A DNA stretch of 64,000 bases. It comes from an uncultured virus (IMG/VR IMGVR_UViG_3300001765_000140) (lineage: Duplodnaviria; Heunggongvirae; Uroviricota; Caudoviricetes). The position numbers and the translations under genes were made by a program. The notes beneath the pieces were generated by a model, which had not been told where the DNA came from, made no database searches, and was given only the letters and a program-made list of their open reading frames with translations. Location of the stretch: the IMG/VR virus record IMGVR_UViG_3300001765_000140; one strand, given 5' to 3'. Below, one piece after another: positions 1 to 64,000 of this stretch; positions within the stretch are counted from its first letter, which is position 1, and the number at the start of each line of letters is the position of its first letter.

Positions 1-88
1 TTAAAATATTATATGTCGTTTGTATTTTCAGTAATAATCATCCTTTATTTAATATATTTGGGGATTAGCAGTAATAAGAAGAAGTAAT

Positions 89-170
89 GCTCAGGTGGCT
101 AAGTGGGAACTGGTAGACCTGTCTGACTTAGAATCAGATAACCTTGTGGGTTCGAGTCCCACCCTGAGTA
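89..170 (+). tRNA. tRNA-Leu(TAG), atypical D region and short variable region
   Basis: Acceptor GCTCAGG/CCTGAGT, anticodon arm TCTGA-CTTAGAA-TCAGA, T arm GTGGG-TTCGAGT-CCCAC; preceded by TATATTTG at 53-60. Confidence 0.8.
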
Positions 171-188
171 CTAATTGAATTTTAAATT

Positions 189-491
189 ATGTATAGAGCA
201 GCAAAAGTAGATCGCAATCAGCCGGAAATAGTAAAAGGACTCAGAGCATTAGGATGTTCGGTTCTTATAACAAGTCAGTTGAAAAATTGCTTTGATATCC
301 TGGTTGGAAAGGATGGATGTAACATTGCCATTGAAATAAAGGACGGAGAAAAGCCTTCATGTCAAAGAAAGTTAACAGAAGGAGAGCAGAAATTTTCCGA
401 CGGATGGAGAGGTAACTACGCAGTTGCTAATGACTTACAGGAGGCAATAAAAATAGTTGAGAAAAACATTGGCAGAAATTTGGTTAATTGA
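189..491 (+). CDS. Small PD-(D/E)XK nuclease (VRR-NUC/resolvase-like)
   Basis: AKVDRNQPEIV...FDILVG...IEIKDG pattern of small phage PD-(D/E)XK nucleases. Confidence 0.65.
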   Translation: MYRAAKVDRNQPEIVKGLRALGCSVLITSQLKNCFDILVGKDGCNIAIEIKDGEKPSCQRKLTEGEQKFSDGWRGNYAVANDLQEAIKIVEKNIGRNLVN

Positions 492-510
492 TATTTTTTA
501 CTTATATTTG
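479..510 (+). promoter_or_regulatory. Bacteroidota sigma-A type promoter driving leader ORF and tRNA array
   Basis: TTTG (479-482) ... TATATTTG (503-510), matches the TTTG/TAnnTTTG consensus. Confidence 0.75.
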
Positions 511-532
511 TATCTTAATTCAGAAAATAAAA

Positions 533-631
533 ATGAAACGCACCACGATATATCATAATAGTATTTGTAATCCATCTTCAGTATGGGGCAGAGATACGTT
601 TGTAGATACAGGATTCGGGGTAGATAGATAA
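533..631 (+). CDS. Putative attenuator leader peptide MKRTTIYHNSICNPSSVWGRDTFVDTGFGVDR (32 aa)
   Basis: ATG after A-rich 5' UTR, TAA at 629-631; lies between promoter and terminator; its 3' codons contain the antiterminator strand; below the ORF-track size cut-off. Confidence 0.8.
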   Translation: MKRTTIYHNSICNPSSVWGRDTFVDTGFGVDR

Positions 632-669
632 GGCACATTTAAACGATGTGTTTGAAAAGCCCCGATTCT
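610..669 (+). promoter_or_regulatory. Antiterminator helix of putative attenuator
   Basis: AGGATTCGGGGT (610-621) can pair with GCCCCGATTCT (659-669), the 5' arm of the terminator; internal hairpin GGCACATT/GATGTGTT at 632-652. Confidence 0.7.
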
Positions 670-689
670 AGCAAGAGTTGGGGTTTTTT
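655..689 (+). terminator. Intrinsic terminator (attenuator) upstream of tRNA array
   Basis: AAAAGCCCCGATTCT-AGCA-AGAGTTGGGG followed by TTTTTT. Confidence 0.85.
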
Positions 690-720
690 GTTCTTTGACG
701 TATTGATATTACAAAATAAT

Positions 721-794
721 GGTGGCGCAGAATATTGGCGTATTTTGTCTCCCTGTCACGGAGAAGATTGAGGATTCGAATTCCTTCGTCACCG
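721..794 (+). tRNA. tRNA-Asp(GTC)
   Basis: GGTGGCG/CGTCACC acceptor, TCTCC-CTGTCAC-GGAGA anticodon arm, TTCGAAT T loop. Confidence 0.9.
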
Positions 795-796
795 CA

Positions 797-877
797 GGAG
801 AGGAAACATCGGTTCGATTCCGGCTCGCGATCATCGTTGAGATGGCTGCGGTAGTTTAGTGGTTAAAACGCCTCGTT
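797..877 (+). ncRNA. Circularly permuted tRNA mimic (T arm, closed acceptor stem, D arm; YrlA-like topology)
   Basis: GAGG-AAAC-ATCGG-TTCGATT-CCGGC, hairpin TCGCGATCATC-GTTGA-GATGGCTGCGG, TA-GTTT-AGTGGTTA-AAAC-G-CCTC; ends pair GAGG/CCTC. Confidence 0.75.
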
Positions 878-884
878 AAATAAT

Positions 885-967
885 GGAGGGTAGCGCCCAA
901 TGGTGGGTAAGCGGTTTTGAACACCGTGCCAACTACAAGGTTGAGAGTTCGATTCTTTTATCCTCCG
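885..967 (+). tRNA. tRNA-Ser(TGA)
   Basis: GGAGGGT/ATCCTCC, GCGGT-TTTGAAC-ACCGT, long variable arm, G discriminator. Confidence 0.88.
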
Positions 968-973
968 CAAAAT

Positions 974-1048
974 GGGAATGTAGCTCAGTGGTAGATAAGC
1001 AGTACGCTGTTAACGTAATGGTCGGTGGTTCGATCCCATCCATTCCCG
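974..1048 (+). tRNA. tRNA-Asn(GTT)
   Basis: GGGAATG/CATTCCC, TACG-CTGTTAA-CGTA, GGTGG-TTCGATC-CCATC. Confidence 0.9.
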
Positions 1049-1119
1049 CGGATTTGGTTATCACTAAACATATTTAAGGAAGTGAAAAGCAGCGCAACAG
1101 TGCGATATCTGTTGCTCAT

Positions 1120-1196
1120 GTTCTTTTAGCTCAGCCTGGTAGAGCAACCGCCTGATACGCGGGAGGTCGGGAGTTCAAATCTCTCATGGAACACCA
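1120..1196 (+). tRNA. tRNA-Ile(GAT)
   Basis: CCGC-CTGATAC-GCGG anticodon arm, canonical D/T arms, encoded CCA. Confidence 0.9.
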
Positions 1197-1197
1197 A

Positions 1198-1276
1198 GGG
1201 TAAGTCTCTGAGAAATGAATGTATGTGGGGTCGGTAATTCAAACTCTACGTATTCTTTATCGGGTAATGACTGCCC
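1198..1276 (+). ncRNA. Rod-like hairpin RNA of unknown function within tRNA array
   Basis: Nested pairings GGGTAAGTC/GACTGCCC, TCTGAGAAA/TTTATCGGG, GAATGTATGTGGGGT/ACTCTACGTATTC with many G-U pairs. Confidence 0.5.
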
Positions 1277-1286
1277 GCGTAATAAT

Positions 1287-1360
1287 GGATTGATAGCTCA
1301 GTTGGTAGTAGCGCCTCCCTGAAGAGGAGGAGGTCGGTGGTTCAAATCCATCTCATTCCA
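1287..1360 (+). tRNA. tRNA-Phe(GAA)
   Basis: CCTCC-CTGAAGA-GGAGG anticodon arm, GGTGG-TTCAAAT-CCATC. Confidence 0.9.
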
Positions 1361-1366
1361 CAAAAT

Positions 1367-1438
1367 GCAAGGTATAGCTTAATTGGTAAAGCGAGACCCT
1401 TCCAAGGTCAGGACGCGGTTCGAATCCGATACTTTGCT
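1367..1438 (+). tRNA. tRNA-Gly(TCC), apparent 8-bp acceptor and shortened T stem
   Basis: GCAAGGTA/TACTTTGC, GACC-CTTCCAA-GGTC, CGG-TTCGAAT-CCG, U discriminator. Confidence 0.82.
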
Positions 1439-1443
1439 CTAAT

Positions 1444-1517
1444 GCCCTTTTAGCTCAGCCTGGCAGAGCTACTCCCTCTTAAGGAGAAGGTCGGTGGTTC
1501 AAATCCATCAAGGGGCA
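1444..1517 (+). tRNA. tRNA-Lys(CTT)
   Basis: GCCCTTT/AAGGGGC, CTCC-CTCTTAA-GGAG. Confidence 0.92.
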
Positions 1518-1521
1518 CAAT

Positions 1522-1587
1522 GGGAGACGATTGGATCGTTGGATTGGCGTAACGTCGGTCGTGGAGTTAATGGACTGACTCCATCCC
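1522..1587 (+). ncRNA. Four-way-junction structured RNA (non-tRNA) within tRNA array
   Basis: Closing GGGA/TCCC plus hairpins GACGAT-TGG-ATCGTT, GATTGGCG-TAA-CGTCGGTC, GGAGTTA-ATGGAC-TGACTCC. Confidence 0.55.
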
Positions 1588-1599
1588 TGAGGCAATAAT

Positions 1600-1672
1600 C
1601 TCTTCGTAGCTCCAGAGGTAGAGCTGCTCCCTTTTAAGGAGAGGGTCGGTGGTTCGAATCCATCCGGAGAGA
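1600..1672 (+). tRNA. tRNA-Lys(TTT)
   Basis: CTCTTCG/CGGAGAG, CTCC-CTTTTAA-GGAG. Confidence 0.92.
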
Positions 1673-1677
1673 CACAT

Positions 1678-1750
1678 GCGCTTGTAGCTCAATGGATAGA
1701 GCGTGAAGCTACGAACTTTGAGGTTGGGGGTTCGAGTCCCTCCTAGCGTA
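1678..1750 (+). tRNA. tRNA-Arg(ACG)
   Basis: TGAAG-CTACGAA-CTTTG, AATGGATA D loop. Confidence 0.92.
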
Positions 1751-1756
1751 CTAAAT

Positions 1757-1829
1757 GCGTGATTAGTTCAGTTGGTAGAATAGCGCTCTCCAAAAGCGAA
1801 GGTCGGTGGTTCGAATCCATCATTGCGTG
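1757..1829 (+). tRNA. tRNA-Trp(CCA)
   Basis: GCGTGAT/ATTGCGT, CGCT-CTCCAAA-AGCG, G discriminator. Confidence 0.92.
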
Positions 1830-1835
1830 CAAAAC

Positions 1836-1907
1836 GCTTCTTTATTTCAGTGGAAGAATGCTTCCCTTACATGGAAGAGGTCGGGAGTTCGAATCTCTCA
1901 AGAAGCA
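1836..1907 (+). tRNA. tRNA-Val(TAC)
   Basis: GCTTCTT/AAGAAGC, CTTCC-CTTACAT-GGAAG. Confidence 0.9.
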
Positions 1908-1913
1908 CTTCAT

Positions 1914-1986
1914 GTCTCCGTAGTTCAGCGAATAGAACATCGCTCTTCTAAGGCGAGTGTCGGGGGTTTGATTCCCTCCGGAGATA
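1914..1986 (+). tRNA. tRNA-Arg(TCT)
   Basis: GTCTCCG/CGGAGAT, TCGCT-CTTCTAA-GGCGA. Confidence 0.88.
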
Positions 1987-1992
1987 CTACAC

Positions 1993-2066
1993 TTGCCCTT
2001 GGCGCAATTCGGTAGCGCAGCTCGCTCATAACGAGAAGGTTGTAGGATCATACCCTGCAGGGCAAA
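1993..2066 (+). tRNA. tRNA with CAT anticodon (Met; Ile2 not excluded)
   Basis: TTGCCCT/AGGGCAA, CTCG-CTCATAA-CGAG, atypical T loop ATCATAC. Confidence 0.85.
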
Positions 2067-2072
2067 CTAAAC

Positions 2073-2140
2073 GGGATAGACTCAGGGAACGGACGAGTCT
2101 GTAAAACTTCAGCCAGGGGCTTCGAATGCCTCCTATCCCA
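2073..2140 (+). tRNA. tRNA-Tyr(GTA), reduced D arm and short variable region
   Basis: GGGATAG/CTATCCC, GAGT-CTGTAAA-ACTT, GGGGC-TTCGAAT-GCCTC; only 68 nt. Confidence 0.75.
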
Positions 2141-2150
2141 CAATCAACAC

Positions 2151-2222
2151 GGTGTTTGTAGCTCAATGGTAGAGTGCCTGACTGTGAATCAGGAGACGGC
2201 AGATCGATACTGCTCTTACACC
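2151..2222 (+). tRNA. tRNA-His(GTG)
   Basis: G-1:C73 pair, CCTGA-CTGTGAA-TCAGG, T loop ATCGATA. Confidence 0.88.
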
Positions 2223-2225
2223 CAA

Positions 2226-2364
2226 CATCGGCAGTCGTAAGTGATGCTCCGATATTCCGAAGGACTATATAGCGGGTCAGGCAAGACAAATACCGTTTTA
2301 TAGCCTCAGAGATATCATTAACCTGGAATGGGCAGGAGAATGCGGTAGAATTCCGCACCGATGA
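2226..2364 (+). ncRNA. tRNA-like RNA with ~84-nt structured insert replacing the anticodon loop
   Basis: Acceptor-like CATCGG/CCGATG, T arm TGCGG-TAGAATT-CCGCA, CTCC/GGAG stem enclosing helix CTATATAGCGG/CCGTTTTATAG. Confidence 0.55.
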
Positions 2365-2372
2365 AAACATAA

Positions 2373-2448
2373 CGAGTAGTTCCTGCAGCTGGCTATACGG
2401 GCTTGACCTGGAATCAAGTGTTCGGGGGTTCGATTCCCTCCTACTCGA
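2373..2448 (+). tRNA. tRNA-Pro(TGG), C33/A37 variant
   Basis: CGAGTAG/CTACTCG with C1-G72 and A73, CTTGA-CCTGGAA-TCAAG. Confidence 0.8.
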
Positions 2449-2454
2449 CTAAAT

Positions 2455-2526
2455 GCTTCTCAAACATAGTTGGCGATGTGCTAGCCTTGTAAGCTTGAAA
2501 GATGGGTTCGATTCCTATGAGAAGCT
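2455..2526 (+). tRNA. tRNA-Thr(TGT)
   Basis: GCTTCTC/GAGAAGC, AGC-CTTGTAA-GCT, TTCGATT T loop. Confidence 0.88.
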
Positions 2527-2532
2527 CTATAT

Positions 2533-2607
2533 GCAACTGTGTCTGAGTGGCTTAGGTGTCGGTCTGCAAAACCGATTACATTGGTTCAATTCCAATCAGT
2601 TGCTCCA
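2533..2607 (+). tRNA. tRNA-Cys(GCA)
   Basis: GCAACTG/CAGTTGC, TCGGT-CTGCAAA-ACCGA, U73 and encoded CCA. Confidence 0.93.
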
Positions 2608-2609
2608 AT

Positions 2610-2692
2610 GGAGGTTTGGCGTAATGGTAGCGCAGCAGTTTGCTAAACTGTCCGTCAGAAATGGCGTATGAGTTCGATCCTCGTATCCTCCG
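2610..2692 (+). tRNA. tRNA-Ser(GCT)
   Basis: GCAGT-TTGCTAA-ACTGT, long variable arm, G discriminator. Confidence 0.9.
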
Positions 2693-2703
2693 CTAAAATA
2701 AAT

Positions 2704-2734
2704 TTTGTAATGTCAATATTTATTCGTATATTTG
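2704..2734 (+). promoter_or_regulatory. Bacteroidota-type promoter
   Basis: TTTG ... TATATTTG upstream of the 2753 ORF. Confidence 0.7.
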
Positions 2735-2752
2735 TTTTAAATATATACTGAT

Positions 2753-3517
2753 ATGTCACTAGCATCTCGTGGATCAAAAACGATTACAGGTGGAATTGAA
2801 GTATCCATCCAAGATCAGACAAGCGATATAGTTGATCTTTACTTACGTAGGGACTTGGGGAGTCTATCCCTATCGTCAACAAAGGCAATCAATGATAATG
2901 TTTTAAATGTAGTAAGCGCAGCAGGAGTTGTTGCTGGTAATATGGTTTGCTTAAAGCAAGACGGAAGGTTTTATCAGGGAACTGTTTTGAGTGTAAATGG
3001 TAATGACATAACCCTTGATACTCCACTTGATTACGCATTTAATACACTGGCTGTGGCTCAGTATGCTGAATCTAATTTAGCAACATCATCCGGAACTATA
3101 GCAGCTCCTTATATATATTACATAACCCCTCCTAGTGGAGTTAAGTGGGATGTTACCCGCGTATTGTTTCATATTGAAGATGCTAGTACAATGGATGATG
3201 GTACTTTTGGAGGAATTGTTAAATTAACCAATGGAATAGTCCTAAGGGCAAGGGATGGATTGGCAAAGAATATATTTAATGCCAAGACTAATGGAGAATT
3301 AGCATTAAGATGTGATGAAAGAGAATATGTCACCAAGCCTCCATCCGGAACGGGATATGCAGTTAATTTCATTAGACATTTTACAGGTCAGGATAGAAAT
3401 GGGGTGGCAATTAGGCTTGACGGAAGTAAAAATGATGCGCTACAAGTGTTAGTTCAGGACAATTTAACAGGATTATCGCTGTTTTTATGCACACTACAGG
3501 GTCATGTTGTGGAATAA
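2753..3517 (+). CDS. Hypothetical protein, probably virion-associated beta-rich protein
   Basis: 254 aa ORF, T/S/G/V-rich, own promoter. Confidence 0.6.
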   Translation: MSLASRGSKTITGGIEVSIQDQTSDIVDLYLRRDLGSLSLSSTKAINDNVLNVVSAAGVVAGNMVCLKQDGRFYQGTVLSVNGNDITLDTPLDYAFNTLAVAQYAESNLATSSGTIAAPYIYYITPPSGVKWDVTRVLFHIEDASTMDDGTFGGIVKLTNGIVLRARDGLAKNIFNAKTNGELALRCDEREYVTKPPSGTGYAVNFIRHFTGQDRNGVAIRLDGSKNDALQVLVQDNLTGLSLFLCTLQGHVVE

Positions 3518-3520
3518 TTA

Positions 3521-3552
3521 TTTGGATATTACAATATTTTTTCGTATCTTTG
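3521..3552 (+). promoter_or_regulatory. Bacteroidota-type promoter
   Basis: TTTG ... TATCTTTG. Confidence 0.7.
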
Positions 3553-3595
3553 TATCCCATTCACAATGTCGTGTTTCGGGTTAACCTAAGAAATT

Positions 3596-4048
3596 ATGGG
3601 GCGTATTACAGAAATCACAAAAAAACAAGCTGTTCCTCGTATAGTCGAGAAAGCAACAGCAGACCTTCCGGCTTCTACAGTTGGTAATTTATTTACAGTT
3701 ACAGGGAAAATCCTTGTTCATCAGATTATCGGTGAGGTGACTACAATAGTTCAAACACAGGCATGTAACGCTAAACTTATTGCCAACCCTACAGTTGGTG
3801 CTGACGTTGACATGTGTGCCGTTCTTGACATAACCGCAGCTGCAGTTGGAGCAACTCTTAATATCACAGGAACTCTTGCTAACGCGATGGTTAAGACTGT
3901 TGGTGGAGCTGGTGTAGCTCAGGTTGCTCCTCTTATAGTTCATGAAGGAGCTATTCAGCTTAGCACTTCAGCAACTAATACAGGAAAAATCAAGTGGACT
4001 ATTCATTATACTCCAATTGACCAGGCTGCTACCGTTGTTGCAGCATAG
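3596..4048 (+). CDS. Hypothetical abundant structural protein (decoration/head fibre-like)
   Basis: 150 aa A/T/V-rich, capsid-gene-like codon usage, own promoter and terminator. Confidence 0.55.
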   Translation: MGRITEITKKQAVPRIVEKATADLPASTVGNLFTVTGKILVHQIIGEVTTIVQTQACNAKLIANPTVGADVDMCAVLDITAAAVGATLNITGTLANAMVKTVGGAGVAQVAPLIVHEGAIQLSTSATNTGKIKWTIHYTPIDQAATVVAA

Positions 4049-4065
4049 TAACTTTATAAAATAAG

Positions 4066-4097
4066 AAAAGAGAGACATATTATATGTCTCTTTTTTT
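4066..4097 (+). terminator. Intrinsic terminator
   Basis: AAAAGAGAGACATAT-T-ATATGTCTC-TTTTTTT. Confidence 0.75.
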
Positions 4098-4126
4098 GTT
4101 TATATCAAAAATTATTCGTATATTTG
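4095..4126 (+). promoter_or_regulatory. Bacteroidota-type promoter
   Basis: TTTG ... TATATTTG. Confidence 0.7.
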
Positions 4127-4188
4127 CATCTGAATCTTGAAAAGTCGAGACCACTTTGTAACTTTGTTTTACTTATAATACGATTAGT

Positions 4189-5400
4189 ATGATTATCAAC
4201 AACATGGCTAATGACATTGAATTTTATTTCAGTGCCACAGAAAGACAGACATACCCTAAGCTTGGATTAAGAACCAAAGTAAAAGGCGATTATGTTATTA
4301 TAACCTCCTTTAATGGTGGTTTTGCTCCGTCCGGAGACAATGCATCCCTGAGAATCAGATGGCAAGACGTAACTTCACCTACGGTAACTAGCGCTTCAAC
4401 ACTATCTGTTATTATAATGGGGTACGCTTCGGGAGTGTCATTAGGTGGTGGCGCGTCAGCCGGAGGCGGAAATAATACATACAGTACAGCTAGTAATGAT
4501 TTCATTGCTACTCCTACCGTTGGCGCTAAAACTATCACCATAACCGGACTTCCGTTTATATTGGAAGCTAAGCATGTCATTGCCGGATGGGTTAAAAAGC
4601 GTACATCAACAGGAGTAGTTTCTACCGTAGCTACAGCTAACGTGGTGGTTTCAGGAGGAGTTGTTACTCTTAGCGAAGAATCAAATAACTTTGCATCGGG
4701 AGACGAGATAATTATGACTCTAGTCGGAGCTGACAAGGCATACGATCAGGTGTTAGATAATCAATTAGTTAATGTTCAGAATCCTGACTATGCTCACACC
4801 ACATCAGTTGAAACACTGGCATCTGGAACTAACCTAGGAACTCGTGCTCAGCATACAGGTGGAGTTAATGCAGCTGCTCTTGCAACAACCGGAACTGCTT
4901 TTTCAAATGCCAACGTAGCTATTGGGTATAAGGCATACAACACAACTGATGGTAGTAATGCTACAGTAACATCTGTTTCTGCTCTAGCAATGATCGGAAC
5001 TCTTGCCGGAGGAGTTGAAAATGATTGGGATACAGGCGACTTTGCAAACCTTCCTGGCGCATCGAGATTTGAAATATCCATGGATACTTATAAGAACCTA
5101 AGTATTCATTATAAAATGACTACCGGAACTGCTGCAGATAAAATGGTTATGCAGATTTGGGGAACTAACAATGCCGCAGCTACAGTTGACGACGATACTT
5201 CATGGGTTAATCTTTCAGCTGATTTCCTTGGTTCTTTAGCCGGAGTTTCTGTTACAGGAATCGCAGCATCTTTGGAAGATATCCTGTTTATTGACATTAA
5301 CCTGACTGTTCTTAAGTTGATGGTTAAATTGGTTTCTGAGTGCTCAACAAACGGAGCGTTTTCAAATGCATACGATATTTACGTTAAAAAAGCTAGCTAA
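4189..5400 (+). CDS. Putative structural/fibre protein
   Basis: 403 aa G/T/A/S-rich ORF. Confidence 0.55.
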   Translation: MIINNMANDIEFYFSATERQTYPKLGLRTKVKGDYVIITSFNGGFAPSGDNASLRIRWQDVTSPTVTSASTLSVIIMGYASGVSLGGGASAGGGNNTYSTASNDFIATPTVGAKTITITGLPFILEAKHVIAGWVKKRTSTGVVSTVATANVVVSGGVVTLSEESNNFASGDEIIMTLVGADKAYDQVLDNQLVNVQNPDYAHTTSVETLASGTNLGTRAQHTGGVNAAALATTGTAFSNANVAIGYKAYNTTDGSNATVTSVSALAMIGTLAGGVENDWDTGDFANLPGASRFEISMDTYKNLSIHYKMTTGTAADKMVMQIWGTNNAAATVDDDTSWVNLSADFLGSLAGVSVTGIAASLEDILFIDINLTVLKLMVKLVSECSTNGAFSNAYDIYVKKAS

Positions 5401-5402
5401 TT

Positions 5403-5870
5403 ATGACAACTATAGGATTTAGATATTTTGACAATCCTGCTCAGGCAGTATCAAGAACAATGAAACAGCAAGTGGGAGACTTGACTCCTGAGTTGAGACA
5501 ATTAGTGTACGATGCTTTTGCTGCCGGAAAACATCCTAATATTGTAAAGCATCAGCTTTCGATATCTCAGGATTTAATCGAATATATTTACGAGGGCATA
5601 TCAAACATGCAAATTAGATGCGCCCAAGTAATGAGAAGGGAAATAATAATTACTCCTGCCGTTTTAAACGCACAAGGAGTCATTATCACTCCGGCTGTGA
5701 TGAATGTAGCCCCTGCTACAATAGGTGATCTTAAAACGGCTATAACAGCTGAATTTTCTGAAGACTTTCCAGGTACTGCAATAAATAACATAATTAACAC
5801 TATGGTTAATTGGAGCAGGTATGATGGATCTGGTAATTTTTCTTTTTATGCTACCAATGTAAAACTCTAG
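5403..5870 (+). CDS. Hypothetical protein
   Basis: 155 aa ORF in operon; IITPAV repeat. Confidence 0.6.
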   Translation: MTTIGFRYFDNPAQAVSRTMKQQVGDLTPELRQLVYDAFAAGKHPNIVKHQLSISQDLIEYIYEGISNMQIRCAQVMRREIIITPAVLNAQGVIITPAVMNVAPATIGDLKTAITAEFSEDFPGTAINNIINTMVNWSRYDGSGNFSFYATNVKL

Positions 5871-5873
5871 CAA

Positions 5874-6461
5874 ATGGCTATAATTAGTAGGTCTATTCGC
5901 AGGGTTGGAAATATAAGCGGAGATACTGTGTGGGACGACATGCAGGGATCAATTAACAATTTTCAGCTTCCTGCGTCTAATTATCCAACTAATAGGCTGT
6001 ATAATATGGGCGTTGGGGCTGGCGTTACTTATCCTGTGCTTGGATTTGTTGTAGGAGATTACATATATTTTGATGTACAGACTAGTCACAGCATGAAGTT
6101 GAGTACCGTTCTTGATCATCATATCCATTTTATACTTCCTAACACTACTACTATTGGGCATTTATTCAAATTTCAGCTAGACGTAGTGGTAGCGGGTATT
6201 GGCGGAGTATTTACAGTTCCATCCGGAAGTCCATTTGTAAAGGAGCGTGCAGTAATAGCTGGAGACAACACAACTCATAGGCTTCTTGATATTGCCGATA
6301 TACCAGCTCTTAATACGACAGTTAGTACTTTGTATAAAATGAAGTTAACTAGAATCGCTTCTGCTGCTACTCAGTATGCCGGAGAAGTTTACTTGTTATT
6401 TTCGGATTGTCATTACGAGAAAGATACTGTTGGAAGTTTTATTGAATCAGGAAAATCATAA
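5874..6461 (+). CDS. Hypothetical structural protein
   Basis: 195 aa ORF in operon, beta-sandwich-like composition. Confidence 0.55.
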   Translation: MAIISRSIRRVGNISGDTVWDDMQGSINNFQLPASNYPTNRLYNMGVGAGVTYPVLGFVVGDYIYFDVQTSHSMKLSTVLDHHIHFILPNTTTIGHLFKFQLDVVVAGIGGVFTVPSGSPFVKERAVIAGDNTTHRLLDIADIPALNTTVSTLYKMKLTRIASAATQYAGEVYLLFSDCHYEKDTVGSFIESGKS

Positions 6462-6463
6462 TT

Positions 6464-8398
6464 ATGGCAGATAGTTTACAATCAATTGATAAGCGTTGTA
6501 CTTTCAGGGAAACATTTGAGAGTGAACATTCGGTATTAAGAAACGGAGCTACATTAGCTGGCGCTGCAGCGGGTGTTTCGATAAAGAACGGAACAGGTAC
6601 ATTCTTATATGCTAATAATGCATATGGCATATTGAATGTTAATATCAATTCATTAAGCTCGATTAGAATTAAGTTTAAGATTTTAAATAATGCCAATTTA
6701 GCCCAGAACAGGTGTCTGTTAGACATGAGGGATAAATCTAACTTATCAGCCTTTGTTTATGTCAATGGTACTACTAACGCATTGCGTTATGATTACGGGA
6801 CGGGATATATAAATGGAGTTACTTATGCATCTACTGCATTTGTAATACAATACGGTGTAGAATATGATTTGGTATTATCCGGATGTGTGTCTAGGTCTCT
6901 AAAAGCGTGGCTGAATAGAGTGGTAGTTTCTATGTCGAATGGTTCTGATATTGAGGTTAGTTTATTTGAAGTTTATTCCGGAACTCTAGTTGCAGATGAG
7001 GTTAAAAACTTATATGAGAATAAGAGATACAGGGAAATTAGTAGTCATAATGAGCAGTTAGGTGCTGAATTAGTTAATCAGAGTGCCTGGTATACTGCTG
7101 CATATTGGGATGCAGGAACTGCAGTTAACTGGACTCAGGCAGGAACTGCATTATCATCTAACGGAACTAATGGAACAAATAAAAGAAATGGTATATTTAC
7201 AATAGGTAAAAAATACAAGATAACATACTCATCTATAACTACATCAGGTAATTGTTATATTAGTGATGGAGCTACACTTTATAAAAATATAGGGACTACT
7301 ACTACAGAAACTGTTTATGGCTATGCTGCAGGAACTCAGTTATGGCTTCAGTCACTTTCATTTAATGGCACTATAACAGCACTCTCAATTAAAGAGGTAT
7401 TAGTCAGTTATGTTAAGCCGATTCTAGATGTATGTGCTTGTAATGGTGTTATTAATAATAAATACTCAGGAGATACTTACGTAGAAACGCTTTCGTATGG
7501 TGATTTTGAGAATGGCGCAGATATTTATTCAGCAGATACTGGCGTAACTGTTGCAAGGGTAACAGGACAATCTATATTTGGAAACTATTGTCTTTCTGCA
7601 AAAAATTCAAATGCATTATATGGTTTTTATCGTGCAGTAAAAGCCGCAGGAACAGTCTATAGATTACGTTTTTATCACAAGAATCCAAATACAACATTTC
7701 AAGTAAGAACAAGTACTACCATATTAAAGACAATTCCGGCTACATCTAATTGGGTATTTGAAGATTTTACGTTTACATCTCTTGCAGCGAATATTTCTTT
7801 TTGGATTACATCAGTTGGGGAGTATGTATATATTGACGATATTTCTATCAAGGAAGTAATATTGCCAGTGGTAAATACGTCTGTTGAGGTAGTTAGTGAA
7901 AATGATTTATCTGTTATGAAATTCAATGGCAGTACATCTAAGATAGACTGCGGTAGTTATGATTCATTGATTGGGGATAAGACATTTGTATTTTGGGCGC
8001 AATATAGGGGTTGGTCTAGTGCCGGAGAAGGTAGAATAATTGATAATGGTAAGTTTTTAATTCGACCTCTTCCTAATTATTACAGAACTTTATCTGACGG
8101 AACGACTGCTGCAAACTCAAATCAAATCATATCGCTATATAAGTGGCAGTTAACTACGATAACTAGGTCAGCTGCGGGATTGGTAAACTTTTATGCAAAC
8201 GGTGCTATTGTAGGTAGTACTAACTTATCGTCTGGAACTCCGACTGTAGGTACTACTAACCTTATTATAGGCAATAGAGACGCTAACGATAGAGGATTTA
8301 AGGGACTCATGTCTTCAGTACGCATATACGACGGTATTCTCACTCCGGCGGAAATAGCACAAATTTATTCAAACGAAAAATCTAAATACGGATTATAA
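6464..8398 (+). CDS. LamG/concanavalin A-like lectin domain fibre protein
   Basis: FNGSTSKIDCG...WQLTTITR...FYANG...IIGNR...FKGLMSSVRIYDGILTPAEIAQIY LamG pattern; carbohydrate-binding-module-like middle. Confidence 0.75.
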   Translation: MADSLQSIDKRCTFRETFESEHSVLRNGATLAGAAAGVSIKNGTGTFLYANNAYGILNVNINSLSSIRIKFKILNNANLAQNRCLLDMRDKSNLSAFVYVNGTTNALRYDYGTGYINGVTYASTAFVIQYGVEYDLVLSGCVSRSLKAWLNRVVVSMSNGSDIEVSLFEVYSGTLVADEVKNLYENKRYREISSHNEQLGAELVNQSAWYTAAYWDAGTAVNWTQAGTALSSNGTNGTNKRNGIFTIGKKYKITYSSITTSGNCYISDGATLYKNIGTTTTETVYGYAAGTQLWLQSLSFNGTITALSIKEVLVSYVKPILDVCACNGVINNKYSGDTYVETLSYGDFENGADIYSADTGVTVARVTGQSIFGNYCLSAKNSNALYGFYRAVKAAGTVYRLRFYHKNPNTTFQVRTSTTILKTIPATSNWVFEDFTFTSLAANISFWITSVGEYVYIDDISIKEVILPVVNTSVEVVSENDLSVMKFNGSTSKIDCGSYDSLIGDKTFVFWAQYRGWSSAGEGRIIDNGKFLIRPLPNYYRTLSDGTTAANSNQIISLYKWQLTTITRSAAGLVNFYANGAIVGSTNLSSGTPTVGTTNLIIGNRDANDRGFKGLMSSVRIYDGILTPAEIAQIYSNEKSKYGL

Positions 8399-10125
8399 TG
8401 GCAAAGATATTTCATGTTGATTTTAGAAAAGGAAGCGGAACTGATATGATAAGCAATATTCAGCCTACATTTACTAGTGCTGAGATATTAAGAACATGCA
8501 GGGGTAGTGCTGCTAATTTTAATGGGGTAAACTCTAGGGTGACATTTCCAACAGGAACTGTTGGGGATATTGGCACTGGTGACTTCTCTGTTACTCTGCA
8601 GTTTAGGATTAAGAAAACAACAGTTCTTACTAACACTCTATTTTCTAAATATATTGGTTCTTCTGATTTTTACCAATTTGGTATTGATGGTAATGGAAAG
8701 TTAAGTTTTTATATAAAAGTAGCCAATGCTACAGTTGCCTTAGCGTCCACCACTGAAGTATTTTCTCCCAATATCGACTATTGCGTAACCATCGTGGTAA
8801 GGAGGGGTGTGGGTGTTTATTTCTACAGTAAAGGAGTATTGATTCCTAGCAGTGTATCAGTGCCAACATCGGCAAATATAGTATTTAATGCGGGAGTTAC
8901 AATAGGATCGTACAGTGCTTTATATTATCCGTCTTATGTATATAAGATAGCTATTGATAACAAAGCTTTGGAATTAAAGGATATACAGTATTACTATAAA
9001 GAATTTCTAGCTTGCAGTATTAGATCAAAAGAAAAGTATCCTAATGTGATTAGTAAGCCTATTGATCTGAGCAGGAAAAGAAATAGCATTATAAGCCAGG
9101 ATTTATTTGGTGACGTAGATTTTTCTACAGGATGGAGTGGAACTGCTACTATAGTAAATAAGAACACCTTCAATACAGACACCGGAACTTATATTAGAAA
9201 AAATTCCCCTTCATTTATAGTAGGAAGAAGATATATATATGAAATAGGTTTCACGGTAACTAATGCAAAGGACTTTAGAATATATGATTATGATATAGCA
9301 AATATACAGGGATTAAATACGAGTGGAAATGGGTCGCTTAGAGAAATCTCGCAAGAACTTACATGTACTACTGTAAGCGGAGTAGGTATTGCTTTATGGT
9401 CTACAACCATTGGTTCTACGGTAACTATTCATTATCTCAGAATTAGGGAGATAACTGGTTTAATTACCGCATATAACATGATCCCTAATGGTGGCGTGCT
9501 TACTGATATTAGTGGAAATAATAACAATGGTTCTGTTGTGGGGTGTGGTTCAAATAAAAATGGACTTGTATTGGATGGTATTTCTGATTATATAAACGCT
9601 TCACTGTCTTTAGGTACTAAATATACGGTTCAGTGTGTATTTAAAGTTGGCAGTAGTGGACTTAGATATTTATTTGGAGCAAATTCTTCTTCTACTCAAT
9701 ATTTCTTTTTCAATGGTGGATTAACTATTAATCATAGATTAACCTCAGGAGGAACTGCCACCGTTTCAGCTCCTTACGTTATTAATGAAAAAATAACTCT
9801 TACGATAAGTAGGGATGGTACGGCTACTGAATATATTTATGTTAATGGGGGAAAATACACAATGACACTTGCATCCAATGAGGCATGGATTATGGGCAAG
9901 ATTGGCACTAGAATAATTGGGAATAATGATTTTGACGGAGAGATATATGACTTCAGGGCATACAACTATGCTGTCACTGACCTGCAGGCTAAGCAGTATC
10001 ATAATTCATTCATTAATCCATCGTTAGTGGTAGATTTCTCTGATGAGGGAGCTGATGGTATTTCTAAAGTGCCTAGTGGCTTAGTTAAGCAAAGTGGTGC
10101 TTTTAAAGGAATTTATTGCTGTTAA
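8398..10125 (+). CDS. LamG-domain fibre protein (two lectin domains)
   Basis: ANFNGVNSRVTF...; DISGNNNNG...LDGISDYI...FDGEIYDFRAYNYAVT. Confidence 0.75.
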   Translation: MAKIFHVDFRKGSGTDMISNIQPTFTSAEILRTCRGSAANFNGVNSRVTFPTGTVGDIGTGDFSVTLQFRIKKTTVLTNTLFSKYIGSSDFYQFGIDGNGKLSFYIKVANATVALASTTEVFSPNIDYCVTIVVRRGVGVYFYSKGVLIPSSVSVPTSANIVFNAGVTIGSYSALYYPSYVYKIAIDNKALELKDIQYYYKEFLACSIRSKEKYPNVISKPIDLSRKRNSIISQDLFGDVDFSTGWSGTATIVNKNTFNTDTGTYIRKNSPSFIVGRRYIYEIGFTVTNAKDFRIYDYDIANIQGLNTSGNGSLREISQELTCTTVSGVGIALWSTTIGSTVTIHYLRIREITGLITAYNMIPNGGVLTDISGNNNNGSVVGCGSNKNGLVLDGISDYINASLSLGTKYTVQCVFKVGSSGLRYLFGANSSSTQYFFFNGGLTINHRLTSGGTATVSAPYVINEKITLTISRDGTATEYIYVNGGKYTMTLASNEAWIMGKIGTRIIGNNDFDGEIYDFRAYNYAVTDLQAKQYHNSFINPSLVVDFSDEGADGISKVPSGLVKQSGAFKGIYCC

Positions 10126-10999
10126 AAATGAAATATTTGCGGGAGTACCTACTGTTGCAACTAACGGATGGTCTGTAGTAGGGCAGCAATCTATATATAC
10201 TAGCAATGCAACAACATCACTTCTTGGAAAGGCAGTAGCTATTACTACTGGTAAGCGATATAAAATTTCTTTTAATGTTATTGCTAATCCAGGTGGTGCG
10301 CAAATACGAGTAAGTGATGCCGTGACATCTTATGTTGCCGACACAGCATACGCACCAGGCACATGGACTTTTGAATTTACATCAATAAATGCAACGACAG
10401 CTATATATTTGAGAGTTCCTGCAAATAATCCTAGTGGACTTATTGTGAGCGATCTAAAACTTCAAGAAATTGCACCGCTACCAACACTTACTAATGGTAC
10501 TAAATATTTAGAGTGTGTTACGTCTGGAATTATTTTAGTACCTAGCAAGCAGGCATATGGTAGTTGGGAGTTCGATTGGTATAAAGCACTTGACGCTAAT
10601 TCATTCTCTATAGCATTAAATGCTAACAAACAAACTAATGTAAATGCGAATATAGTATTGATCGGAACAAACGAAGCTATTTATTTTGATAGATATTCTA
10701 ATGGTGCATATGCTGCTAGAAATATAGCTACTGCGATACCATATATATTAATCAATACGTGGTATCGTATTAAAATTACTCGCTCCATAGCAGGTGTATT
10801 CACGTTATTAATAAAAGGTGGTGGATTTTCTCCTACTGCCGGATATGATGGATGGACGCTAGTTTCTGTAGCAGGTGGTTCGGGTACTAATCCTGTTACA
10901 GACAATACATACACTACATCAGAGTATTTTGTACTGGATATTGACGCAGGAGATCGTATAGCAAATATTAAGTTAACTGACGGAATTAAACAGATATAA
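10094..10999 (+). CDS. Beta-rich fibre protein, possibly frameshifted continuation of the upstream ORF
   Basis: 301 aa ORF overlapping upstream ORF in +1 frame with weak GTG start. Confidence 0.55.
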   Translation: MVLLKEFIAVKNEIFAGVPTVATNGWSVVGQQSIYTSNATTSLLGKAVAITTGKRYKISFNVIANPGGAQIRVSDAVTSYVADTAYAPGTWTFEFTSINATTAIYLRVPANNPSGLIVSDLKLQEIAPLPTLTNGTKYLECVTSGIILVPSKQAYGSWEFDWYKALDANSFSIALNANKQTNVNANIVLIGTNEAIYFDRYSNGAYAARNIATAIPYILINTWYRIKITRSIAGVFTLLIKGGGFSPTAGYDGWTLVSVAGGSGTNPVTDNTYTTSEYFVLDIDAGDRIANIKLTDGIKQI

Positions 11000-11000
11000 T

Positions 11001-11183
11001 ATGAGCAAGTTTAAATTTGATATCGCAATTACACTTACTGCCTCTAAAACAATGTCATTCATGATATTGATCATGGGAGCATGGTTAGGTGCAACTACAT
11101 TTATGTTTGCAGTACCATTCGCATCGGCATTGGTTCTTGGTAAGCAGTATTTTGATAAAAATAAAGAGTTTCCGCAACAATAA
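11001..11183 (+). CDS. Small membrane protein (holin-like)
   Basis: 60 aa, two hydrophobic segments, charged C-terminus. Confidence 0.5.
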   Translation: MSKFKFDIAITLTASKTMSFMILIMGAWLGATTFMFAVPFASALVLGKQYFDKNKEFPQQ

Positions 11184-11215
11184 CTCCGGATTCAATTAAC
11201 AAACTAGCGAGGAAA

Positions 11216-11247
11216 TTTGGTTTTCTCGCTTTTTTTACTTATATTTG
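11216..11247 (+). promoter_or_regulatory. Bacteroidota-type promoter overlapping terminator hairpin (11206-11236)
   Basis: TTTG ... TATATTTG; AGCGAGGAAA/TTTTCTCGCT-TTTTTT. Confidence 0.65.
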
Positions 11248-11272
11248 TACAAATTAAATTAAATTTATTACC

Positions 11273-11965
11273 ATGGAAGAAGTACAATCTAAGCCTAAAA
11301 CTACATTTGTGCCCGATCAAACCTTGATCGCAAGAGCATTAGAGGGTAAGAAAAACAAAAAACCCACCCGAAAACTCATCTTCCTTACCGGATTTAAAAA
11401 CACCGGAAAGAATGAGTTTGCAGACATCCTTAAAAAAATTAGCACTGAGCCTGTTGTGCAGATAGCATTTGCCGACGCCTTAAAAGATGAATTCTATCCA
11501 TCAATAGGAATGACGGAAGTCAGCCATGTCAACGAAACTAGGGAGCTGAAGGAAAGTGTTCGCTCTAAGATAATTGAGTACGGAGAGTCTCAGAAGCAGA
11601 CTAATGGAATGTATCATTGGGTATCTAAAGCTCTCGACTCACTCCTTACCGCTAAGTATGAAAAAGAATCTCAGACTCCTCATATCATAATAACCGACTG
11701 CCGGAGAGTTGAGGAAATGATGTGGTTTAAGCATTTCAAACTTGGGCACTTCATAGAACTATCTGCTGCAAGGAATATCTACGAGCCTATTATGTTTGTA
11801 ATTCACAGGGAGGGAGCTAATCTAGAAGACAAAGATTATCTCACACATATTGCCCTAGAATATGCAGCAGAGACTAGAACATTTAACAAAATGATTCGTA
11901 ACTACGGTAGTCTAAGTGAGTTGGAAAATAAAATAAAAGACATATATGCAATAGACATAAGATAG
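11273..11965 (+). CDS. Deoxynucleoside monophosphate kinase-like P-loop protein
   Basis: LTGFKNTGKN Walker A, FADALK, IIITDCRRVEE motifs. Confidence 0.75.
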   Translation: MEEVQSKPKTTFVPDQTLIARALEGKKNKKPTRKLIFLTGFKNTGKNEFADILKKISTEPVVQIAFADALKDEFYPSIGMTEVSHVNETRELKESVRSKIIEYGESQKQTNGMYHWVSKALDSLLTAKYEKESQTPHIIITDCRRVEEMMWFKHFKLGHFIELSAARNIYEPIMFVIHREGANLEDKDYLTHIALEYAAETRTFNKMIRNYGSLSELENKIKDIYAIDIR

Positions 11966-11982
11966 CATTTAACAAATAATAG

Positions 11983-12489
11983 GTGAAAGACATATATGTT
12001 AATACAACGACAAGGGATCATAAGTCTAATGAACTATCTATTCAGACAGGATTTGTACAGATGTACAACAATATCTATGCTGTAGCGTTCAATCTTAAAT
12101 ACCAATGTTCGTTGTATTTGCTTATATGGATCGTCGATGAAATGTCTGACTACAATCAGATAATACTCAATAAGGGAAATAGGTCTGAGTTTAGAAGTAG
12201 AATTAGATCGTTCAATAGAGAGTATACTGACGGGATGGTGAAGGCTGCAATCGGGGATTTAATTAATTCAGAGCTGCTTATATCGGCTAGCATGGATGGA
12301 AAAAGAGAAGCAAGTTATTTAGTAAGTCCAAAATACTTTTGGAAAACAAAAAGCCAAAAGGATAGAATAGAAACAATTCAAGCATTTCAAAACCAATTAA
12401 ATACAAAGATAAATGAAAGAGATATTATTCGATCAGGAAGCGAGACAGAAGATGCTAACCGGAGTGGAGAAGCTGAACAAAGCAGTTAG
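11983..12489 (+). CDS. RepL-like winged-helix protein
   Basis: N-terminal FVQMY, HTH-like middle, YLVSPKYFWK wing motif; position upstream of head genes as in crAss-like phages. Confidence 0.55.
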   Translation: MKDIYVNTTTRDHKSNELSIQTGFVQMYNNIYAVAFNLKYQCSLYLLIWIVDEMSDYNQIILNKGNRSEFRSRIRSFNREYTDGMVKAAIGDLINSELLISASMDGKREASYLVSPKYFWKTKSQKDRIETIQAFQNQLNTKINERDIIRSGSETEDANRSGEAEQSS

Positions 12490-14017
12490 TTCTACCCTGG
12501 GTGCTAAAGGTCGTCACGTTATTATTCAGCAAGGCAATAGCTATGCTGTAACAAAGGATGGTGTGACTGTTGCTCACAATTTTGAATTAAGTGATCCTGT
12601 TGAAAATGCTGCAGCAGCTATTGTAAAAGACGCGGCTTCTAGAACAGCGCGTGACGCGGGCGACGGAACTACAACCTCAACAGTAATTGCTCATAGCGCT
12701 ATTTCTCAGGCAATGAGACTCATATCCTCAGGAGCAAATCCTATGGACTTGAAGCGTGGCATGGATAAGGCGGTAATCGACTTCGTAAAGATAATCGACA
12801 GCCAAGCTATTCCTATTGAAACAGAGGATGATATATTTCACATTGCCACTATATCAGCTAATAACGATCCGAATATCGGACGTATGCTATCTGAGATATT
12901 TGCCAAGGTTGGAAAGAGTGGAGCAGTCAGGCTTGAAGAAACCGGAATGAATGAAACCGTTTCTGAAATCATTGAAGGATGTCAGATATCCGGCGGAATG
13001 ATGAGTCCTAACTTTATAACTAATCAGACCAAAAGGGTTGCTGACTATGTTGATCCTGTTATCTTTCTTACAGACAAGAAATTCGAAAACTCATTCAGCG
13101 AGATAATTCCGGTGCTTAAAATTGCACAGGAGTTTAAGAGACCTCTTGTAATTATCTGTGGGGGAATGGAAGGCGAGACGCTAGGAACTCTAGTAATCAA
13201 TAAGGTTCAGAAGCAGTTTCATGTTGTAGCGATAACAGCTCCTGACTTTGGGGAGAATAGAATGGAGATTCTTGATGACTTAGCAGCCATGACCGGAGCT
13301 ACTGTGATATCAGAGGCTCGTGGACTTCATATCGATCAGATGACAGCAGATCAGTTCGGCAGGGCAGATAGAGTTATTTGTTCCGATAAGCTGACGACTA
13401 TCATTGGCAGGTCAGGTTCTCAGGATAATATAGACGCCCGCGTGAATACCATCAAGCAGCAGCAAGAGGACGACACTCAGGGTAATCAGGCATGGAGATT
13501 GTCAAAGCGTATCGCGTCTCTTACAAGCGGCATTGGAGTAATCTATGTTGGCGGAAACTCTGATACTGAAATGAAGGAATCATATTATCGCCTTGAAGAT
13601 GCTTTAGCTGCTACAAGGGCTGCTTTGGATGAAGGATATCTTGCCGGAGGAGGGATTGCATATAAAAACGCATCAGTGCTCTTAAATCGATCTAAACAGG
13701 CTTCTGGAAGGAATGATGAAAAGGATGGATATGGTATAGTTTTAAAAGCCCTTATTTCTCCATTAAATACCATCGTTGAAAACTGCGGCATGAATGGAGA
13801 GGTAGTTCTGAGTAAGATATCTGATATCGAAGATATTCGTGTTGAAGGCGAGGGAGACATTGGTTATAATGCATTGAGCGGAGAATATACCAATATGATT
13901 AATGCCGGAATAATTGATCCGGTTAAGGTTATTAAATCGGCAGTTAAAAATGCAATCTCTGTAGCCGGAATGATAATCACGACAAACTGTACGATTGTAA
14001 ACGAAGTTAAAAAATAA
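12413..14017 (+). CDS. groL: Chaperonin GroEL (Cpn60)
   Basis: TLGAKGRHV, VTKDGVTVA, AGDGTTT, ATISANND, LEDALAAT, GIIDPVKV motifs; 534 aa, no GGM tail. Confidence 0.97.
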   Translation: MKEILFDQEARQKMLTGVEKLNKAVSSTLGAKGRHVIIQQGNSYAVTKDGVTVAHNFELSDPVENAAAAIVKDAASRTARDAGDGTTTSTVIAHSAISQAMRLISSGANPMDLKRGMDKAVIDFVKIIDSQAIPIETEDDIFHIATISANNDPNIGRMLSEIFAKVGKSGAVRLEETGMNETVSEIIEGCQISGGMMSPNFITNQTKRVADYVDPVIFLTDKKFENSFSEIIPVLKIAQEFKRPLVIICGGMEGETLGTLVINKVQKQFHVVAITAPDFGENRMEILDDLAAMTGATVISEARGLHIDQMTADQFGRADRVICSDKLTTIIGRSGSQDNIDARVNTIKQQQEDDTQGNQAWRLSKRIASLTSGIGVIYVGGNSDTEMKESYYRLEDALAATRAALDEGYLAGGGIAYKNASVLLNRSKQASGRNDEKDGYGIVLKALISPLNTIVENCGMNGEVVLSKISDIEDIRVEGEGDIGYNALSGEYTNMINAGIIDPVKVIKSAVKNAISVAGMIITTNCTIVNEVKK

Positions 14018-14021
14018 TATT

Positions 14022-14297
14022 ATGTCAGAAGCAAAAGGAATTATTAGGAAAATCTCTGTAGGTGATATCAAAGAGGGTATCACTTACAAGGTTGGGCAGG
14101 AAATGATGGGCGGTAGAATTATTATCGAGTCCATTGTTAAAGACATGGAAACTCTCTCAGATTTCGGTGTAAATAAATATGATGTATTTGTAAGTAAGTC
14201 TATTACTCCGGATATTGTCAGGTTATGGAAATCATTTGAAGATATGCCATGTAGTGTTGAATACGATATAGAAGAAGAACGTGATACCACAGAATAA
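14022..14297 (+). CDS. Conserved hypothetical phage protein
   Basis: 91 aa between groL and the groS-like gene. Confidence 0.7.
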   Translation: MSEAKGIIRKISVGDIKEGITYKVGQEMMGGRIIIESIVKDMETLSDFGVNKYDVFVSKSITPDIVRLWKSFEDMPCSVEYDIEEERDTTE

Positions 14298-14877
14298 GAG
14301 AGTTATATTATTTCAGGAGAAGAAGCTCAACGACACCATTAAAGTTGGTGACGCTGACTTCATCCTGGATAATGTGTTCCGTTCATTATGGAATACGATT
14401 CAGAAGGCAGTGGTATATGAGACTGCCGAAGGAACTGATCTGAAAGCTGGCGACGGTGTTATTGTTCATCACTTCATCAGCGAGAAAGAGAGCCAACTTC
14501 CGTTTAAAAACAAGAAGTTATGTTGGCTAGAATACAATCAAATTTATGCTAGAATAAGAAACGGGGAAATGAAGATGCTTAATAACTTTCTATTTGTCAA
14601 GCCTATAAAGTTTGATAATACGAGATTCTTTAATAATGATTCCGGATTTATTATGACCGGAAAATCTAAGGATGAATTTGTGGAGCGCATGGGCATTGCT
14701 CATAGCCTCAGCGATTCATGTAAGGAAGCAGGTCTTAAAGAGGGAGACGTTATTCTTTTCGGGAAAAACTGCGAATACCAAATAGATGTGGATGGAGAGA
14801 AATTATACAGAATGGAATTGCGCGATGTGATAACCACTGTAGATGACGATATTCAAATTACAGCTATAAAGGCATGA
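14281..14877 (+). CDS. groS: GroES-like co-chaperonin with apparently duplicated Cpn10 domain
   Basis: C half MKMLNNFLFVKP...SGFI...LKEGDVILFGK...IDVDGEKLYRMELRDVI; N half LKAGDGVIV similar; 198 aa. Confidence 0.75.
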   Translation: MIPQNKRVILFQEKKLNDTIKVGDADFILDNVFRSLWNTIQKAVVYETAEGTDLKAGDGVIVHHFISEKESQLPFKNKKLCWLEYNQIYARIRNGEMKMLNNFLFVKPIKFDNTRFFNNDSGFIMTGKSKDEFVERMGIAHSLSDSCKEAGLKEGDVILFGKNCEYQIDVDGEKLYRMELRDVITTVDDDIQITAIKA

Positions 14878-15491
14878 GTGATTTCGAAAGCAGATACAGC
14901 TATATTCTAGACTATCCGGAATTCAGCATGGAGAAGATTCTCCGGAAGCATGAGTTTTGGGTAGTCTTGGATGCAGCTACCGGAGAGGGTGAAATGAAAG
15001 TTCCTGAATGGATATTTAGGGTAGATACTGCATATCAATATGTTATACATGTGTATGCTCCGGATTCTCCATTCGCGAATTGCAAAGACCTTAAGGTTAG
15101 GAAACAAAAGGCATTGGAGAAATTTGTAGAGGTAGGTCAATGGGACGCTATCCTAGCAAACTCAAATCCAATGATCGGAGATATGGTGACTAGGATATTT
15201 CGCGAGATAAATGATTTTAATTACGAACTTCTCATGTCAACCAAAGAGGCTATAGAGACTCTTATGGAAGTGGTGAGAAAGCCATTGGACAGCAGAATGA
15301 CCGATGAGAAGGAGCGTAATGCCATCAAGAGTAAGCGAGAGTGTTATGATGATTCTAAATACCTTCTTGGAGAGATTCGTAAAATGCAAAAAGAGATAGA
15401 AGAATCAAATGAGGATGTAGCTGAGATACTCAATAAATCCGTATTCAAAGCCGGAATGGCTGAGAAATTAGCACTTAAGGCAAACAAATAG
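14874..15491 (+). CDS. Hypothetical protein upstream of terminase (possible small subunit)
   Basis: 205 aa helical ORF; position only. Confidence 0.5.
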   Translation: MSDFESRYSYILDYPEFSMEKILRKHEFWVVLDAATGEGEMKVPEWIFRVDTAYQYVIHVYAPDSPFANCKDLKVRKQKALEKFVEVGQWDAILANSNPMIGDMVTRIFREINDFNYELLMSTKEAIETLMEVVRKPLDSRMTDEKERNAIKSKRECYDDSKYLLGEIRKMQKEIEESNEDVAEILNKSVFKAGMAEKLALKANK

Positions 15492-15523
15492 TTTGTTATT
15501 GTCAATTTTTTTTTGTATCTTTG
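15492..15523 (+). promoter_or_regulatory. Bacteroidota-type promoter immediately before terminase
   Basis: TTTG ... TATCTTTG, ATG 3 nt downstream. Confidence 0.65.
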
Positions 15524-15526
15524 CGT

Positions 15527-17635
15527 ATGCTAATTGAATCATTAATAGAAGAAAAGAACGATCTTTACACAGTTCCGTTATTTGATAAGAATCAGGGCGA
15601 TACGATTCGTATTTATAACCTGAATATTACACTGCCTAAGGTTGGTGCAAAAAAGAATATCTTATTTGCAAGAAACAAGAAGCAGGATCAAAAATGGAAA
15701 CGCATAGAGCCCCCAAAGGGGCTATTGGATCGTATTGAAGCAGAGTATACTGAGGAAGATATAGCGTTCATTGAGGCGGATTTTGATAGAAGAATAAATG
15801 GAGTTTGGATGATGATCAATGGGGAATTGATCTATATAACCGGACTTCATTATTATTATATTCAGTGGTGTAAAATAGACATCGGATATCCGCAGTACAG
15901 AAGCAGGGACAGGAAGTTCTTCATATATTGGGAAGCGTGCGTAGTTGACGATGCGTGCCTTGGAATGATAATGGTAAAGCACCGTAGAGAGGGTGCAACA
16001 TTCAAAGGAGCGGCAATAATACTAGAATACATAACCCGAAACAAGAGGGTTAACGGAGGTCTGATTAGCAAGACCGGAACAGATGCTAAGGAGTTCTTTT
16101 ACAAATTGGTTAAGATGTTCAGGGACTTACCTGGATTTTATCAACCTATGATTGCCGGAACTGATAATCCGAAAACAATCCTAGAATTTGATAAGCCAGG
16201 CGAGCGTATCACAAAATTAACTCAGAAAGTCCAAACGTCAGAAGCTCTTGAAAGCAAGGTGGAGTGGAAGAATACGGCGGAGAACTCATTTGACTCCTAT
16301 AAATTGGCTCGCTATTGTTGCGATGAGGGAGGTAAGTGGGAAGAAGCTGATGTAAGCAAGAGTTGGGGAGTAGTAAGACCTACATTGTCCGGAGATATTC
16401 TTGGGAAAGCATTCTTTCCTTCGACTGTAAACGAGATGACCCGAAAGGGAGGCAAGAACTACAAAAAGATCTGGGATGGAAGCGATCCTGCTCACCGCGA
16501 TGGTAACGGTAGAACGGTATCGGGAATGTACAGATACTTTACTCCGGCATATGACGGCTTGGAATATGAGAACATGATTTTCATTGATGAATATGGAAAC
16601 TCTGTTATTGACACTCCGGATACTCCGGTGATGGGGATCAATGGCAAACTGATCAAAATGGGATCAAAACAGTTTCTTCTTAATATCAGGGAATCACTGA
16701 AAAATGATACGAATGCATTAGCTGAACACAAGAGACAGTTCCCATTTGAGCCTGAGGAGGCGTTCAGAATAGAAGCAGGAGAATGTTCTTTTGATGCTGA
16801 AAGATTATATCAACAGCGTGAATGGAATGATCTGTATGCAGGACGACTAATAACTAGAGGCAATTTCATATGGGTAAATGATTTCGGTGGCAAGGTAAGA
16901 TTTGTTCCATCTAAGTCCGGACGTTGGGTTGTAGCCTGGTTGCCGGATGAAGCAGATCAGAATAAGATGGTCATGAGATATGGAGACTTCTTTCCAGGAA
17001 ATATCGATTGGATTGTCTCAGGATGCGACCCTTATGATCATTCTAGCACTACAGATGGTAGAAGATCGAATGGAGCTTCATTTGTGTTTAGGATGTACAA
17101 TCCGGTAGTAGCAGACAGTAATATGTTTGTTTCTCAGTACATATACAGACCGCCTACCGTATTTCAGTTCTATGAAGACGTTCTAAGGCAGTCTATATTT
17201 TACGGGAATCAGGTATTAGCTGAGAATAACAGGATTGGCTTAATAAATTGGTTTACTGAACATGGTTTTTCTAATTACTTAATGAAGCGTCCTGAGTCTA
17301 CTCACACATCTTCGAGTAAAACTCAGAAAAGTTTGGGAATACCGACATCCGGAGATACTGTAAGGGATTCTCTTATAAGCTCAATAGAAGCTTATATTGT
17401 AGATAACTGCGGAATGGATGACGACGGTAATGGCGGAAAGGTTTATTTCAATGAGCTTATTGAGGATTGGCTAAGATTCGATCCTAATGCATGGAAAGAA
17501 TATGATGCTACAGTAGCCGCCGGACTAACACTGCTTGCGACAAAGAAGGTAATAGTACAACCAAAACCAATGCAAAATGTTTTAATAACAAGAGTTTATA
17601 ATAATCAGGGATTACGATCTAAACGAATAAAATAG
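15527..17635 (+). CDS. terL: Terminase large subunit (crAss-like)
   Basis: ITGLHYYY, KHRREGATF (Walker A), CCDEGGKW (Walker B), GCDPYD nuclease, C-terminal YDATVA; directly upstream of portal. Confidence 0.92.
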   Translation: MLIESLIEEKNDLYTVPLFDKNQGDTIRIYNLNITLPKVGAKKNILFARNKKQDQKWKRIEPPKGLLDRIEAEYTEEDIAFIEADFDRRINGVWMMINGELIYITGLHYYYIQWCKIDIGYPQYRSRDRKFFIYWEACVVDDACLGMIMVKHRREGATFKGAAIILEYITRNKRVNGGLISKTGTDAKEFFYKLVKMFRDLPGFYQPMIAGTDNPKTILEFDKPGERITKLTQKVQTSEALESKVEWKNTAENSFDSYKLARYCCDEGGKWEEADVSKSWGVVRPTLSGDILGKAFFPSTVNEMTRKGGKNYKKIWDGSDPAHRDGNGRTVSGMYRYFTPAYDGLEYENMIFIDEYGNSVIDTPDTPVMGINGKLIKMGSKQFLLNIRESLKNDTNALAEHKRQFPFEPEEAFRIEAGECSFDAERLYQQREWNDLYAGRLITRGNFIWVNDFGGKVRFVPSKSGRWVVAWLPDEADQNKMVMRYGDFFPGNIDWIVSGCDPYDHSSTTDGRRSNGASFVFRMYNPVVADSNMFVSQYIYRPPTVFQFYEDVLRQSIFYGNQVLAENNRIGLINWFTEHGFSNYLMKRPESTHTSSSKTQKSLGIPTSGDTVRDSLISSIEAYIVDNCGMDDDGNGGKVYFNELIEDWLRFDPNAWKEYDATVAAGLTLLATKKVIVQPKPMQNVLITRVYNNQGLRSKRIK

Positions 17636-17640
17636 ATAAA

Positions 17641-19896
17641 ATGGCAAATGAATTATTTTTGGGTTTTCCAAATCCGCTAGCCTCAGAGGTTGAAAAAGAC
17701 AAACCATCCTACGGGCTTCAGTTCTTTCAAATGATGTACAGGGAATGGGCGGGAGAATCCGGAACACTCCTAGATCAAAGAGTGGCTAAATGGCAATTAT
17801 GTAGAGACTACGCCGGAGGAAAGCAATCTTCTCAGCCGTACAAAGACTTATTAGGCGTTGATGGAGATAAGTCATATGCTAACCTAGATTGGAGAATAGT
17901 TCCTGTAATACCTAAATTTGTTGATATAATAGTTAACAGTCTAATCAATTACGGCTACACAATAAATGCCTCAGCTATTGATCCGGTATCATCAGATCAA
18001 AGGCGTGGTGATGCACTTAAAATGAAAGCTAAGTTGCTATCTCAGAACTTCTTACTTGAAGTTGAAAAGCAAACAAATATACCTCTTCTTACCCAGGATA
18101 ATACCCAACTTGAAAGTAATGAGGAGATTGATCTATTCATGAGATTAAGCTACAAGCAGGCTGCAGAAATAGCTATCGAGAATGGAGTTATGCTTGCAAT
18201 GAACATTAATGATTGGCGGGAAATTTCAAAGAGAATCCTAAGGGATTTAGTTGTTATAGGTATTGGAGCAGCAAAATGTGAGCTAGATTATAGGGGAATA
18301 ACTCTGAGATATGTCGATCCTATTAATATGGTTACATCATACTCTGATGCGCCAGACTTCAAGAAAATGACGTATTGCGGAGAAGTTATCCGTATTAGCA
18401 TATCTGAATTAAAATCTACAGCCGGAGATCAGTTTACAGAAGCCGAATACCTTGAAATCGCACGTAATTTTGCCGGAAGAAATAATAACAAGCTTAAGTT
18501 CAGGGCAGTAGCTAATGTTGTCAATGGAATACAGTATTACGAATACGATAATTTCCTGGTAGATATACTAGATGCTCAATTTATTGTTCCTGTTGATATT
18601 AAGTACGAGAAGAAATCGACTAACTATGGAACATATAGTGTGAACAAAAGAAAGGGCAACTATACTATTCCTAAGGAAAGCAAGGAATCACGTGAAATGA
18701 TTCAGACATCATACGACTGTAAATATTCAGGCAAATGGATTATTGGCACTCGTTTCGTTTATGGCTATGGAAAAGGAAAGAATCAGATCAGACCTAAGTC
18801 AGCCCTGAGTAAAACATTCCTTGATTATATCGTATACACTCCAAATCTTGATCTCATGCGTAATCAGTCATTATGCGAGAGAATGATTCCATTTGGAGAT
18901 CAAATACAGCTTACTCACTTAAAGATTCAGCATATAGCCGCTAAGTCAAGACCTAAGGGATTGGCAATAGAATTGGGAGCTATTGAGAGTGTAAGTGATG
19001 GTAAAGGCGGAACATTCAAACCATTGGATATATTAGACATCTTTGATCAGACAGGGGTTTATCATTACAGGGAGTTGGATGACGAAGGTCGTCCGTCACA
19101 GTCCCGTCCGGTTACTGAACTTGCCGGAGGTATTGGCGGAGCTCTTAACGAATTACTTGCGTTGTATCAACATAATATAGGGATGCTTCGCGATGTGACG
19201 GGTATAAATGAAGCCCGCGACGGTAGTGCAAGCACTCAGAATGCAGCTATTGGTATTCAGAAGATGAACCTAGAGGCTTCTAACAATGCCACGAAATACA
19301 TAAATGATGCGTATTTAAACATATACAAACGTACTGCAGAGTCCGTTATTCTCATGCTGCAGGATCTGGTTGAGTATGACAGGGTTTATTCCGGTTATAT
19401 AAGTGCCCTTGGTGAAATGAGCATGGAAACTATCACCATAAGCAAGGATGTGTCTATCTATGAATTTGGTATTATAATCGATGCAGAGCCTACTGATTAT
19501 GACAAACAGGTGATGGAACAAAATATTCAGCAGTCACTACAGCAAAAAGAATTACGTATTGAGGATGCAATATTTATTCGCAGGATCAAGAATATAAAAA
19601 TGGCGAATGAAATGATCATGCTTAGACGTAAGAAATATGCTGATGAATTAAGATTGGTTGCTCAGCAGAACGCTCAAATGAATGCAGAGCAGAGTCAGAT
19701 AGCTGCACAACAGGCAGCACAGGCTAAGCAGATGGAGTTAGAAATGGATCTTCAAAATAGCATTAAAAAAATGCAAGCTGAATATGAAATGAAAAATGAA
19801 TTTGAAATTCAGGAGCATGCTAGGGCTATGGAATTACAGGAGCTTGTAAACAGGGGAAAGGTAGAGTCAAATAAGTCAAATACTTCGCTCAAATAA
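17641..19896 (+). CDS. Portal protein
   Basis: 751 aa; SYANLDW.IVPVIPKFVDIIVN, RDVTGINEARDG, Q-rich C-terminal coil; between terminase and scaffold/capsid. Confidence 0.88.
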   Translation: MANELFLGFPNPLASEVEKDKPSYGLQFFQMMYREWAGESGTLLDQRVAKWQLCRDYAGGKQSSQPYKDLLGVDGDKSYANLDWRIVPVIPKFVDIIVNSLINYGYTINASAIDPVSSDQRRGDALKMKAKLLSQNFLLEVEKQTNIPLLTQDNTQLESNEEIDLFMRLSYKQAAEIAIENGVMLAMNINDWREISKRILRDLVVIGIGAAKCELDYRGITLRYVDPINMVTSYSDAPDFKKMTYCGEVIRISISELKSTAGDQFTEAEYLEIARNFAGRNNNKLKFRAVANVVNGIQYYEYDNFLVDILDAQFIVPVDIKYEKKSTNYGTYSVNKRKGNYTIPKESKESREMIQTSYDCKYSGKWIIGTRFVYGYGKGKNQIRPKSALSKTFLDYIVYTPNLDLMRNQSLCERMIPFGDQIQLTHLKIQHIAAKSRPKGLAIELGAIESVSDGKGGTFKPLDILDIFDQTGVYHYRELDDEGRPSQSRPVTELAGGIGGALNELLALYQHNIGMLRDVTGINEARDGSASTQNAAIGIQKMNLEASNNATKYINDAYLNIYKRTAESVILMLQDLVEYDRVYSGYISALGEMSMETITISKDVSIYEFGIIIDAEPTDYDKQVMEQNIQQSLQQKELRIEDAIFIRRIKNIKMANEMIMLRRKKYADELRLVAQQNAQMNAEQSQIAAQQAAQAKQMELEMDLQNSIKKMQAEYEMKNEFEIQEHARAMELQELVNRGKVESNKSNTSLK

Positions 19897-19913
19897 AATT
19901 AACTAAAAAAATA

Positions 19914-19945
19914 GTTGGAAAATTAAAATATTTTTCGTATCTTTG
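19914..19945 (+). promoter_or_regulatory. Bacteroidota-type promoter
   Basis: GTTG ... TATCTTTG upstream of scaffold/capsid operon. Confidence 0.6.
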
Positions 19946-19975
19946 TATTCATTAATAATTTAATCTAATTTAGTC

Positions 19976-21052
19976 ATGGCAACAGAAAGAGAAATAGCAG
20001 AATCTATAGCAAAATCATTGGGTGTTACTTTAGCGCCCGAAGAAGATAAGAACAAAGCGGTCATTGACAATACTGAATTAAATCCGGACGGTACTCCCAA
20101 AGTAAAGAGTAATGATGGTGAAGGTGAGTTGAACGATACGGGTTCAAAGGAAGCTACAGAGGCGGCAGCAGCAGCAGCAAGCGCAGCGGCAGCAGCAGCA
20201 GCCAAAATAATCATTCCTGCTGACATTAATGACAAGACTAAGGTCGATCAGGCTGGCGTAACGTCAAAGAATAATGAAGGCAAAACAGAGGCATCGAAAA
20301 ATACAGCCGATATTTTTGCAAACGATCAGGTTGCAAAGCTAAACGAATACGTTAAGAATGGCGGTGATATCGATGACTTTATAAGAACCCAGAGAACAGA
20401 TTACTCTAAAATTTCCGACCTGGAAGCATTGAGGCAGGCTGAACGCCTAGCAGACAATACGTTAACAGAAGAAGATATTACGCTTCTTTTGGAAGATAAA
20501 TACGGTGTCGCTTCTGATGCTCCGGCAAACGCGAAAAGATTAAAGGAGATTCAAATCAAACGTGATGCTTCGGTTGCGAAGCAGCAGTTGATTGAAAACC
20601 AAAAGAAATGGGCTGTCGCAAGTACAGGAAAATCGGCTGAGGACATAGAGGCTGACGGTATTAAGTGGAAATCATCACTTGAAACTACAGCAAGCAAGGT
20701 CGAAAAGCTTGATATCAAACTTAATGAAACTGATACTTTCTCATATACTGTTCCTGCTGAAACAAGGGGAAAAGTAACAAAAGAGAATGAATCACTCTCA
20801 ACATTCTTTCAGAGGTATGTAAATGCCGACGGAACTGAGAATGTGGAGAAGTTTGTTAAAGACATGGTGATTCTGAGCAACTTTGAAGAAATAGTAAAGG
20901 CTGCAGCAGGGTTCAACAAGTCAAGAGGCAAGGAAGAAATTATAAAGGATATTAAGAATACCGATTTCCAATCTAAAGACAAGAACACCGGAAGCACTAC
21001 AGTAAAAACAGTGGCACAACAAGTAGCAGAACAAATGTTTGGGAAACGATAA
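19976..21052 (+). CDS. Putative capsid scaffolding/assembly protein
   Basis: Acidic low-complexity N-terminus with poly-Ala, helical; between portal and major capsid protein. Confidence 0.65.
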   Translation: MATEREIAESIAKSLGVTLAPEEDKNKAVIDNTELNPDGTPKVKSNDGEGELNDTGSKEATEAAAAAASAAAAAAAKIIIPADINDKTKVDQAGVTSKNNEGKTEASKNTADIFANDQVAKLNEYVKNGGDIDDFIRTQRTDYSKISDLEALRQAERLADNTLTEEDITLLLEDKYGVASDAPANAKRLKEIQIKRDASVAKQQLIENQKKWAVASTGKSAEDIEADGIKWKSSLETTASKVEKLDIKLNETDTFSYTVPAETRGKVTKENESLSTFFQRYVNADGTENVEKFVKDMVILSNFEEIVKAAAGFNKSRGKEEIIKDIKNTDFQSKDKNTGSTTVKTVAQQVAEQMFGKR

Positions 21053-21079
21053 TATTCACTTTAAAAACAATAATTAATT

Positions 21080-22555
21080 ATGGCATTCTTTACAGCAACG
21101 CCTTCATTGGCAGCAGTCAGAACCTCAGAGAACTATGTTTCTTCTGTTGATTTTCTGAACGAACTTCACAAGCCTGATGTGAACGAAACTCTCGTAAAAA
21201 GATACGGAGATCAGGCACTAACCGGATTCATTGAAATGCTCGGTGCAAAGAAAGAAGTTGCTCAGAAAACTTTCAAGCATTTTGAGGAAGATTGGATTCA
21301 TCAGTCATTTACCGTAAAATCAACAGTCCTTCACACTGACAACCTGATCGCGGGTGGTTTTGTTATGGAAGTAACTAACGCCGAAGATTCAGGCACAACT
21401 CAGTCAGAACTTGATTACCATTTTGTTCGTCCGAACAACATCGTTCAGTTCGAGAATGGTCGTGTTGGTTTAGTTACATGGGTAGCTACAAACGGTGGTG
21501 CAGCAACTAAGGTTGAAAATTACACTCAGCTTTCTGTTTCTGACGTTGCTTCAACAACTGATAAGACTTACATCGAGGTTCTTATGTACGACGGTGGAAC
21601 TTGCGACGCAGCAGCTTTCGCAGCACTTGTTAGTAAGAAAGCGATCATCACAGGTCTTGAATTTGGAGAAGGAACTGATCAACCTGACGGTCTGACACCT
21701 AACGTGATTATGTACGAGAATCAGGTTATGATCATCAAGGAAGCTTACAAAGTAACCGGATCGGAAGCTACAAACGCGACTTACATCAAGATCGAAGATG
21801 CTGCAACCGGAAAATCAGGATATCTTTGGTATCTTAAAGGTGAATCTGACACTTATCAGAGATTCAACGACTATGCAGAAATGCAGATGTTAGTTGGTGA
21901 AACTGTTGGTTCAGGTGCAGCTGGTCTTACTGCTCTTGGAATTCGTGGTACTGAAGGTCTTCTTGACTTTGCAGCAGGCGGAAACGCACTTAATTATGCA
22001 ACTTCATTTGACGTTGATGATTTCCGTGCTACAACAATCGCTATCGACAAAAACCGTGGCGCTCAGGAGAATACAATGTGGACAGGTCTTACATTCAGCC
22101 TTGACATCGACGATTCATTCAGGGATTATTTCGATGGAGCTGGCGCATCTTTCGGAACTTTCGAAGGTAGCTCAGAAAAAGCTGTTAGTTTTGGTTTCAA
22201 ATCATTCACATACGGTGGGTATACTTTCCATAAGAAAACCTACAAAGCATTCAATTACACACAGATGTTGGGTTACACCACAGCTGGTGGCGTAGACAGT
22301 GCTTACCGTACCGCTGCACTTCTTGTTCCTTCTGACACACAGATCGATCCTGTAACTCGTGAGAGCATTCCTTCACTCGCAATCCGTTACAAAGCAGCCG
22401 AAGGTTACTCACGTGAAATGGAGCATTGGCTTGAAGGTGGAGCTGTTATCAGCAATAAGACTAACGGGAAAGACGAATTGAAGTGCAACTACAGAACTGA
22501 AAGAGGTTTCGAAGGTTTTGCACCAAACCGTTACGCTTGGATTACAAAGTCATAG
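21080..22555 (+). CDS. Major capsid protein (crAss-like HK97 fold)
   Basis: 491 aa, biased codon usage, KRYGDQALTGFIEMLG, IIKEAYKVTGS, YLWYLKGE, FGFKSFTYGGYTFHK; followed by terminator. Confidence 0.88.
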   Translation: MAFFTATPSLAAVRTSENYVSSVDFLNELHKPDVNETLVKRYGDQALTGFIEMLGAKKEVAQKTFKHFEEDWIHQSFTVKSTVLHTDNLIAGGFVMEVTNAEDSGTTQSELDYHFVRPNNIVQFENGRVGLVTWVATNGGAATKVENYTQLSVSDVASTTDKTYIEVLMYDGGTCDAAAFAALVSKKAIITGLEFGEGTDQPDGLTPNVIMYENQVMIIKEAYKVTGSEATNATYIKIEDAATGKSGYLWYLKGESDTYQRFNDYAEMQMLVGETVGSGAAGLTALGIRGTEGLLDFAAGGNALNYATSFDVDDFRATTIAIDKNRGAQENTMWTGLTFSLDIDDSFRDYFDGAGASFGTFEGSSEKAVSFGFKSFTYGGYTFHKKTYKAFNYTQMLGYTTAGGVDSAYRTAALLVPSDTQIDPVTRESIPSLAIRYKAAEGYSREMEHWLEGGAVISNKTNGKDELKCNYRTERGFEGFAPNRYAWITKS

Positions 22556-22570
22556 TTTTGACAGCATACT

Positions 22571-22599
22571 GAGGGGGAGCTAGTCTCCCTCTCTTTTTT
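22571..22599 (+). terminator. Intrinsic terminator
   Basis: GAGGGGGAG-CTAGT-CTCCCTCTC-TTTTTT. Confidence 0.8.
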
Positions 22600-22633
22600 C
22601 TTTTTTTATTTTAATTACTTAAATTTAATCGAC

Positions 22634-23319
22634 ATGGCAAAAATTAACAAACCTACCGTTTTCGTCCTTTCAAGACGTAAAGAAAAACCTGCTCTCGCAG
22701 GAAGACATTATCCTGGATATTTCAGATTACCATCTACAGAAGAAATTTATGATGAAGAACTTCAAAAAGTTCGCACCATAAGATATGCTATGGGAGAGCA
22801 CAGCATATATAAAGATGAACAGCCGGACAAAGTTACCCTTGGTGACATTATTTTCACAAATGGATCATTGGTTATTGACCGGATGAATCCAAACCTGCTT
22901 AAATTTCTTGCCGTATCTAATCATAACGAAGGAAATAAAGATCGTAATACATCAAAGGCAGTATTCTTTAAGGTTCTCGATCCTGAGGCTAGCGCAAAAG
23001 TAAGTGTAGACACTATTGTACTTGAAAGCAAGGCAGTTTCTATAGCTATAGGAATGGACTTCGCTAAGCTGATTGGATATGCTAAGGTAATGGGAATGAG
23101 CACAGATCGTAGTGCCGACGAAATCCGTCACGATATGATCTTGTTTGCAAAACAGAAACCTAAGATGTTCATGGATGGAGTTGATGATCCTTCAATCGCA
23201 AGACAGACTATCATCGAGAAAGCCAAGGAGTTAGGCGTTATCGTAATGGAAGGCAGATCGGTTAAGTGGAATACAGGAGGTAAAACTACTCCAATTATCA
23301 CTGCTCCGGTTGGAATAAA
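22634..23319 (+). CDS. Conserved hypothetical protein downstream of capsid gene (3' end lost in N gap)
   Basis: IRYAMGEHSIYKDEQ...IIFTNGSL motif; runs into gap 23320-23407. Confidence 0.65.
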
Positions 23320-23407
23320 NNNNNNNNNNNNNNNNNNNNNNNNNNNNNNNNNNNNNNNNNNNNNNNNNNNNNNNNNNNNNNNNNNNNNNNNNNNNNNNNN
23401 NNNNNNN
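23320..23407. other. Assembly gap
   Basis: Run of N. Confidence 0.99.
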
Positions 23408-23446
23408 AGCTGCCGCAAAGTAGATAAATGGTTTAAAAATATAAAG

Positions 23447-23475
23447 AAAGAGGGACATTTTGTTCCTCTTTTTTT
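23447..23475 (+). terminator. Intrinsic terminator
   Basis: AAAGAGGGACA-TTT-TGTTCCTCTTTTTTT. Confidence 0.75.
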
Positions 23476-23504
23476 GTTTATGTCAATATTTTTTTGTATC
23501 TTTG
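23473..23504 (+). promoter_or_regulatory. Bacteroidota-type promoter
   Basis: TTTG ... TATCTTTG. Confidence 0.7.
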
Positions 23505-23531
23505 ACCAATACTAACTATAAACTAATTATT

Positions 23532-23924
23532 ATGTGGGATAAGATTTTGTACTTGGCTAGATGGGTGGTAGGAGTAGGCGCGTTTATTACGTTCTCAATA
23601 ACTGTGTATCAGTATTTTGACGATATAAAGAGCAAAGAGACCCTTAATCAACAGGAGATAATGGGGCATTTAAAACAGATTACAGACTCCTCAAAAATAC
23701 AGTATAGCATTATAAATCGAAAAATTGACCAAATAAGCATGAAGCAGGACGAAATGATCGTCAATGATAATGTTATGAAAAAAAGCATTATCGATCATGT
23801 ATCTCAGGATAAAGAAGTTACAAAAGAAGACCTATACAAATTTATGCAGCAAATAGGTTCTGAGTTAAAAAAAAACAACCTAGGATACCAACCAACCAGA
23901 ACATTTATCCAAGACAAACCATAG
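23532..23924 (+). CDS. Membrane-anchored coiled-coil protein
   Basis: Start MWDKILY; N-terminal TM helix then coiled coil. Confidence 0.6.
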   Translation: MWDKILYLARWVVGVGAFITFSITVYQYFDDIKSKETLNQQEIMGHLKQITDSSKIQYSIINRKIDQISMKQDEMIVNDNVMKKSIIDHVSQDKEVTKEDLYKFMQQIGSELKKNNLGYQPTRTFIQDKP

Positions 23925-23961
23925 TCGTTGGATCGATAGAAGTTCTATTAGCAGCTAAATA

Positions 23962-26613
23962 ATGGCAGAAAGAAATAGATTTGGAACAAAGCCAACTGCA
24001 GCTCCATCATCAACCGTGATGGATTTGGCTTTAATACAAAGCATGATTGATGAGGCAATTGCAGGTGTATCTAGTGGTAGCACTATAATAAATTCGCCAT
24101 CTTTTAATCCAGGCATTACTATTTCAGACACTTCAAGTCCATATATTATATTGCATAAGTCGGGAGGGTCGTTTCCTAAAGAGTGGGAAATCGACATAAC
24201 AAATAATGATTTATATATTACCGACAAGACTGCCTATGTAACAAGTATGGTTTTTCAGAGCGGCACTGGAAATATTGGAATAAATCAAACAGTTCCTGAT
24301 GAAAAGCTCCACGTAGTAGGAAATATTCACGTTACGGGTAATATTTACGCTAGCGGAGAAATATCTGCATTTGCAGGCTCTGCTCCGGTAGACTGGTGGG
24401 CGTCAATGCCTAGCGCAACGGACTTGATAACTGGTGGTATTAAAGTAGGTGCAGGGCTTACAATGACAGCAGGGGTACTATCTGCTTCCGGAGGTGGGGG
24501 AACTATGAATCATAATGCATTATCTTATTTAGATTATGCAACTGCAGGTCATACAGGTTTTCAGGCTGCATTATCCGGAACAGGTTTAGTATATTCAAAT
24601 GCAGGAGTTATTAGCTACGACACGAGCGCATATATTACCACATCGGCATTAGTCGGATATTGGAATGCGTCTAGTCATCCAACTACAATATCGGGATATG
24701 GAATAGTAGATGCACCTAGTATTAGTGCGGGTGCTTTAGCTGAACAGCTAGCAATCTTTACTAGCGCTGGTAATCTAAAAGGAGATGCAAAAGTTACATT
24801 CATTGAAAGTACAAATACATTTAGAATAGCCGGAAATATTATAGCTACAGGCGAAATAAGCGCGTTTGCGGGCTCAGCACCTACTGATTGGTGGCTTTCT
24901 ATGCCCGTAGCCACTGCTACCATTATAGGAGGTATTAAAGTAGGTGCAGGGCTTACAATGACAGCAGGAGTATTGTCCGTAACCGGAGGTAGTGGTACTT
25001 CTGTACATAGTTCATTATCCAACTTATCATATGCAACTGCAGGTCATACAGGTTTTCAGGCTGCATTATCGGGAACGGGATTAGTATATTCAAATGCCGG
25101 AACTATAAGTTACGACACTAATGCCTATATAACTACAGCCGCTCTTGCAGGTTATGCTCCTATTGCAAGTCCTACGTTTACAGGGACAGTTACATTAGGA
25201 ACAGGAGGAATGAAATTTTCAAATAGTGCAGGTTATTATAATATAAGAGCCGGAGCGGCAGGGGCAGCAATATCATTTGGTGTAAATGGAGGTACTTGGG
25301 ATAGAAATTTACATTTAGGTTTTGTAGATAATACAGATATGTTTGGAGCGTATCTCAGTATAATAAATCAAACAGGTAATGTTGGTATTGGAAACATAGC
25401 TCCATCTAAAAAACTTGAACTTTCCGCAGCTAATGGCGCTCATGACGGATTAAGAGTAAGCTATAATGGTGCGGCAGGGGAAGGTCTCGACTTAACTTAC
25501 TACAACACAGGATCAACTATTATTAGTCTCGACAGTTGTTATAATAGTGATGCAGCAATTATGCGGTTTAGAATGAAAACCATCGGAGCTCCATTAACTG
25601 CAATGACTATTCTTGGCAATGGAAGAATAGGAATAGGACGAACACCTACTACCTACCTTTTTGAAGTTGAAGGAGACAGCTATACTAATGGGTGGTTATA
25701 TAATAGCGGAAGCAGAGGTTGGTATAACGCAACATATGCTGGTGGTGTATTTATGCAGAATAGTACCTATGTAGAGGTATACGGAGACAAGGCATTTAAG
25801 ATGGCAAAACCAGTTGCAAATGGTAACGGTGCTCGTTTATATCTATCTAACAATCAATATTCAGGTAACGTAGGTGCAGGTTGTGATATAATTTTTGGGC
25901 ATTACTCTGACACAGCTGATCCAAGAAGGTATGCTAGAATCTACAGTATAGGAACGCAGGCGGCAGGAACAGCAGATAAATTAATATTCAGTTTTTCTGA
26001 TGATACGGAAGTTCCTGTGATGACTTTAGTTCAAAACGGTAGTTATGTAGGAATAGGAGGAAACAACACATCTCCTGACGCTCCACTTCATGTTAAAGGT
26101 AGTGAATCGACAATGACAAGCGGATGGAATAGAACACTTACCCTTGAATCGACTTTTCCTAGTATTATTTTAAATAGCAATAGCACAAAATGGGCTACTA
26201 TACAGTATGATTATTCAAGTAATTTCAATATTCGCCTTGCAGCTACAAGCAGTGATACTACTACAAGTGGTTATGTTGCATTGTCAATAGTTAGCTCAAC
26301 AGGAGTGGCTACATTCTCTAATATTGTTTCTGCTACAAACTTTTCAGCAACATCTGATTCTAGGTTAAAGCAGGACATTCAGGATATCAAGTCGCTTCCT
26401 ATTACAGCTAGCTATAAGCAATTCAGAATGAATAATGATCCACGTCAATTAAGATATGGTATTATTGCTCAGGAATTACAGAAAACACATCCTGAACTTG
26501 TGTATACAGGGGCTAATGGAATGCTATCTGTAGCTTACTTTGATTTATTATGCAAAGAGGTGTCTGATTTAAAGGCGGAAATTAAGATTCTAAAGGAAGG
26601 GAGGGCTGCATAA
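23962..26613 (+). CDS. Tail fibre with C-terminal intramolecular chaperone (peptidase S74) domain
   Basis: GNIGIN/GNVGIG fibre repeats; SDSRLKQDIQDI...YGIIAQELQKTHPELV...LSVAY at the C-terminus. Confidence 0.88.
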   Translation: MAERNRFGTKPTAAPSSTVMDLALIQSMIDEAIAGVSSGSTIINSPSFNPGITISDTSSPYIILHKSGGSFPKEWEIDITNNDLYITDKTAYVTSMVFQSGTGNIGINQTVPDEKLHVVGNIHVTGNIYASGEISAFAGSAPVDWWASMPSATDLITGGIKVGAGLTMTAGVLSASGGGGTMNHNALSYLDYATAGHTGFQAALSGTGLVYSNAGVISYDTSAYITTSALVGYWNASSHPTTISGYGIVDAPSISAGALAEQLAIFTSAGNLKGDAKVTFIESTNTFRIAGNIIATGEISAFAGSAPTDWWLSMPVATATIIGGIKVGAGLTMTAGVLSVTGGSGTSVHSSLSNLSYATAGHTGFQAALSGTGLVYSNAGTISYDTNAYITTAALAGYAPIASPTFTGTVTLGTGGMKFSNSAGYYNIRAGAAGAAISFGVNGGTWDRNLHLGFVDNTDMFGAYLSIINQTGNVGIGNIAPSKKLELSAANGAHDGLRVSYNGAAGEGLDLTYYNTGSTIISLDSCYNSDAAIMRFRMKTIGAPLTAMTILGNGRIGIGRTPTTYLFEVEGDSYTNGWLYNSGSRGWYNATYAGGVFMQNSTYVEVYGDKAFKMAKPVANGNGARLYLSNNQYSGNVGAGCDIIFGHYSDTADPRRYARIYSIGTQAAGTADKLIFSFSDDTEVPVMTLVQNGSYVGIGGNNTSPDAPLHVKGSESTMTSGWNRTLTLESTFPSIILNSNSTKWATIQYDYSSNFNIRLAATSSDTTTSGYVALSIVSSTGVATFSNIVSATNFSATSDSRLKQDIQDIKSLPITASYKQFRMNNDPRQLRYGIIAQELQKTHPELVYTGANGMLSVAYFDLLCKEVSDLKAEIKILKEGRAA
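24340..25150 (+). repeat. Internal duplication (~105 codons, 495-nt offset) in tail fibre gene
   Basis: GGTATTAAAGTAGGTGCAGGGCTTACAATGACAGCAGG at ~24436 and ~24931; TATGCAACTGCAGGTCATACAGGTTTTCAGGCTGCATTATC at ~24535 and ~25030. Confidence 0.85.
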
Positions 26614-27425
26614 TGGCGTTACCGACAAGTGGGGGATTAACTTTAGACCAAATAGCAGAAGAAGTATTTCCAGGATTTTCACATCCTATGGATTTCTTAA
26701 CGGTATTAGGCTCTAGTCTAATTATTGACAAAACATTACCATTTGCATTTCTTCCGAAATTCTATGGATATGTTGATGATATCACTTTTACATCCTCACC
26801 TACATCTAGAACTTGGGGTTATCAGGAGACTACTTCTTATGATGTCACTATAATTGTAGATTCTCCTACCTGTCACGTAGATAGCTTCCCGTCATGGATT
26901 ACTCTGAAAGACAATACAAACACTCAGATTAATGCCGGAGACACACTTTATAAAGGCGGAACTCCAAGTTATGTATTAAATATGACTGCCTCTGTTAATG
27001 TAGGAGTAGCTCGTAACGGAAATGTAGTAATACATCTTGCCGCTGCAATAGGAAATTCTTATCAGACACAAAGCGGAACTGTATTAAATATTGCTGTTTA
27101 TCAGGATGAATCTCCAGCTGCTCCTTACCTTGGTGGCTTCTCTCTTGGAAGTTCGACTACAATCGATTCATTCTCAGGAGAATCTTGTACAGGAATATCA
27201 CTTGGATCGACTACAGTATATCCTGTATTTACACCAGGAGGAACTTTTACTACAGGAAGTCATCAGTTACAGGTGTTCGTTGGATCACCGACAGGCACTA
27301 GGCTTTATAATGGAACGGCATATATGGCAAGCGGAGTTCAGACAAGTGCAACTTGTGGATTGTCTAGGGCACTGACATCAGGAGAAGTAGTTTATATTGT
27401 AATAGGAGAGGATTTTGAGTTATAA
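26613..27425 (+). CDS. Tail fibre-associated protein
   Basis: MALPTSGGLTLDQI N-terminus typical of genes following S74 fibres; Ig-like composition. Confidence 0.6.
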   Translation: MALPTSGGLTLDQIAEEVFPGFSHPMDFLTVLGSSLIIDKTLPFAFLPKFYGYVDDITFTSSPTSRTWGYQETTSYDVTIIVDSPTCHVDSFPSWITLKDNTNTQINAGDTLYKGGTPSYVLNMTASVNVGVARNGNVVIHLAAAIGNSYQTQSGTVLNIAVYQDESPAAPYLGGFSLGSSTTIDSFSGESCTGISLGSTTVYPVFTPGGTFTTGSHQLQVFVGSPTGTRLYNGTAYMASGVQTSATCGLSRALTSGEVVYIVIGEDFEL

Positions 27426-27447
27426 TCACTAATAAATAATCAACAAA

Positions 27448-27615
27448 ATGGGAAAACCAGTAGAACAAAACGAAAACACAGGATTATCAGGTAATGCAGG
27501 AAATGCAAGCAATAATCTTGTAAAAGGCAAGCTAAAAACCGCAATATGGAAATTGCTTGTAGGTATCTTAATTGCTGTTGCTTTAGTGGCAGTAGCAATA
27601 GTAATACTTGGATAA
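27448..27615 (+). CDS. Small membrane protein (55 aa)
   Basis: MGKPVEQNEN...KTAIWKLLVGILIAVALVAVAIVILG; fills intergenic gap; below ORF-track cut-off. Confidence 0.55.
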   Translation: MGKPVEQNENTGLSGNAGNASNNLVKGKLKTAIWKLLVGILIAVALVAVAIVILG

Positions 27616-27663
27616 TATAAGGGGTAATTATTACCCCTTACCTTATTCATAATAAGTAATAAA

Positions 27664-28755
27664 ATGCCAGTAACTGAAACAGAAGTAACAACCGGAAAGG
27701 TTAGAAATGAGATCGGAGGCGGCTCATTTAATGTTGGTGATCTAGTAGACACCTTAGGATTAAATAAATATTCGTATTACGCACCAGGTCAATTAGACGT
27801 GGATGCTAATAAAGATATCACTCTTACACCGCCTTCGGTTAGATTTGATCTAGGGGAATTCAGGCTATATGATCACAATCCATTAACATCATTTCCTCCT
27901 CGTCCACCTACCGGATATACTTTAAATTGGGGATTATCATATTCAGATATTGATGTTACATGCGTATGGTTTCCTGGAACTATGAACTATAAGGCATTTG
28001 CTCAGCCAGCCGATTATGTAATGGTTAAGTTTTATCTTACAGAAGCAAACAGGACGAATGAAGCAGCTGTGTGGAAATCATTTAAAGTGCCATTATCATA
28101 TGTTTCAGCCGGAACTCCATTAGTAGGTCATTCTAGACAGTCATCAACAAAAATATCTTCATCAGGAGCTACTGTTATGACTGTTACAGGATTTCCGGTT
28201 TTAGGATTAGCTACTCCTGATCAGGATGTATGGTGTGAAATGTATTTATGCGATGTAGGTGAAAATAGAAAAATAAACTTCGGTACGCGTGCCGAAGGAT
28301 ATTTCAAGCTAGTATTACACAGGGTAGCAGCGCCTTATGCATATGGAGCTAATAATAACAAGCCTGTTAAGCCTACAGGATTTACAGGCTTATTCCCGAT
28401 CTTGGGAAGCAGCTCAGCACCATGTTCTTCGACTACACAATTAGTTCAGACTGCAGCTAATACTACCTATGATATTTGGGTGTTTGCATGGGGAATATTT
28501 AATGACGATGTTTGGGATGCAGGAGCTACGCCAGGGACTCATACAGGCTCTATTGCTCTATCGAATGCTGAAATATATCTTACATACAAAGGAGTGAGTC
28601 AATTGCTGTATTCGGGAGCTCTTACAACATCAGGAGTACATTGTACAGGAACTCTTGCCGGAGGAAACGCATGGTCTTATGATACCAATGGAATGATCAC
28701 ATTTGAAGCCGGAACAACTATTATATCAAACCCGACTAGGTTTAAGTGCTCTTAA
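27664..28755 (+). CDS. Putative tail fibre/structural protein
   Basis: 363 aa; LNKYS...FDLGEFRLYDH N-terminal motif. Confidence 0.55.
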   Translation: MPVTETEVTTGKVRNEIGGGSFNVGDLVDTLGLNKYSYYAPGQLDVDANKDITLTPPSVRFDLGEFRLYDHNPLTSFPPRPPTGYTLNWGLSYSDIDVTCVWFPGTMNYKAFAQPADYVMVKFYLTEANRTNEAAVWKSFKVPLSYVSAGTPLVGHSRQSSTKISSSGATVMTVTGFPVLGLATPDQDVWCEMYLCDVGENRKINFGTRAEGYFKLVLHRVAAPYAYGANNNKPVKPTGFTGLFPILGSSSAPCSSTTQLVQTAANTTYDIWVFAWGIFNDDVWDAGATPGTHTGSIALSNAEIYLTYKGVSQLLYSGALTTSGVHCTGTLAGGNAWSYDTNGMITFEAGTTIISNPTRFKCS

Positions 28756-28825
28756 ATTTGTTATTGTCGATTTTTTTTACTATATTTACAGCGTTAAATT
28801 ATTCATTAATCAAAAAACTATTATT

Positions 28826-29137
28826 ATGAAAATTAAATTGAACTCAGAGATTCTTGGTGTTAATGAAGAGTCACTTAAGGACGAGGATGGATTGGTCATT
28901 ACTTTAAGAAGTATATGTCAGTCATCGCTGCTAGCTCCCGACAAAGATGACACTGAGAAGCAGAAGATCGAGAAATACGATGTTTACAAAAAGGTTAAAG
29001 GAAGAGTTCTTGAAGCTGATCTCACAATTGACGAACTTCATCTTATCAAAAAATGTATTGGTAAGTTTCAGTCACAATTAGTAGTCGGTCAATGCTTCGA
29101 ATTTATAGAAAAAGGCAAGCTGTCGGAGCAGGAATAA
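28826..29137 (+). CDS. Hypothetical protein
   Basis: Start MKIKLNSE downstream of promoter-like TTTG..TATATTTA (28757-28788). Confidence 0.6.
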   Translation: MKIKLNSEILGVNEESLKDEDGLVITLRSICQSSLLAPDKDDTEKQKIEKYDVYKKVKGRVLEADLTIDELHLIKKCIGKFQSQLVVGQCFEFIEKGKLSEQE

Positions 29138-29158
29138 TCCGATTAATTAAAATAGGAT

Positions 29159-29800
29159 ATGGGATTAAATGTTGATAAAGTATTTCGCTTCATTCAATTT
29201 GTAGCGAATAAGGAAAGTAAGGGATGGATATCTCCGTCAGAATTCAATCTTGCGGCTGAATTAGCCCAATTAACGCTATATAGCGAAAAAGAGGCGGTAT
29301 TCATGGCTACAAAGAAGATCGGGGCTGACATGCTTCCATTCTCAGCTAAAGCTGCCGTAACTCCTGCCACGGGAGGAATAATTACTTATCCTGTAGATTT
29401 TCGACATTTAATTGCCATATACAATACTTCTACATTCAAGAAATACGAAGAATTAACACAGGCTGAGCTGGCGGATGCAATGCAGAGCAGGATAACTACT
29501 CCTACCGCAGCTTACCCTGCTGTCGTACAGAGGGATGTAAATATGTTCGTTTATCCAAGCACAGTTGTAACTCCGTCAATTATAGAATACTTACGAAAAC
29601 CAACTATTCCGGCATGGGGATTTACTGTTGTAAATAGTAGACCTGTATATGCCTCCGGAACAAGCGTTAATTTTGATTTCGATGACATTCTTTTCTTAGA
29701 AATATCAATGAGAGTATTACAGCATGTTGGATTGAGCATCAAGGATAATGATATCGCTCAGTACGGAATGTCGTTCAGTAACAATAAAACTCAGCAATAA
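29159..29800 (+). CDS. Tail ring/tubular protein (crAss-like)
   Basis: NKESKGWISPSEFNLAA...AQL; EYLRKPTIPAWGFTVV; first of three ring-like genes. Confidence 0.7.
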   Translation: MGLNVDKVFRFIQFVANKESKGWISPSEFNLAAELAQLTLYSEKEAVFMATKKIGADMLPFSAKAAVTPATGGIITYPVDFRHLIAIYNTSTFKKYEELTQAELADAMQSRITTPTAAYPAVVQRDVNMFVYPSTVVTPSIIEYLRKPTIPAWGFTVVNSRPVYASGTSVNFDFDDILFLEISMRVLQHVGLSIKDNDIAQYGMSFSNNKTQQ

Positions 29801-30693
29801 TGGCAACTACTAAATACACACTTGCTGAACAGGCAATGAGAATATTATCCGGAGGACATCTTAAGCCGGACAGAAACCTTGACATCAGGGAAATAATGAT
29901 GTATATTGATCAGTGCAGAGACACCTTTATTATAGAGGACTTCACTGAGAATCTTAAGAACAATAACGAATACGATATTGATTCATATTATCTTACATAT
30001 TTCCCAAATGTAGCCGTAACTCTAGATGCTACTACAGGATTAAAAACTGCACTGCTTCCAGCTAGTAGGCTTTCGCTTCCAAAGGATATGGGATTATATT
30101 CAGTATCAGCTCCGGCAACTAATGATAATCCATACATCCCAATAAAGCAGGGCATGATGTGGCAGTTCAAAAATTCCAATGTGTTCAATATTGCATCTAA
30201 GATATTTTATTATCCGGCAGGAGATAGGATTTACTTTACCAATTTACCAATAGGTGTATACACCATAACAGTAACCGGAACTTCGGGAAGTGCTACAGTC
30301 GTTTGTAATGGAGTATCTCAGGTAATTACTCTTGCAACTACTATCGAAGCGGCTATTGATACCTTTATAGCAGCCTACGCTCCGGCTTATCTAGCCGCAG
30401 GTGCTGTGCTGACTAAAGGCGGAACAACTAATCTGATATTCACGGCAGTTAATCAGACAACATTATTTACAGCCGTTCCAACAATAGTAAACGCTTCCGG
30501 AAACTTAACCGGAACTGTAGCCGGAACTGGAATCGTGTTAGTAATAATGGCTGTTACTTCTAAGAATATCACGGAAGACGATTTATATCCAGTGCCTCCG
30601 GATAAAGAAAAGACATTGGTCGATATGGCTATAGAGAGATTCGGGGTAGCAAAGCAAATACCTCATGATGAAATTGAAGATGGAAATAAATAA
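29800..30693 (+). CDS. Tail ring/structural protein
   Basis: 297 aa; C-terminal DDLYPVP...PHDEIEDG; position in tail module. Confidence 0.6.
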   Translation: MATTKYTLAEQAMRILSGGHLKPDRNLDIREIMMYIDQCRDTFIIEDFTENLKNNNEYDIDSYYLTYFPNVAVTLDATTGLKTALLPASRLSLPKDMGLYSVSAPATNDNPYIPIKQGMMWQFKNSNVFNIASKIFYYPAGDRIYFTNLPIGVYTITVTGTSGSATVVCNGVSQVITLATTIEAAIDTFIAAYAPAYLAAGAVLTKGGTTNLIFTAVNQTTLFTAVPTIVNASGNLTGTVAGTGIVLVIMAVTSKNITEDDLYPVPPDKEKTLVDMAIERFGVAKQIPHDEIEDGNK

Positions 30694-30704
30694 TTTGAAA
30701 TAAA

Positions 30705-31430
30705 ATGCCTCATACACCTCGCACAACAATAGATGAAGTCATTAAGAGTCTTCTTAGCCAAGAAGGAAAGAGTACTCCTCATGACTATATGGTATATCTT
30801 AATCTAGCAAACATAGGTCTTAAGGAGCTGACATTCGATATATTAGGAAATACATCTGCATCGCTACTTCTCGTTAGCAGTGTATTAAGGATCGATCTTC
30901 CGGAAAACTTTGTCGACTATACATTTATTGGAGTAGTAGGAAATGACGGCAGGAAGCATACTTTGGGATCAGCTCCTAATATTGCAATTCCTGGAGGAGT
31001 TATTCCTGATGTATCAGACGCAGCTGCAGAATATATAGTTACTTCCGGATTCGGAATGGGAGGAATATATGGTCTTGGCGGAGGTCAAAATAGCAACGGA
31101 TACTACAGACCGGAAATTGATGTTGATAATTGGCAGATGATACTTGCAGGCGTACAGCCTGGCTCTTACATATATCTCGAATACATCACCGATGGAAGCT
31201 TAGCTAGCGGAGAAAATATTATTCATCCGTATGCAGAAGAAGCCCTGAGAGCGTACATTTATTGGAAGTCTATTCAGAGAAAGAGGTATGTAGGTCTTGG
31301 TGAAAAAGCCGATGCTAAAACTACCTATTATAACGAAAAAAGGCTAGCTAGAAAAAGACTTGTATCATTCACAAAAGAGGAAGCACTACAGCAAATAAGA
31401 AAAGGTTTCAAACAATCTCCAAAATTATAA
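30705..31430 (+). CDS. Tail ring/structural protein
   Basis: GLKELTFD, LPENFVDY, LEYITDG, IHPYAEEALRAYIYW motifs. Confidence 0.65.
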   Translation: MPHTPRTTIDEVIKSLLSQEGKSTPHDYMVYLNLANIGLKELTFDILGNTSASLLLVSSVLRIDLPENFVDYTFIGVVGNDGRKHTLGSAPNIAIPGGVIPDVSDAAAEYIVTSGFGMGGIYGLGGGQNSNGYYRPEIDVDNWQMILAGVQPGSYIYLEYITDGSLASGENIIHPYAEEALRAYIYWKSIQRKRYVGLGEKADAKTTYYNEKRLARKRLVSFTKEEALQQIRKGFKQSPKL

Positions 31431-31433
31431 TCA

Positions 31434-34400
31434 ATGCAGTCTACAGTAGTAAAATCATTTCATAGAGGGCTAGACAGAGATACAGATATTCGATTAATGC
31501 AAAATGGTAACTATCTAGATGCCATGAACATAAAGATATCTAATGCATTATCCGGAAGGGTTGGTGTTGTCACAAACATGCTTGGAGCTCTCAATATCTC
31601 AGGTACTACTCTAGTTGGACTTACAGGAGATACTGTTTTGAATATATTTCCGGACAGAATAAACAATTGCTTGTATGTTTTTATTGCCAATACATCAACA
31701 TATGTAGACAGGATTGTTAAGTACGTTCCGGCTACAAATACATGGTCGCTAGTAGTAGCCTCTTCGATCCTTGGATTTAATACGGACTACAGAATAAACT
31801 CATTTGACGTAGTTGAGAATTTCATATTTTGGAATGACAATTATAATCCGCCTAGGACTTATGACAATAGCTTAAACTACCTAAGCACTTTAGGATATGT
31901 TGCTTATAATGCAGCAACTCCATATGTGCTAGGCAATAAGGCTACTCTGAACGGGATCGTATATTCAGCGCTATCCTCTTTTACAGGCAACGCTCCAAGC
32001 GGCAATTTAACCGACAATACATATTGGGAATTACTTCACACACAGGGATATGACGCATCTTATTTTGATTGCGCCGTTTTAGTGCCAAACAGAGCACCTA
32101 CAACTGTTGTGAGTACAGATTCATCATTTGCATCTAACTTCTTAGTAGGTAAGTTCTTGCAGTTTAAACACAGGTTTGTTTATAAAAATAATCAAAAGTC
32201 CGTATTCTCACCTATAAGTAATGTTGTATATTCGGGTTCTGATTACGATAATCCGGTTACTACAACAGGATCAGTGCCTTCGAATAACTTGGTTACAATA
32301 ACTGTTCCGCCAAATAACGCCAATAAGTTAGTTGAAAAGATAGAGATAGCAGCTAGAAGCGGAAATAATGGAGACTTCTCTATTATCAAAACCTTTAACA
32401 CAGACTCAGCATTCTTTTCGTCAGGGTATAATTTTCCGTTTTACAATAACGGGATTTCCACTTCATTGGCAATAGATGAGTCAAATCAGCTATATGACGA
32501 TATGCCACTAAAGGCAAGGGCAGCAAGATTTGCTAGCAATAGAATGCTGTACGCGGGTACTACTAATGGGTACACAAAGCCAACTATTGATACTAAATTA
32601 TTTCTAGCTAAGCGCGGAAGACCCGACGCTGCCACGCTGACATACACTTCAACTGATATGACATGCCTGGATAGCGCAGCATTATTAGCCGCAGCTATGC
32701 CAACGTACACAACCCCGACGGTAGGTGATACTATTACCTGTACCGGAGTAACGTCTTGGGCTAATTCATGGGAGCATATTTCATTTGGGACTCTAGTAGT
32801 CACCGTTGGAGTTGGATGGGGATTTGCTGACATATTGGCATACATATTAGCAAATACAGTAGAGGCATGGGACTCTTACACTAGATATCCATCTTCGGAT
32901 AAGAAGTTATTATACCTTGATGGTTCTCAGTCTGTTGCTAGAAATGACTTAAGTATTTACGATCCTAACTACGGTAAGACTGCTTATCTTATTAATGACA
33001 AAATGTCATTTGCAGTTGCCAAGGGCGGAACTACTCATGATGAGATATTCAAATCCGGTGCAAGATATCAGGTAGGTCTTCAATATTACGACGGTCAGGG
33101 AAGAACTAACGGTGTGATATTATCAGCTGATTCAGAGGTTTACATACCAACTGTGGCTGAAAGATACTTACTGCCTAATGATTTAGTCAGCTCCGGCGGA
33201 ATGTACTTAGCTATTGAAATAACAAATACTCCGCCATCGTGGGCTAAATACTATAATGTAGTATGGGCAAATACATACAGGGATGCGGCTGTAATCACCA
33301 CTACCATAATTGATGCAAGAACGGTAGGAGCTTTATGTCAGGCTAATATAGGCAGTATAAAATACAGCAATACTAATCACCAAACTCAGCTAGCATATAG
33401 TTGGCAAAAGGGAGACAGGGTTAGGTTTATTACATACGACGCGTCAGCCGGAAATAGCGCAGGGACTCTAGAATGGGCGATCAGACCTTATGATGCTGAG
33501 ATAATTGCTTCTGACGATAATTATGCCTATACGGGAGAGGTGGGCGATGGTAATCAATCTATTTCATTCTACTATCCGCTAACCGGAACTAGTAATGCCA
33601 TGACTCTAGGGATGGTAAAATATTCTCAGATCGAAATATATAGACCGTCGACACAGGCTGAGGCTGAGCAGGTATTATTTCACGAAGATTCTCAGATGTT
33701 TGACATCACAGGAGGATTACATGAGGGAACTATAGATCAGACTACTACAGGGACTGCTACATCATCTTACTATGGAGTTTACATATATGGTGCTACCGGA
33801 TATATAAAACTAGCTACATCGTCACTATCATCTGCTATCAAGCCTGGAGACGTTCTTACATTTACAGGAACTTATTCAGCCGCTCCGGCGACTACATTCG
33901 CGCTAACCGTAATTGATAACGGCGTGACTTATAATGGAGACGGCAGCGTAGACGTCATGTTTATAACAGTTCCATGGATCGCGAACTATTCAACAGCTGT
34001 GGGTACGATAAGCTATAGTAAAACATCCAAACCCGCTATGGTATTATTATCACATGGAGACGCTTTCTTTAAAAAAAGAAAACTGCTTATGGCTAGCGAT
34101 ACTGACCTGTTTGTAGAGGATTATGATCTGAGCGATTACATTGATTCAGCGAATTATTCCCTAGGAAGACCGACAGCTATCGTTGATGTTGATGTTCAGG
34201 ATAATAAGTCTACAATATTTTACACCGAATCCTTTATCCCAAATACTAATATAAACGGTCTCAATAAATTATATCCAGATCTTAATTACGAGGAATACAA
34301 TAAGTCATTCGGAGCTATAACCTACATACACAATGAAGGGAATGCAATTATTTTATTCCAAGAAGATAAGGTTTCTCAGGTTATGATTCAGCAGGCACTA

Positions 34401-35267
34401 ATGTATGATGGAGGTGGTAACACTCAATATATTAATTCTGAGAATGTTGTGCTATCTAGAATGTTGCCTTACGCGGGCGAATATGGAATGCAAAATCCAT
34501 TCTCGTTTACATACTTTGGCAATAGAAAATATTGGATAGACTTAAGCAGGGGCGTAGCTTTACGACTCTCTGTTGACGGAATTACTGAAATATCTAGAGC
34601 AGGTCTTCGCGGATGGTTCTATGATATCTGCAAAACTACATTAACTCAGACTACAGCCGGAAGTCAGGATGTATTCGGTATTTACGATCCGGTCAATGAT
34701 GAGTATATAGTTTCATTTAAGTATGCCCAAAAAACCGTATGCTACAATGAGGAGATAAACGAAGGGCAGGGAGGATGGTCTTCATTCTTAAGCAATTACT
34801 TTACAGGCGGAGCTAATCTTGATAATAAGGTATTCTACAATAATGCAAGTGCCGTTTATGAAATGAATCAGCCAGTGGCTACAGTGGGAAGAAATGCTAT
34901 CAAGAATGTCGCGGGCGTTTCAACCGGAATAGAGTCATATATTCAATTCGTAGTCAATGACGAACCTGCTACAGACAAGGTATTTAGATCAATATCTATT
35001 GACGGAAATGACGCTTGGGACGTTTCTATAACTACAGAACAGGGTCAGTCTAGCAGCCTACTATATAATGCTGACTTTAGGACTAGAGAAACAGAGTATG
35101 ACGCTGCCTTTCTGAGAGATGTGAATACACCCAACGTAACTAATCCTTTATTCGAGGGCGACTACATGAGAGGAAAAGAAGCTACCATTAAATTAACCAT
35201 GACATCAGGTAGGTTCGGACTAGAAAAGTATATTAAATTAGTTCGCACTGTGATATCTAAGGGTTAA
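31434..35267 (+). CDS. Tail stabilisation (muzzle) protein
   Basis: 1277 aa; GLDRDTDIRLMQNGNYLDAMNI N-terminus, FWNDNYNPPR, GEYGMQNPFSF, RLSVDGITEIS, WSSF motifs. Confidence 0.8.
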   Translation: MQSTVVKSFHRGLDRDTDIRLMQNGNYLDAMNIKISNALSGRVGVVTNMLGALNISGTTLVGLTGDTVLNIFPDRINNCLYVFIANTSTYVDRIVKYVPATNTWSLVVASSILGFNTDYRINSFDVVENFIFWNDNYNPPRTYDNSLNYLSTLGYVAYNAATPYVLGNKATLNGIVYSALSSFTGNAPSGNLTDNTYWELLHTQGYDASYFDCAVLVPNRAPTTVVSTDSSFASNFLVGKFLQFKHRFVYKNNQKSVFSPISNVVYSGSDYDNPVTTTGSVPSNNLVTITVPPNNANKLVEKIEIAARSGNNGDFSIIKTFNTDSAFFSSGYNFPFYNNGISTSLAIDESNQLYDDMPLKARAARFASNRMLYAGTTNGYTKPTIDTKLFLAKRGRPDAATLTYTSTDMTCLDSAALLAAAMPTYTTPTVGDTITCTGVTSWANSWEHISFGTLVVTVGVGWGFADILAYILANTVEAWDSYTRYPSSDKKLLYLDGSQSVARNDLSIYDPNYGKTAYLINDKMSFAVAKGGTTHDEIFKSGARYQVGLQYYDGQGRTNGVILSADSEVYIPTVAERYLLPNDLVSSGGMYLAIEITNTPPSWAKYYNVVWANTYRDAAVITTTIIDARTVGALCQANIGSIKYSNTNHQTQLAYSWQKGDRVRFITYDASAGNSAGTLEWAIRPYDAEIIASDDNYAYTGEVGDGNQSISFYYPLTGTSNAMTLGMVKYSQIEIYRPSTQAEAEQVLFHEDSQMFDITGGLHEGTIDQTTTGTATSSYYGVYIYGATGYIKLATSSLSSAIKPGDVLTFTGTYSAAPATTFALTVIDNGVTYNGDGSVDVMFITVPWIANYSTAVGTISYSKTSKPAMVLLSHGDAFFKKRKLLMASDTDLFVEDYDLSDYIDSANYSLGRPTAIVDVDVQDNKSTIFYTESFIPNTNINGLNKLYPDLNYEEYNKSFGAITYIHNEGNAIILFQEDKVSQVMIQQALMYDGGGNTQYINSENVVLSRMLPYAGEYGMQNPFSFTYFGNRKYWIDLSRGVALRLSVDGITEISRAGLRGWFYDICKTTLTQTTAGSQDVFGIYDPVNDEYIVSFKYAQKTVCYNEEINEGQGGWSSFLSNYFTGGANLDNKVFYNNASAVYEMNQPVATVGRNAIKNVAGVSTGIESYIQFVVNDEPATDKVFRSISIDGNDAWDVSITTEQGQSSSLLYNADFRTRETEYDAAFLRDVNTPNVTNPLFEGDYMRGKEATIKLTMTSGRFGLEKYIKLVRTVISKG

Positions 35268-35270
35268 ACA

Positions 35271-35302
35271 TTTGCTTTTCTCAATTATTTTACTTATCTT
35301 TG
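35271..35302 (+). promoter_or_regulatory. Bacteroidota-type promoter
   Basis: TTTG ... TATCTTTG. Confidence 0.7.
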
Positions 35303-35323
35303 TTTTTCAAATAATATATCAAT

Positions 35324-35962
35324 ATGGGACTATTCGATAGTGTAAATCCAATTTCAGCAATCTCTACAGGTATTCAGGGAGCAGTGGGAATAGCTCAGAT
35401 GGCTGCAGGTTTCTTTCAGAAGAAGCCTAAGCTTAATGAGTATCAGATTCCTCAGGAGGTATTGGATAATATGAGTCAAGCGGAAAGAATGTCATTTGAA
35501 GGTCTTCCGGAGGCTCAGAAGCAACAATATATTCAGAACATACAAAGGAGTGGTGCAACAGCTCTGTCTTCGTCTACAAGCAGAAAAGGAGGACTAGGAT
35601 TAGTTGCATCAGTTGGACAGCAACAGCAGGACGCATATATGAATTTGCTATCTGCAGATTCAGAGGCTAGGATGAATAATATTCAAAATCTGTTCTCTGC
35701 TAGATCGGCTATGGCTGCTGAAAGGGAAAAGAAATTTCAGATCAAAAGAGAGAATATTATGGAGAAGCGTCAGAACATCGACAAACTTCGCGGAGCTGGA
35801 ATGCAGAATACTATGGGTGCGCTAGGAAGCTTATCCGAATTGGCTACTGGCAGTAAGAAAACATCACTAAAGGATAGCGGTACACCGGAGGGCGTATCTC
35901 GAATAGACCCTAAAACTATTAAGCTTGGTAACGGAGTTGATGATCCTAATAAATTAAGATAA
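35324..35962 (+). CDS. Putative internal virion (ejection) protein
   Basis: G/A-rich hydrophobic N-terminus, Q-rich helical body; follows tail stabiliser. Confidence 0.6.
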   Translation: MGLFDSVNPISAISTGIQGAVGIAQMAAGFFQKKPKLNEYQIPQEVLDNMSQAERMSFEGLPEAQKQQYIQNIQRSGATALSSSTSRKGGLGLVASVGQQQQDAYMNLLSADSEARMNNIQNLFSARSAMAAEREKKFQIKRENIMEKRQNIDKLRGAGMQNTMGALGSLSELATGSKKTSLKDSGTPEGVSRIDPKTIKLGNGVDDPNKLR

Positions 35963-35968
35963 GTCATT

Positions 35969-37636
35969 ATGGCAGGAATTACAGCATTAACAAATATTGG
36001 AGAAGGAGCAGCTCAGGTATTCGATACTACCTCACTTATTCAACAGCAAAAAGCCGAACAAACAGCCAAGGAGGATAAGATAATTGAAAGTCAACTCGAT
36101 TATGATCCAAATGACGTATGGAGTAGGGATATAGATCATATTAGTAGTAAGTTAGACGGATATCAAAAATGGATGACTGACAACTACGATAGGCTTAATG
36201 CATCAGGAAAAGATAGAATGCAGGCTTGGACTGAAAAGAAGCAACTAGAAAACGGCATTCGTAATGAAATAGCCGCATCTAAGCAAGCCGGAACTATTGC
36301 TAAGCAGATGTCAACTGCCATTATGACAGACCCTGACTTTAATACAAAAGCCAACAGAGAGAGAGCTGCCGCATTCAGCAGTCCTCAGAGACCTGAGGCA
36401 TATGAAAATAAGGAGGCGTATAATGGATTTGCTATTCAGCAACAAATGCTTAAGGAAGTCAATATTCCGCTTGAAGATATAATTAAAAATGTAGAAGAAA
36501 ACCTTCTTTCATCAGGCGAAATGCGTACCTATGGAATGAAGTCTTTAACAGATAAGAGAACCATGTCTCCGGAGAATAAGATTTTATTCGATGCTAAGAT
36601 GAAAGAGCTATATGAAAACGGTAACGAGAAAACTAGCGCTGAAAAAATACAGGGTAAGTATGCGTCTCCGGAAGAATTAGGCAAAGCAGTTTTAGGTAAG
36701 GTGGATTATAGTGTTAAGACTACATTTGTTAATGCACAGACCGGAGAGGTAAAGGCTGCAGACAATAAGAAGTTCGCTGCATTTGGCAATGAATCTAGAG
36801 GATTTGGAATTGGAGTTACTGCAGATGAGATAACCGGAGGTCAGGGCACTGCAAATATGCCTGGAAGACTTTGGGGAACTAATAAGACAGTCATAAAGCC
36901 GGAAGATATAACTACCGACGAGACAGGGGCACAATATACATTGGACAAACAAGGCAATAAAGTTCCTATTACAAGAGAGGATTTAGTGAACGCAGCACAG
37001 GCAAGTTACTATGATCCATCTGTTATTGGTGGAATTTCATTCGGGGGAAATGATAAAATAACTGTTCAAGCACCTGGAGTTGTAGGAGGAGTGAACATGA
37101 TTGACGGAAGTTACAGTTCTGATTTATTCGAAACGAGTGCCAATATTACTATATCTGACATAGTTATAGCCGAAAAAGCAATAGCTCCTGTGTATGCTAA
37201 GTACATGGGAATGGATTCTGAGGGCAATGCTAAAGAATACAAGAGGGAAATCAAAACTAATGAAATGATTCCTTCCGGAGCAACTTTATTCACGGACAAA
37301 AATTACAGTACCCTTATTGATGGGGAAAATGAATATCAGTATAAGGAGCAGGATTTATATGCAGCGGTTCAGGGTCAAGCTCCAAGGGTTAAGGCTAATT
37401 TAGGAAGCGAATACCAAATGGGGCAGCAGATTCAAGGAGGATCATCTTTTGCAAAAGGATTAGTTCCATTCGACAGGGTTAGCGGATATATATCAAACGT
37501 ACTTCCTCATTACCCAGGTCTTGCTGAAAAGATAAGCGAGCTACAGAACTCAAAGACAGGTCAATCTATTATGACAGAATCTCAGAGAATTGCAGCAAGA
37601 AGAGATGCTGCTAAAATAGCTGCAAAAAATAAATAA
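35969..37636 (+). CDS. Putative internal virion protein
   Basis: 555 aa; position between ejection-like genes. Confidence 0.55.
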   Translation: MAGITALTNIGEGAAQVFDTTSLIQQQKAEQTAKEDKIIESQLDYDPNDVWSRDIDHISSKLDGYQKWMTDNYDRLNASGKDRMQAWTEKKQLENGIRNEIAASKQAGTIAKQMSTAIMTDPDFNTKANRERAAAFSSPQRPEAYENKEAYNGFAIQQQMLKEVNIPLEDIIKNVEENLLSSGEMRTYGMKSLTDKRTMSPENKILFDAKMKELYENGNEKTSAEKIQGKYASPEELGKAVLGKVDYSVKTTFVNAQTGEVKAADNKKFAAFGNESRGFGIGVTADEITGGQGTANMPGRLWGTNKTVIKPEDITTDETGAQYTLDKQGNKVPITREDLVNAAQASYYDPSVIGGISFGGNDKITVQAPGVVGGVNMIDGSYSSDLFETSANITISDIVIAEKAIAPVYAKYMGMDSEGNAKEYKREIKTNEMIPSGATLFTDKNYSTLIDGENEYQYKEQDLYAAVQGQAPRVKANLGSEYQMGQQIQGGSSFAKGLVPFDRVSGYISNVLPHYPGLAEKISELQNSKTGQSIMTESQRIAARRDAAKIAAKNK

Positions 37637-37654
37637 TAATTTAATATATCCGAT

Positions 37655-40600
37655 ATGCCAGACAAAACACAGGAAATAGCTGAATTACTTAAGAAAGGTT
37701 ATTCAGAGGCACAGATAAATAAAATCCTCGACGAAGCAGACGCAATCGAACAAAAAAAAAATCCAGGAATCGCAGACGCAGCCAAGTCGACTGAACCTGT
37801 CAATACTCAGCCTGCTAAAGTTAAACTTCCTGAGGGTTATGAAGAGCCTGAATGGTTTACTGAGGCTGGATTCAATTATAAAGAAGATACAAAAATAAGA
37901 CATAGCTTCTTAAATAGAGCTATAAATCTTACTACCCAAGTATCTCCTTTAATCCCCGACACATCGCTACCTGAGGTAATTGATGAGGGCGATAAGCTAA
38001 CTCCGGAAATGGTTTCGGAAGTAGATGCATTTAGTCAGAATGATCTAGACTACCAAGCTAAAAATGTTAGGACGCTGAGAAGCGACATGCAGAAAAAGTA
38101 TAATGCTAATGGTTCTAAAATAACCAATAGAAATATTGATTTTCTCATAGAGGAAGCTACAGCTCCTAAATTGGTTGATCAGATAAATTCCGCAATGATT
38201 GAGGTTAATAAGGCAGGTAAAACTAAAAGAGACCTGCTATTATCTGACCCTAAGATTATTCAGGGCATGAAGGCTCAGTACAGAGAAAGAGGATGGAGCG
38301 GGGATATTGTTGACCAAGCTTTCAGTAAGGCACTTACATCTAAAAAAGACGATATTCTTTATAACGATCAGTTGGCTACTATATCAAAGATGGCTAACGA
38401 CGTTGCGCTTAAAACCGGAAGAAATCCTGACGACGTTCAGAGGGAATACGGGGAAGAAACTGAAAAGGATCGCGTAGAATATGCTGAGTCTCTTTTTGGT
38501 AAAGAGGAAATGGAAAGAAGAAGAGCTGTTAAGGAATTGGAGTTTTTAAAGAAAGACCCCGAAACTAACATGCTTGCTATTGCCGATAAAGAGAAAAGAA
38601 TTAAAGAGTTACAGGGAAGACTGCAGTTAGATATGCATATCGATTGGGCGGGAAGTATTGTCAACACTCTTACTGATCCTTTACGAAGACCTAATGTTGC
38701 TCAGCGCTACACATACGGAGCTTATGATGAAAACGGAGATAAGGTTATTCATGGTAAAATGTCAGACGAAGAAAAGCAGCGTCAGTCTGAGATTACTGCC
38801 AAAATGAATGACATTAAAGAAAATCCTAATTTCAAGCAGAATATTACCAAGCAGGCTCAGAGACAATTCATGATTCTACAGAATCTAAAATTGGCTAGAA
38901 AGCAGGCTCATAATGAAATTAACGACCAATTAAGTCTATTCCAAAACAAGCCAGCTTTAGGTGCTTCTACTATGCCTAGCTCTGAACAGATGAGCATTAT
39001 GGCTAAGGGAAAGAGGACTACTGATAATATCGACTCAATGATTCATGAGGCTGAGGTTTCATTTGAAGCTCTGTCAAGAATGGAGTTATTGAATCAGGAT
39101 GTTGCTATGGAAGATAAAACACTCATGTATTACCTAGGCGACGCAGGCAGTCTTTTGGCTAATAAAAATAACTTCCTGAATTTATACAAGAATAAAACAT
39201 CCGATGCTGAGCAGGTAGAGGTCGCAAGAAAACTATATGCTGACATGGGTTATCATATGGATGACGAGGAACTTAAGAATACAGCTCCTGACTTAGCTCT
39301 TGATATTACAAGGGGAGCAACTGAACTTACTGACTTTGCGGTTAAAATGATACTCTTAGATAAAGTAGCCGGAGTCAATGGACTTCTTGCGCTTACTACT
39401 AAGATGAAGAAAGTAGGGGGAGCTGAGAGGCTTGCTGCTTCATTCTTTGAGAAGTCAGCTACCACCCTGGATAAACTAGGTATGGCTAAAGCTGCTTTAA
39501 AGGCAGAATCAGCAGGTTTAAGCGCATTGAGCGCAGCAGGGAAGGGAACGGCAAGCAAAATAGCCGCTAACGTAACAGAAGCAGCCGTAGAGGGCTTAAA
39601 GTTTGAAGTTGTAGGCGGAAGTAATGTTGAAAGCAAGGTAGGCGGATTTGAAACCGGATTAGCTTTTTATGAAGTTGGCAAACTAATGCCTAATGTAAGA
39701 ATTGCAAACAAGGCTTTTAACGTAATCGCTAATGGATTCTTGAAGTCATCTACACAAATGACTGCATCCATGGAAGCTGTAGCCGGATATGAGGCTGCTA
39801 GGAATGCTATTGCCAATGATAAGGACTTTGGAAGGGCTATGGAAGAAAACGGCATTATCGGATGGGGAGATAAGGATGAAGTTTTCAGAAGGGTTATAGT
39901 AGAAATGGTTACTGCAGCTCCATTCGGACTGAGAGCTATGACTTCCGCTAGAGAATCAGGATTTTCGAACACAACATATGTGGATATTAAAAAAGCCGCT
40001 CAGCAGCTAAGGGATATGGGTCAACCGGAGTTGGCTGTTCAACTAGAAATGTCACAGGTCGCAGGAGTAAGTCCTGAGGGCAGCAAACATGCGTTTAAGA
40101 TAAAAGATCAATTGATGTATCTTCGTGAAGCCGGAGAATATAATCCTTCAAAAAAGCTCGATAAGAATCTTGAAAGATACCAGGAAATAGTTGAGGAATT
40201 GGGTTATGATCCTATTACAGATCAAATGCTTGAAGCTCACAACGGGGAATTATTTGGCGTTTCCATGGCTAAGGATGTTGTCTTAATGCATGAAAAGATT
40301 GAATATCTTAAGAAGGCTAAAATTGATATAGAACATAATAGTCCTGAGGCTATAGAAAAAAAATATCAGGAGCAAGCACAGCTCGATCTCGATTCTCAGA
40401 TTGAAATGGAGGGAAAAATTATTAATGAGGCAATAAATATCAATGGAAAGAAGCCTGTAATTACAAGAACCCAGGAGCAAAATGACTTAGCTAAAATAAA
40501 AGAGGATATTAATAATACCAAAAAATCGGATGTTGATTGGGATGCATTGGCGAAAGAAGAAGGCACTAAGGTAAGGGATGTTTTTAGTAGATTAAGAGAT

Positions 40601-43600
40601 AGGATTGGTGAAAAAAACTTTACTCAGATTCTTAATGAAGCTATTGGCATGACAAGGATGGTTGAGGGAGAGAGGGGAAAGATATTCGATCTACTACCTA
40701 AGGATAAGGATAAATTATATTGGAAAGGATTTTCTGATAAAGAAGTATTTGATTCATTTGTAGATACAATGCAGTCATTGCGCTCAGATAATCGCAAGTC
40801 TGATGCTATTAATAGGATTGAGTTTCTACAGGAAGTTATGGACAGGATGGAAGTAATACATAATCCTGCAGCCGGATACGTAGAAACTATATCCAATCGT
40901 CCGTCTTATAGCAATATGGTGACGCTTCCCGAAATGACACTGCTTAAAGAGCAGATAAAATCATTCAAGCGTGGATCAGTAGCCGGACGTAAGGAGTTTA
41001 GGGATCAATTAAAGGTTGTTCAAAATTACATCAGAGATAATGCTCCGGCTATATTGGATATTCTCAAGAATACCAAAATGACTGTTGGTGATATTATGGA
41101 ATTAGCAAAGCCATTAAAGGCTAACGCTAGCGACGCAACTATCACTGAGAGAATAAATAAGATAGACGCTGTTATTAAGAGAATGGAACACAGGTCTGTT
41201 AAGAAAAGAATTACCGATAAGATCAAGTCTCTAGAACCTAGCGTTACTAAAGCTGGAATCGTAAAGGGAGGCAAGGTTGATTTTATTACAGCATCCAAGG
41301 TTGGAACTGTAAAAATATTATTGGACGCTAATACCGCTAAAGCCAAGGAATCTATAGNNNNNNNNNNNNNNNNNNNNNNNNNNAAGGATGCTGTTCAGCA
41401 AGGCAATAAGTACGAAGCCGATCTTTATGAAGCTCAGATTAATGCCCTACAGACTACCGGATTTAGACAATTTGCTCTCTACCGAATAGCTGAGCTGCAA
41501 AATAAAGGCATAGGAGAATTAAGTAGAGCTGAGTTAATGGAATTAGAGCTGCTAGACTTCAACGATATGAAGAGAATGTCTCGCACAGACCTGCTTAATG
41601 CAGAGCGAAACCTAGACATGATGACTAGATATGGAATGTCGGTTCGTGAAATGGAAAATCTTAATAAGGAAATATTATTTGAGGGTGAGACTAATGCTGC
41701 TATAGAGGCGTCTGGATTTACTAAGGAGCAAATAGAAGCCGGAATTAGCGCTAATATTTATTCAGAAAGAGGAGAAAAAGGGAATAGTAAGAAGTTTGAA
41801 GGACTTGATAATATTACGGAATGGGCTACTAATTTCAGACAGGCTCAGGAGTCTTTCTATACCCTAATGGAACTAGCTATGAGAGATACCCCGAACAGAC
41901 CTCATATGGAAGGATATTTTCACAGCATAACTCATGACCTATATAGAGCAAGGAGTCATAAGGATGCTACTGTTAGAAGGTTAAAAACTATGGTATCTTC
42001 TAATAAAGCCCGCATATTTGGAGTTGATACTAAGGAACTTGGTAAAATAAATAAATCTCATACTGAAAAACAAAAAGCATCAATAACTATTAATAATAGA
42101 AAATCGGATATTCTTGGTCAATCTAAAACAGGCAAAGACATATATAATGAAATGACTGTTAATGAGGCGTACAAAACATGGCAGGCTACGCTTATGAAGA
42201 ATAACGATAATGCCTTCTTTAAAATGGGATGGGGCGTTAAGGAGGTTGATGGAAAAATGGTATATGATGCAGAGCTGCTGAGAAGTGAGCTAGAGGCTTT
42301 CATAGAAAAGAGCAGTCCGGTTGGAAGTAAGGTTATTGATTATGCTAGATGGCAGGTAGAAGAATTTTTTCCGTCGTATTATCCAAGACTAAATGAAGCC
42401 CATAGACAGAGAAATGGCATTGATATGCTTTATGAAGTAAACTTTTCTCCGAGTATTAAAATAATGGAGGGAGAAAATATGCAGGAACTTTCCAGAAGTA
42501 TTATGGAGGGTGACGCTCAGTTCTTCGCTCAGAGCATGCTGCCTGGCTCTATGAGGGCTAAAAAAATAAATCCATTCGTAAGAATTAATACTGAAATAGA
42601 TGGAGATGCTTTTCTTGCAAGATACATCGATAAGATGGAGCACTTCATTCATTTTCAGCCAGTTGTTGATAGGATGGAGGGGGTATTTGGAGATAAGAAC
42701 GTCAGAACAGCTCTTGCGATCAATAACGGTGCTAACATGAATAAGGTTATTGATGGATTTATAGACAGAATTAAGAAGGATTCAACTAAAAAAGCTGAAA
42801 CAGAAATAGATAAGGTGTTCGACTTCTTTAAAAGGAAAATAGTAATGTCTAAGTTGGGTCTTAATATTAGTTTATTTCCAAAACAGTTAGTTGCGCTACC
42901 GGCATATATGTCATCATTAGATATTAGCGAACAGGGAAGTTTTGCTTCAAAATTAATACCTACAAAAGACTTCATAGATACAATAAAAAAACTATATCAC
43001 TCTGATGCTGTAATAAACAGAATTACCTCAGGGGGAAGTGAAAGAGATTTTCAGGATGTTATATCTTCTCTCGAAAAAAGGGCTGATGAATATAAAATAG
43101 ATGAAGGAAAGGGGTTGCTAAGTAGGGCTATAACAGGAAAACTTTCAAGCGATATGCTTATTATGACTAAGTTGGGAGATATCTCTACTGTACTTATGGG
43201 TGGTCAGGCTATCTTTAGAATTAAGAGAGATAAGTACTTAGCAGAGGGAATGAGTAAGGCTAAGGCTGAGCAGAAAGCATATGAAGATTTTGTTATATCA
43301 ACAAACTTAACTCAGGCTTCTGCAAACATTGAAGATTTAAGTGCCATTCAGGCTATGGGTTCTGTAGGGAAAATGATGACTCTATTCCAAAACACACCAC
43401 TTCAGTACATGAGAATCGAGGCTGCTGCAGTGACAAATCTTTTTAAATCGACAAAAAGACTTAGAGAGCTGGAAAAAGGTAGCGAAGCTCGTGGAATAGA
43501 AGTCAACAGAATAAAGAACTCTATTAAGGATGTAATTATTTACCACTTCATGCTTCCGGCATTATTCCAGGCTGCTACAAAGAGATTTTATATTGGAGAA

Positions 43601-44413
43601 GATGAAATGCTTGACGATCCTGATATGTTAGTATCTATGGGATTAGGATCAGGAGCTTATGTATTTATAGCCGGACAACTCTTAAAAGCTGCTGCCGATT
43701 GGGTAGCGTCAGGTAATACATTCGGAGTGCAATTAAGTGGAATAACAGAAAGCGTTAGTAAGGATATTAATGATTCATTTAAGGCTATAGAAAAGATATT
43801 AGCCGAGAATCCTGTAACTGAAAAGGATATATTTGATATGATAAAAACAGCCAAACCTATTATGTCAGTTATCGGAGATTTCACAGGAGCTCCGCTTATT
43901 CCTGCCACCAATTTAATTAAGGGAGTTTATGATTACACTACAGGAAAGACGGATGATATCGGTAGTTTAATTGGCTACACTTCAATGGCTACAGGGGAAT
44001 ACGATAGAAGTAAGGACTTTAGATTTATGAACGAGCATCTTAAAAACGGAGACTCTCTAGAGAAATTCCTTCAGGACGTTAGGAAGCAATATCCTGGCGA
44101 TGAGTTTGCCGCTAATCAGGGTAGACTTATTCGCGAATATACTATGTATGAGCATTTTGGAGGATATGATCCTATCGTGAATCACCTTTATAGATCGGGA
44201 CTTCCAACTAAAGATAAAGCTAAATATCTCCTTAATCTTAAGGAACATAAAACTGGCGGAGTGAAAACTCTCAGCACTATATACGAGGCAAAGACTATGA
44301 CTGATGAGAAATGGAATAAACTTATTGATGAACTCACAAGGTTCGGAGTTATCACCATGGAAGTAAGGTCTGAAATAGCTAAGGAATTATACAAAAAGAA
44401 AAGCGCCAAATAA
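37655..44413 (+). CDS. Very large internal virion/cargo protein (2252 aa; N gap at 41358-41383)
   Basis: Long helical ORF; C-terminal TLFQNTPLQY and hydrophobic segments like podophage ejection proteins; no RNA polymerase DxDxD motif seen. Confidence 0.65.
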   Translation: MPDKTQEIAELLKKGYSEAQINKILDEADAIEQKKNPGIADAAKSTEPVNTQPAKVKLPEGYEEPEWFTEAGFNYKEDTKIRHSFLNRAINLTTQVSPLIPDTSLPEVIDEGDKLTPEMVSEVDAFSQNDLDYQAKNVRTLRSDMQKKYNANGSKITNRNIDFLIEEATAPKLVDQINSAMIEVNKAGKTKRDLLLSDPKIIQGMKAQYRERGWSGDIVDQAFSKALTSKKDDILYNDQLATISKMANDVALKTGRNPDDVQREYGEETEKDRVEYAESLFGKEEMERRRAVKELEFLKKDPETNMLAIADKEKRIKELQGRLQLDMHIDWAGSIVNTLTDPLRRPNVAQRYTYGAYDENGDKVIHGKMSDEEKQRQSEITAKMNDIKENPNFKQNITKQAQRQFMILQNLKLARKQAHNEINDQLSLFQNKPALGASTMPSSEQMSIMAKGKRTTDNIDSMIHEAEVSFEALSRMELLNQDVAMEDKTLMYYLGDAGSLLANKNNFLNLYKNKTSDAEQVEVARKLYADMGYHMDDEELKNTAPDLALDITRGATELTDFAVKMILLDKVAGVNGLLALTTKMKKVGGAERLAASFFEKSATTLDKLGMAKAALKAESAGLSALSAAGKGTASKIAANVTEAAVEGLKFEVVGGSNVESKVGGFETGLAFYEVGKLMPNVRIANKAFNVIANGFLKSSTQMTASMEAVAGYEAARNAIANDKDFGRAMEENGIIGWGDKDEVFRRVIVEMVTAAPFGLRAMTSARESGFSNTTYVDIKKAAQQLRDMGQPELAVQLEMSQVAGVSPEGSKHAFKIKDQLMYLREAGEYNPSKKLDKNLERYQEIVEELGYDPITDQMLEAHNGELFGVSMAKDVVLMHEKIEYLKKAKIDIEHNSPEAIEKKYQEQAQLDLDSQIEMEGKIINEAININGKKPVITRTQEQNDLAKIKEDINNTKKSDVDWDALAKEEGTKVRDVFSRLRDRIGEKNFTQILNEAIGMTRMVEGERGKIFDLLPKDKDKLYWKGFSDKEVFDSFVDTMQSLRSDNRKSDAINRIEFLQEVMDRMEVIHNPAAGYVETISNRPSYSNMVTLPEMTLLKEQIKSFKRGSVAGRKEFRDQLKVVQNYIRDNAPAILDILKNTKMTVGDIMELAKPLKANASDATITERINKIDAVIKRMEHRSVKKRITDKIKSLEPSVTKAGIVKGGKVDFITASKVGTVKILLDANTAKAKESIXXXXXXXXXKDAVQQGNKYEADLYEAQINALQTTGFRQFALYRIAELQNKGIGELSRAELMELELLDFNDMKRMSRTDLLNAERNLDMMTRYGMSVREMENLNKEILFEGETNAAIEASGFTKEQIEAGISANIYSERGEKGNSKKFEGLDNITEWATNFRQAQESFYTLMELAMRDTPNRPHMEGYFHSITHDLYRARSHKDATVRRLKTMVSSNKARIFGVDTKELGKINKSHTEKQKASITINNRKSDILGQSKTGKDIYNEMTVNEAYKTWQATLMKNNDNAFFKMGWGVKEVDGKMVYDAELLRSELEAFIEKSSPVGSKVIDYARWQVEEFFPSYYPRLNEAHRQRNGIDMLYEVNFSPSIKIMEGENMQELSRSIMEGDAQFFAQSMLPGSMRAKKINPFVRINTEIDGDAFLARYIDKMEHFIHFQPVVDRMEGVFGDKNVRTALAINNGANMNKVIDGFIDRIKKDSTKKAETEIDKVFDFFKRKIVMSKLGLNISLFPKQLVALPAYMSSLDISEQGSFASKLIPTKDFIDTIKKLYHSDAVINRITSGGSERDFQDVISSLEKRADEYKIDEGKGLLSRAITGKLSSDMLIMTKLGDISTVLMGGQAIFRIKRDKYLAEGMSKAKAEQKAYEDFVISTNLTQASANIEDLSAIQAMGSVGKMMTLFQNTPLQYMRIEAAAVTNLFKSTKRLRELEKGSEARGIEVNRIKNSIKDVIIYHFMLPALFQAATKRFYIGEDEMLDDPDMLVSMGLGSGAYVFIAGQLLKAAADWVASGNTFGVQLSGITESVSKDINDSFKAIEKILAENPVTEKDIFDMIKTAKPIMSVIGDFTGAPLIPATNLIKGVYDYTTGKTDDIGSLIGYTSMATGEYDRSKDFRFMNEHLKNGDSLEKFLQDVRKQYPGDEFAANQGRLIREYTMYEHFGGYDPIVNHLYRSGLPTKDKAKYLLNLKEHKTGGVKTLSTIYEAKTMTDEKWNKLIDELTRFGVITMEVRSEIAKELYKKKSAK

Positions 44414-44444
44414 TTTGGAATTGTCGATAATTTTACTACCTTTG
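44414..44444 (+). promoter_or_regulatory. Bacteroidota-type promoter of lysis operon
   Basis: TTTG ... TACCTTTG. Confidence 0.7.
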
Positions 44445-44466
44445 CATTCGAACCAAAACCGATAAA

Positions 44467-44982
44467 ATGAACTCATTAGACTTTCTTGTTATTCATTGTA
44501 CTGCCACACCTAAGGGTCGTAAAGTTACCGACTCAGACATTCGTAAGTGGCATTTAAGTCCGAAGCCGGAAGGCAGGGGATGGAAGCAGGTCGGATATTC
44601 TGATATGATATATTTAGACGGATCGCTTGTGAATCTGACTGCATATAATCAGGATAACGTAGTTGATCCTTGGGAGATAACAAATGGAGCTGTAGGCGTA
44701 AATCAACGCTCCCGCCACGTGGTTTACGTTGGAGGTTTGGGTGTTGAGCCGGAGCTAGAGAATGATGACGATGAGGATATGGGGCAGTTTGTTCCCGAAG
44801 ACACTCGCACTCCGGAGCAATTAAAGTCATTGGAACTGTATGTTAAGTATATGATCCTAAGACATCCACGGATTAAAGTTGCCGGACATAATCAGTTTGC
44901 GAATAAAGCATGCCCTAGCTTCGATGTAGTAAAATGGGCTAGATCAGTAGGTATTTCAGAGTATAACATCTATATCAAATAG
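44467..44982 (+). CDS. Endolysin, N-acetylmuramoyl-L-alanine amidase (T7 lysozyme family)
   Basis: LVIHCTAT, IRKWH, GWKQVGY, GHNQFANKACPSFDV zinc-amidase motifs. Confidence 0.92.
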   Translation: MNSLDFLVIHCTATPKGRKVTDSDIRKWHLSPKPEGRGWKQVGYSDMIYLDGSLVNLTAYNQDNVVDPWEITNGAVGVNQRSRHVVYVGGLGVEPELENDDDEDMGQFVPEDTRTPEQLKSLELYVKYMILRHPRIKVAGHNQFANKACPSFDVVKWARSVGISEYNIYIK

Positions 44983-44984
44983 CA

Positions 44985-45275
44985 ATGGAAAAGAAGAGAA
45001 ACAGGTTAGCGGGCAAGGGTAAGAATAAAACCAGTAAGTCTAATGAATCCACGGGAAGAAATTATGATTACGATAAGAAATACCAGAGCTCTCCTAAGCA
45101 AAAGAAAAACAGAGCCATGCGTAACGCAGCAAGAGCTAGTGCCATTAAAAAGGGAACTGCACGCGTGGGAGACAATACCGACGTTGACCATATCAAGTCT
45201 ATCAAAAAAGGAGGTACAAACGCTAAAGGAAATACTAAAGTCATATCGCGATCAGCCAACAGAGCAAAGAAGTAG
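44985..45275 (+). CDS. Small basic HNH endonuclease-like protein
   Basis: DVDHIKSIKKGGTNAKGNTKVISRSANR. Confidence 0.8.
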   Translation: MEKKRNRLAGKGKNKTSKSNESTGRNYDYDKKYQSSPKQKKNRAMRNAARASAIKKGTARVGDNTDVDHIKSIKKGGTNAKGNTKVISRSANRAKK

Positions 45276-45296
45276 TAACTAACTAAAAAACAACTT

Positions 45297-46016
45297 ATGA
45301 GTATTAGACTAAGACTATCTACAGAGGAATATAATTTAGTAACAGACTTCAGAAAAAAACAAGACACCGGAAATACATTAATAATAGGCGATCTTCACGA
45401 ACCGTTCACAAAAAAAGGATATTTAGAGCACTGCCTGAGAGTTCAGGAAAAATATAACACAACCAGGACAATATTCATAGGCGATATTTTAGACAATCAT
45501 TTCAGCAGCTTCCATACTACCGATCCGGACGGATACTCTGCAGGAGAAGAGTTGGCAAGAGCTAAGGACAGAATTGCAATGTGGTACGAATCATTTCCCG
45601 ATGCATATGTAACAGTAGGAAATCATGACAGACTACCTCAGCGTCAGGCAATGTCAGGAGGAGTATCTAAATTATGGATTAAATCCATGTCGGAAGTTCT
45701 CGATACTCCGGAATGGACTTATGGAGAACAGTTTATTTTCGACGATGTTCTTTATGTTCACGGAGAAGGCAGGCAGGCAGACATGAGAGCAAAGAATGAT
45801 CAAATATCTGTAGTTCAGGGACATTGGCACACAAAAGGATATATATCATACTTTGTAGGAATTCATCATAAGATTTTCGCCATGCAGGTAGGATCTGGAA
45901 TCGACAGTAAAGCCTATGCGATGGCATACGGTAAGCACTTTAATAAGCCGCATATTTCATGTGGGGTTGTACTAGAAAACGGCAGTCTTCCAATACTTGA
46001 ATACATGAATCTATGA
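45297..46016 (+). CDS. Calcineurin-like metallophosphoesterase
   Basis: IGDLH, GDILD, GNHD, HG, GHWH motifs. Confidence 0.9.
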   Translation: MSIRLRLSTEEYNLVTDFRKKQDTGNTLIIGDLHEPFTKKGYLEHCLRVQEKYNTTRTIFIGDILDNHFSSFHTTDPDGYSAGEELARAKDRIAMWYESFPDAYVTVGNHDRLPQRQAMSGGVSKLWIKSMSEVLDTPEWTYGEQFIFDDVLYVHGEGRQADMRAKNDQISVVQGHWHTKGYISYFVGIHHKIFAMQVGSGIDSKAYAMAYGKHFNKPHISCGVVLENGSLPILEYMNL

Positions 46017-46139
46017 TTGGACTGAAAGAAATAACTCTTAAAAAACCATTCAATGTAGCCGGAGAATGGTGGGTACTCATGCCGCCACGAAGCGGTGATG
46101 TATTACCTGTTTTACTTAAATTAAAAAAACAAGAAGGAT

Positions 46140-46544
46140 ATGGACGTAAAGAAATTAATTATAGCAGTTGACTTTGACGGGACTATTGTCGAGCATAAGT
46201 TTCCGGCAATAGGAAAGTTACTTCCTCACGCAAGACAAGCTCTGCAAAGATGGAAGGATGAAGGACATTCAATTATAATATGGACTTGCAGGAATCAGTC
46301 AGAACCGCTTCATCCTGAATGGAAGGAAGCTCATATCGGAGCTGTAAAGGATTTTCTTGACAAAAACTTCATTCCATATGACACAATAAACTCAGACTCT
46401 CCTGCCATTGGATTTTGGCTGCAGAGCCGGAAGGTATACGCTGATATTTATATCGATGACCGTAATATGGGCGGATTTCCTGGTTGGACGACAGCAGTTA
46501 AGCAGGTCGATTTCTTTTCAAAACAAGGCACTTGGTTCTATTAA
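46140..46544 (+). CDS. HAD-superfamily hydrolase (BT0820-like)
   Basis: IAVDFDGT, IWTCR, KVYADIYIDDR. Confidence 0.88.
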   Translation: MDVKKLIIAVDFDGTIVEHKFPAIGKLLPHARQALQRWKDEGHSIIIWTCRNQSEPLHPEWKEAHIGAVKDFLDKNFIPYDTINSDSPAIGFWLQSRKVYADIYIDDRNMGGFPGWTTAVKQVDFFSKQGTWFY

Positions 46545-46567
46545 TTAATAACTAAATTCTATAAATT

Positions 46568-46891
46568 ATGACAAAATTCGGATTTTATTTTCAGAAATTG
46601 GCAATCATTGTCGTGCTAATAGCAGCAATGATAACTGTAATTCCATTTATACTCATAGCAATTGAGGCTGCAATAAATGGAAACGGTGCGTTTGGGTATG
46701 TAATGCTAGAGCATATCTTTATTACTACATTTGCTGAATGGAGTAATATAGATGAGGTTACAGATCAGACTCAATATGAAGTTTCAGATGAGACCCAATA
46801 TGGTAACTCAGGAACTGTTAAACCTAACGATCCTAAGGATTATTACGAGAATCATATGGAGCATTTTCCTGATCCAAAAAAGCAGGGGTAA
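46568..46891 (+). CDS. Membrane protein
   Basis: N-terminal hydrophobic helix, acidic tail. Confidence 0.55.
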   Translation: MTKFGFYFQKLAIIVVLIAAMITVIPFILIAIEAAINGNGAFGYVMLEHIFITTFAEWSNIDEVTDQTQYEVSDETQYGNSGTVKPNDPKDYYENHMEHFPDPKKQG

Positions 46892-47538
46892 TGAAGTTAA
46901 ATTTTAATATCAACATCACAACGCTCCTGTGCATAGCAGGGGCGATTGTTTTATTCCTACTTTGGAGAAATGAATCCTCTGAATCAGCCAGGTGGGAGAA
47001 TAACTACGATATCTCAATATCTGACCATAAGCAGTTTGTAAGCGAAATGGACGGTATAATTGTGACCTACAGGGAATCAGTTACCTTAACCAATCAGGAA
47101 CTTAAAAAGGCACTTAAAGGAGATAGCATACAGCGCGAGTTGGTGAAGAAATATCGAAAGCTGGCGGAATCAGCGACTATCATCACAGAATGGAAGCATG
47201 ATGTTATTACAGTAGCCGTCCCTATATTCATTACAAGGGATACAACAATAAAGCATAGCGATAAGTGTTTTAGCGTTGATTTAAGCCTTTCTAATGGTAA
47301 GCTGACTCTTCAGGACATGAGAGTACCGAATAGGCAAGATATTGTCTCAGGACGCAGGAAAACGGGCTTATTTAGCAGCGAATACAGTATGGATATTCGT
47401 AACTCCAATGAATGTATAGTTACTTCCGGAATGAATAGCTATAAAGTCATCGATAAACCTAAGTGGTATGAGCATCCATTTGTTTGGGGAGCAGCAGGAT
47501 TGGTTGGCGGATTTTATCTTAATAGCAGGATCAAATGA
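46891..47538 (+). CDS. Putative spanin-like membrane protein
   Basis: N- and C-terminal TM segments, KWYE.PFVWG end, in lysis operon. Confidence 0.5.
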   Translation: MKLNFNINITTLLCIAGAIVLFLLWRNESSESARWENNYDISISDHKQFVSEMDGIIVTYRESVTLTNQELKKALKGDSIQRELVKKYRKLAESATIITEWKHDVITVAVPIFITRDTTIKHSDKCFSVDLSLSNGKLTLQDMRVPNRQDIVSGRRKTGLFSSEYSMDIRNSNECIVTSGMNSYKVIDKPKWYEHPFVWGAAGLVGGFYLNSRIK

Positions 47539-47704
47539 TTGGGTTAACTCCGGCGCAAGCCAAAAAACTAAGCGGCGAGGACTTAAGGCAAATCGCAAAG
47601 TTCCATCGTATAGTTAAAAACTATTTGAAGATGCAAAGACTTCTTAATGAACTAAAGTCTTAGTTGAACTAAGTTCTTAGTTATAGACGACTACAAACAA
47701 AAAT

Positions 47705-47734
47705 AAAGAGAGGGCTCGCGCCCCCTCTTTTTTT
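47705..47734 (+). terminator. Terminator at convergence of the two transcription blocks
   Basis: AAAGAGAGGGC-TCGC-GCCCCCTCTTT-TTTT. Confidence 0.8.
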
Positions 47735-47865
47735 ATATCACAATCTCATCTAAGAGACCCTGTAGCATAGAATACTGACCTCTGTCCATATGCTCTACAA
47801 ACATCATTAGCATCGGAATAATGGTTATGCATGAAAATCCAAGCACAATCCAAGAAAAAGTTGCC

Positions 47866-48114
47866 TTATTCATCTGACGGTTCGGGTTGAAATATTATAC
47901 CTCTCCTGCCTGACTCCTCTAACGGAGCGTCCGGTGGAAGGATGATCTTTCTTTTTTCAGTATTGTCTCCGTGAATTATTGCCCTATTTCTATAGACAAC
48001 AACATTGGAGACTAGCATATCTAGTTCCCGCATAGTCATGTACGGATGAAGTTCCTGTAGCTTATCTAAAGCCAAGCTTACTTCGTGATGTAGCTCCTTA
48101 CTTCTGCCCACCAC
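47866..48114 (-). CDS. Hypothetical protein
   Basis: 82 aa ORF in tightly packed - strand block. Confidence 0.5.
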   Translation of the reverse strand: MVGRSKELHHEVSLALDKLQELHPYMTMRELDMLVSNVVVYRNRAIIHGDNTEKRKIILPPDAPLEESGRRGIIFQPEPSDE

Positions 48115-48301
48115 TGTAAGATTTAAACAGTAATCCGGATAATATCGACAAACCCAATGCCTGAATAGCCGTAATGGTTGTTAATCCAAATATAGCCGGA
48201 ATAAGCCAATTCCACAGCCACATAATAGGCAGTGCAATCAATAAACATATTAATAGCATGAACAGAGTTCCGGCTACTACTGCAGAAATAAATTCTCCCA
48301 T
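48098..48301 (-). CDS. Small membrane protein
   Basis: MWLWNWLIPAIFGLTTITAIQALGL pattern, 67 aa. Confidence 0.65.
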   Translation of the reverse strand: MGEFISAVVAGTLFMLLICLLIALPIMWLWNWLIPAIFGLTTITAIQALGLSILSGLLFKSYSGGQK

Positions 48302-48303
48302 AA

Positions 48304-48699
48304 TTATAATCGATTAATGTTGGTTTCTACTACATTTAATTTCTTCCATTGTGAGTACGGAATTGTAATTTCCGTTGCATCCTTGATGCGAACTACATAA
48401 CTGTACTCCTTAGTTTCCCTATGGAGAACGGCTGATTTGGATTCAAACTGAATTTCATCGACCTGAAATCCTGCATAATAAGCCTTAAGGCTAGGCAGGA
48501 ACTGATGGATGTATAATAACAGTCTTTCTTCTGCGCTTAAAGTTAGTCTTTTTGGCGATCTAACATCTATAAAGCCAAGCTTTTGCACTCTTTCTATTAA
48601 AGACAATGGTATTACTTTTAACACCCTTGGTATTCCCGACTCCGAGCTCACTGCTTTTGTTCTGAACCCCAACTTGACTAATTCTACGTTTTTCTTCAT
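48304..48699 (-). CDS. Hypothetical protein
   Basis: 131 aa ORF. Confidence 0.55.
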   Translation of the reverse strand: MKKNVELVKLGFRTKAVSSESGIPRVLKVIPLSLIERVQKLGFIDVRSPKRLTLSAEERLLLYIHQFLPSLKAYYAGFQVDEIQFESKSAVLHRETKEYSYVVRIKDATEITIPYSQWKKLNVVETNINRL

Positions 48700-49078
48700 T
48701 TGCTTTCATTTTTTTATCGAACTTTATTCTAACTTCCCATATCCGGTTCACGATCCAACCTAGAAGATATGCCTCTGCTTCATCATTTTTTAAGTCCAAC
48801 AAGACATCCACATCTGTAAATATCTTATTAACAAGATGCTTTGATTCGTGGGCAATCATTCCTGGAGTTATGCTTCTGCAGAAAATAACCGGATATATTC
48901 TAGACGATCCGCTATTTCTTCCTAGGCAAACTGCATCGTATCCCTTTAGGGCTTCATCGTCTACTCCGAAATTCTTTTTTGTCGGATCATAGGCATTGTC
49001 AGAATCAGATATCACTACATCTATCCTGCCTCCATACAGGGGCACTGCAATACTTGCTTTTACTTCAACTCTTTTCAC
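48560..49078 (-). CDS. Hypothetical HExxH (metallopeptidase-like) phage protein
   Basis: IAHESKH...DEAEAYLLGW motif; C-terminus overlaps next gene. Confidence 0.6.
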   Translation of the reverse strand: MKRVEVKASIAVPLYGGRIDVVISDSDNAYDPTKKNFGVDDEALKGYDAVCLGRNSGSSRIYPVIFCRSITPGMIAHESKHLVNKIFTDVDVLLDLKNDEAEAYLLGWIVNRIWEVRIKFDKKMKANEEKRRISQVGVQNKSSELGVGNTKGVKSNTIVFNRKSAKAWLYRC

Positions 49079-49553
49079 GCATTTTTAGTTTATCCGGCAA
49101 GTCAGAAAGATTTGTGTCAATTGACTCAGACCATCGTTTAATTAAATCTTTATCTACCAAATAGGCACACTTAAACTTAACGTCAGAACCTCCCTTGAAT
49201 CGCCTAGACGGTATGCAGTTGTAAAGTATGCATCGCATAAGGGACTGAGGAGTTATCCACACTAAAGTATTGCCATCAAATATCACCCAATAATCAGCCT
49301 TGGTAGCAGTTAGGGCTGACGGCTTATTATCGAATGATACCTCGATCACGTAATTTCCCGTCACCCTGCTATAACAGTCAGACTTAACCTCTACCCCAAT
49401 CCCGCGCTCCGGAATAAATATATCCCATTTAGGGTTTTTACCCTGTAGCTGATAAGCCTTTGGATATTTTTTCAGGATACGCGAGAGAACATAGAGTTCA
49501 ACTGCCTGCCCCATGGATAGCGACTGCTCCCATGACATATTATTTTCACCCAT
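49065..49553 (-). CDS. PD-(D/E)XK nuclease-like protein
   Basis: WDIF...VEVKSD...GNYVIE...TKADYW. Confidence 0.65.
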   Translation of the reverse strand: MGENNMSWEQSLSMGQAVELYVLSRILKKYPKAYQLQGKNPKWDIFIPERGIGVEVKSDCYSRVTGNYVIEVSFDNKPSALTATKADYWVIFDGNTLVWITPQSLMRCILYNCIPSRRFKGGSDVKFKCAYLVDKDLIKRWSESIDTNLSDLPDKLKMREKS

Positions 49554-49554
49554 A

Positions 49555-50106
49555 TTACTTAACGATATACTTCACGTTTTTGTAGATCAGCCAATTCAGC
49601 GATCTGTGATCAACCTGCCGGAGACGCTTGTCATATTCAGCACCATCCTTAGTCGGAGTTATTTCCTTGGCGATCTCTAGGTCGATAAGAACTGATCGTC
49701 CAAGTACGGGCTCAGTGCCTACGACATACCCAATCATAGTTCTGAGTTCTCCTTTCAATATTAACTCAAATTCTTTAGCCTTTGTTAAATTTCCTGAAGA
49801 AATAAAATCATTGACGCGCTCTGATATGGTCTTTGCAGTAGCCTGCTTATGAAAGTTAACCATTACTATAGCATCCCTAGCAGACATCAGCTTCTCAGCG
49901 AGTTCTGTTTTGCTTAATCCCTGCTCGGTGTCAAAATGAGTAGAGTAACACTCCTGAGCTATGATAGCATTTCCAATTTCCCATTCAAAGCCATCTTCAT
50001 TTTTAACCCTAGTGTTCATGAAGCCATCATTCACTACCTGCATGAATGATATTCTGCTCAGCCAACTACCTTTTTTAATATCACTAATCTGTGTTTTTGT
50101 TTTCAT
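49555..50106 (-). CDS. Hypothetical protein
   Basis: 183 aa ORF. Confidence 0.6.
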   Translation of the reverse strand: MKTKTQISDIKKGSWLSRISFMQVVNDGFMNTRVKNEDGFEWEIGNAIIAQECYSTHFDTEQGLSKTELAEKLMSARDAIVMVNFHKQATAKTISERVNDFISSGNLTKAKEFELILKGELRTMIGYVVGTEPVLGRSVLIDLEIAKEITPTKDGAEYDKRLRQVDHRSLNWLIYKNVKYIVK

Positions 50107-50374
50107 CTTCTAGTTCTTTTGGTGTCATAAATCGTTTATACAAAGGTCTCTTTCTAATCCATTGATCTTTACGAAACATAGTCGAATCACTGCTAAGCGT
50201 GAGGTTAAAGTCTTCTGAGTAACACTTACAATCTATGAAGTGTTTAATTGCGGCGACAGCTTGCTCAGGCTCTTTAGTGATTTCGACCCATTTATTAGCA
50301 GGAATCTTATTTGCTATAGCGCCGAACATTTCATTTAAGTAAGCCTCGCTTAATTCCTGCCCATGTATCATCAT
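50084..50374 (-). CDS. Hypothetical protein
   Basis: 96 aa ORF. Confidence 0.55.
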   Translation of the reverse strand: MMIHGQELSEAYLNEMFGAIANKIPANKWVEITKEPEQAVAAIKHFIDCKCYSEDFNLTLSSDSTMFRKDQWIRKRPLYKRFMTPKELEDENKNTD

Positions 50375-50946
50375 ATCGCGTCAAAGTTAAATTCAAGGAT
50401 TTTTCTGCTTGCCAAATAATCGCACATATGTACGTAAGCCTGAGCTCCATTGGAGGGAAGCGGGCTGTGCTGTTCTCCGTCCTTTGATGTGTTCCATTGC
50501 CCCATATGAGTGCTAACCAATGCTAGAATTCTAGGCATTATGTCATCGTATTTTCCTGGGTGAATGACGCACATTTTTTCATGAACATGCTGAACCAACA
50601 GTACTGCATGATTTTCAACAGTATAGGTCTCTTTCTTTATGCCGGATTTAACGCCGTCGTGAAGTATGAGTGCCGAAATAATCATGTCCTTCATTTCATC
50701 ACTGAACTTTGAAGTAATTGTCTTATTGCCAAACATACAGTAGGCAATATGAACAGCAGCTCTAGTGTGCCTAACCAAACCCCCTTCGCCAAGAGCATAG
50801 CTAGGATGATATTTTCCTGTACTGCTTGCCGGAATGACAAAGAAGTAATCAGGAAGAACTTTCAAAGCTGAAATAGTGAAGTCTTTAATAAGAGGATCAC
50901 TAATCAGCTTTAGTTCTTTTTCAAATACTTGAAATACGTTACTCAA
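50371..50946 (-). CDS. HD-domain phosphohydrolase
   Basis: PASSTGKYHP...GGLVRHT...ILHDGVK...HMGQW...HMCDYLASR. Confidence 0.88.
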   Translation of the reverse strand: MSNVFQVFEKELKLISDPLIKDFTISALKVLPDYFFVIPASSTGKYHPSYALGEGGLVRHTRAAVHIAYCMFGNKTITSKFSDEMKDMIISALILHDGVKSGIKKETYTVENHAVLLVQHVHEKMCVIHPGKYDDIMPRILALVSTHMGQWNTSKDGEQHSPLPSNGAQAYVHMCDYLASRKILEFNFDAI

Positions 50947-51220
50947 CGCTAAAATCGGTATTAATAAACGCGTCTAGAGCATTGATTTTCCTGTCATTCA
51001 GAGCCTTTTTACTGATAATGTCAGTCTGAACCTGATCCAACTTTGTAAGCTGCATAAGAACCTCAGCCTGAGTTACCTGTAATTCATGGTTAGAATTAAT
51101 CATTCCTCTACGGGCACTACTGAACGCAACAGTTGCCTTGTCGCTGCGCTTCTGAGCTTTTGCAAGTTTTCTCTGAGTTGTGAACTCTAAAAGTCGTGTG
51201 AAAATTTTAACTAGCATCAT
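50939..51220 (-). CDS. Hypothetical coiled-coil protein
   Basis: 93 aa ORF. Confidence 0.55.
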   Translation of the reverse strand: MMLVKIFTRLLEFTTQRKLAKAQKRSDKATVAFSSARRGMINSNHELQVTQAEVLMQLTKLDQVQTDIISKKALNDRKINALDAFINTDFSVE

Positions 51221-51444
51221 AATAAATTGAATTTAATTGTTTAAAAACTTCGTTGCAAGATATGTAAAAACTTTTACATTTCCAAATTATTCGTGAAGAA
51301 TGTGATACATTACGCCTGATTTTGTTTGCCTAGGCTCTAGCTTCTGCAGGAAGTCAGCAAACTCCGGTGTCATTTCCGGAGGTTTGACTGAAATATCAAC
51401 GTGGATGTTGATTAACATCACAACCGTACAATCCATGTAAACTA

Positions 51445-51964
51445 TCATTTTATCTTATGTTTGAATGTATAAAAAGAACATCCGAATATAATTCTCTGAC
51501 TAAGAATAGTAGCCACTCTCTCATATATACGCTGATTAGCCTTATGTTTATGAATGAATTTAGCAGGCTTTATCTCTGTAAAAGAAGTTCCATTGACGTA
51601 AATCAATCCGGCATACTCAGGAATTTCTTCCATTCTTATAAGTCCTTCTACGCAAACGAAGAAGTATTTATTAGGTATATTGATGTGAGTTACCACATTA
51701 CCTGTTTTCTTACCCCCACTCCATTCATCATACATAGAAGTAGCCCTTCCCTCTGACAGCATTTTATGCTTATATTGCTTATTCTTAAATTCAGCCAGGA
51801 AGTCAGAGCGACTTCTTTTTATCTCAAACTCATACATGTACCCATTATTATTTATTCCAAGTACATCAGCCTCATGACGCACCTGCAAATGTTGTCAGGA
51901 ATATAGGAAATGATCTATCGGATAAGCTCCGGATAATAACATCAGCTATTTGGTTTGTTGTCAT
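51445..51964 (-). CDS. MmcB-like PD-(D/E)XK nuclease, apparently frameshifted near 51878
   Basis: HEADVLG...YEFEIKRSRSDFLAE; upstream frame MTTNQIADVIIRSLSDRSFPIFLTTFAG starts at ATG 51964 overlapping the RNR stop. Confidence 0.6.
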
Positions 51965-53685
51965 GATCCGCAAGTCCCGCCTTTACCAATTTCGCAAACA
52001 TCAAAGAATTCTTCGCTAAACTCTTTACCTTCATTACTCTTAGCGATCTCATAATCCACAGGTGTCAGCGGTTGACCGCCACGACTACCGTCCGGATAAC
52101 AAGTAAATCCCCTAAGCCTATGAGCATAATTGAGAAGAGTTTTGGCAAACATATTGACATGATTTTCATTATTACCCTCAGAACCCCAAGCCGGAATGTT
52201 GATGGTAGAACTAATACTCATATCCACATAGTCCTGAATATCAGCCTGAAACTTGATTCTACGCTCAGGGTCTCTAGCCAGGTCTAGAGCAGTTTCAATC
52301 TTCCGGTGATCGATCCCGTATTTGTCAATGAGAATCTTTGAAGTCCCGTCGATTACAAACTGATGTCTCCATGCCTTACCCTTAAGGTATCTGCGCTTAT
52401 AGGCTACAGCAAATAGCGGCTCTATTCCGGTTGTTGTGCCTGCCATAATTCCGATTGTGCCCGTGGGAGCAATAGCTCTGTAAGCAACCGGACGACTAAT
52501 ACCTAGCCTGTCAGCCAACTCGTCAGCACTGCGCTTGCTCTCATTTTTATACACCTCAAGCCACTGCTTTAATTCCGGCACTACTTCATAGCGATACCCG
52601 CGTCTCAACAGCCACTCGTGAACACCCATAAGTCCTATGCCAAGTCTCCGGTTTTTCTCCCTTACTTTATAGACTTTTTCGTATGGTAGTTTTGCAACAA
52701 GCGTTCCGCATAAGAGAAATTGAGCGACCAACCGGACAACTTCTTTGAATTCCTCTATCGTATCAATTCGGCTCATATTTATACTGCCGAGATTACACAC
52801 ATCAGAATCGTCCTCAGAAGTAACCTCTGTACACGCATTTCTAAGCGTCTCCTTCTCTTTATCGAAGAAGTTGAATGAGAATCCTGGCTCACCACCTGAA
52901 AGAGCCTGACGCACGTTCTCAACGTATGTCTTGGGCAGCTTCATAAAAGGAAGTTTTCCGGCTTTAAGAAGTATCTCCAAATCTACAGCATTTAACTCGT
53001 ACACGCTTTCAAGAAAGGCATTGTCATAATTAACACTGATGTTTGTCATGTCGAGCGGGGCGGGAAAGTCAAAGTTCTTCTCTTTAAGATACTTGATCGT
53101 TGCCACATTCCCCATATCGTCATAAGCTCCATTAATCTTCATGCTTCCCCAATCCTTTGCATGCATGAATGCAGAGATATCTCCATGCTGCCAATTAAGC
53201 GAAGCATAGATAGCTGATCTTCTGCTGCCGCCCTGCATTACATTGCGACCAATTTCATTGATCATAATCATCTTCGAAACAGAACCGGATGCAAAACCAC
53301 CCGTCTTTTTAATCACAGTTCCGGCAGGTCTGTAGACTGAGTAATCAGTACCTATGCCACCGCCCGTTAGAAGTGCCGATTCAGACTTCCATGAAAGATT
53401 AGCCCAATCCTCACGCGTGTCTTCCTCAGCCTTAAGGAGATAACAGTTGTTGAAGAATTTATGAGAGCGTCCGGCGTAATACAGATATCGTCCTCCGGCT
53501 ATGAATTTCATGTCGGAATGCATATGCGCCAAAAGCTTCTTATCTTCGCCCCCGATCCGGTTACTGCAGACATCCTCAATGAGAGTCTCGCTGAGCTCAG
53601 CCCATGATTCAGAGCCTTCGTGCTTATACTTTGAGTTGAAAATGTCTTCTGAGAACTTAGTTCTAAATGGTGTATTTTCTGTCAT
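51961..53685 (-). CDS. nrdJ: Class II (adenosylcobalamin-dependent) ribonucleotide reductase
   Basis: NNCY, GGSRRSA, NACTE, CNLGSIN, IAPTGTI, DMSISST, C-terminal Cys pair; no nrdB/nrdG in window. Confidence 0.85.
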   Translation of the reverse strand: MTENTPFRTKFSEDIFNSKYKHEGSESWAELSETLIEDVCSNRIGGEDKKLLAHMHSDMKFIAGGRYLYYAGRSHKFFNNCYLLKAEEDTREDWANLSWKSESALLTGGGIGTDYSVYRPAGTVIKKTGGFASGSVSKMIMINEIGRNVMQGGSRRSAIYASLNWQHGDISAFMHAKDWGSMKINGAYDDMGNVATIKYLKEKNFDFPAPLDMTNISVNYDNAFLESVYELNAVDLEILLKAGKLPFMKLPKTYVENVRQALSGGEPGFSFNFFDKEKETLRNACTEVTSEDDSDVCNLGSINMSRIDTIEEFKEVVRLVAQFLLCGTLVAKLPYEKVYKVREKNRRLGIGLMGVHEWLLRRGYRYEVVPELKQWLEVYKNESKRSADELADRLGISRPVAYRAIAPTGTIGIMAGTTTGIEPLFAVAYKRRYLKGKAWRHQFVIDGTSKILIDKYGIDHRKIETALDLARDPERRIKFQADIQDYVDMSISSTINIPAWGSEGNNENHVNMFAKTLLNYAHRLRGFTCYPDGSRGGQPLTPVDYEIAKSNEGKEFSEEFFDVCEIGKGGTCGS

Positions 53686-54086
53686 GATCGTTTCTTGTTT
53701 ATTTCGTAATTAATTATGGATCGCAAGTCAGGAGGAGAATATGAGTTTCCTTTCAATACCTTTCCGTCAGCCCTGTATATCGGTTTTCCGTTCTCATCAA
53801 GCTTAGACATATTGCTTCTGTGTACTTCATTAAAGCATTCCTCCAAAATATCACCTAACCCACACTGAACTGCAGTTCCAATAAGAATATACATGCAGTC
53901 TACAATTGCGTCAGCCACCTCTACAAGATTATCGTCAAACTCAGCATCCAATAATTCATCAACCTCCTCATTAAGTATTCTGTGACGCATTTCAAATTCT
54001 TTCTGAGGAATTAACGTCGGAATAACCCTTACCGGAAGTCCGTATGTGTTATGAAATTCTTTTAACTGATCTATATGTTTCTTCAT
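53682..54086 (-). CDS. MazG-like NTP pyrophosphohydrolase
   Basis: EEVDELL...VADAIVD...EVHRSNMSK...DGKVLKG. Confidence 0.88.
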   Translation of the reverse strand: MKKHIDQLKEFHNTYGLPVRVIPTLIPQKEFEMRHRILNEEVDELLDAEFDDNLVEVADAIVDCMYILIGTAVQCGLGDILEECFNEVHRSNMSKLDENGKPIYRADGKVLKGNSYSPPDLRSIINYEINKKRS

Positions 54087-54209
54087 GCTTAAATAATTAT
54101 GTATTGATAAATACTAAAAGAGAACATTAATGCCCACACTAAGTACGCCATGTAACGCACTGATTTCTTTCTAAAAGAATAGGGCACTGAGAAGCAGAAC
54201 ATGTATATG

Positions 54210-54815
54210 CTAATTATGAGAAAGAACATTGTTTTGAATGTTTTTCAGACGCCTAATATATCCGTCACAATCCGGATTACAATAGCCGATTCTAACCAAA
54301 AATAAGTAATAGTCCTCAGTTTCATCAATATATCTACTGTGCTGCCATAATGCATAATCACGTATTGACTCAATATAGCTGCCATAATAAGCAAATCCAC
54401 TTCTCTCTCCAATAGCAGAAGTTTCCCTTACTGCAGGCATTCGCATTCCAAATAGATTATGATTACTTCTACATAACGAGCTAGTCAAGTTTCCGGTCTC
54501 TTCATATATCTGAGCCCTGACTATTTCATTATTTGATATTCCAAATGCATCGATCCAATAATCTATATTATCCCACGTTAGCTTATAGATTTCATCCATT
54601 TGATCCTGTATCACCTCAATGCTATCAGAAAGCTCAGCATTCTCTAGCTTAAGAAGTCCTATTTCATACTCCTGCTGCTGAACAGTTTGCTCAGACATGT
54701 GTAAATTACCCGCAAAGGCTACTATAAGTAATATTACTAAACTACCTAGTATTGTCACAAATGCATCCTCAATCGATAATTTATTTCTCTTCTTTTTCTC
54801 AATCGTTTTTTCCAT
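54210..54815 (-). CDS. Membrane-anchored glucosaminidase (FlgJ/GH73-like)
   Basis: N-terminal TM and coil; AQIYEETG, NHNLFGM, YGSYIESIRDY. Confidence 0.75.
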   Translation of the reverse strand: MEKTIEKKKRNKLSIEDAFVTILGSLVILLIVAFAGNLHMSEQTVQQQEYEIGLLKLENAELSDSIEVIQDQMDEIYKLTWDNIDYWIDAFGISNNEIVRAQIYEETGNLTSSLCRSNHNLFGMRMPAVRETSAIGERSGFAYYGSYIESIRDYALWQHSRYIDETEDYYLFLVRIGYCNPDCDGYIRRLKNIQNNVLSHN

Positions 54816-54835
54816 AATTGGGTTTTAAGTTATTA

Positions 54836-56740
54836 CTAAAAAGGAAGATCATCATTTTCTTCCGGAATAAAAACATCGCTTGGGCGCTGAGAATCGAATG
54901 CCTTATTAATAGGTATTTGTTTTTCGTCCTCAGGCATAGCTAAAGTAGCCTGCTCTGATCTATTGAGCCAATTTGAATCATCCCATATATCGGTTAGGTT
55001 TTTAAACGTCTCATAACGACCATTTTTCACGTTATAAGAATATTTAACCATTCCTATCTTTCCTAGGTGTTTGAATTTAACCTTATTGATGTGAACCTCA
55101 ACCGTGCCCTCTTCAAAGTCGCGATAAACAGTTATCCCGCCATCGGTTTTATTATAGAAATGAGCAGACCCTGATACATTAGACAGGTCAGGAACTATCA
55201 TCTTTCCCTGATCATCCTTTTGCATCTTAGTCGGGTGAGCTACTAACCATATGTGTAGGTTCTGCTTGCGCTTATACCTGCTTATTTCGGTTAGTCTATT
55301 CTTAACACCATCAGTATCATTCTTTCCCTCATCGTCAATTTCAGTCCAAGGATCGAGCACTAAGCCGTTTACCCCATAACGCTCAACAAGAGAGTCACAT
55401 ATTCGTGTGATATTCTTAAGAGTATAGTTATCATCAGCCGGATAAATCCAAAAGAAGTGAGTCCTGATGAACGCATAAGCCTCAGATAATTCCAATCCAC
55501 TACATGAATTGAAATCCTTACCTGTAATTTTAGACACTAACTTGGCAATATGAAGCACAATCGGAAAGTTTTCCGGAGAGAATATAGCAAATCGCCAATT
55601 CTTTTCTACAGCCAATCGAGATATCATATCATCGACAAATTCGGATTTACCATGTGTAGGTATTCCAGTGACGATGGTAAGTCGAGCGGGCTCGAAACTG
55701 TAGTGCTTCTTAAACTCCGGAGTTCCAACCTGTAGCCCAGGATTTAAGCCATTTTTATGCATCGCGCCAAGCTCTTCCCAAAGATCATCGATTGTGATGA
55801 CGTCGGTAAGCGGAGCAGGTGTTGCTAGGTCGATGGTATTGAATAATGCCGTCTTGCCAAACTTAATGAGATATTCGTTAGCGTCCTTGCATCCTTTGTA
55901 ATCTACAAAGAAGCACTTTGCCGCCCCAAATCTCCTAACAAACTCATCCCTCAACGCCTTGCCTGCAGCGTCAGTGTCTACAGCTAGAACAATCTTTCTT
56001 AATTTCGGAAGCTTGTTTGCCTGTCTCCACTTATCATCGAACAAATCATAGTGATTGTTCAAATACTCCATGTTATTATTTCCCAACTGAGCTCCGTTTG
56101 GCACTGACATCACGTTAGAAACTGATGACTCTATGTAAGACAGAGCATCCATTTCCCCTTCGACAATAATAATCGCGTCATTATCTTCCCTGAGCGCATC
56201 TACATTGTAGAATATCAGCCTAGCATCCTTATACATCCGGAAATTCTTCTGACCATCCCTGTATTTAATGTTTGTCAGAACGCCCTTATCAAAGTAGTTA
56301 AACATAATGGTATTCAACTCCTTGTTAGCCTGAGGCATGTAGTTCAGTCCGGAAGTAACCCTCATTTTCTTAAGAGTTTCTATAGAAATGTGCCTGACAT
56401 TAAGAAACCAAGCTGCAGTCCGGTCATCTATTTCATTGTACTCTACTTTAGGGGCGGGAAGTTTGTATTCCTTTTCCTTAATCCGGTTTGTTGAGGCATT
56501 GAATGCGCTTGCATTAGCATATCTGTCGATAGCATACTTAGCCTCGCATCCGATGTTCTTGCAACTTGCTACCTGCTCTTCTAGATTTATCGATAAACTT
56601 TTATCGGTTTTATTCTTGCGGGTATTGTGACATTTAGGGCAGTGAGCTTTCCATTGACCGCTATTACGTCCAACGGGAACTTCAATACCCAATTCAGCCC
56701 AAGATGCACCCACCATTGTTCCGTCTTTCGCTATAAACAT
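54836..56740 (-). CDS. Primase-helicase (T7 gp4/Twinkle-like)
   Basis: CPKC zinc finger, TOPRIM IVEGEMDALS and DTDAAG, Walker A GIPTHGKS, LDPW, VAHPTK, DDLPF tail. Confidence 0.92.
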   Translation of the reverse strand: MFIAKDGTMVGASWAELGIEVPVGRNSGQWKAHCPKCHNTRKNKTDKSLSINLEEQVASCKNIGCEAKYAIDRYANASAFNASTNRIKEKEYKLPAPKVEYNEIDDRTAAWFLNVRHISIETLKKMRVTSGLNYMPQANKELNTIMFNYFDKGVLTNIKYRDGQKNFRMYKDARLIFYNVDALREDNDAIIIVEGEMDALSYIESSVSNVMSVPNGAQLGNNNMEYLNNHYDLFDDKWRQANKLPKLRKIVLAVDTDAAGKALRDEFVRRFGAAKCFFVDYKGCKDANEYLIKFGKTALFNTIDLATPAPLTDVITIDDLWEELGAMHKNGLNPGLQVGTPEFKKHYSFEPARLTIVTGIPTHGKSEFVDDMISRLAVEKNWRFAIFSPENFPIVLHIAKLVSKITGKDFNSCSGLELSEAYAFIRTHFFWIYPADDNYTLKNITRICDSLVERYGVNGLVLDPWTEIDDEGKNDTDGVKNRLTEISRYKRKQNLHIWLVAHPTKMQKDDQGKMIVPDLSNVSGSAHFYNKTDGGITVYRDFEEGTVEVHINKVKFKHLGKIGMVKYSYNVKNGRYETFKNLTDIWDDSNWLNRSEQATLAMPEDEKQIPINKAFDSQRPSDVFIPEENDDLPF

Positions 56741-56759
56741 AATTAATCTCTATTTTTGA

Positions 56760-57323
56760 TTACTTCTTTAATTCGTTCAAATATTCGTCAATAGTAACAT
56801 CGTCAATCTCAATACATAATTCTGAGTTGTGCCATGTCTGAAAGTCTTTGAGAATCTTTTCAATCTCCTCATCCGTAATCTCCTTTGCTCGGCTATTAGC
56901 AAAGCTTTCTCCTGCACAGAAGCCAATATATAAGCCTAAGTGTGCAATATACTCAGGTTCATTCCTACTTTCAAGAACTTCCTTCGTGTGATTATTTGCA
57001 TATTCTTCTGCTGTTATCTCCGCCCCCTGTTCACGCTTTGGCTTAACCTGTGAAGCCTTTGACTCCTCTGCCTCAAACGCATAACACTTATTTTCATCCA
57101 TTACTGTTGTATATGACTTAACTGCATCCATTAATCCTAATTTACAATCTGACCAATCATTTTCATATTTTAACGGAATTGCATTCTTACAATTAATACA
57201 ACAATGAATTATTCTTCCCTCAACCTGTGAAGTATCAGGCTTTGGGGAAATAGATTCTTTAGAAAAATATTTATTATAAAACTTTTCAACTTGTTCTACG
57301 TTTTCACCTATTTTCTTTTTCAT
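56760..57323 (-). CDS. Hypothetical protein
   Basis: 187 aa, CxxCxN cluster, AT-rich. Confidence 0.55.
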   Translation of the reverse strand: MKKKIGENVEQVEKFYNKYFSKESISPKPDTSQVEGRIIHCCINCKNAIPLKYENDWSDCKLGLMDAVKSYTTVMDENKCYAFEAEESKASQVKPKREQGAEITAEEYANNHTKEVLESRNEPEYIAHLGLYIGFCAGESFANSRAKEITDEEIEKILKDFQTWHNSELCIEIDDVTIDEYLNELKK

Positions 57324-57633
57324 GAATTTTAATATATTCGTTTACTTTATTATGATGAATAAAATCAGCCATACCTGAATTACTATTCCACCAATTTGCA
57401 AAATGTTGCAATCTTAATTTATCAATAGTTTCCTTCTCTTGCTCTCTTGGCTGTTCAGCCTTAATCAAATCACGTCTAATGATTTTAAGGTATTCTGAGT
57501 TAACAGAATCAGAGTTATTGTCAACATCCCATTTGATAATACATTCAATTATGTCTTTTATCTCTGCGTTGCTTGGCTGTTCAGGTTCAATCTGATCAAG
57601 TTCATCGGCTATGGTATTTATATTATAACTCAT
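57304..57633 (-). CDS. Hypothetical protein
   Basis: 109 aa, AT-rich. Confidence 0.55.
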   Translation of the reverse strand: MSYNINTIADELDQIEPEQPSNAEIKDIIECIIKWDVDNNSDSVNSEYLKIIRRDLIKAEQPREQEKETIDKLRLQHFANWWNSNSGMADFIHHNKVNEYIKIHEKENR

Positions 57634-57635
57634 AG

Positions 57636-58451
57636 TTAAATTTTATTAAAGAATCCTTCTTCTGCCTTATCGAACTGAGCCTGAGTGATTACTCTAGTCC
57701 GACCATATATGTCACGCACCTTAAAGACTGCCTCGTTACTAGGAACGGCATTCTCTTCGGCTGTAGTAACATCGTTTTCAGTAAGCACACGCTGAACTCC
57801 GCCCTTAGGTATCTCATTCAGATAGGTGTCAAAGTGAGACGGTCTGAATAAGGTATCGGGTCTAATAAATAAGCGCATTTTGTCGTCAGTACTCCATTGA
57901 TTGTGCTTCCATGTAATAACCTTTTCAAAATCCTCCTTAGTGTGACCCTCATCAAGCCTGCCCCTTACGAGCTTTCTGTAGGCTTCGGTCTTTATCTTTA
58001 GGTTTTTACGTGTAATTTTGTTGAACATTTCCAATATCTCAGTAATGATCGGTTCTTGTTTTTCTTTTTCCCTGAATTTCTGAGTGCGCGGAGTCGAGCT
58101 CAGCGTAGTATGTTGATATTTTTCCCAATTATTTACCCGCATAAAGCCTTCGTCATCGACGACTAGCAGTCTATAATCGGAACTTGAAAATTCGTTTATA
58201 ATTGTTCTGATGAAGTCAATGCCATGAGTAATAGCGACAACATCAAAAATGGATAGCAGAGATAGATCGTCGTGAGGCTGATCTTCGCTCTGATTAAAAG
58301 CACCGGACATCTTAGTGGCTTGAGTTAAGATCATATGCCACATCCAATAGATCGCGAATACGTCTTTGCCGTATTTGTGATATAATTTCTTAAACTTTAC
58401 ATCAGTTATCATATCAATTGTACATCTGTAATAAGGTGTGAATAAAGCCAT
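57636..58451 (-). CDS. Replication initiator/replisome organiser-like protein
   Basis: VNNWEKYQ...STPRTQKFREK; C-terminal FIRPDTLFRPSHFDTYLNE conserved phage domain. Confidence 0.8.
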   Translation of the reverse strand: MALFTPYYRCTIDMITDVKFKKLYHKYGKDVFAIYWMWHMILTQATKMSGAFNQSEDQPHDDLSLLSIFDVVAITHGIDFIRTIINEFSSSDYRLLVVDDEGFMRVNNWEKYQHTTLSSTPRTQKFREKEKQEPIITEILEMFNKITRKNLKIKTEAYRKLVRGRLDEGHTKEDFEKVITWKHNQWSTDDKMRLFIRPDTLFRPSHFDTYLNEIPKGGVQRVLTENDVTTAEENAVPSNEAVFKVRDIYGRTRVITQAQFDKAEEGFFNKI

Positions 58452-58530
58452 TGTCGTGTAGGTTTTAGATAAGTTAAATAAGCCCCTCTCTAATGAAAGA
58501 GAAGGGCTGTAATCTTAAATTAATTTGGGA

Positions 58531-58916
58531 CTAAAATGGAAGATCGTCCTCATTCTGAGAATCATTCTCCGGCAAGCTAGACTTGTTTTGTTCCGGAGCA
58601 CTATCACCCGTAGGAAGTGGAGCTGATTTTTTAACTCCGTCAGCCTTAATCCTCCATCCGTTAAGAGAGGTGAAACATCTTTCGCCATTCTTTGTTTCAG
58701 CGACATTGCCCCTGATATTGACGTCAACAGATACCATCTGCCCTTTTTTCAGACCATTAAGGAGCGCACATTTGTCCTTGACAAATTCAACTGAAATTGT
58801 CTGAGGATATCGATCTCGATCCAAAGCTCACGCTTACTGAATGTGTCACTGATCTGATTAATGTCACAAACCTTTACGATTTTTCCTGCGAGTGTTAATC
58901 CTGTACTTTCTGCCAT
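58531..58916 (-). CDS. DUF3127-like ssDNA-binding protein, apparently frameshifted near 58815
   Basis: MAESTGLTLAGKIVKV...FSKRELWIE in one frame; YPQTISVEF...NIRG...FTSLNGWRI...DDLPF in another. Confidence 0.7.
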
Positions 58917-58954
58917 AATTGAAAATTGTTTTTAGTGTAAATGAATAATTAGTG

Positions 58955-59257
58955 TTAAATATTTCCCAAACGTAAATTGAATTCTGTTACAAGTGATCGA
59001 GATTTCCCTGTAATCACATGTTGCCTGCTGATTCCTGGCTTGCGGTCTCTTGCTATTTTTACCCATCCGCCTGCAACTAGACGCCTCATTGCGTCAATCA
59101 TTGTTGGCTTAGAAGCCGGAACATGCATCATCACTGCATACTGTGTGAACATTGGATTCTCAGAGCCCCAAAGAATGATGTCCACTTCATACTTTTTAAG
59201 GCTGTTCTTGTCGGCAAATTCGCTGACCAACTGCTGAAAGCTTCCTATCTTAATCAT
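58955..59257 (-). CDS. Winged-helix DNA-binding protein
   Basis: SKPTMIDAMRRLVAGGWV...HVITGKSR, MarR-like wHTH. Confidence 0.6.
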   Translation of the reverse strand: MIKIGSFQQLVSEFADKNSLKKYEVDIILWGSENPMFTQYAVMMHVPASKPTMIDAMRRLVAGGWVKIARDRKPGISRQHVITGKSRSLVTEFNLRLGNI

Positions 59258-59873
59258 TGAAATTCCCTTCAACAAAATCACTTATACTAAGTGTGGACTC
59301 ATTATAGAGTAATAAAAGAGCTATCAACTCCTTCTTATCAGCAGGATATTTTTTGATCTCTACTATCTCTGCCCATACTCCGCTCTTGTAAATCGCACCA
59401 CCATATCCATCGGTAAGATAACTACGATCACTACCATAGTGATAACGCATTTTAGTAAAGTCGCCCACCTGCTTAATCTTACCATCATTAAGATACTTAG
59501 TACCTGTTTTATAACCCTTGTGTTCTGCAATTTCAAGAAGATATGTTGACATGTCTGCTATTTTCATGAACGCATTTTCTCTAGAGAATACAAACACATT
59601 TGCTCCCTGACCTACAATGACGGCATTTCTATAGGTTTCTATTGACCTAAACGCCAACACTACGAATGGAATATCTCTCTCCGGATATGCTCCCGATTTA
59701 AACCCCTCGAAATTTTTTCCATATGTATGTGTGGTACATACAGCGCCTTCATTAACACACAGTACATAGTCTCCAACAGAGTAGTTTCCGCATGAGTTTT
59801 TAACTGAACATACTTCCTTTTTTTCATACAATATACCGTCTACCTCAATGTAGTTTTTTTCAATTTTTCGCAT
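59250..59873 (-). CDS. Hypothetical protein
   Basis: 207 aa ORF. Confidence 0.6.
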   Translation of the reverse strand: MRKIEKNYIEVDGILYEKKEVCSVKNSCGNYSVGDYVLCVNEGAVCTTHTYGKNFEGFKSGAYPERDIPFVVLAFRSIETYRNAVIVGQGANVFVFSRENAFMKIADMSTYLLEIAEHKGYKTGTKYLNDGKIKQVGDFTKMRYHYGSDRSYLTDGYGGAIYKSGVWAEIVEIKKYPADKKELIALLLLYNESTLSISDFVEGNFND

Positions 59874-59888
59874 TTTATTTTTATTAAA

Positions 59889-60812
59889 TTATTTACTATA
59901 AATTCCATCAATATAAACCACTTTTCTTTCCGGAGTCAATCGGCTATAAATACAGCCTGTAAGCAGAGGGCACTTCTTGCATCTTTTCATGTTTGGCTTA
60001 GGAATGAATCCTTTTTCCATACACTGATTAATGCCGATAAGAGTGGATTCAATAAGCTTCTCTATTTCAGCCATTGCATAGTCAAAATCATAGAGATTGA
60101 CCTGCCAAAACTCGTAATCTACATCGTTAGTAGTTGAATGAATGAGGAAGTAAAACGGCATGTCTCTTACCCCAAGAACCTTCAACGCTAGGTATTTGTA
60201 GAAAACAACCTGAATGGTTAGCTTATTACGGAGATTAAATGAGTTTTCTTCCCATCCGTATTCTTCCCACTGATTACCAATAAGCCCTGATGATTTGATG
60301 TCCACTATACATGGTTCACCTTTGATTGTTCCGAAGATATCCAAGACACCCTTAACCCGATAATTCATTTCCGGATAGTTTAGCTGCAACACCTTACCTG
60401 TCTCATATATTTCCAATCCTTCTGTTTGCGCTAGAAGTTTGAAGTTAGCAGCCTGCTGCTCCATTCGTTTTGCTTCTGCTGTAGGTTTTCCGGTGGAAGT
60501 CTGAGGCATTGGCGGCGTGCTACCATCCCTGTTAAGAGCTCCTGTGCATAAATACTCGAAATATTGTCCAAGTAACATGCGGTCAGAAGGAATGGATGGA
60601 ACTCGTCTAGTAACATCCGTATCGCGCAATACAATGCCGCAATAAGAACTATCACTATAGTCCCACCATTTCTTAATGAGAGAGGCGGAGATACTGATCT
60701 CTATTTTATCAGCACTCTCCAACCCTAACATTTCGCTTATATCCTGATTACTCAGTTGCTGCTCCGGCATCTGTTGATTTTTTATCAGCCTTTGGGGCTT
60801 TGTATTTTCCAC
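59889..60812 (-). CDS. PD-(D/E)XK exonuclease (RecE/Cas4-like); true start may be ~60770
   Basis: ISASLIK, KGVLDIF, IVDIKSSG, QVVFY, C-terminal CKKCPLLTGC. Confidence 0.8.
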   Translation of the reverse strand: MENTKPQRLIKNQQMPEQQLSNQDISEMLGLESADKIEISISASLIKKWWDYSDSSYCGIVLRDTDVTRRVPSIPSDRMLLGQYFEYLCTGALNRDGSTPPMPQTSTGKPTAEAKRMEQQAANFKLLAQTEGLEIYETGKVLQLNYPEMNYRVKGVLDIFGTIKGEPCIVDIKSSGLIGNQWEEYGWEENSFNLRNKLTIQVVFYKYLALKVLGVRDMPFYFLIHSTTNDVDYEFWQVNLYDFDYAMAEIEKLIESTLIGINQCMEKGFIPKPNMKRCKKCPLLTGCIYSRLTPERKVVYIDGIYSK

Positions 60813-61419
60813 CCATCTTAATTACAGCAGCCTTGAAGTCAGAGTCTGTCTGAAAATCTGAGTTAGAAGTCCATAGTGCGGTTACGCTAGCCAAGTCCTT
60901 GCAGGCATTTACGCTTGCAACAAGAGTTTTTACTGCATCAGCACGCTTATCAGCAGCAGCGGCGGGAGTCTCGTTCTTTTCCTGAAACGCATCCGGATCG
61001 TCTTTGTCGGTAGGAATATTGAACTGCTTAAGAACAAAATACTTTTCAGCATAAGTCATAGCCTTTCCAACACCCTTTTCTCCGGCAATGTCAACACCCT
61101 GACCATACCAAGGAAGTTCAAGAGTTTGTCCGGTCTCTGTATCAATCCATGTGAATGTAATCCAAAGTTCGGTGAAGTAGGTGATACGCTTTTTCTTTTC
61201 ATCGCCCTCTTCATGAATAATCAGATTGGAGTTAGTCACCTTGGCTGTCAGAATAAGACCAACCTCATTCATCTTTTCCCTGACAGAAGTCAGAACCTGA
61301 GACGAAGAGGTGTATTTATACTGTGCGCCTTGTGCTACTTTTTGGAGGTAAGCTACTGCTTTTTTAACCTCAAGCAACTTTTTGAACAGGGAATTGCTAT
61401 CCTGTTTTGTTTCTGCCAT
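60748..61419 (-). CDS. erf: ERF-family ssDNA annealing protein
   Basis: YKYTS...GVDIAGEKGVGKAMTYAEKYFVLKQFNIPTDKDDPD. Confidence 0.88.
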   Translation of the reverse strand: MAETKQDSNSLFKKLLEVKKAVAYLQKVAQGAQYKYTSSSQVLTSVREKMNEVGLILTAKVTNSNLIIHEEGDEKKKRITYFTELWITFTWIDTETGQTLELPWYGQGVDIAGEKGVGKAMTYAEKYFVLKQFNIPTDKDDPDAFQEKNETPAAAADKRADAVKTLVASVNACKDLASVTALWTSNSDFQTDSDFKAAVIKMGGKYKAPKADKKSTDAGAATE

Positions 61420-61456
61420 ACATGTAGATTTAAATGAATAAAATTGAAATAGAATA

Positions 61457-61488
61457 CAAAGATAAGTAAAATTTATGACATATGCAAA
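61457..61488 (-). promoter_or_regulatory. Bacteroidota-type promoter of recombination/replication operon
   Basis: Reverse complement TTTG ... TATCTTTG. Confidence 0.7.
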
Positions 61489-61503
61489 TATTTACTCAGT
61501 TAT

Positions 61504-61764
61504 CTAGGGTTTAAAAGCACTAGCGTCATGCCAAATAGTTTTGACACCTTTGACAATGTACTTAGTAGCAACATTCTTAGCATGCGAGTTAGAAAGTCTA
61601 CCCACCACAATAATATCGGTAGCTATAGATTGCCTAAACATGGTATTGTGAGATTTAAGAGCTCCACGCATTAAGCGTCTTACTGATTTGCCGGAAATAT
61701 AACTTCCGCTCTGCTCTTTCATTTTACCTACAAACGGTTTGTTTGGATTCATAGTTTTTGCCAT
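61504..61764 (-). CDS. Hypothetical basic protein
   Basis: 86 aa ORF. Confidence 0.55.
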   Translation of the reverse strand: MAKTMNPNKPFVGKMKEQSGSYISGKSVRRLMRGALKSHNTMFRQSIATDIIVVGRLSNSHAKNVATKYIVKGVKTIWHDASAFKP

Positions 61765-61776
61765 AGTAATAATAAT

Positions 61777-61926
61777 TTATTGTTTACAAACTTTATTAAT
61801 AAAATCAATTTCATCCTGTGATAAATGCGACTTCTCAAATTGCTCAATAGCCTGCGCATCCGAACTGTCATCGTCTATAATGATATCATCTGCTATGATG
61901 ACGTCATCGTTATTTAGCATGCTCAT
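61777..61926 (-). CDS. Small acidic protein (49 aa)
   Basis: MSMLNNDDVIIADDIIIDDDSSDAQAIEQFEKSHLSQDEIDFINKVCKQ. Confidence 0.5.
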   Translation of the reverse strand: MSMLNNDDVIIADDIIIDDDSSDAQAIEQFEKSHLSQDEIDFINKVCKQ

Positions 61927-62063
61927 TATCTGTCTTCCTCAATGCCTTAAGTTTATCTTTATATTTAAATGTTAATTGATAGGATATTTGTTGAGCCTCA
62001 ATTTCTTGCGGAAAGAATTCCTCCGGAAGATTCTGATTAACTTTGCGTCCCTTAAACCAAACA

Positions 62064-62951
62064 TCATTCTTTTGGTATAAAGTTTAAAATCCAAGCTACT
62101 ACTTTGGTTGTGAAACCATTTCCGATCATCTTATAACGCTGAGTTTCGCTTATGCCATCCACATCAGTCCATCCGGTAGGCAATGTCTGCAGTCTCTCGC
62201 ATTCCCATGGAGTTAATCTTCTACCAAGTTGCTCAATCACACCATACGGAACTCCCTTCCACATGTTTGCGGTAAGCGGTGACGATTTGTGATCAAGTTT
62301 ATTCGGCATAAAATTCCATCTAGACTTGCCACCTAATCCTATCCGGCTCATATAAGCTATTGCCTTCTCAGATAGGAAGTATCGAGTTGCATTCGATATC
62401 GGATCGCATTCATTCATGATCACATCCATCAGAACTTCGGCATTAAAATCAGGTAATTGCAGCATATCGACAGGAATGTTTGTCCAATACAGGCGATCTC
62501 GGTTCTGTGCTGAGAACAGATTTGAGTTGATCCTGATGGGCTGACATCCCATAGCTTCGGACATTTTATCCCTGTCGGATATGCGCATGGAAGCAACATT
62601 CTCCAATAAAAAGTACTTGAAATTTCCCTCATTCTTAATCCGGACGTATTCGTAAAACAATGATGACTGATCGCCTTTAAGCCCCTGACCATTGCCTGCA
62701 GAACTAAGGTTGGTGCATGGAGAGCCGCCGATAAGCAGATCAAACTGATCAAACTGATATCCACTAACAAGCCTAACATCACCCATGTTTCTATAAAACG
62801 GCACTCTTTCGTCAGCAACATCGCTTGCATAAGGATCGATTTCCGATGCATAGTATTCAATACTGCGACCCTCAGTAAGACCTGCCTTGCGTAGCGCATC
62901 ATAAGTCATTGCGCAGCCATCAAATAAACTAAGAACTCTGAAATTTTTCAT
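62064..62951 (-). CDS. C5-cytosine DNA methyltransferase
   Basis: LSLFDG, GGSPC, LLENV, QNRDRLYW, RLTPWECERLQ, IGNG motifs. Confidence 0.93.
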   Translation of the reverse strand: MKNFRVLSLFDGCAMTYDALRKAGLTEGRSIEYYASEIDPYASDVADERVPFYRNMGDVRLVSGYQFDQFDLLIGGSPCTNLSSAGNGQGLKGDQSSLFYEYVRIKNEGNFKYFLLENVASMRISDRDKMSEAMGCQPIRINSNLFSAQNRDRLYWTNIPVDMLQLPDFNAEVLMDVIMNECDPISNATRYFLSEKAIAYMSRIGLGGKSRWNFMPNKLDHKSSPLTANMWKGVPYGVIEQLGRRLTPWECERLQTLPTGWTDVDGISETQRYKMIGNGFTTKVVAWILNFIPKE

Positions 62952-62970
62952 TGTCGTGTAAATTTATTGG

Positions 62971-63717
62971 TTATTCAAATTCAGAAAATATTACATTGTA
63001 CTCCGGATTAGGAGCAATATGATCTATTAGGAATGTATGAACCTTTTTGAGAGAGTCCATGCGTCTCACCGGAGGAGCGTTTTTAAGGGCATAGGTGAGG
63101 TGATTGTACAGCGACCATATTGTGCGAGCCTTAAATGAATCAAAGCTCGGAGAACGAAGCTCAGCTATAGCAGCGTTCAATTCTACGCCTGAAATCAACT
63201 CGTGTTCAACATATATTCTCCCAAGCAGTTCCGACTCCGACCTAAGATCGGTATGAAATCTCTGCATGAGGCGAGTATCGTTGATAGCTTTCTGAAATGC
63301 TCCCTCAATAGATTCAACAGCTACTTTGATCAGATTCTTAAGATCAGCACCTATGCCTGAGGTATGTTTCCGGTATGAGAATATTTCACCCACAACCATT
63401 CCATTGCCACAAACAAATACATGAGCACCGCTAACCAATTTGATAGGCAGGTGTTTGTTATAGCTGTTCATATAGGCAAACATCTGACAAAACGGCAAAC
63501 TATCATCAGTGCCTTCCTTGTACAACTTCATATGCCCAACAATCTCATCACCATCCCTTGCTTCGGTAACGTGATTAGTTAATACTGAATAACCCTGAGC
63601 ATTCAGTTCGGCAATAATAGCCGTAATCAAGTCCATGTGAGGAATTGGACAGTAAGATTTCGTAGTAGCAGGCACGAGTGCGCTGTCAGACCAATGTAAA
63701 CCGCGTGATTTTTTCAT
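62971..63717 (-). CDS. DUF932/DUF945-like protein
   Basis: YCPIPH, NSYNK...GAHVFVCGNG...RKHT, TIWSLYNHLT; likely start MKKSRG at 63717. Confidence 0.7.
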   Translation of the reverse strand: MKKSRGLHWSDSALVPATTKSYCPIPHMDLITAIIAELNAQGYSVLTNHVTEARDGDEIVGHMKLYKEGTDDSLPFCQMFAYMNSYNKHLPIKLVSGAHVFVCGNGMVVGEIFSYRKHTSGIGADLKNLIKVAVESIEGAFQKAINDTRLMQRFHTDLRSESELLGRIYVEHELISGVELNAAIAELRSPSFDSFKARTIWSLYNHLTYALKNAPPVRRMDSLKKVHTFLIDHIAPNPEYNVIFSEFE

Positions 63718-63721
63718 AGTG

Positions 63722-63754
63722 CAAATGTATAACAAATTAATTGATTAATCCAAA
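63722..63754 (-). promoter_or_regulatory. Bacteroidota-type promoter
   Basis: Reverse complement TTTG ... TACATTTG. Confidence 0.65.
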
Positions 63755-63809
63755 TTATTTCAAAATAAAATCAGGGCATAGCATTAAAACCACGCCCTAA
63801 TTATCATGC

Positions 63810-63998
63810 TTAAGCCTGAGATTTGTATGCATCATAGATAGCTTTCGCCTCTCTAAGCCCAAGACCTGTGCGATCTTTGATATGCTTAACGGCTTCAAGA
63901 TTTCTACCGCTAGCCATCATCATTTTCTCTTCCTGAGTTATGAGGGTGGACGCTGCATCATTAAGCATTACGGCAAACGCTTCAATATCTCCTTTTAC
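63810..63998 (-). CDS. Partial protein with ribosomal protein bL12 C-terminal-like motif (5' end outside window)
   Basis: ...GRNLEAVKHIKDRTGLGLREAKAIYDAYKSQA*. Confidence 0.7.
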   Translation of the reverse strand, partial: VKGDIEAFAVMLNDAASTLITQEEKMMMASGRNLEAVKHIKDRTGLGLREAKAIYDAYKSQA

Positions 63999-64000
63999 GA

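Follow-up and report, generated by a model that had tools for sequence, protein, structure and literature searches.

The window, a 64,000-nucleotide stretch of DNA from an uncultured virus of the Caudoviricetes, carries close to its start a promoter, a mini-gene of 32 codons, an intrinsic terminator and the main tRNA block of the phage, all read from the same strand (Table 1).

Table 1. Features of the leader locus and its surroundings, numbered by position in the window
Feature	Position	Strand	Description
tRNA-Leu(UAG)	89..171	+	found by ARAGORN and Rfam; upstream of the leader, outside the putatively gated block
Bacteroidota-type promoter	479..510	+	-33 TTTG at 479-482, 20 nt gap, -7 TAtaTTTG at 503-510
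Leader ORF	533..631	+	32 codons, TAA stop; first AUG of the predicted transcript; product MKRTTIYHNSICNPSSVWGRDTFVDTGFGVDR
Candidate region 1	542..548	+	pairs with 615-621 in the minimum-energy fold
Region 2, antiterminator strand	611..621	+	leader codons 27-30; pairs with 659-669
Small hairpin	631..653	+	between stop codon and terminator; nested in the antiterminator helix; -7.4 kcal/mol
Intrinsic terminator	654..689	+	5' arm 654-669 (region 3), loop 670-673, 3' arm 674-689 (region 4), U tract
tRNA block	721..2693	+	main tRNA block, behind the terminator

Using a weight matrix trained on 11 other promoters from the same phage, the promoter scored 33.7 bits, against 13.5 at the 99.99th percentile of the window; it is the top match in the window outside the training set of the matrix and a full member of a phage promoter family of about 13 sites. 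Transcription is predicted to start near 517. The AUG of the mini-gene, which is preceded by an A-rich leader, lies 22 nt from the -7 box, and most other genes behind promoters of this family begin at 18-30 nt. The ORF thus appears to be placed so as to be translatable and is presumably translated. The original prediction, which was made from the letters of the DNA, had placed the promoter and the ORF at these same positions. It had also considered that an independent promoter at 690-720 might drive the array; no further promoter of the phage's family was found there or elsewhere before or inside the tRNA block, the best score between 640 and 2720 being -15.9 bits for the one promoter family tested.

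The block behind the terminator reads, in order, Asp, Ser(UGA), Asn, Ile, Phe, Gly, Lys(CUU), Lys(UUU), Arg(ACG), Trp, Val, Arg(UCU), a tRNA with anticodon CAU, a Tyr-like candidate, His, Pro, Thr, Cys and Ser(GCU). With default settings ARAGORN called 17 tRNAs in 721-2693, 16 of which pass the Rfam cut-off. Of the 19 tRNAs originally predicted, these 16 stand firmly, while Ser(UGA) at 885-968 is weak (relaxed ARAGORN settings only; 25.6 bits versus a cut-off of 29), as is Pro(UGG) at 2373-2449, an ARAGORN call only, and the Tyr candidate at 2073-2140 is very weak (23.9 bits in Rfam, with no ARAGORN call even at the laxest setting). The two Ser (GCU, UGA) and two Arg (ACG, UCU) tRNAs that had been listed are present, Ser(UGA) with the weak call just given. 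The prediction further held that A, E, L and Q are absent from both leader and array, and this is true of the leader and the block but does not extend to the phage, which carries tRNA-Leu(UAG) ahead of the leader. The near-identical contig L002 shows, less than 1 kb upstream of the position at which the window starts, a tRNA-Gln, a second CAU tRNA and a tRNA whose anticodon reads by eye as UGC (Ala). A Glu tRNA was not found in the phage. It is therefore the block following the terminator, and not the phage, that lacks A, L and Q tRNAs. On L002 an ORF with a zinc-ribbon-like Cys/His pattern (by eye) lies between tRNA-Ala and the CAU tRNA, and hairpins are also found directly 5' of tRNA-Ala on L002 and of tRNA-Ile (1094-1115).

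Translation of the leader ORF yielded the peptide that the prediction had described, with 16 distinct residues, each used one to four times and every one of them by codon 23, with A, E, L and Q missing, AAG unused, and GGC and ATA used. It contains no runs or clusters of regulatory codons, so that any match to the block is by set and not by clustering. Given the proteome of this phage, the probability that 31 codons contain none of A, E, L and Q is 1.8e-4, in keeping with the rough figure of 1e-4 first put forward; among 4067 other short ORFs there are 5 that lack all four, and among 11200 protein windows there is 1. The match in composition between leader and block has a joint chance of about 1e-6 under the proteome null and is shared by none of the 4067 other short ORFs, figures that are to be read for a match singled out for its coincidence from a very large scan. 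The exact correspondence of 16 amino acids to 16 rests on weak calls, Tyr being very weak and Pro found by ARAGORN only. When the leader was compared with the set of 15 amino acids given by the default ARAGORN calls in the block, 30 of its 31 residues fell in the set and 15 of 15 amino acids were covered. Both properties together were seen in 2 of the 7185 short ORFs of a pool that had not been cleared of the leader, in 0 of 6021 protein windows and, across 15045 windows taken from the phage itself, at a frequency of about 1.3e-4. Two details of codon usage speak against the reading of the leader as an attenuator: the UGU and UCC anticodons of the block have better-suited codons than the ACC and GGC that it contains, and AAG is unsampled despite the Lys(CUU) tRNA.

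The terminator, for which 655-689 had been proposed, is a hairpin of 16-17 bp (653/654-689/690; -21.4 kcal/mol) followed by a U tract, and the proposal that an ORF segment at 610-621 can sequester its 5' arm was borne out by the 611-621/659-669 duplex. In two sets of dinucleotide shuffles, 12 of 2000 and 4 of 1000 attained the -17.4 kcal/mol of this duplex, which is stronger than in 99.4% of shuffles; at six ordinary terminators of the same phage the corresponding p values are 0.40, 0.93, 0.03, 0.46, 0.57 and 0.97. A comparison of folds, which the prediction had suggested, revealed that RNA truncated to 517-672 adopts the antiterminator and full-length RNA the terminator. However, shuffled leaders also sequester the terminator arm in the truncated folds (100 of 500), which counts against an attenuator and leaves duplex strength as the one unusual property. 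The pairing of region 1 with region 2 (542-548/615-621) is not significant in the window sequence, being equalled by 1187 of 2000 shuffles; in the natural A545C variant found on L002 the region 1 helix is a perfect 7 bp (88 of 2000 shuffles).

As a whole, the leader is more structured than its own shuffles (z = -3.75, 0 of 200). This would suit a 170-nt transcript, 517-690, that acts as a small RNA or as a processing or stability element, with an incidental ORF and a hairpin that shields the RNA 5' of it once RNase P has cleaved at tRNA-Asp, and the hairpins 5' of tRNA-Ala and tRNA-Ile lend themselves to the same idea. We regard it as very unlikely, since a cmscan search of 1-3200 at E values up to 1 gave, apart from tRNA-type matches, an antisense RsaJ match of 19.5 bits versus a cut-off of 100 and no Rfam family on the leader strand, the AUG has the spacing typical of genes, and neither the composition of the peptide nor the position of the antiterminator over the end of the ORF would be explained. 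Matches to the leader and riboswitch families of Rfam (T-box; his, trp, thr and leu leaders) were absent from the same search.

We favour, with a probability of roughly 0.55, a ribosome-mediated (leader-peptide) transcription attenuator that gates the phage's main tRNA block. This reading draws on the elements of the locus and their competing pairings, the absence of another promoter of the family, the composition statistics and the analogues elsewhere that are described below. The architecture of the multi-amino-acid attenuator first proposed is thus retained (promoter, first AUG, antiterminator over the last codons, a 22 nt gap and no other promoter of the family); an absence of all four of A, E, L and Q from the phage as a whole is not supported. 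Host RNA polymerase would initiate at 479-510 and a ribosome would load at the first AUG, 533. If the 32 codons were read quickly, the ribosome would park at the UAA, 629-631, and cover region 2, leaving the 22 nt needed for the hairpin at 654-689 to fold, and transcription would stop before the tRNAs. A stall anywhere in codons 2-23 would instead leave region 2 free to pair with 659-669, no terminator would form, and transcription would continue into the tRNA genes. As the leader contains all of the block's amino acids and none of the other four, slow decoding of any served codon family would be expected to raise the output of the block. tRNA output is probably tied in this way to the speed of decoding, because the leader uses only amino acids that the block serves, and the switch could act as a feedback gauge of tRNA supply or as a sensor of tRNA loss.

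A distance of 22 nt separates the leader stop codon from the terminator hairpin, which speaks for the polarity just described. Passages of Li et al. 2015 (PMC4824070) state that a terminator can fold with at least 10-15 nt of free RNA past the A site, that the ribosome shields about 10 nt downstream, and that ribosomes near a stop codon can repress an adjacent terminator, with an efficiency that is sequence-specific below about 30 bp. The last of these statements would permit the opposite polarity, in which coupled translation of the leader blocks the terminator by occlusion or by melting of the 1:2 helix, so that tRNAs are made when translation is active, and untranslated RNA folds as 1:2 plus 3:4 and terminates. 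The full-length minimum-energy fold indeed combines 1:2 with the terminator. We consider this arrangement very unlikely, as the gap exceeds the 10-15 nt said to permit folding, a ribosome at the stop codon would mask the antiterminator strand and not the terminator, and the sampling of the block's amino acids by the leader would be left unexplained.

Relatives with this leader were not found in the collections searched, nor were RNA runs containing the sequence, and it counts against the attenuator that the leader is known from a single sequence. A class of cassettes was defined in this analysis by four features, all of them present at the window locus: a strong terminator no more than 35 nt from the first tRNA, an ORF of 25-53 codons whose stop is 20-28 nt upstream of that terminator, a complementary antiterminator segment, and a leader in which every amino acid of the block occurs. 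Of 95 tRNA blocks from unrelated phages, retrieved by generic tRNA motifs, 7 had a terminator-like hairpin within 35 nt upstream (4 of 46 in the first sample, versus 0.9 expected), and five of these 7 are analogous cassettes (L186, L214, L261, L349 and L371). Their stems are 10-13 bp long and their ORFs of 25-53 codons stop 20-28 nt before the stem, a distance also seen at 23% of 53 generic strong terminators. All five have a competing antiterminator (p = 0.013, 0.032, 0.096, 0.014 and 0.007), and all five leaders cover each amino acid of the predefined block, with a joint chance of 1.0e-4 to 6.9e-4 depending on the null; with all downstream tRNAs of the locus included, coverage by the L371 leader falls to 15 of 17 amino acids. 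The L349 leader has 19 residues ahead of the antiterminator, and downstream tRNAs serve 18 of them (P = 3.5e-5 in an exploratory test). In-set enrichment is absent from L214, L261 and L371. These cassettes, from five unrelated phages, support the class independently of the locus studied here. The composition match is statistically strong at this locus and recurs in some of the analogues but not all.

A 120-codon gene with an ordinary terminator precedes the phage's Ala, CAU, Gln and Leu tRNAs and two ORFs. This terminator has no antiterminator (p = 0.97), neither a leader switch nor a promoter of the family intervenes, and terminator read-through is therefore routine in this phage. The leader region could likewise be a normal small gene, or be left untranslated, with a leaky terminator of its own, the block being transcribed by constitutive read-through or with the help of a general phage antitermination factor, and the matches would then be coincidences of the scan. 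Real small ORFs among the tRNAs, such as the zinc-ribbon-like one, the non-significant 1:2 pairing, the three of five analogues that lack in-set enrichment and the commonness of the stop-to-terminator distance all fit this explanation, which we hold to be possible though not probable. It sits poorly with a leader composition that is rare under each null tried, with an antiterminator that beats nearly all shuffles and is missing at six other terminators of the phage, and with the recurrence of cassettes with full block coverage in five unrelated phages. The peptide, moreover, belongs to no small-protein family: its 3 matches among 1.84 billion representatives are all proteins of 454-861 residues.

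What phages gain from tRNA genes remains a matter of debate, and the control of these genes has hardly been explored. If the attenuator is real, the logic of attenuation extends from amino-acid supply to tRNA supply, decoding speed sets the tRNA output of a phage, and the locus offers a simple, testable reporter for tRNA depletion in infection, including that caused by tRNA-cutting defence systems. A more far-reaching proposition, which we regard as doubtful, is that unpublished "decoding gauges" are widespread in phages. Each would be a mini-gene whose codons are drawn from the amino acids served by the following tRNA block and which is coupled to a terminator/antiterminator switch; loss of any of these host tRNAs, to anticodon nucleases for instance, would set off the spare set, an inducible counter-defence that takes its cue directly from the condition of the host tRNA pool. 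Nothing at the leader locus ties it to a nuclease, nor does anything there speak against the counter-defence that the original prediction proposed. Full-text searches, which do not reach the older subscription literature, turned up no paper on leader-peptide control of tRNA genes.

Leader-peptide attenuators are known from amino-acid operons, as in trpL, hisL, pheL and leuL, with thrL and ilvL being multivalent. The phage leader resembles the trpL type in its promoter-proximal mini-ORF and mutually exclusive antiterminator and terminator hairpins, with the position of the ribosome expected to decide between them. It differs in using 16 amino acids in place of runs of one to three regulatory ones, in that the genes behind it are tRNAs and not biosynthetic enzymes, and in belonging to a phage of a Bacteroidota-type host; it shares neither sequence homology nor an Rfam match with these attenuators. 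In mycobacterial whiB7, stalling in a uORF is believed to give antitermination, the uORF coding sequence sets what is sensed, and activation follows when any of a large number of amino acids, tRNAs or tRNA synthetases is lost (PMC10274678). That uORF is specifically rich in alanine, and what it regulates is an actinobacterial transcription factor (PMC10274678). The phage leader is devoid of alanine and would gate tRNAs. The L-array of Anabaena sp. PCC 7120 consists of supernumerary tRNAs that are largely induced under impaired translation; it is cellular and not of phage origin, and no leader ORF or attenuator is described for it, the words attenuat-, leader, terminator and small ORF occurring nowhere in the text of that study (PMC8421152). 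Two further studies deal with phage tRNAs as counter-defence against tRNA-targeting nucleases (PMC10264068, PMC11555353). They appear to concern the tRNAs themselves and not inducible control, and give a phage reason to keep a spare set for when host tRNAs are cut.

The window is a tailed phage in which the PHROGs terminase and portal families were matched, and the closest matches of its large terminase, at 33-36% identity, come from phages of Flavobacterium, Cellulophaga, Maribacter and Tenacibaculum or from uncultured phages (112 of 112 matching records). A full-length GroEL-type chaperonin is encoded at 12413-14017 (PHROG 5725, E = 1.6e-141), and a run of 114 Ns at 23320-23433 reflects an assembly gap or else sequence that was withheld. 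A strongly conserved, extended motif (TTTG, ~5 nt, TCAAT, a T-rich spacer and TAtnTTTG) recurs at approximately 13 intergenic sites of the window, and we take it to be the -33/-7 pattern of Bacteroides promoters. When scored with a weight matrix built from 11 family promoters, with the leader's own site left out, the leader promoter reached 33.7 bits and was the top match outside the training set (99.99th percentile, 13.5), so that the promoter predicted at 479-510 is borne out by family resemblance. Its -7 box lies 22 nt from the leader AUG, and the corresponding distance is 18-30 nt for most other genes behind the family. These promoters, which front early-looking and structural genes alike, suggest that a host sigma factor is used throughout the phage's transcription.

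Features of the leader locus, the upstream tRNA group and the promoter family (window coordinates unless L002, a near-identical contig extending upstream, is named)
Feature	Position	Strand	Remark
Upstream tRNA group (Ala by eye, CAU, Gln, Leu)	window 89-171; L002 4262-4335, 4551-4627, 4718-4790		
100-codon ORF	189-491		left flank of locus; weak, sub-threshold AHJR-like nuclease match
Promoter	TTTG 479-482, 20 nt, TAtaTTTG 503-510	+	
Leader ORF, 32 codons	533-631	+	
Small hairpin	631-653	+	
Terminator hairpin, 16-17 bp	654-689	+	with U tract
tRNA genes	721-2693	+	
254-codon gene	2753-3517		right flank of locus
Promoter-family sites	503, 2727, 3545, 4119, 11240, 15516, 19938, 23497, about 28781, 35295, 44437	+	
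Promoter-family sites	61464, 63729	-	

Neither the interval from the terminator to the first tRNA nor the array itself contains a family promoter (best score across 640-2720, -15.9 bits); if this promoter type is the sole one used, transcription of the array requires terminator read-through. A promoter of its own for tRNA-Leu was dropped as a candidate (-18.3 bits on the matrix). An ordinary terminator, that of a 120-codon lipoprotein-like gene, precedes the upstream tRNAs and two ORFs; it has no antiterminator and is followed by no family promoter, so terminator read-through is part of the phage's normal transcription, and leakage by itself could supply the main tRNA block. We nevertheless regard it as rather improbable that the leader is an ordinary small gene, or its terminator merely leaky, with a coincidental match to the tRNAs.

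The reading that we favour, at a probability of about 0.55, is that a translation-gated attenuator heads the tRNA block; at this locus it is drawn from a single sequence. The RNA spanning 517-700 folds at -48.3 kcal/mol and is more structured than its shuffles (z = -3.75, 0 of 200). When the fold ends at 672, the minimum-energy structure pairs the antiterminator strand 611-621 (leader codons 27-30) with 659-669, the small hairpin being nested within it (-22.1 kcal/mol for 600-672), and when the 3' arm is present the terminator wins (-29.2 vs -25.4). The upstream duplex with the terminator 5' arm amounts to -17.4 kcal/mol, a value matched by 12 of 2000 dinucleotide shuffles and by 4 of 1000 in a repeat; for six further terminators of this phage, the antiterminator p was 0.40, 0.93, 0.03, 0.46, 0.57 and 0.97. 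The folds and this duplex together uphold the claim of the original prediction that 610-621 can sequester the terminator 5' arm. The truncated RNA does adopt the antiterminator, but this is non-specific, since the terminator arm was also tied up in 100 of 500 shuffled leaders; only the pairing strength of the antiterminator is unusual, not its presence in truncated folds.

The full fold also pairs 542-548 with 615-621, but for the window's sequence this additional pairing lacks significance (1187 of 2000 shuffles are as good). The window and L002 are two assemblies with 3 differences in 10108 bases, one of which, at position 545, changes leader codon 5 from ACG to CCG (Thr to Pro), so that 542-548 matches 615-621 perfectly over 7 bp, with a fold energy lower by 7.1 kcal/mol. 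This variant is an observation and not evidence of selection.

The geometry of the leader would suit the classical logic, in which a fast ribosome leads to termination and a stalled one to read-through. According to Li et al. (PMC4824070), the RNA shielded by a ribosome extends about 10 nt past its A site, and a terminator can fold once 10-15 nt or more of RNA ahead of it are free; with these values, and 21-22 nt from the end of the stop codon to the hairpin, a ribosome at the UAA would cover 611-621 and leave the terminator free to fold. If the ribosome were held no later than codon 23, 611-621 would stay free, and the first occurrences of all 16 leader amino acids are complete by codon 23.

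Alanine, glutamate, leucine and glutamine (A/E/L/Q), all missing from the leader, make up 24.3% of the residues in this phage's proteome. Under this proteome null, the chance of finding none of the four in 31 residues is 1.8e-4, and that of none of the four plus coverage of the other 15 amino acids is about 1e-6 (2 of 2,000,000 simulations). In an empirical null of 4068 ATG-started ORFs of 32-60 codons from 1.72 Mb of phage DNA, all four were missing from 6 ORFs, the leader counted, and the exact set of 16 amino acids was found in the leader alone; 1 of 11200 protein windows was free of A/E/L/Q. The chance originally estimated at 1e-4 is therefore right for real proteins but about tenfold too small for spurious ORFs. 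With the set of 15 amino acids from default ARAGORN calls, Tyr left out, the combination of at least 30 of 31 residues in the set and coverage of all 15 had 2 instances in a pool of 7185 short ORFs that had not been cleared of the leader, 0 instances in 6021 protein windows, and a frequency of about 1.3e-4 in 15045 windows from the phage's own six frames.

Default ARAGORN called 17 tRNAs in the block, 16 of which reach 47-63 bits in Rfam. ARAGORN called Pro(UGG) at 2373-2449, for which Rfam gave no tRNA match; Ser(UGA) at 885-968 appeared under relaxed settings only (25.6 bits, under the cut-off of 29). A Tyr candidate at 2073-2140 (23.9 bits) was left uncalled by ARAGORN at all settings tried; judged by eye, its acceptor and T arms are good and its loop reads CU-GUA-AA, but a D arm is almost lacking. 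The predicted 19 tRNAs for exactly 16 amino acids thus comprise 14 amino acids on solid calls, but Pro is weak and Tyr very weak. No A/E/L/Q tRNA was detected in the block even at lax thresholds, so the proposed absence holds behind the leader but not for the phage, which encodes Leu, Gln and Ala: a Leu(UAG) tRNA lies upstream of the leader, and L002 contributes a Gln(UUG) tRNA, another CAU tRNA and a 45-bit tRNA with the anticodon UGC (Ala) by eye. This phage's tRNAs cover about 19 amino acids in two groups, with no Glu tRNA in the window or the 5.8 kb upstream of it. A zinc-ribbon-like small ORF lies within the upstream group (L002 about 4360-4542). Gaps in the main array (796-884, 1050-1119, 1197-1286, 1519-1599 and 2224-2372) contain tRNA-like fragments, among them a T-loop motif around 815-825 and, around 850-868, a stretch resembling a D arm, and several array tRNAs have a near-identical T arm in common, a pattern that suggests duplication and decay within the array. 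A hairpin at 1094-1115 directly precedes tRNA-Ile.

Comparable cassettes were sought among 238 viral loci retrieved with two generic tRNA motifs, using a block definition set before leaders were viewed (three or more tRNAs, no gap above 400 nt and no less than 350 nt of sequence available upstream), which gave 54 and 53 blocks, or 46 and 49 once near-duplicates were removed. Hairpins resembling terminators ended no more than 35 nt from the first tRNA in 4 of the 46 blocks of the first sample, where 0.9 were expected (p = 0.012), and in 3 of the 49 blocks of the second. Two were set aside as weak (L223, with a 6-bp stem, and L370, with an 8-bp stem and no ORF); the remaining five, from unrelated loci, combine stems of 10-13 bp with an ATG ORF, and the leader/terminator cassette is a recurrent architecture.

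Leader cassettes in the five analogous phage loci and the window (antiterminator p refers to complementarity to the terminator's 5' arm)
Locus	ORF (codons)	Stop to stem (nt)	Antiterminator p
L186	25	24	0.013
L214	53	23	0.032
L261	28	23	0.096
L349	39	20	0.014
L371	28	28	0.007
Window	32	21-22	0.004

The complementary segment overlaps the ORF end in four of the five analogues and is mid-ORF in L349. Every amino acid of the predefined block is present in the leader in 5/5 analogues, with a product of the five coverage probabilities of 1.0e-4 (pooled short-ORF null), 2.1e-4 (protein null) or 6.9e-4 (same-locus null), and complete sampling of block amino acids by leaders is supported. Exclusive use of those amino acids is not general. 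The clearest composition match is L349, where the reverse-strand leader MRTINKHKHFSKSSKWFSNK... precedes a tRNA block at 3043-3852 of an unrelated viral contig (Lys-His-Phe-Lys-Trp-Trp-Lys-His-Phe-Lys, then Arg, Ser, Asn, Asn, Ile) and the set accounts for 18 of the 19 residues ahead of the antiterminator (P = 3.5e-5, exploratory). In exploratory comparisons, in-set enrichment was moderate in L186 (9/17, P = 0.017) and absent in L214, L261 and L371. Measured against all downstream tRNAs of its locus, the L371 leader covers 15 of 17 amino acids, Cys and Arg being missing; mirroring of the array by the 20-amino-acid leader of L214 was ruled out, as that record has 14 tRNAs and not a full set. 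Stop-to-terminator distances of 20-28 nt occur in 23% of 53 generic terminators, making their constancy only mildly unusual, and codon-to-anticodon matching is non-discriminating because any ORF of the phage uses codons that its tRNAs read. Among the tests that did not DISCRIMINATE were these two, the 542-548/615-621 pairing, the truncated fold and in-set enrichment across analogues. Overall, we hold only tentatively, at somewhat under even odds, that the leader is also tuned to the amino-acid set of its block.

In the viral and metagenome collections searched, this leader and this array were found in nothing but the same phage. The leader is absent from the nearest virus record (G001), no diverged copy occurs among the contigs compared, no RNA run is listed among the sequencing runs containing the sequence, no small-protein family was found for the peptide, and a PHROGs search with it gave no match. 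Matches to the 100-aa neighbour protein (22 loci) and to the 254-aa family (79 viral and 76 metagenome loci) were confined to the same contig or array-less loci, and a search with a 403-aa neighbour returned only itself. Searching with a structural DNA pattern based on the switch returned this phage and a single chance match, L422, which has no tRNAs.

Leader-peptide control of tRNA genes was not described in the accessible text of the literature searched, PMC3082878 included. Among known broad sensors, the whiB7 uORF comes closest: it is triggered when many amino acids, tRNAs and tRNA synthetases are lost, but it is alanine-rich (PMC10274678). An Anabaena tRNA array is induced by translational stress, with no leader or attenuator described (PMC8421152). 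Evasion of tRNA-targeting defences by phage tRNAs is documented (PMC10264068, PMC11555353). A link from the present locus to a tRNA-cutting defence system was looked for and none was found, and we consider it unlikely that the leader switch serves as an anticodon-nuclease alarm. Leader-peptide attenuators include trpL, hisL, pheL and leuL, and the multivalent thrL and ilvL. The mechanism proposed here would be theirs, yet the phage leader differs in having no codon runs and in sampling 16 amino acids, and the genes that its cassette would gate are tRNA genes.
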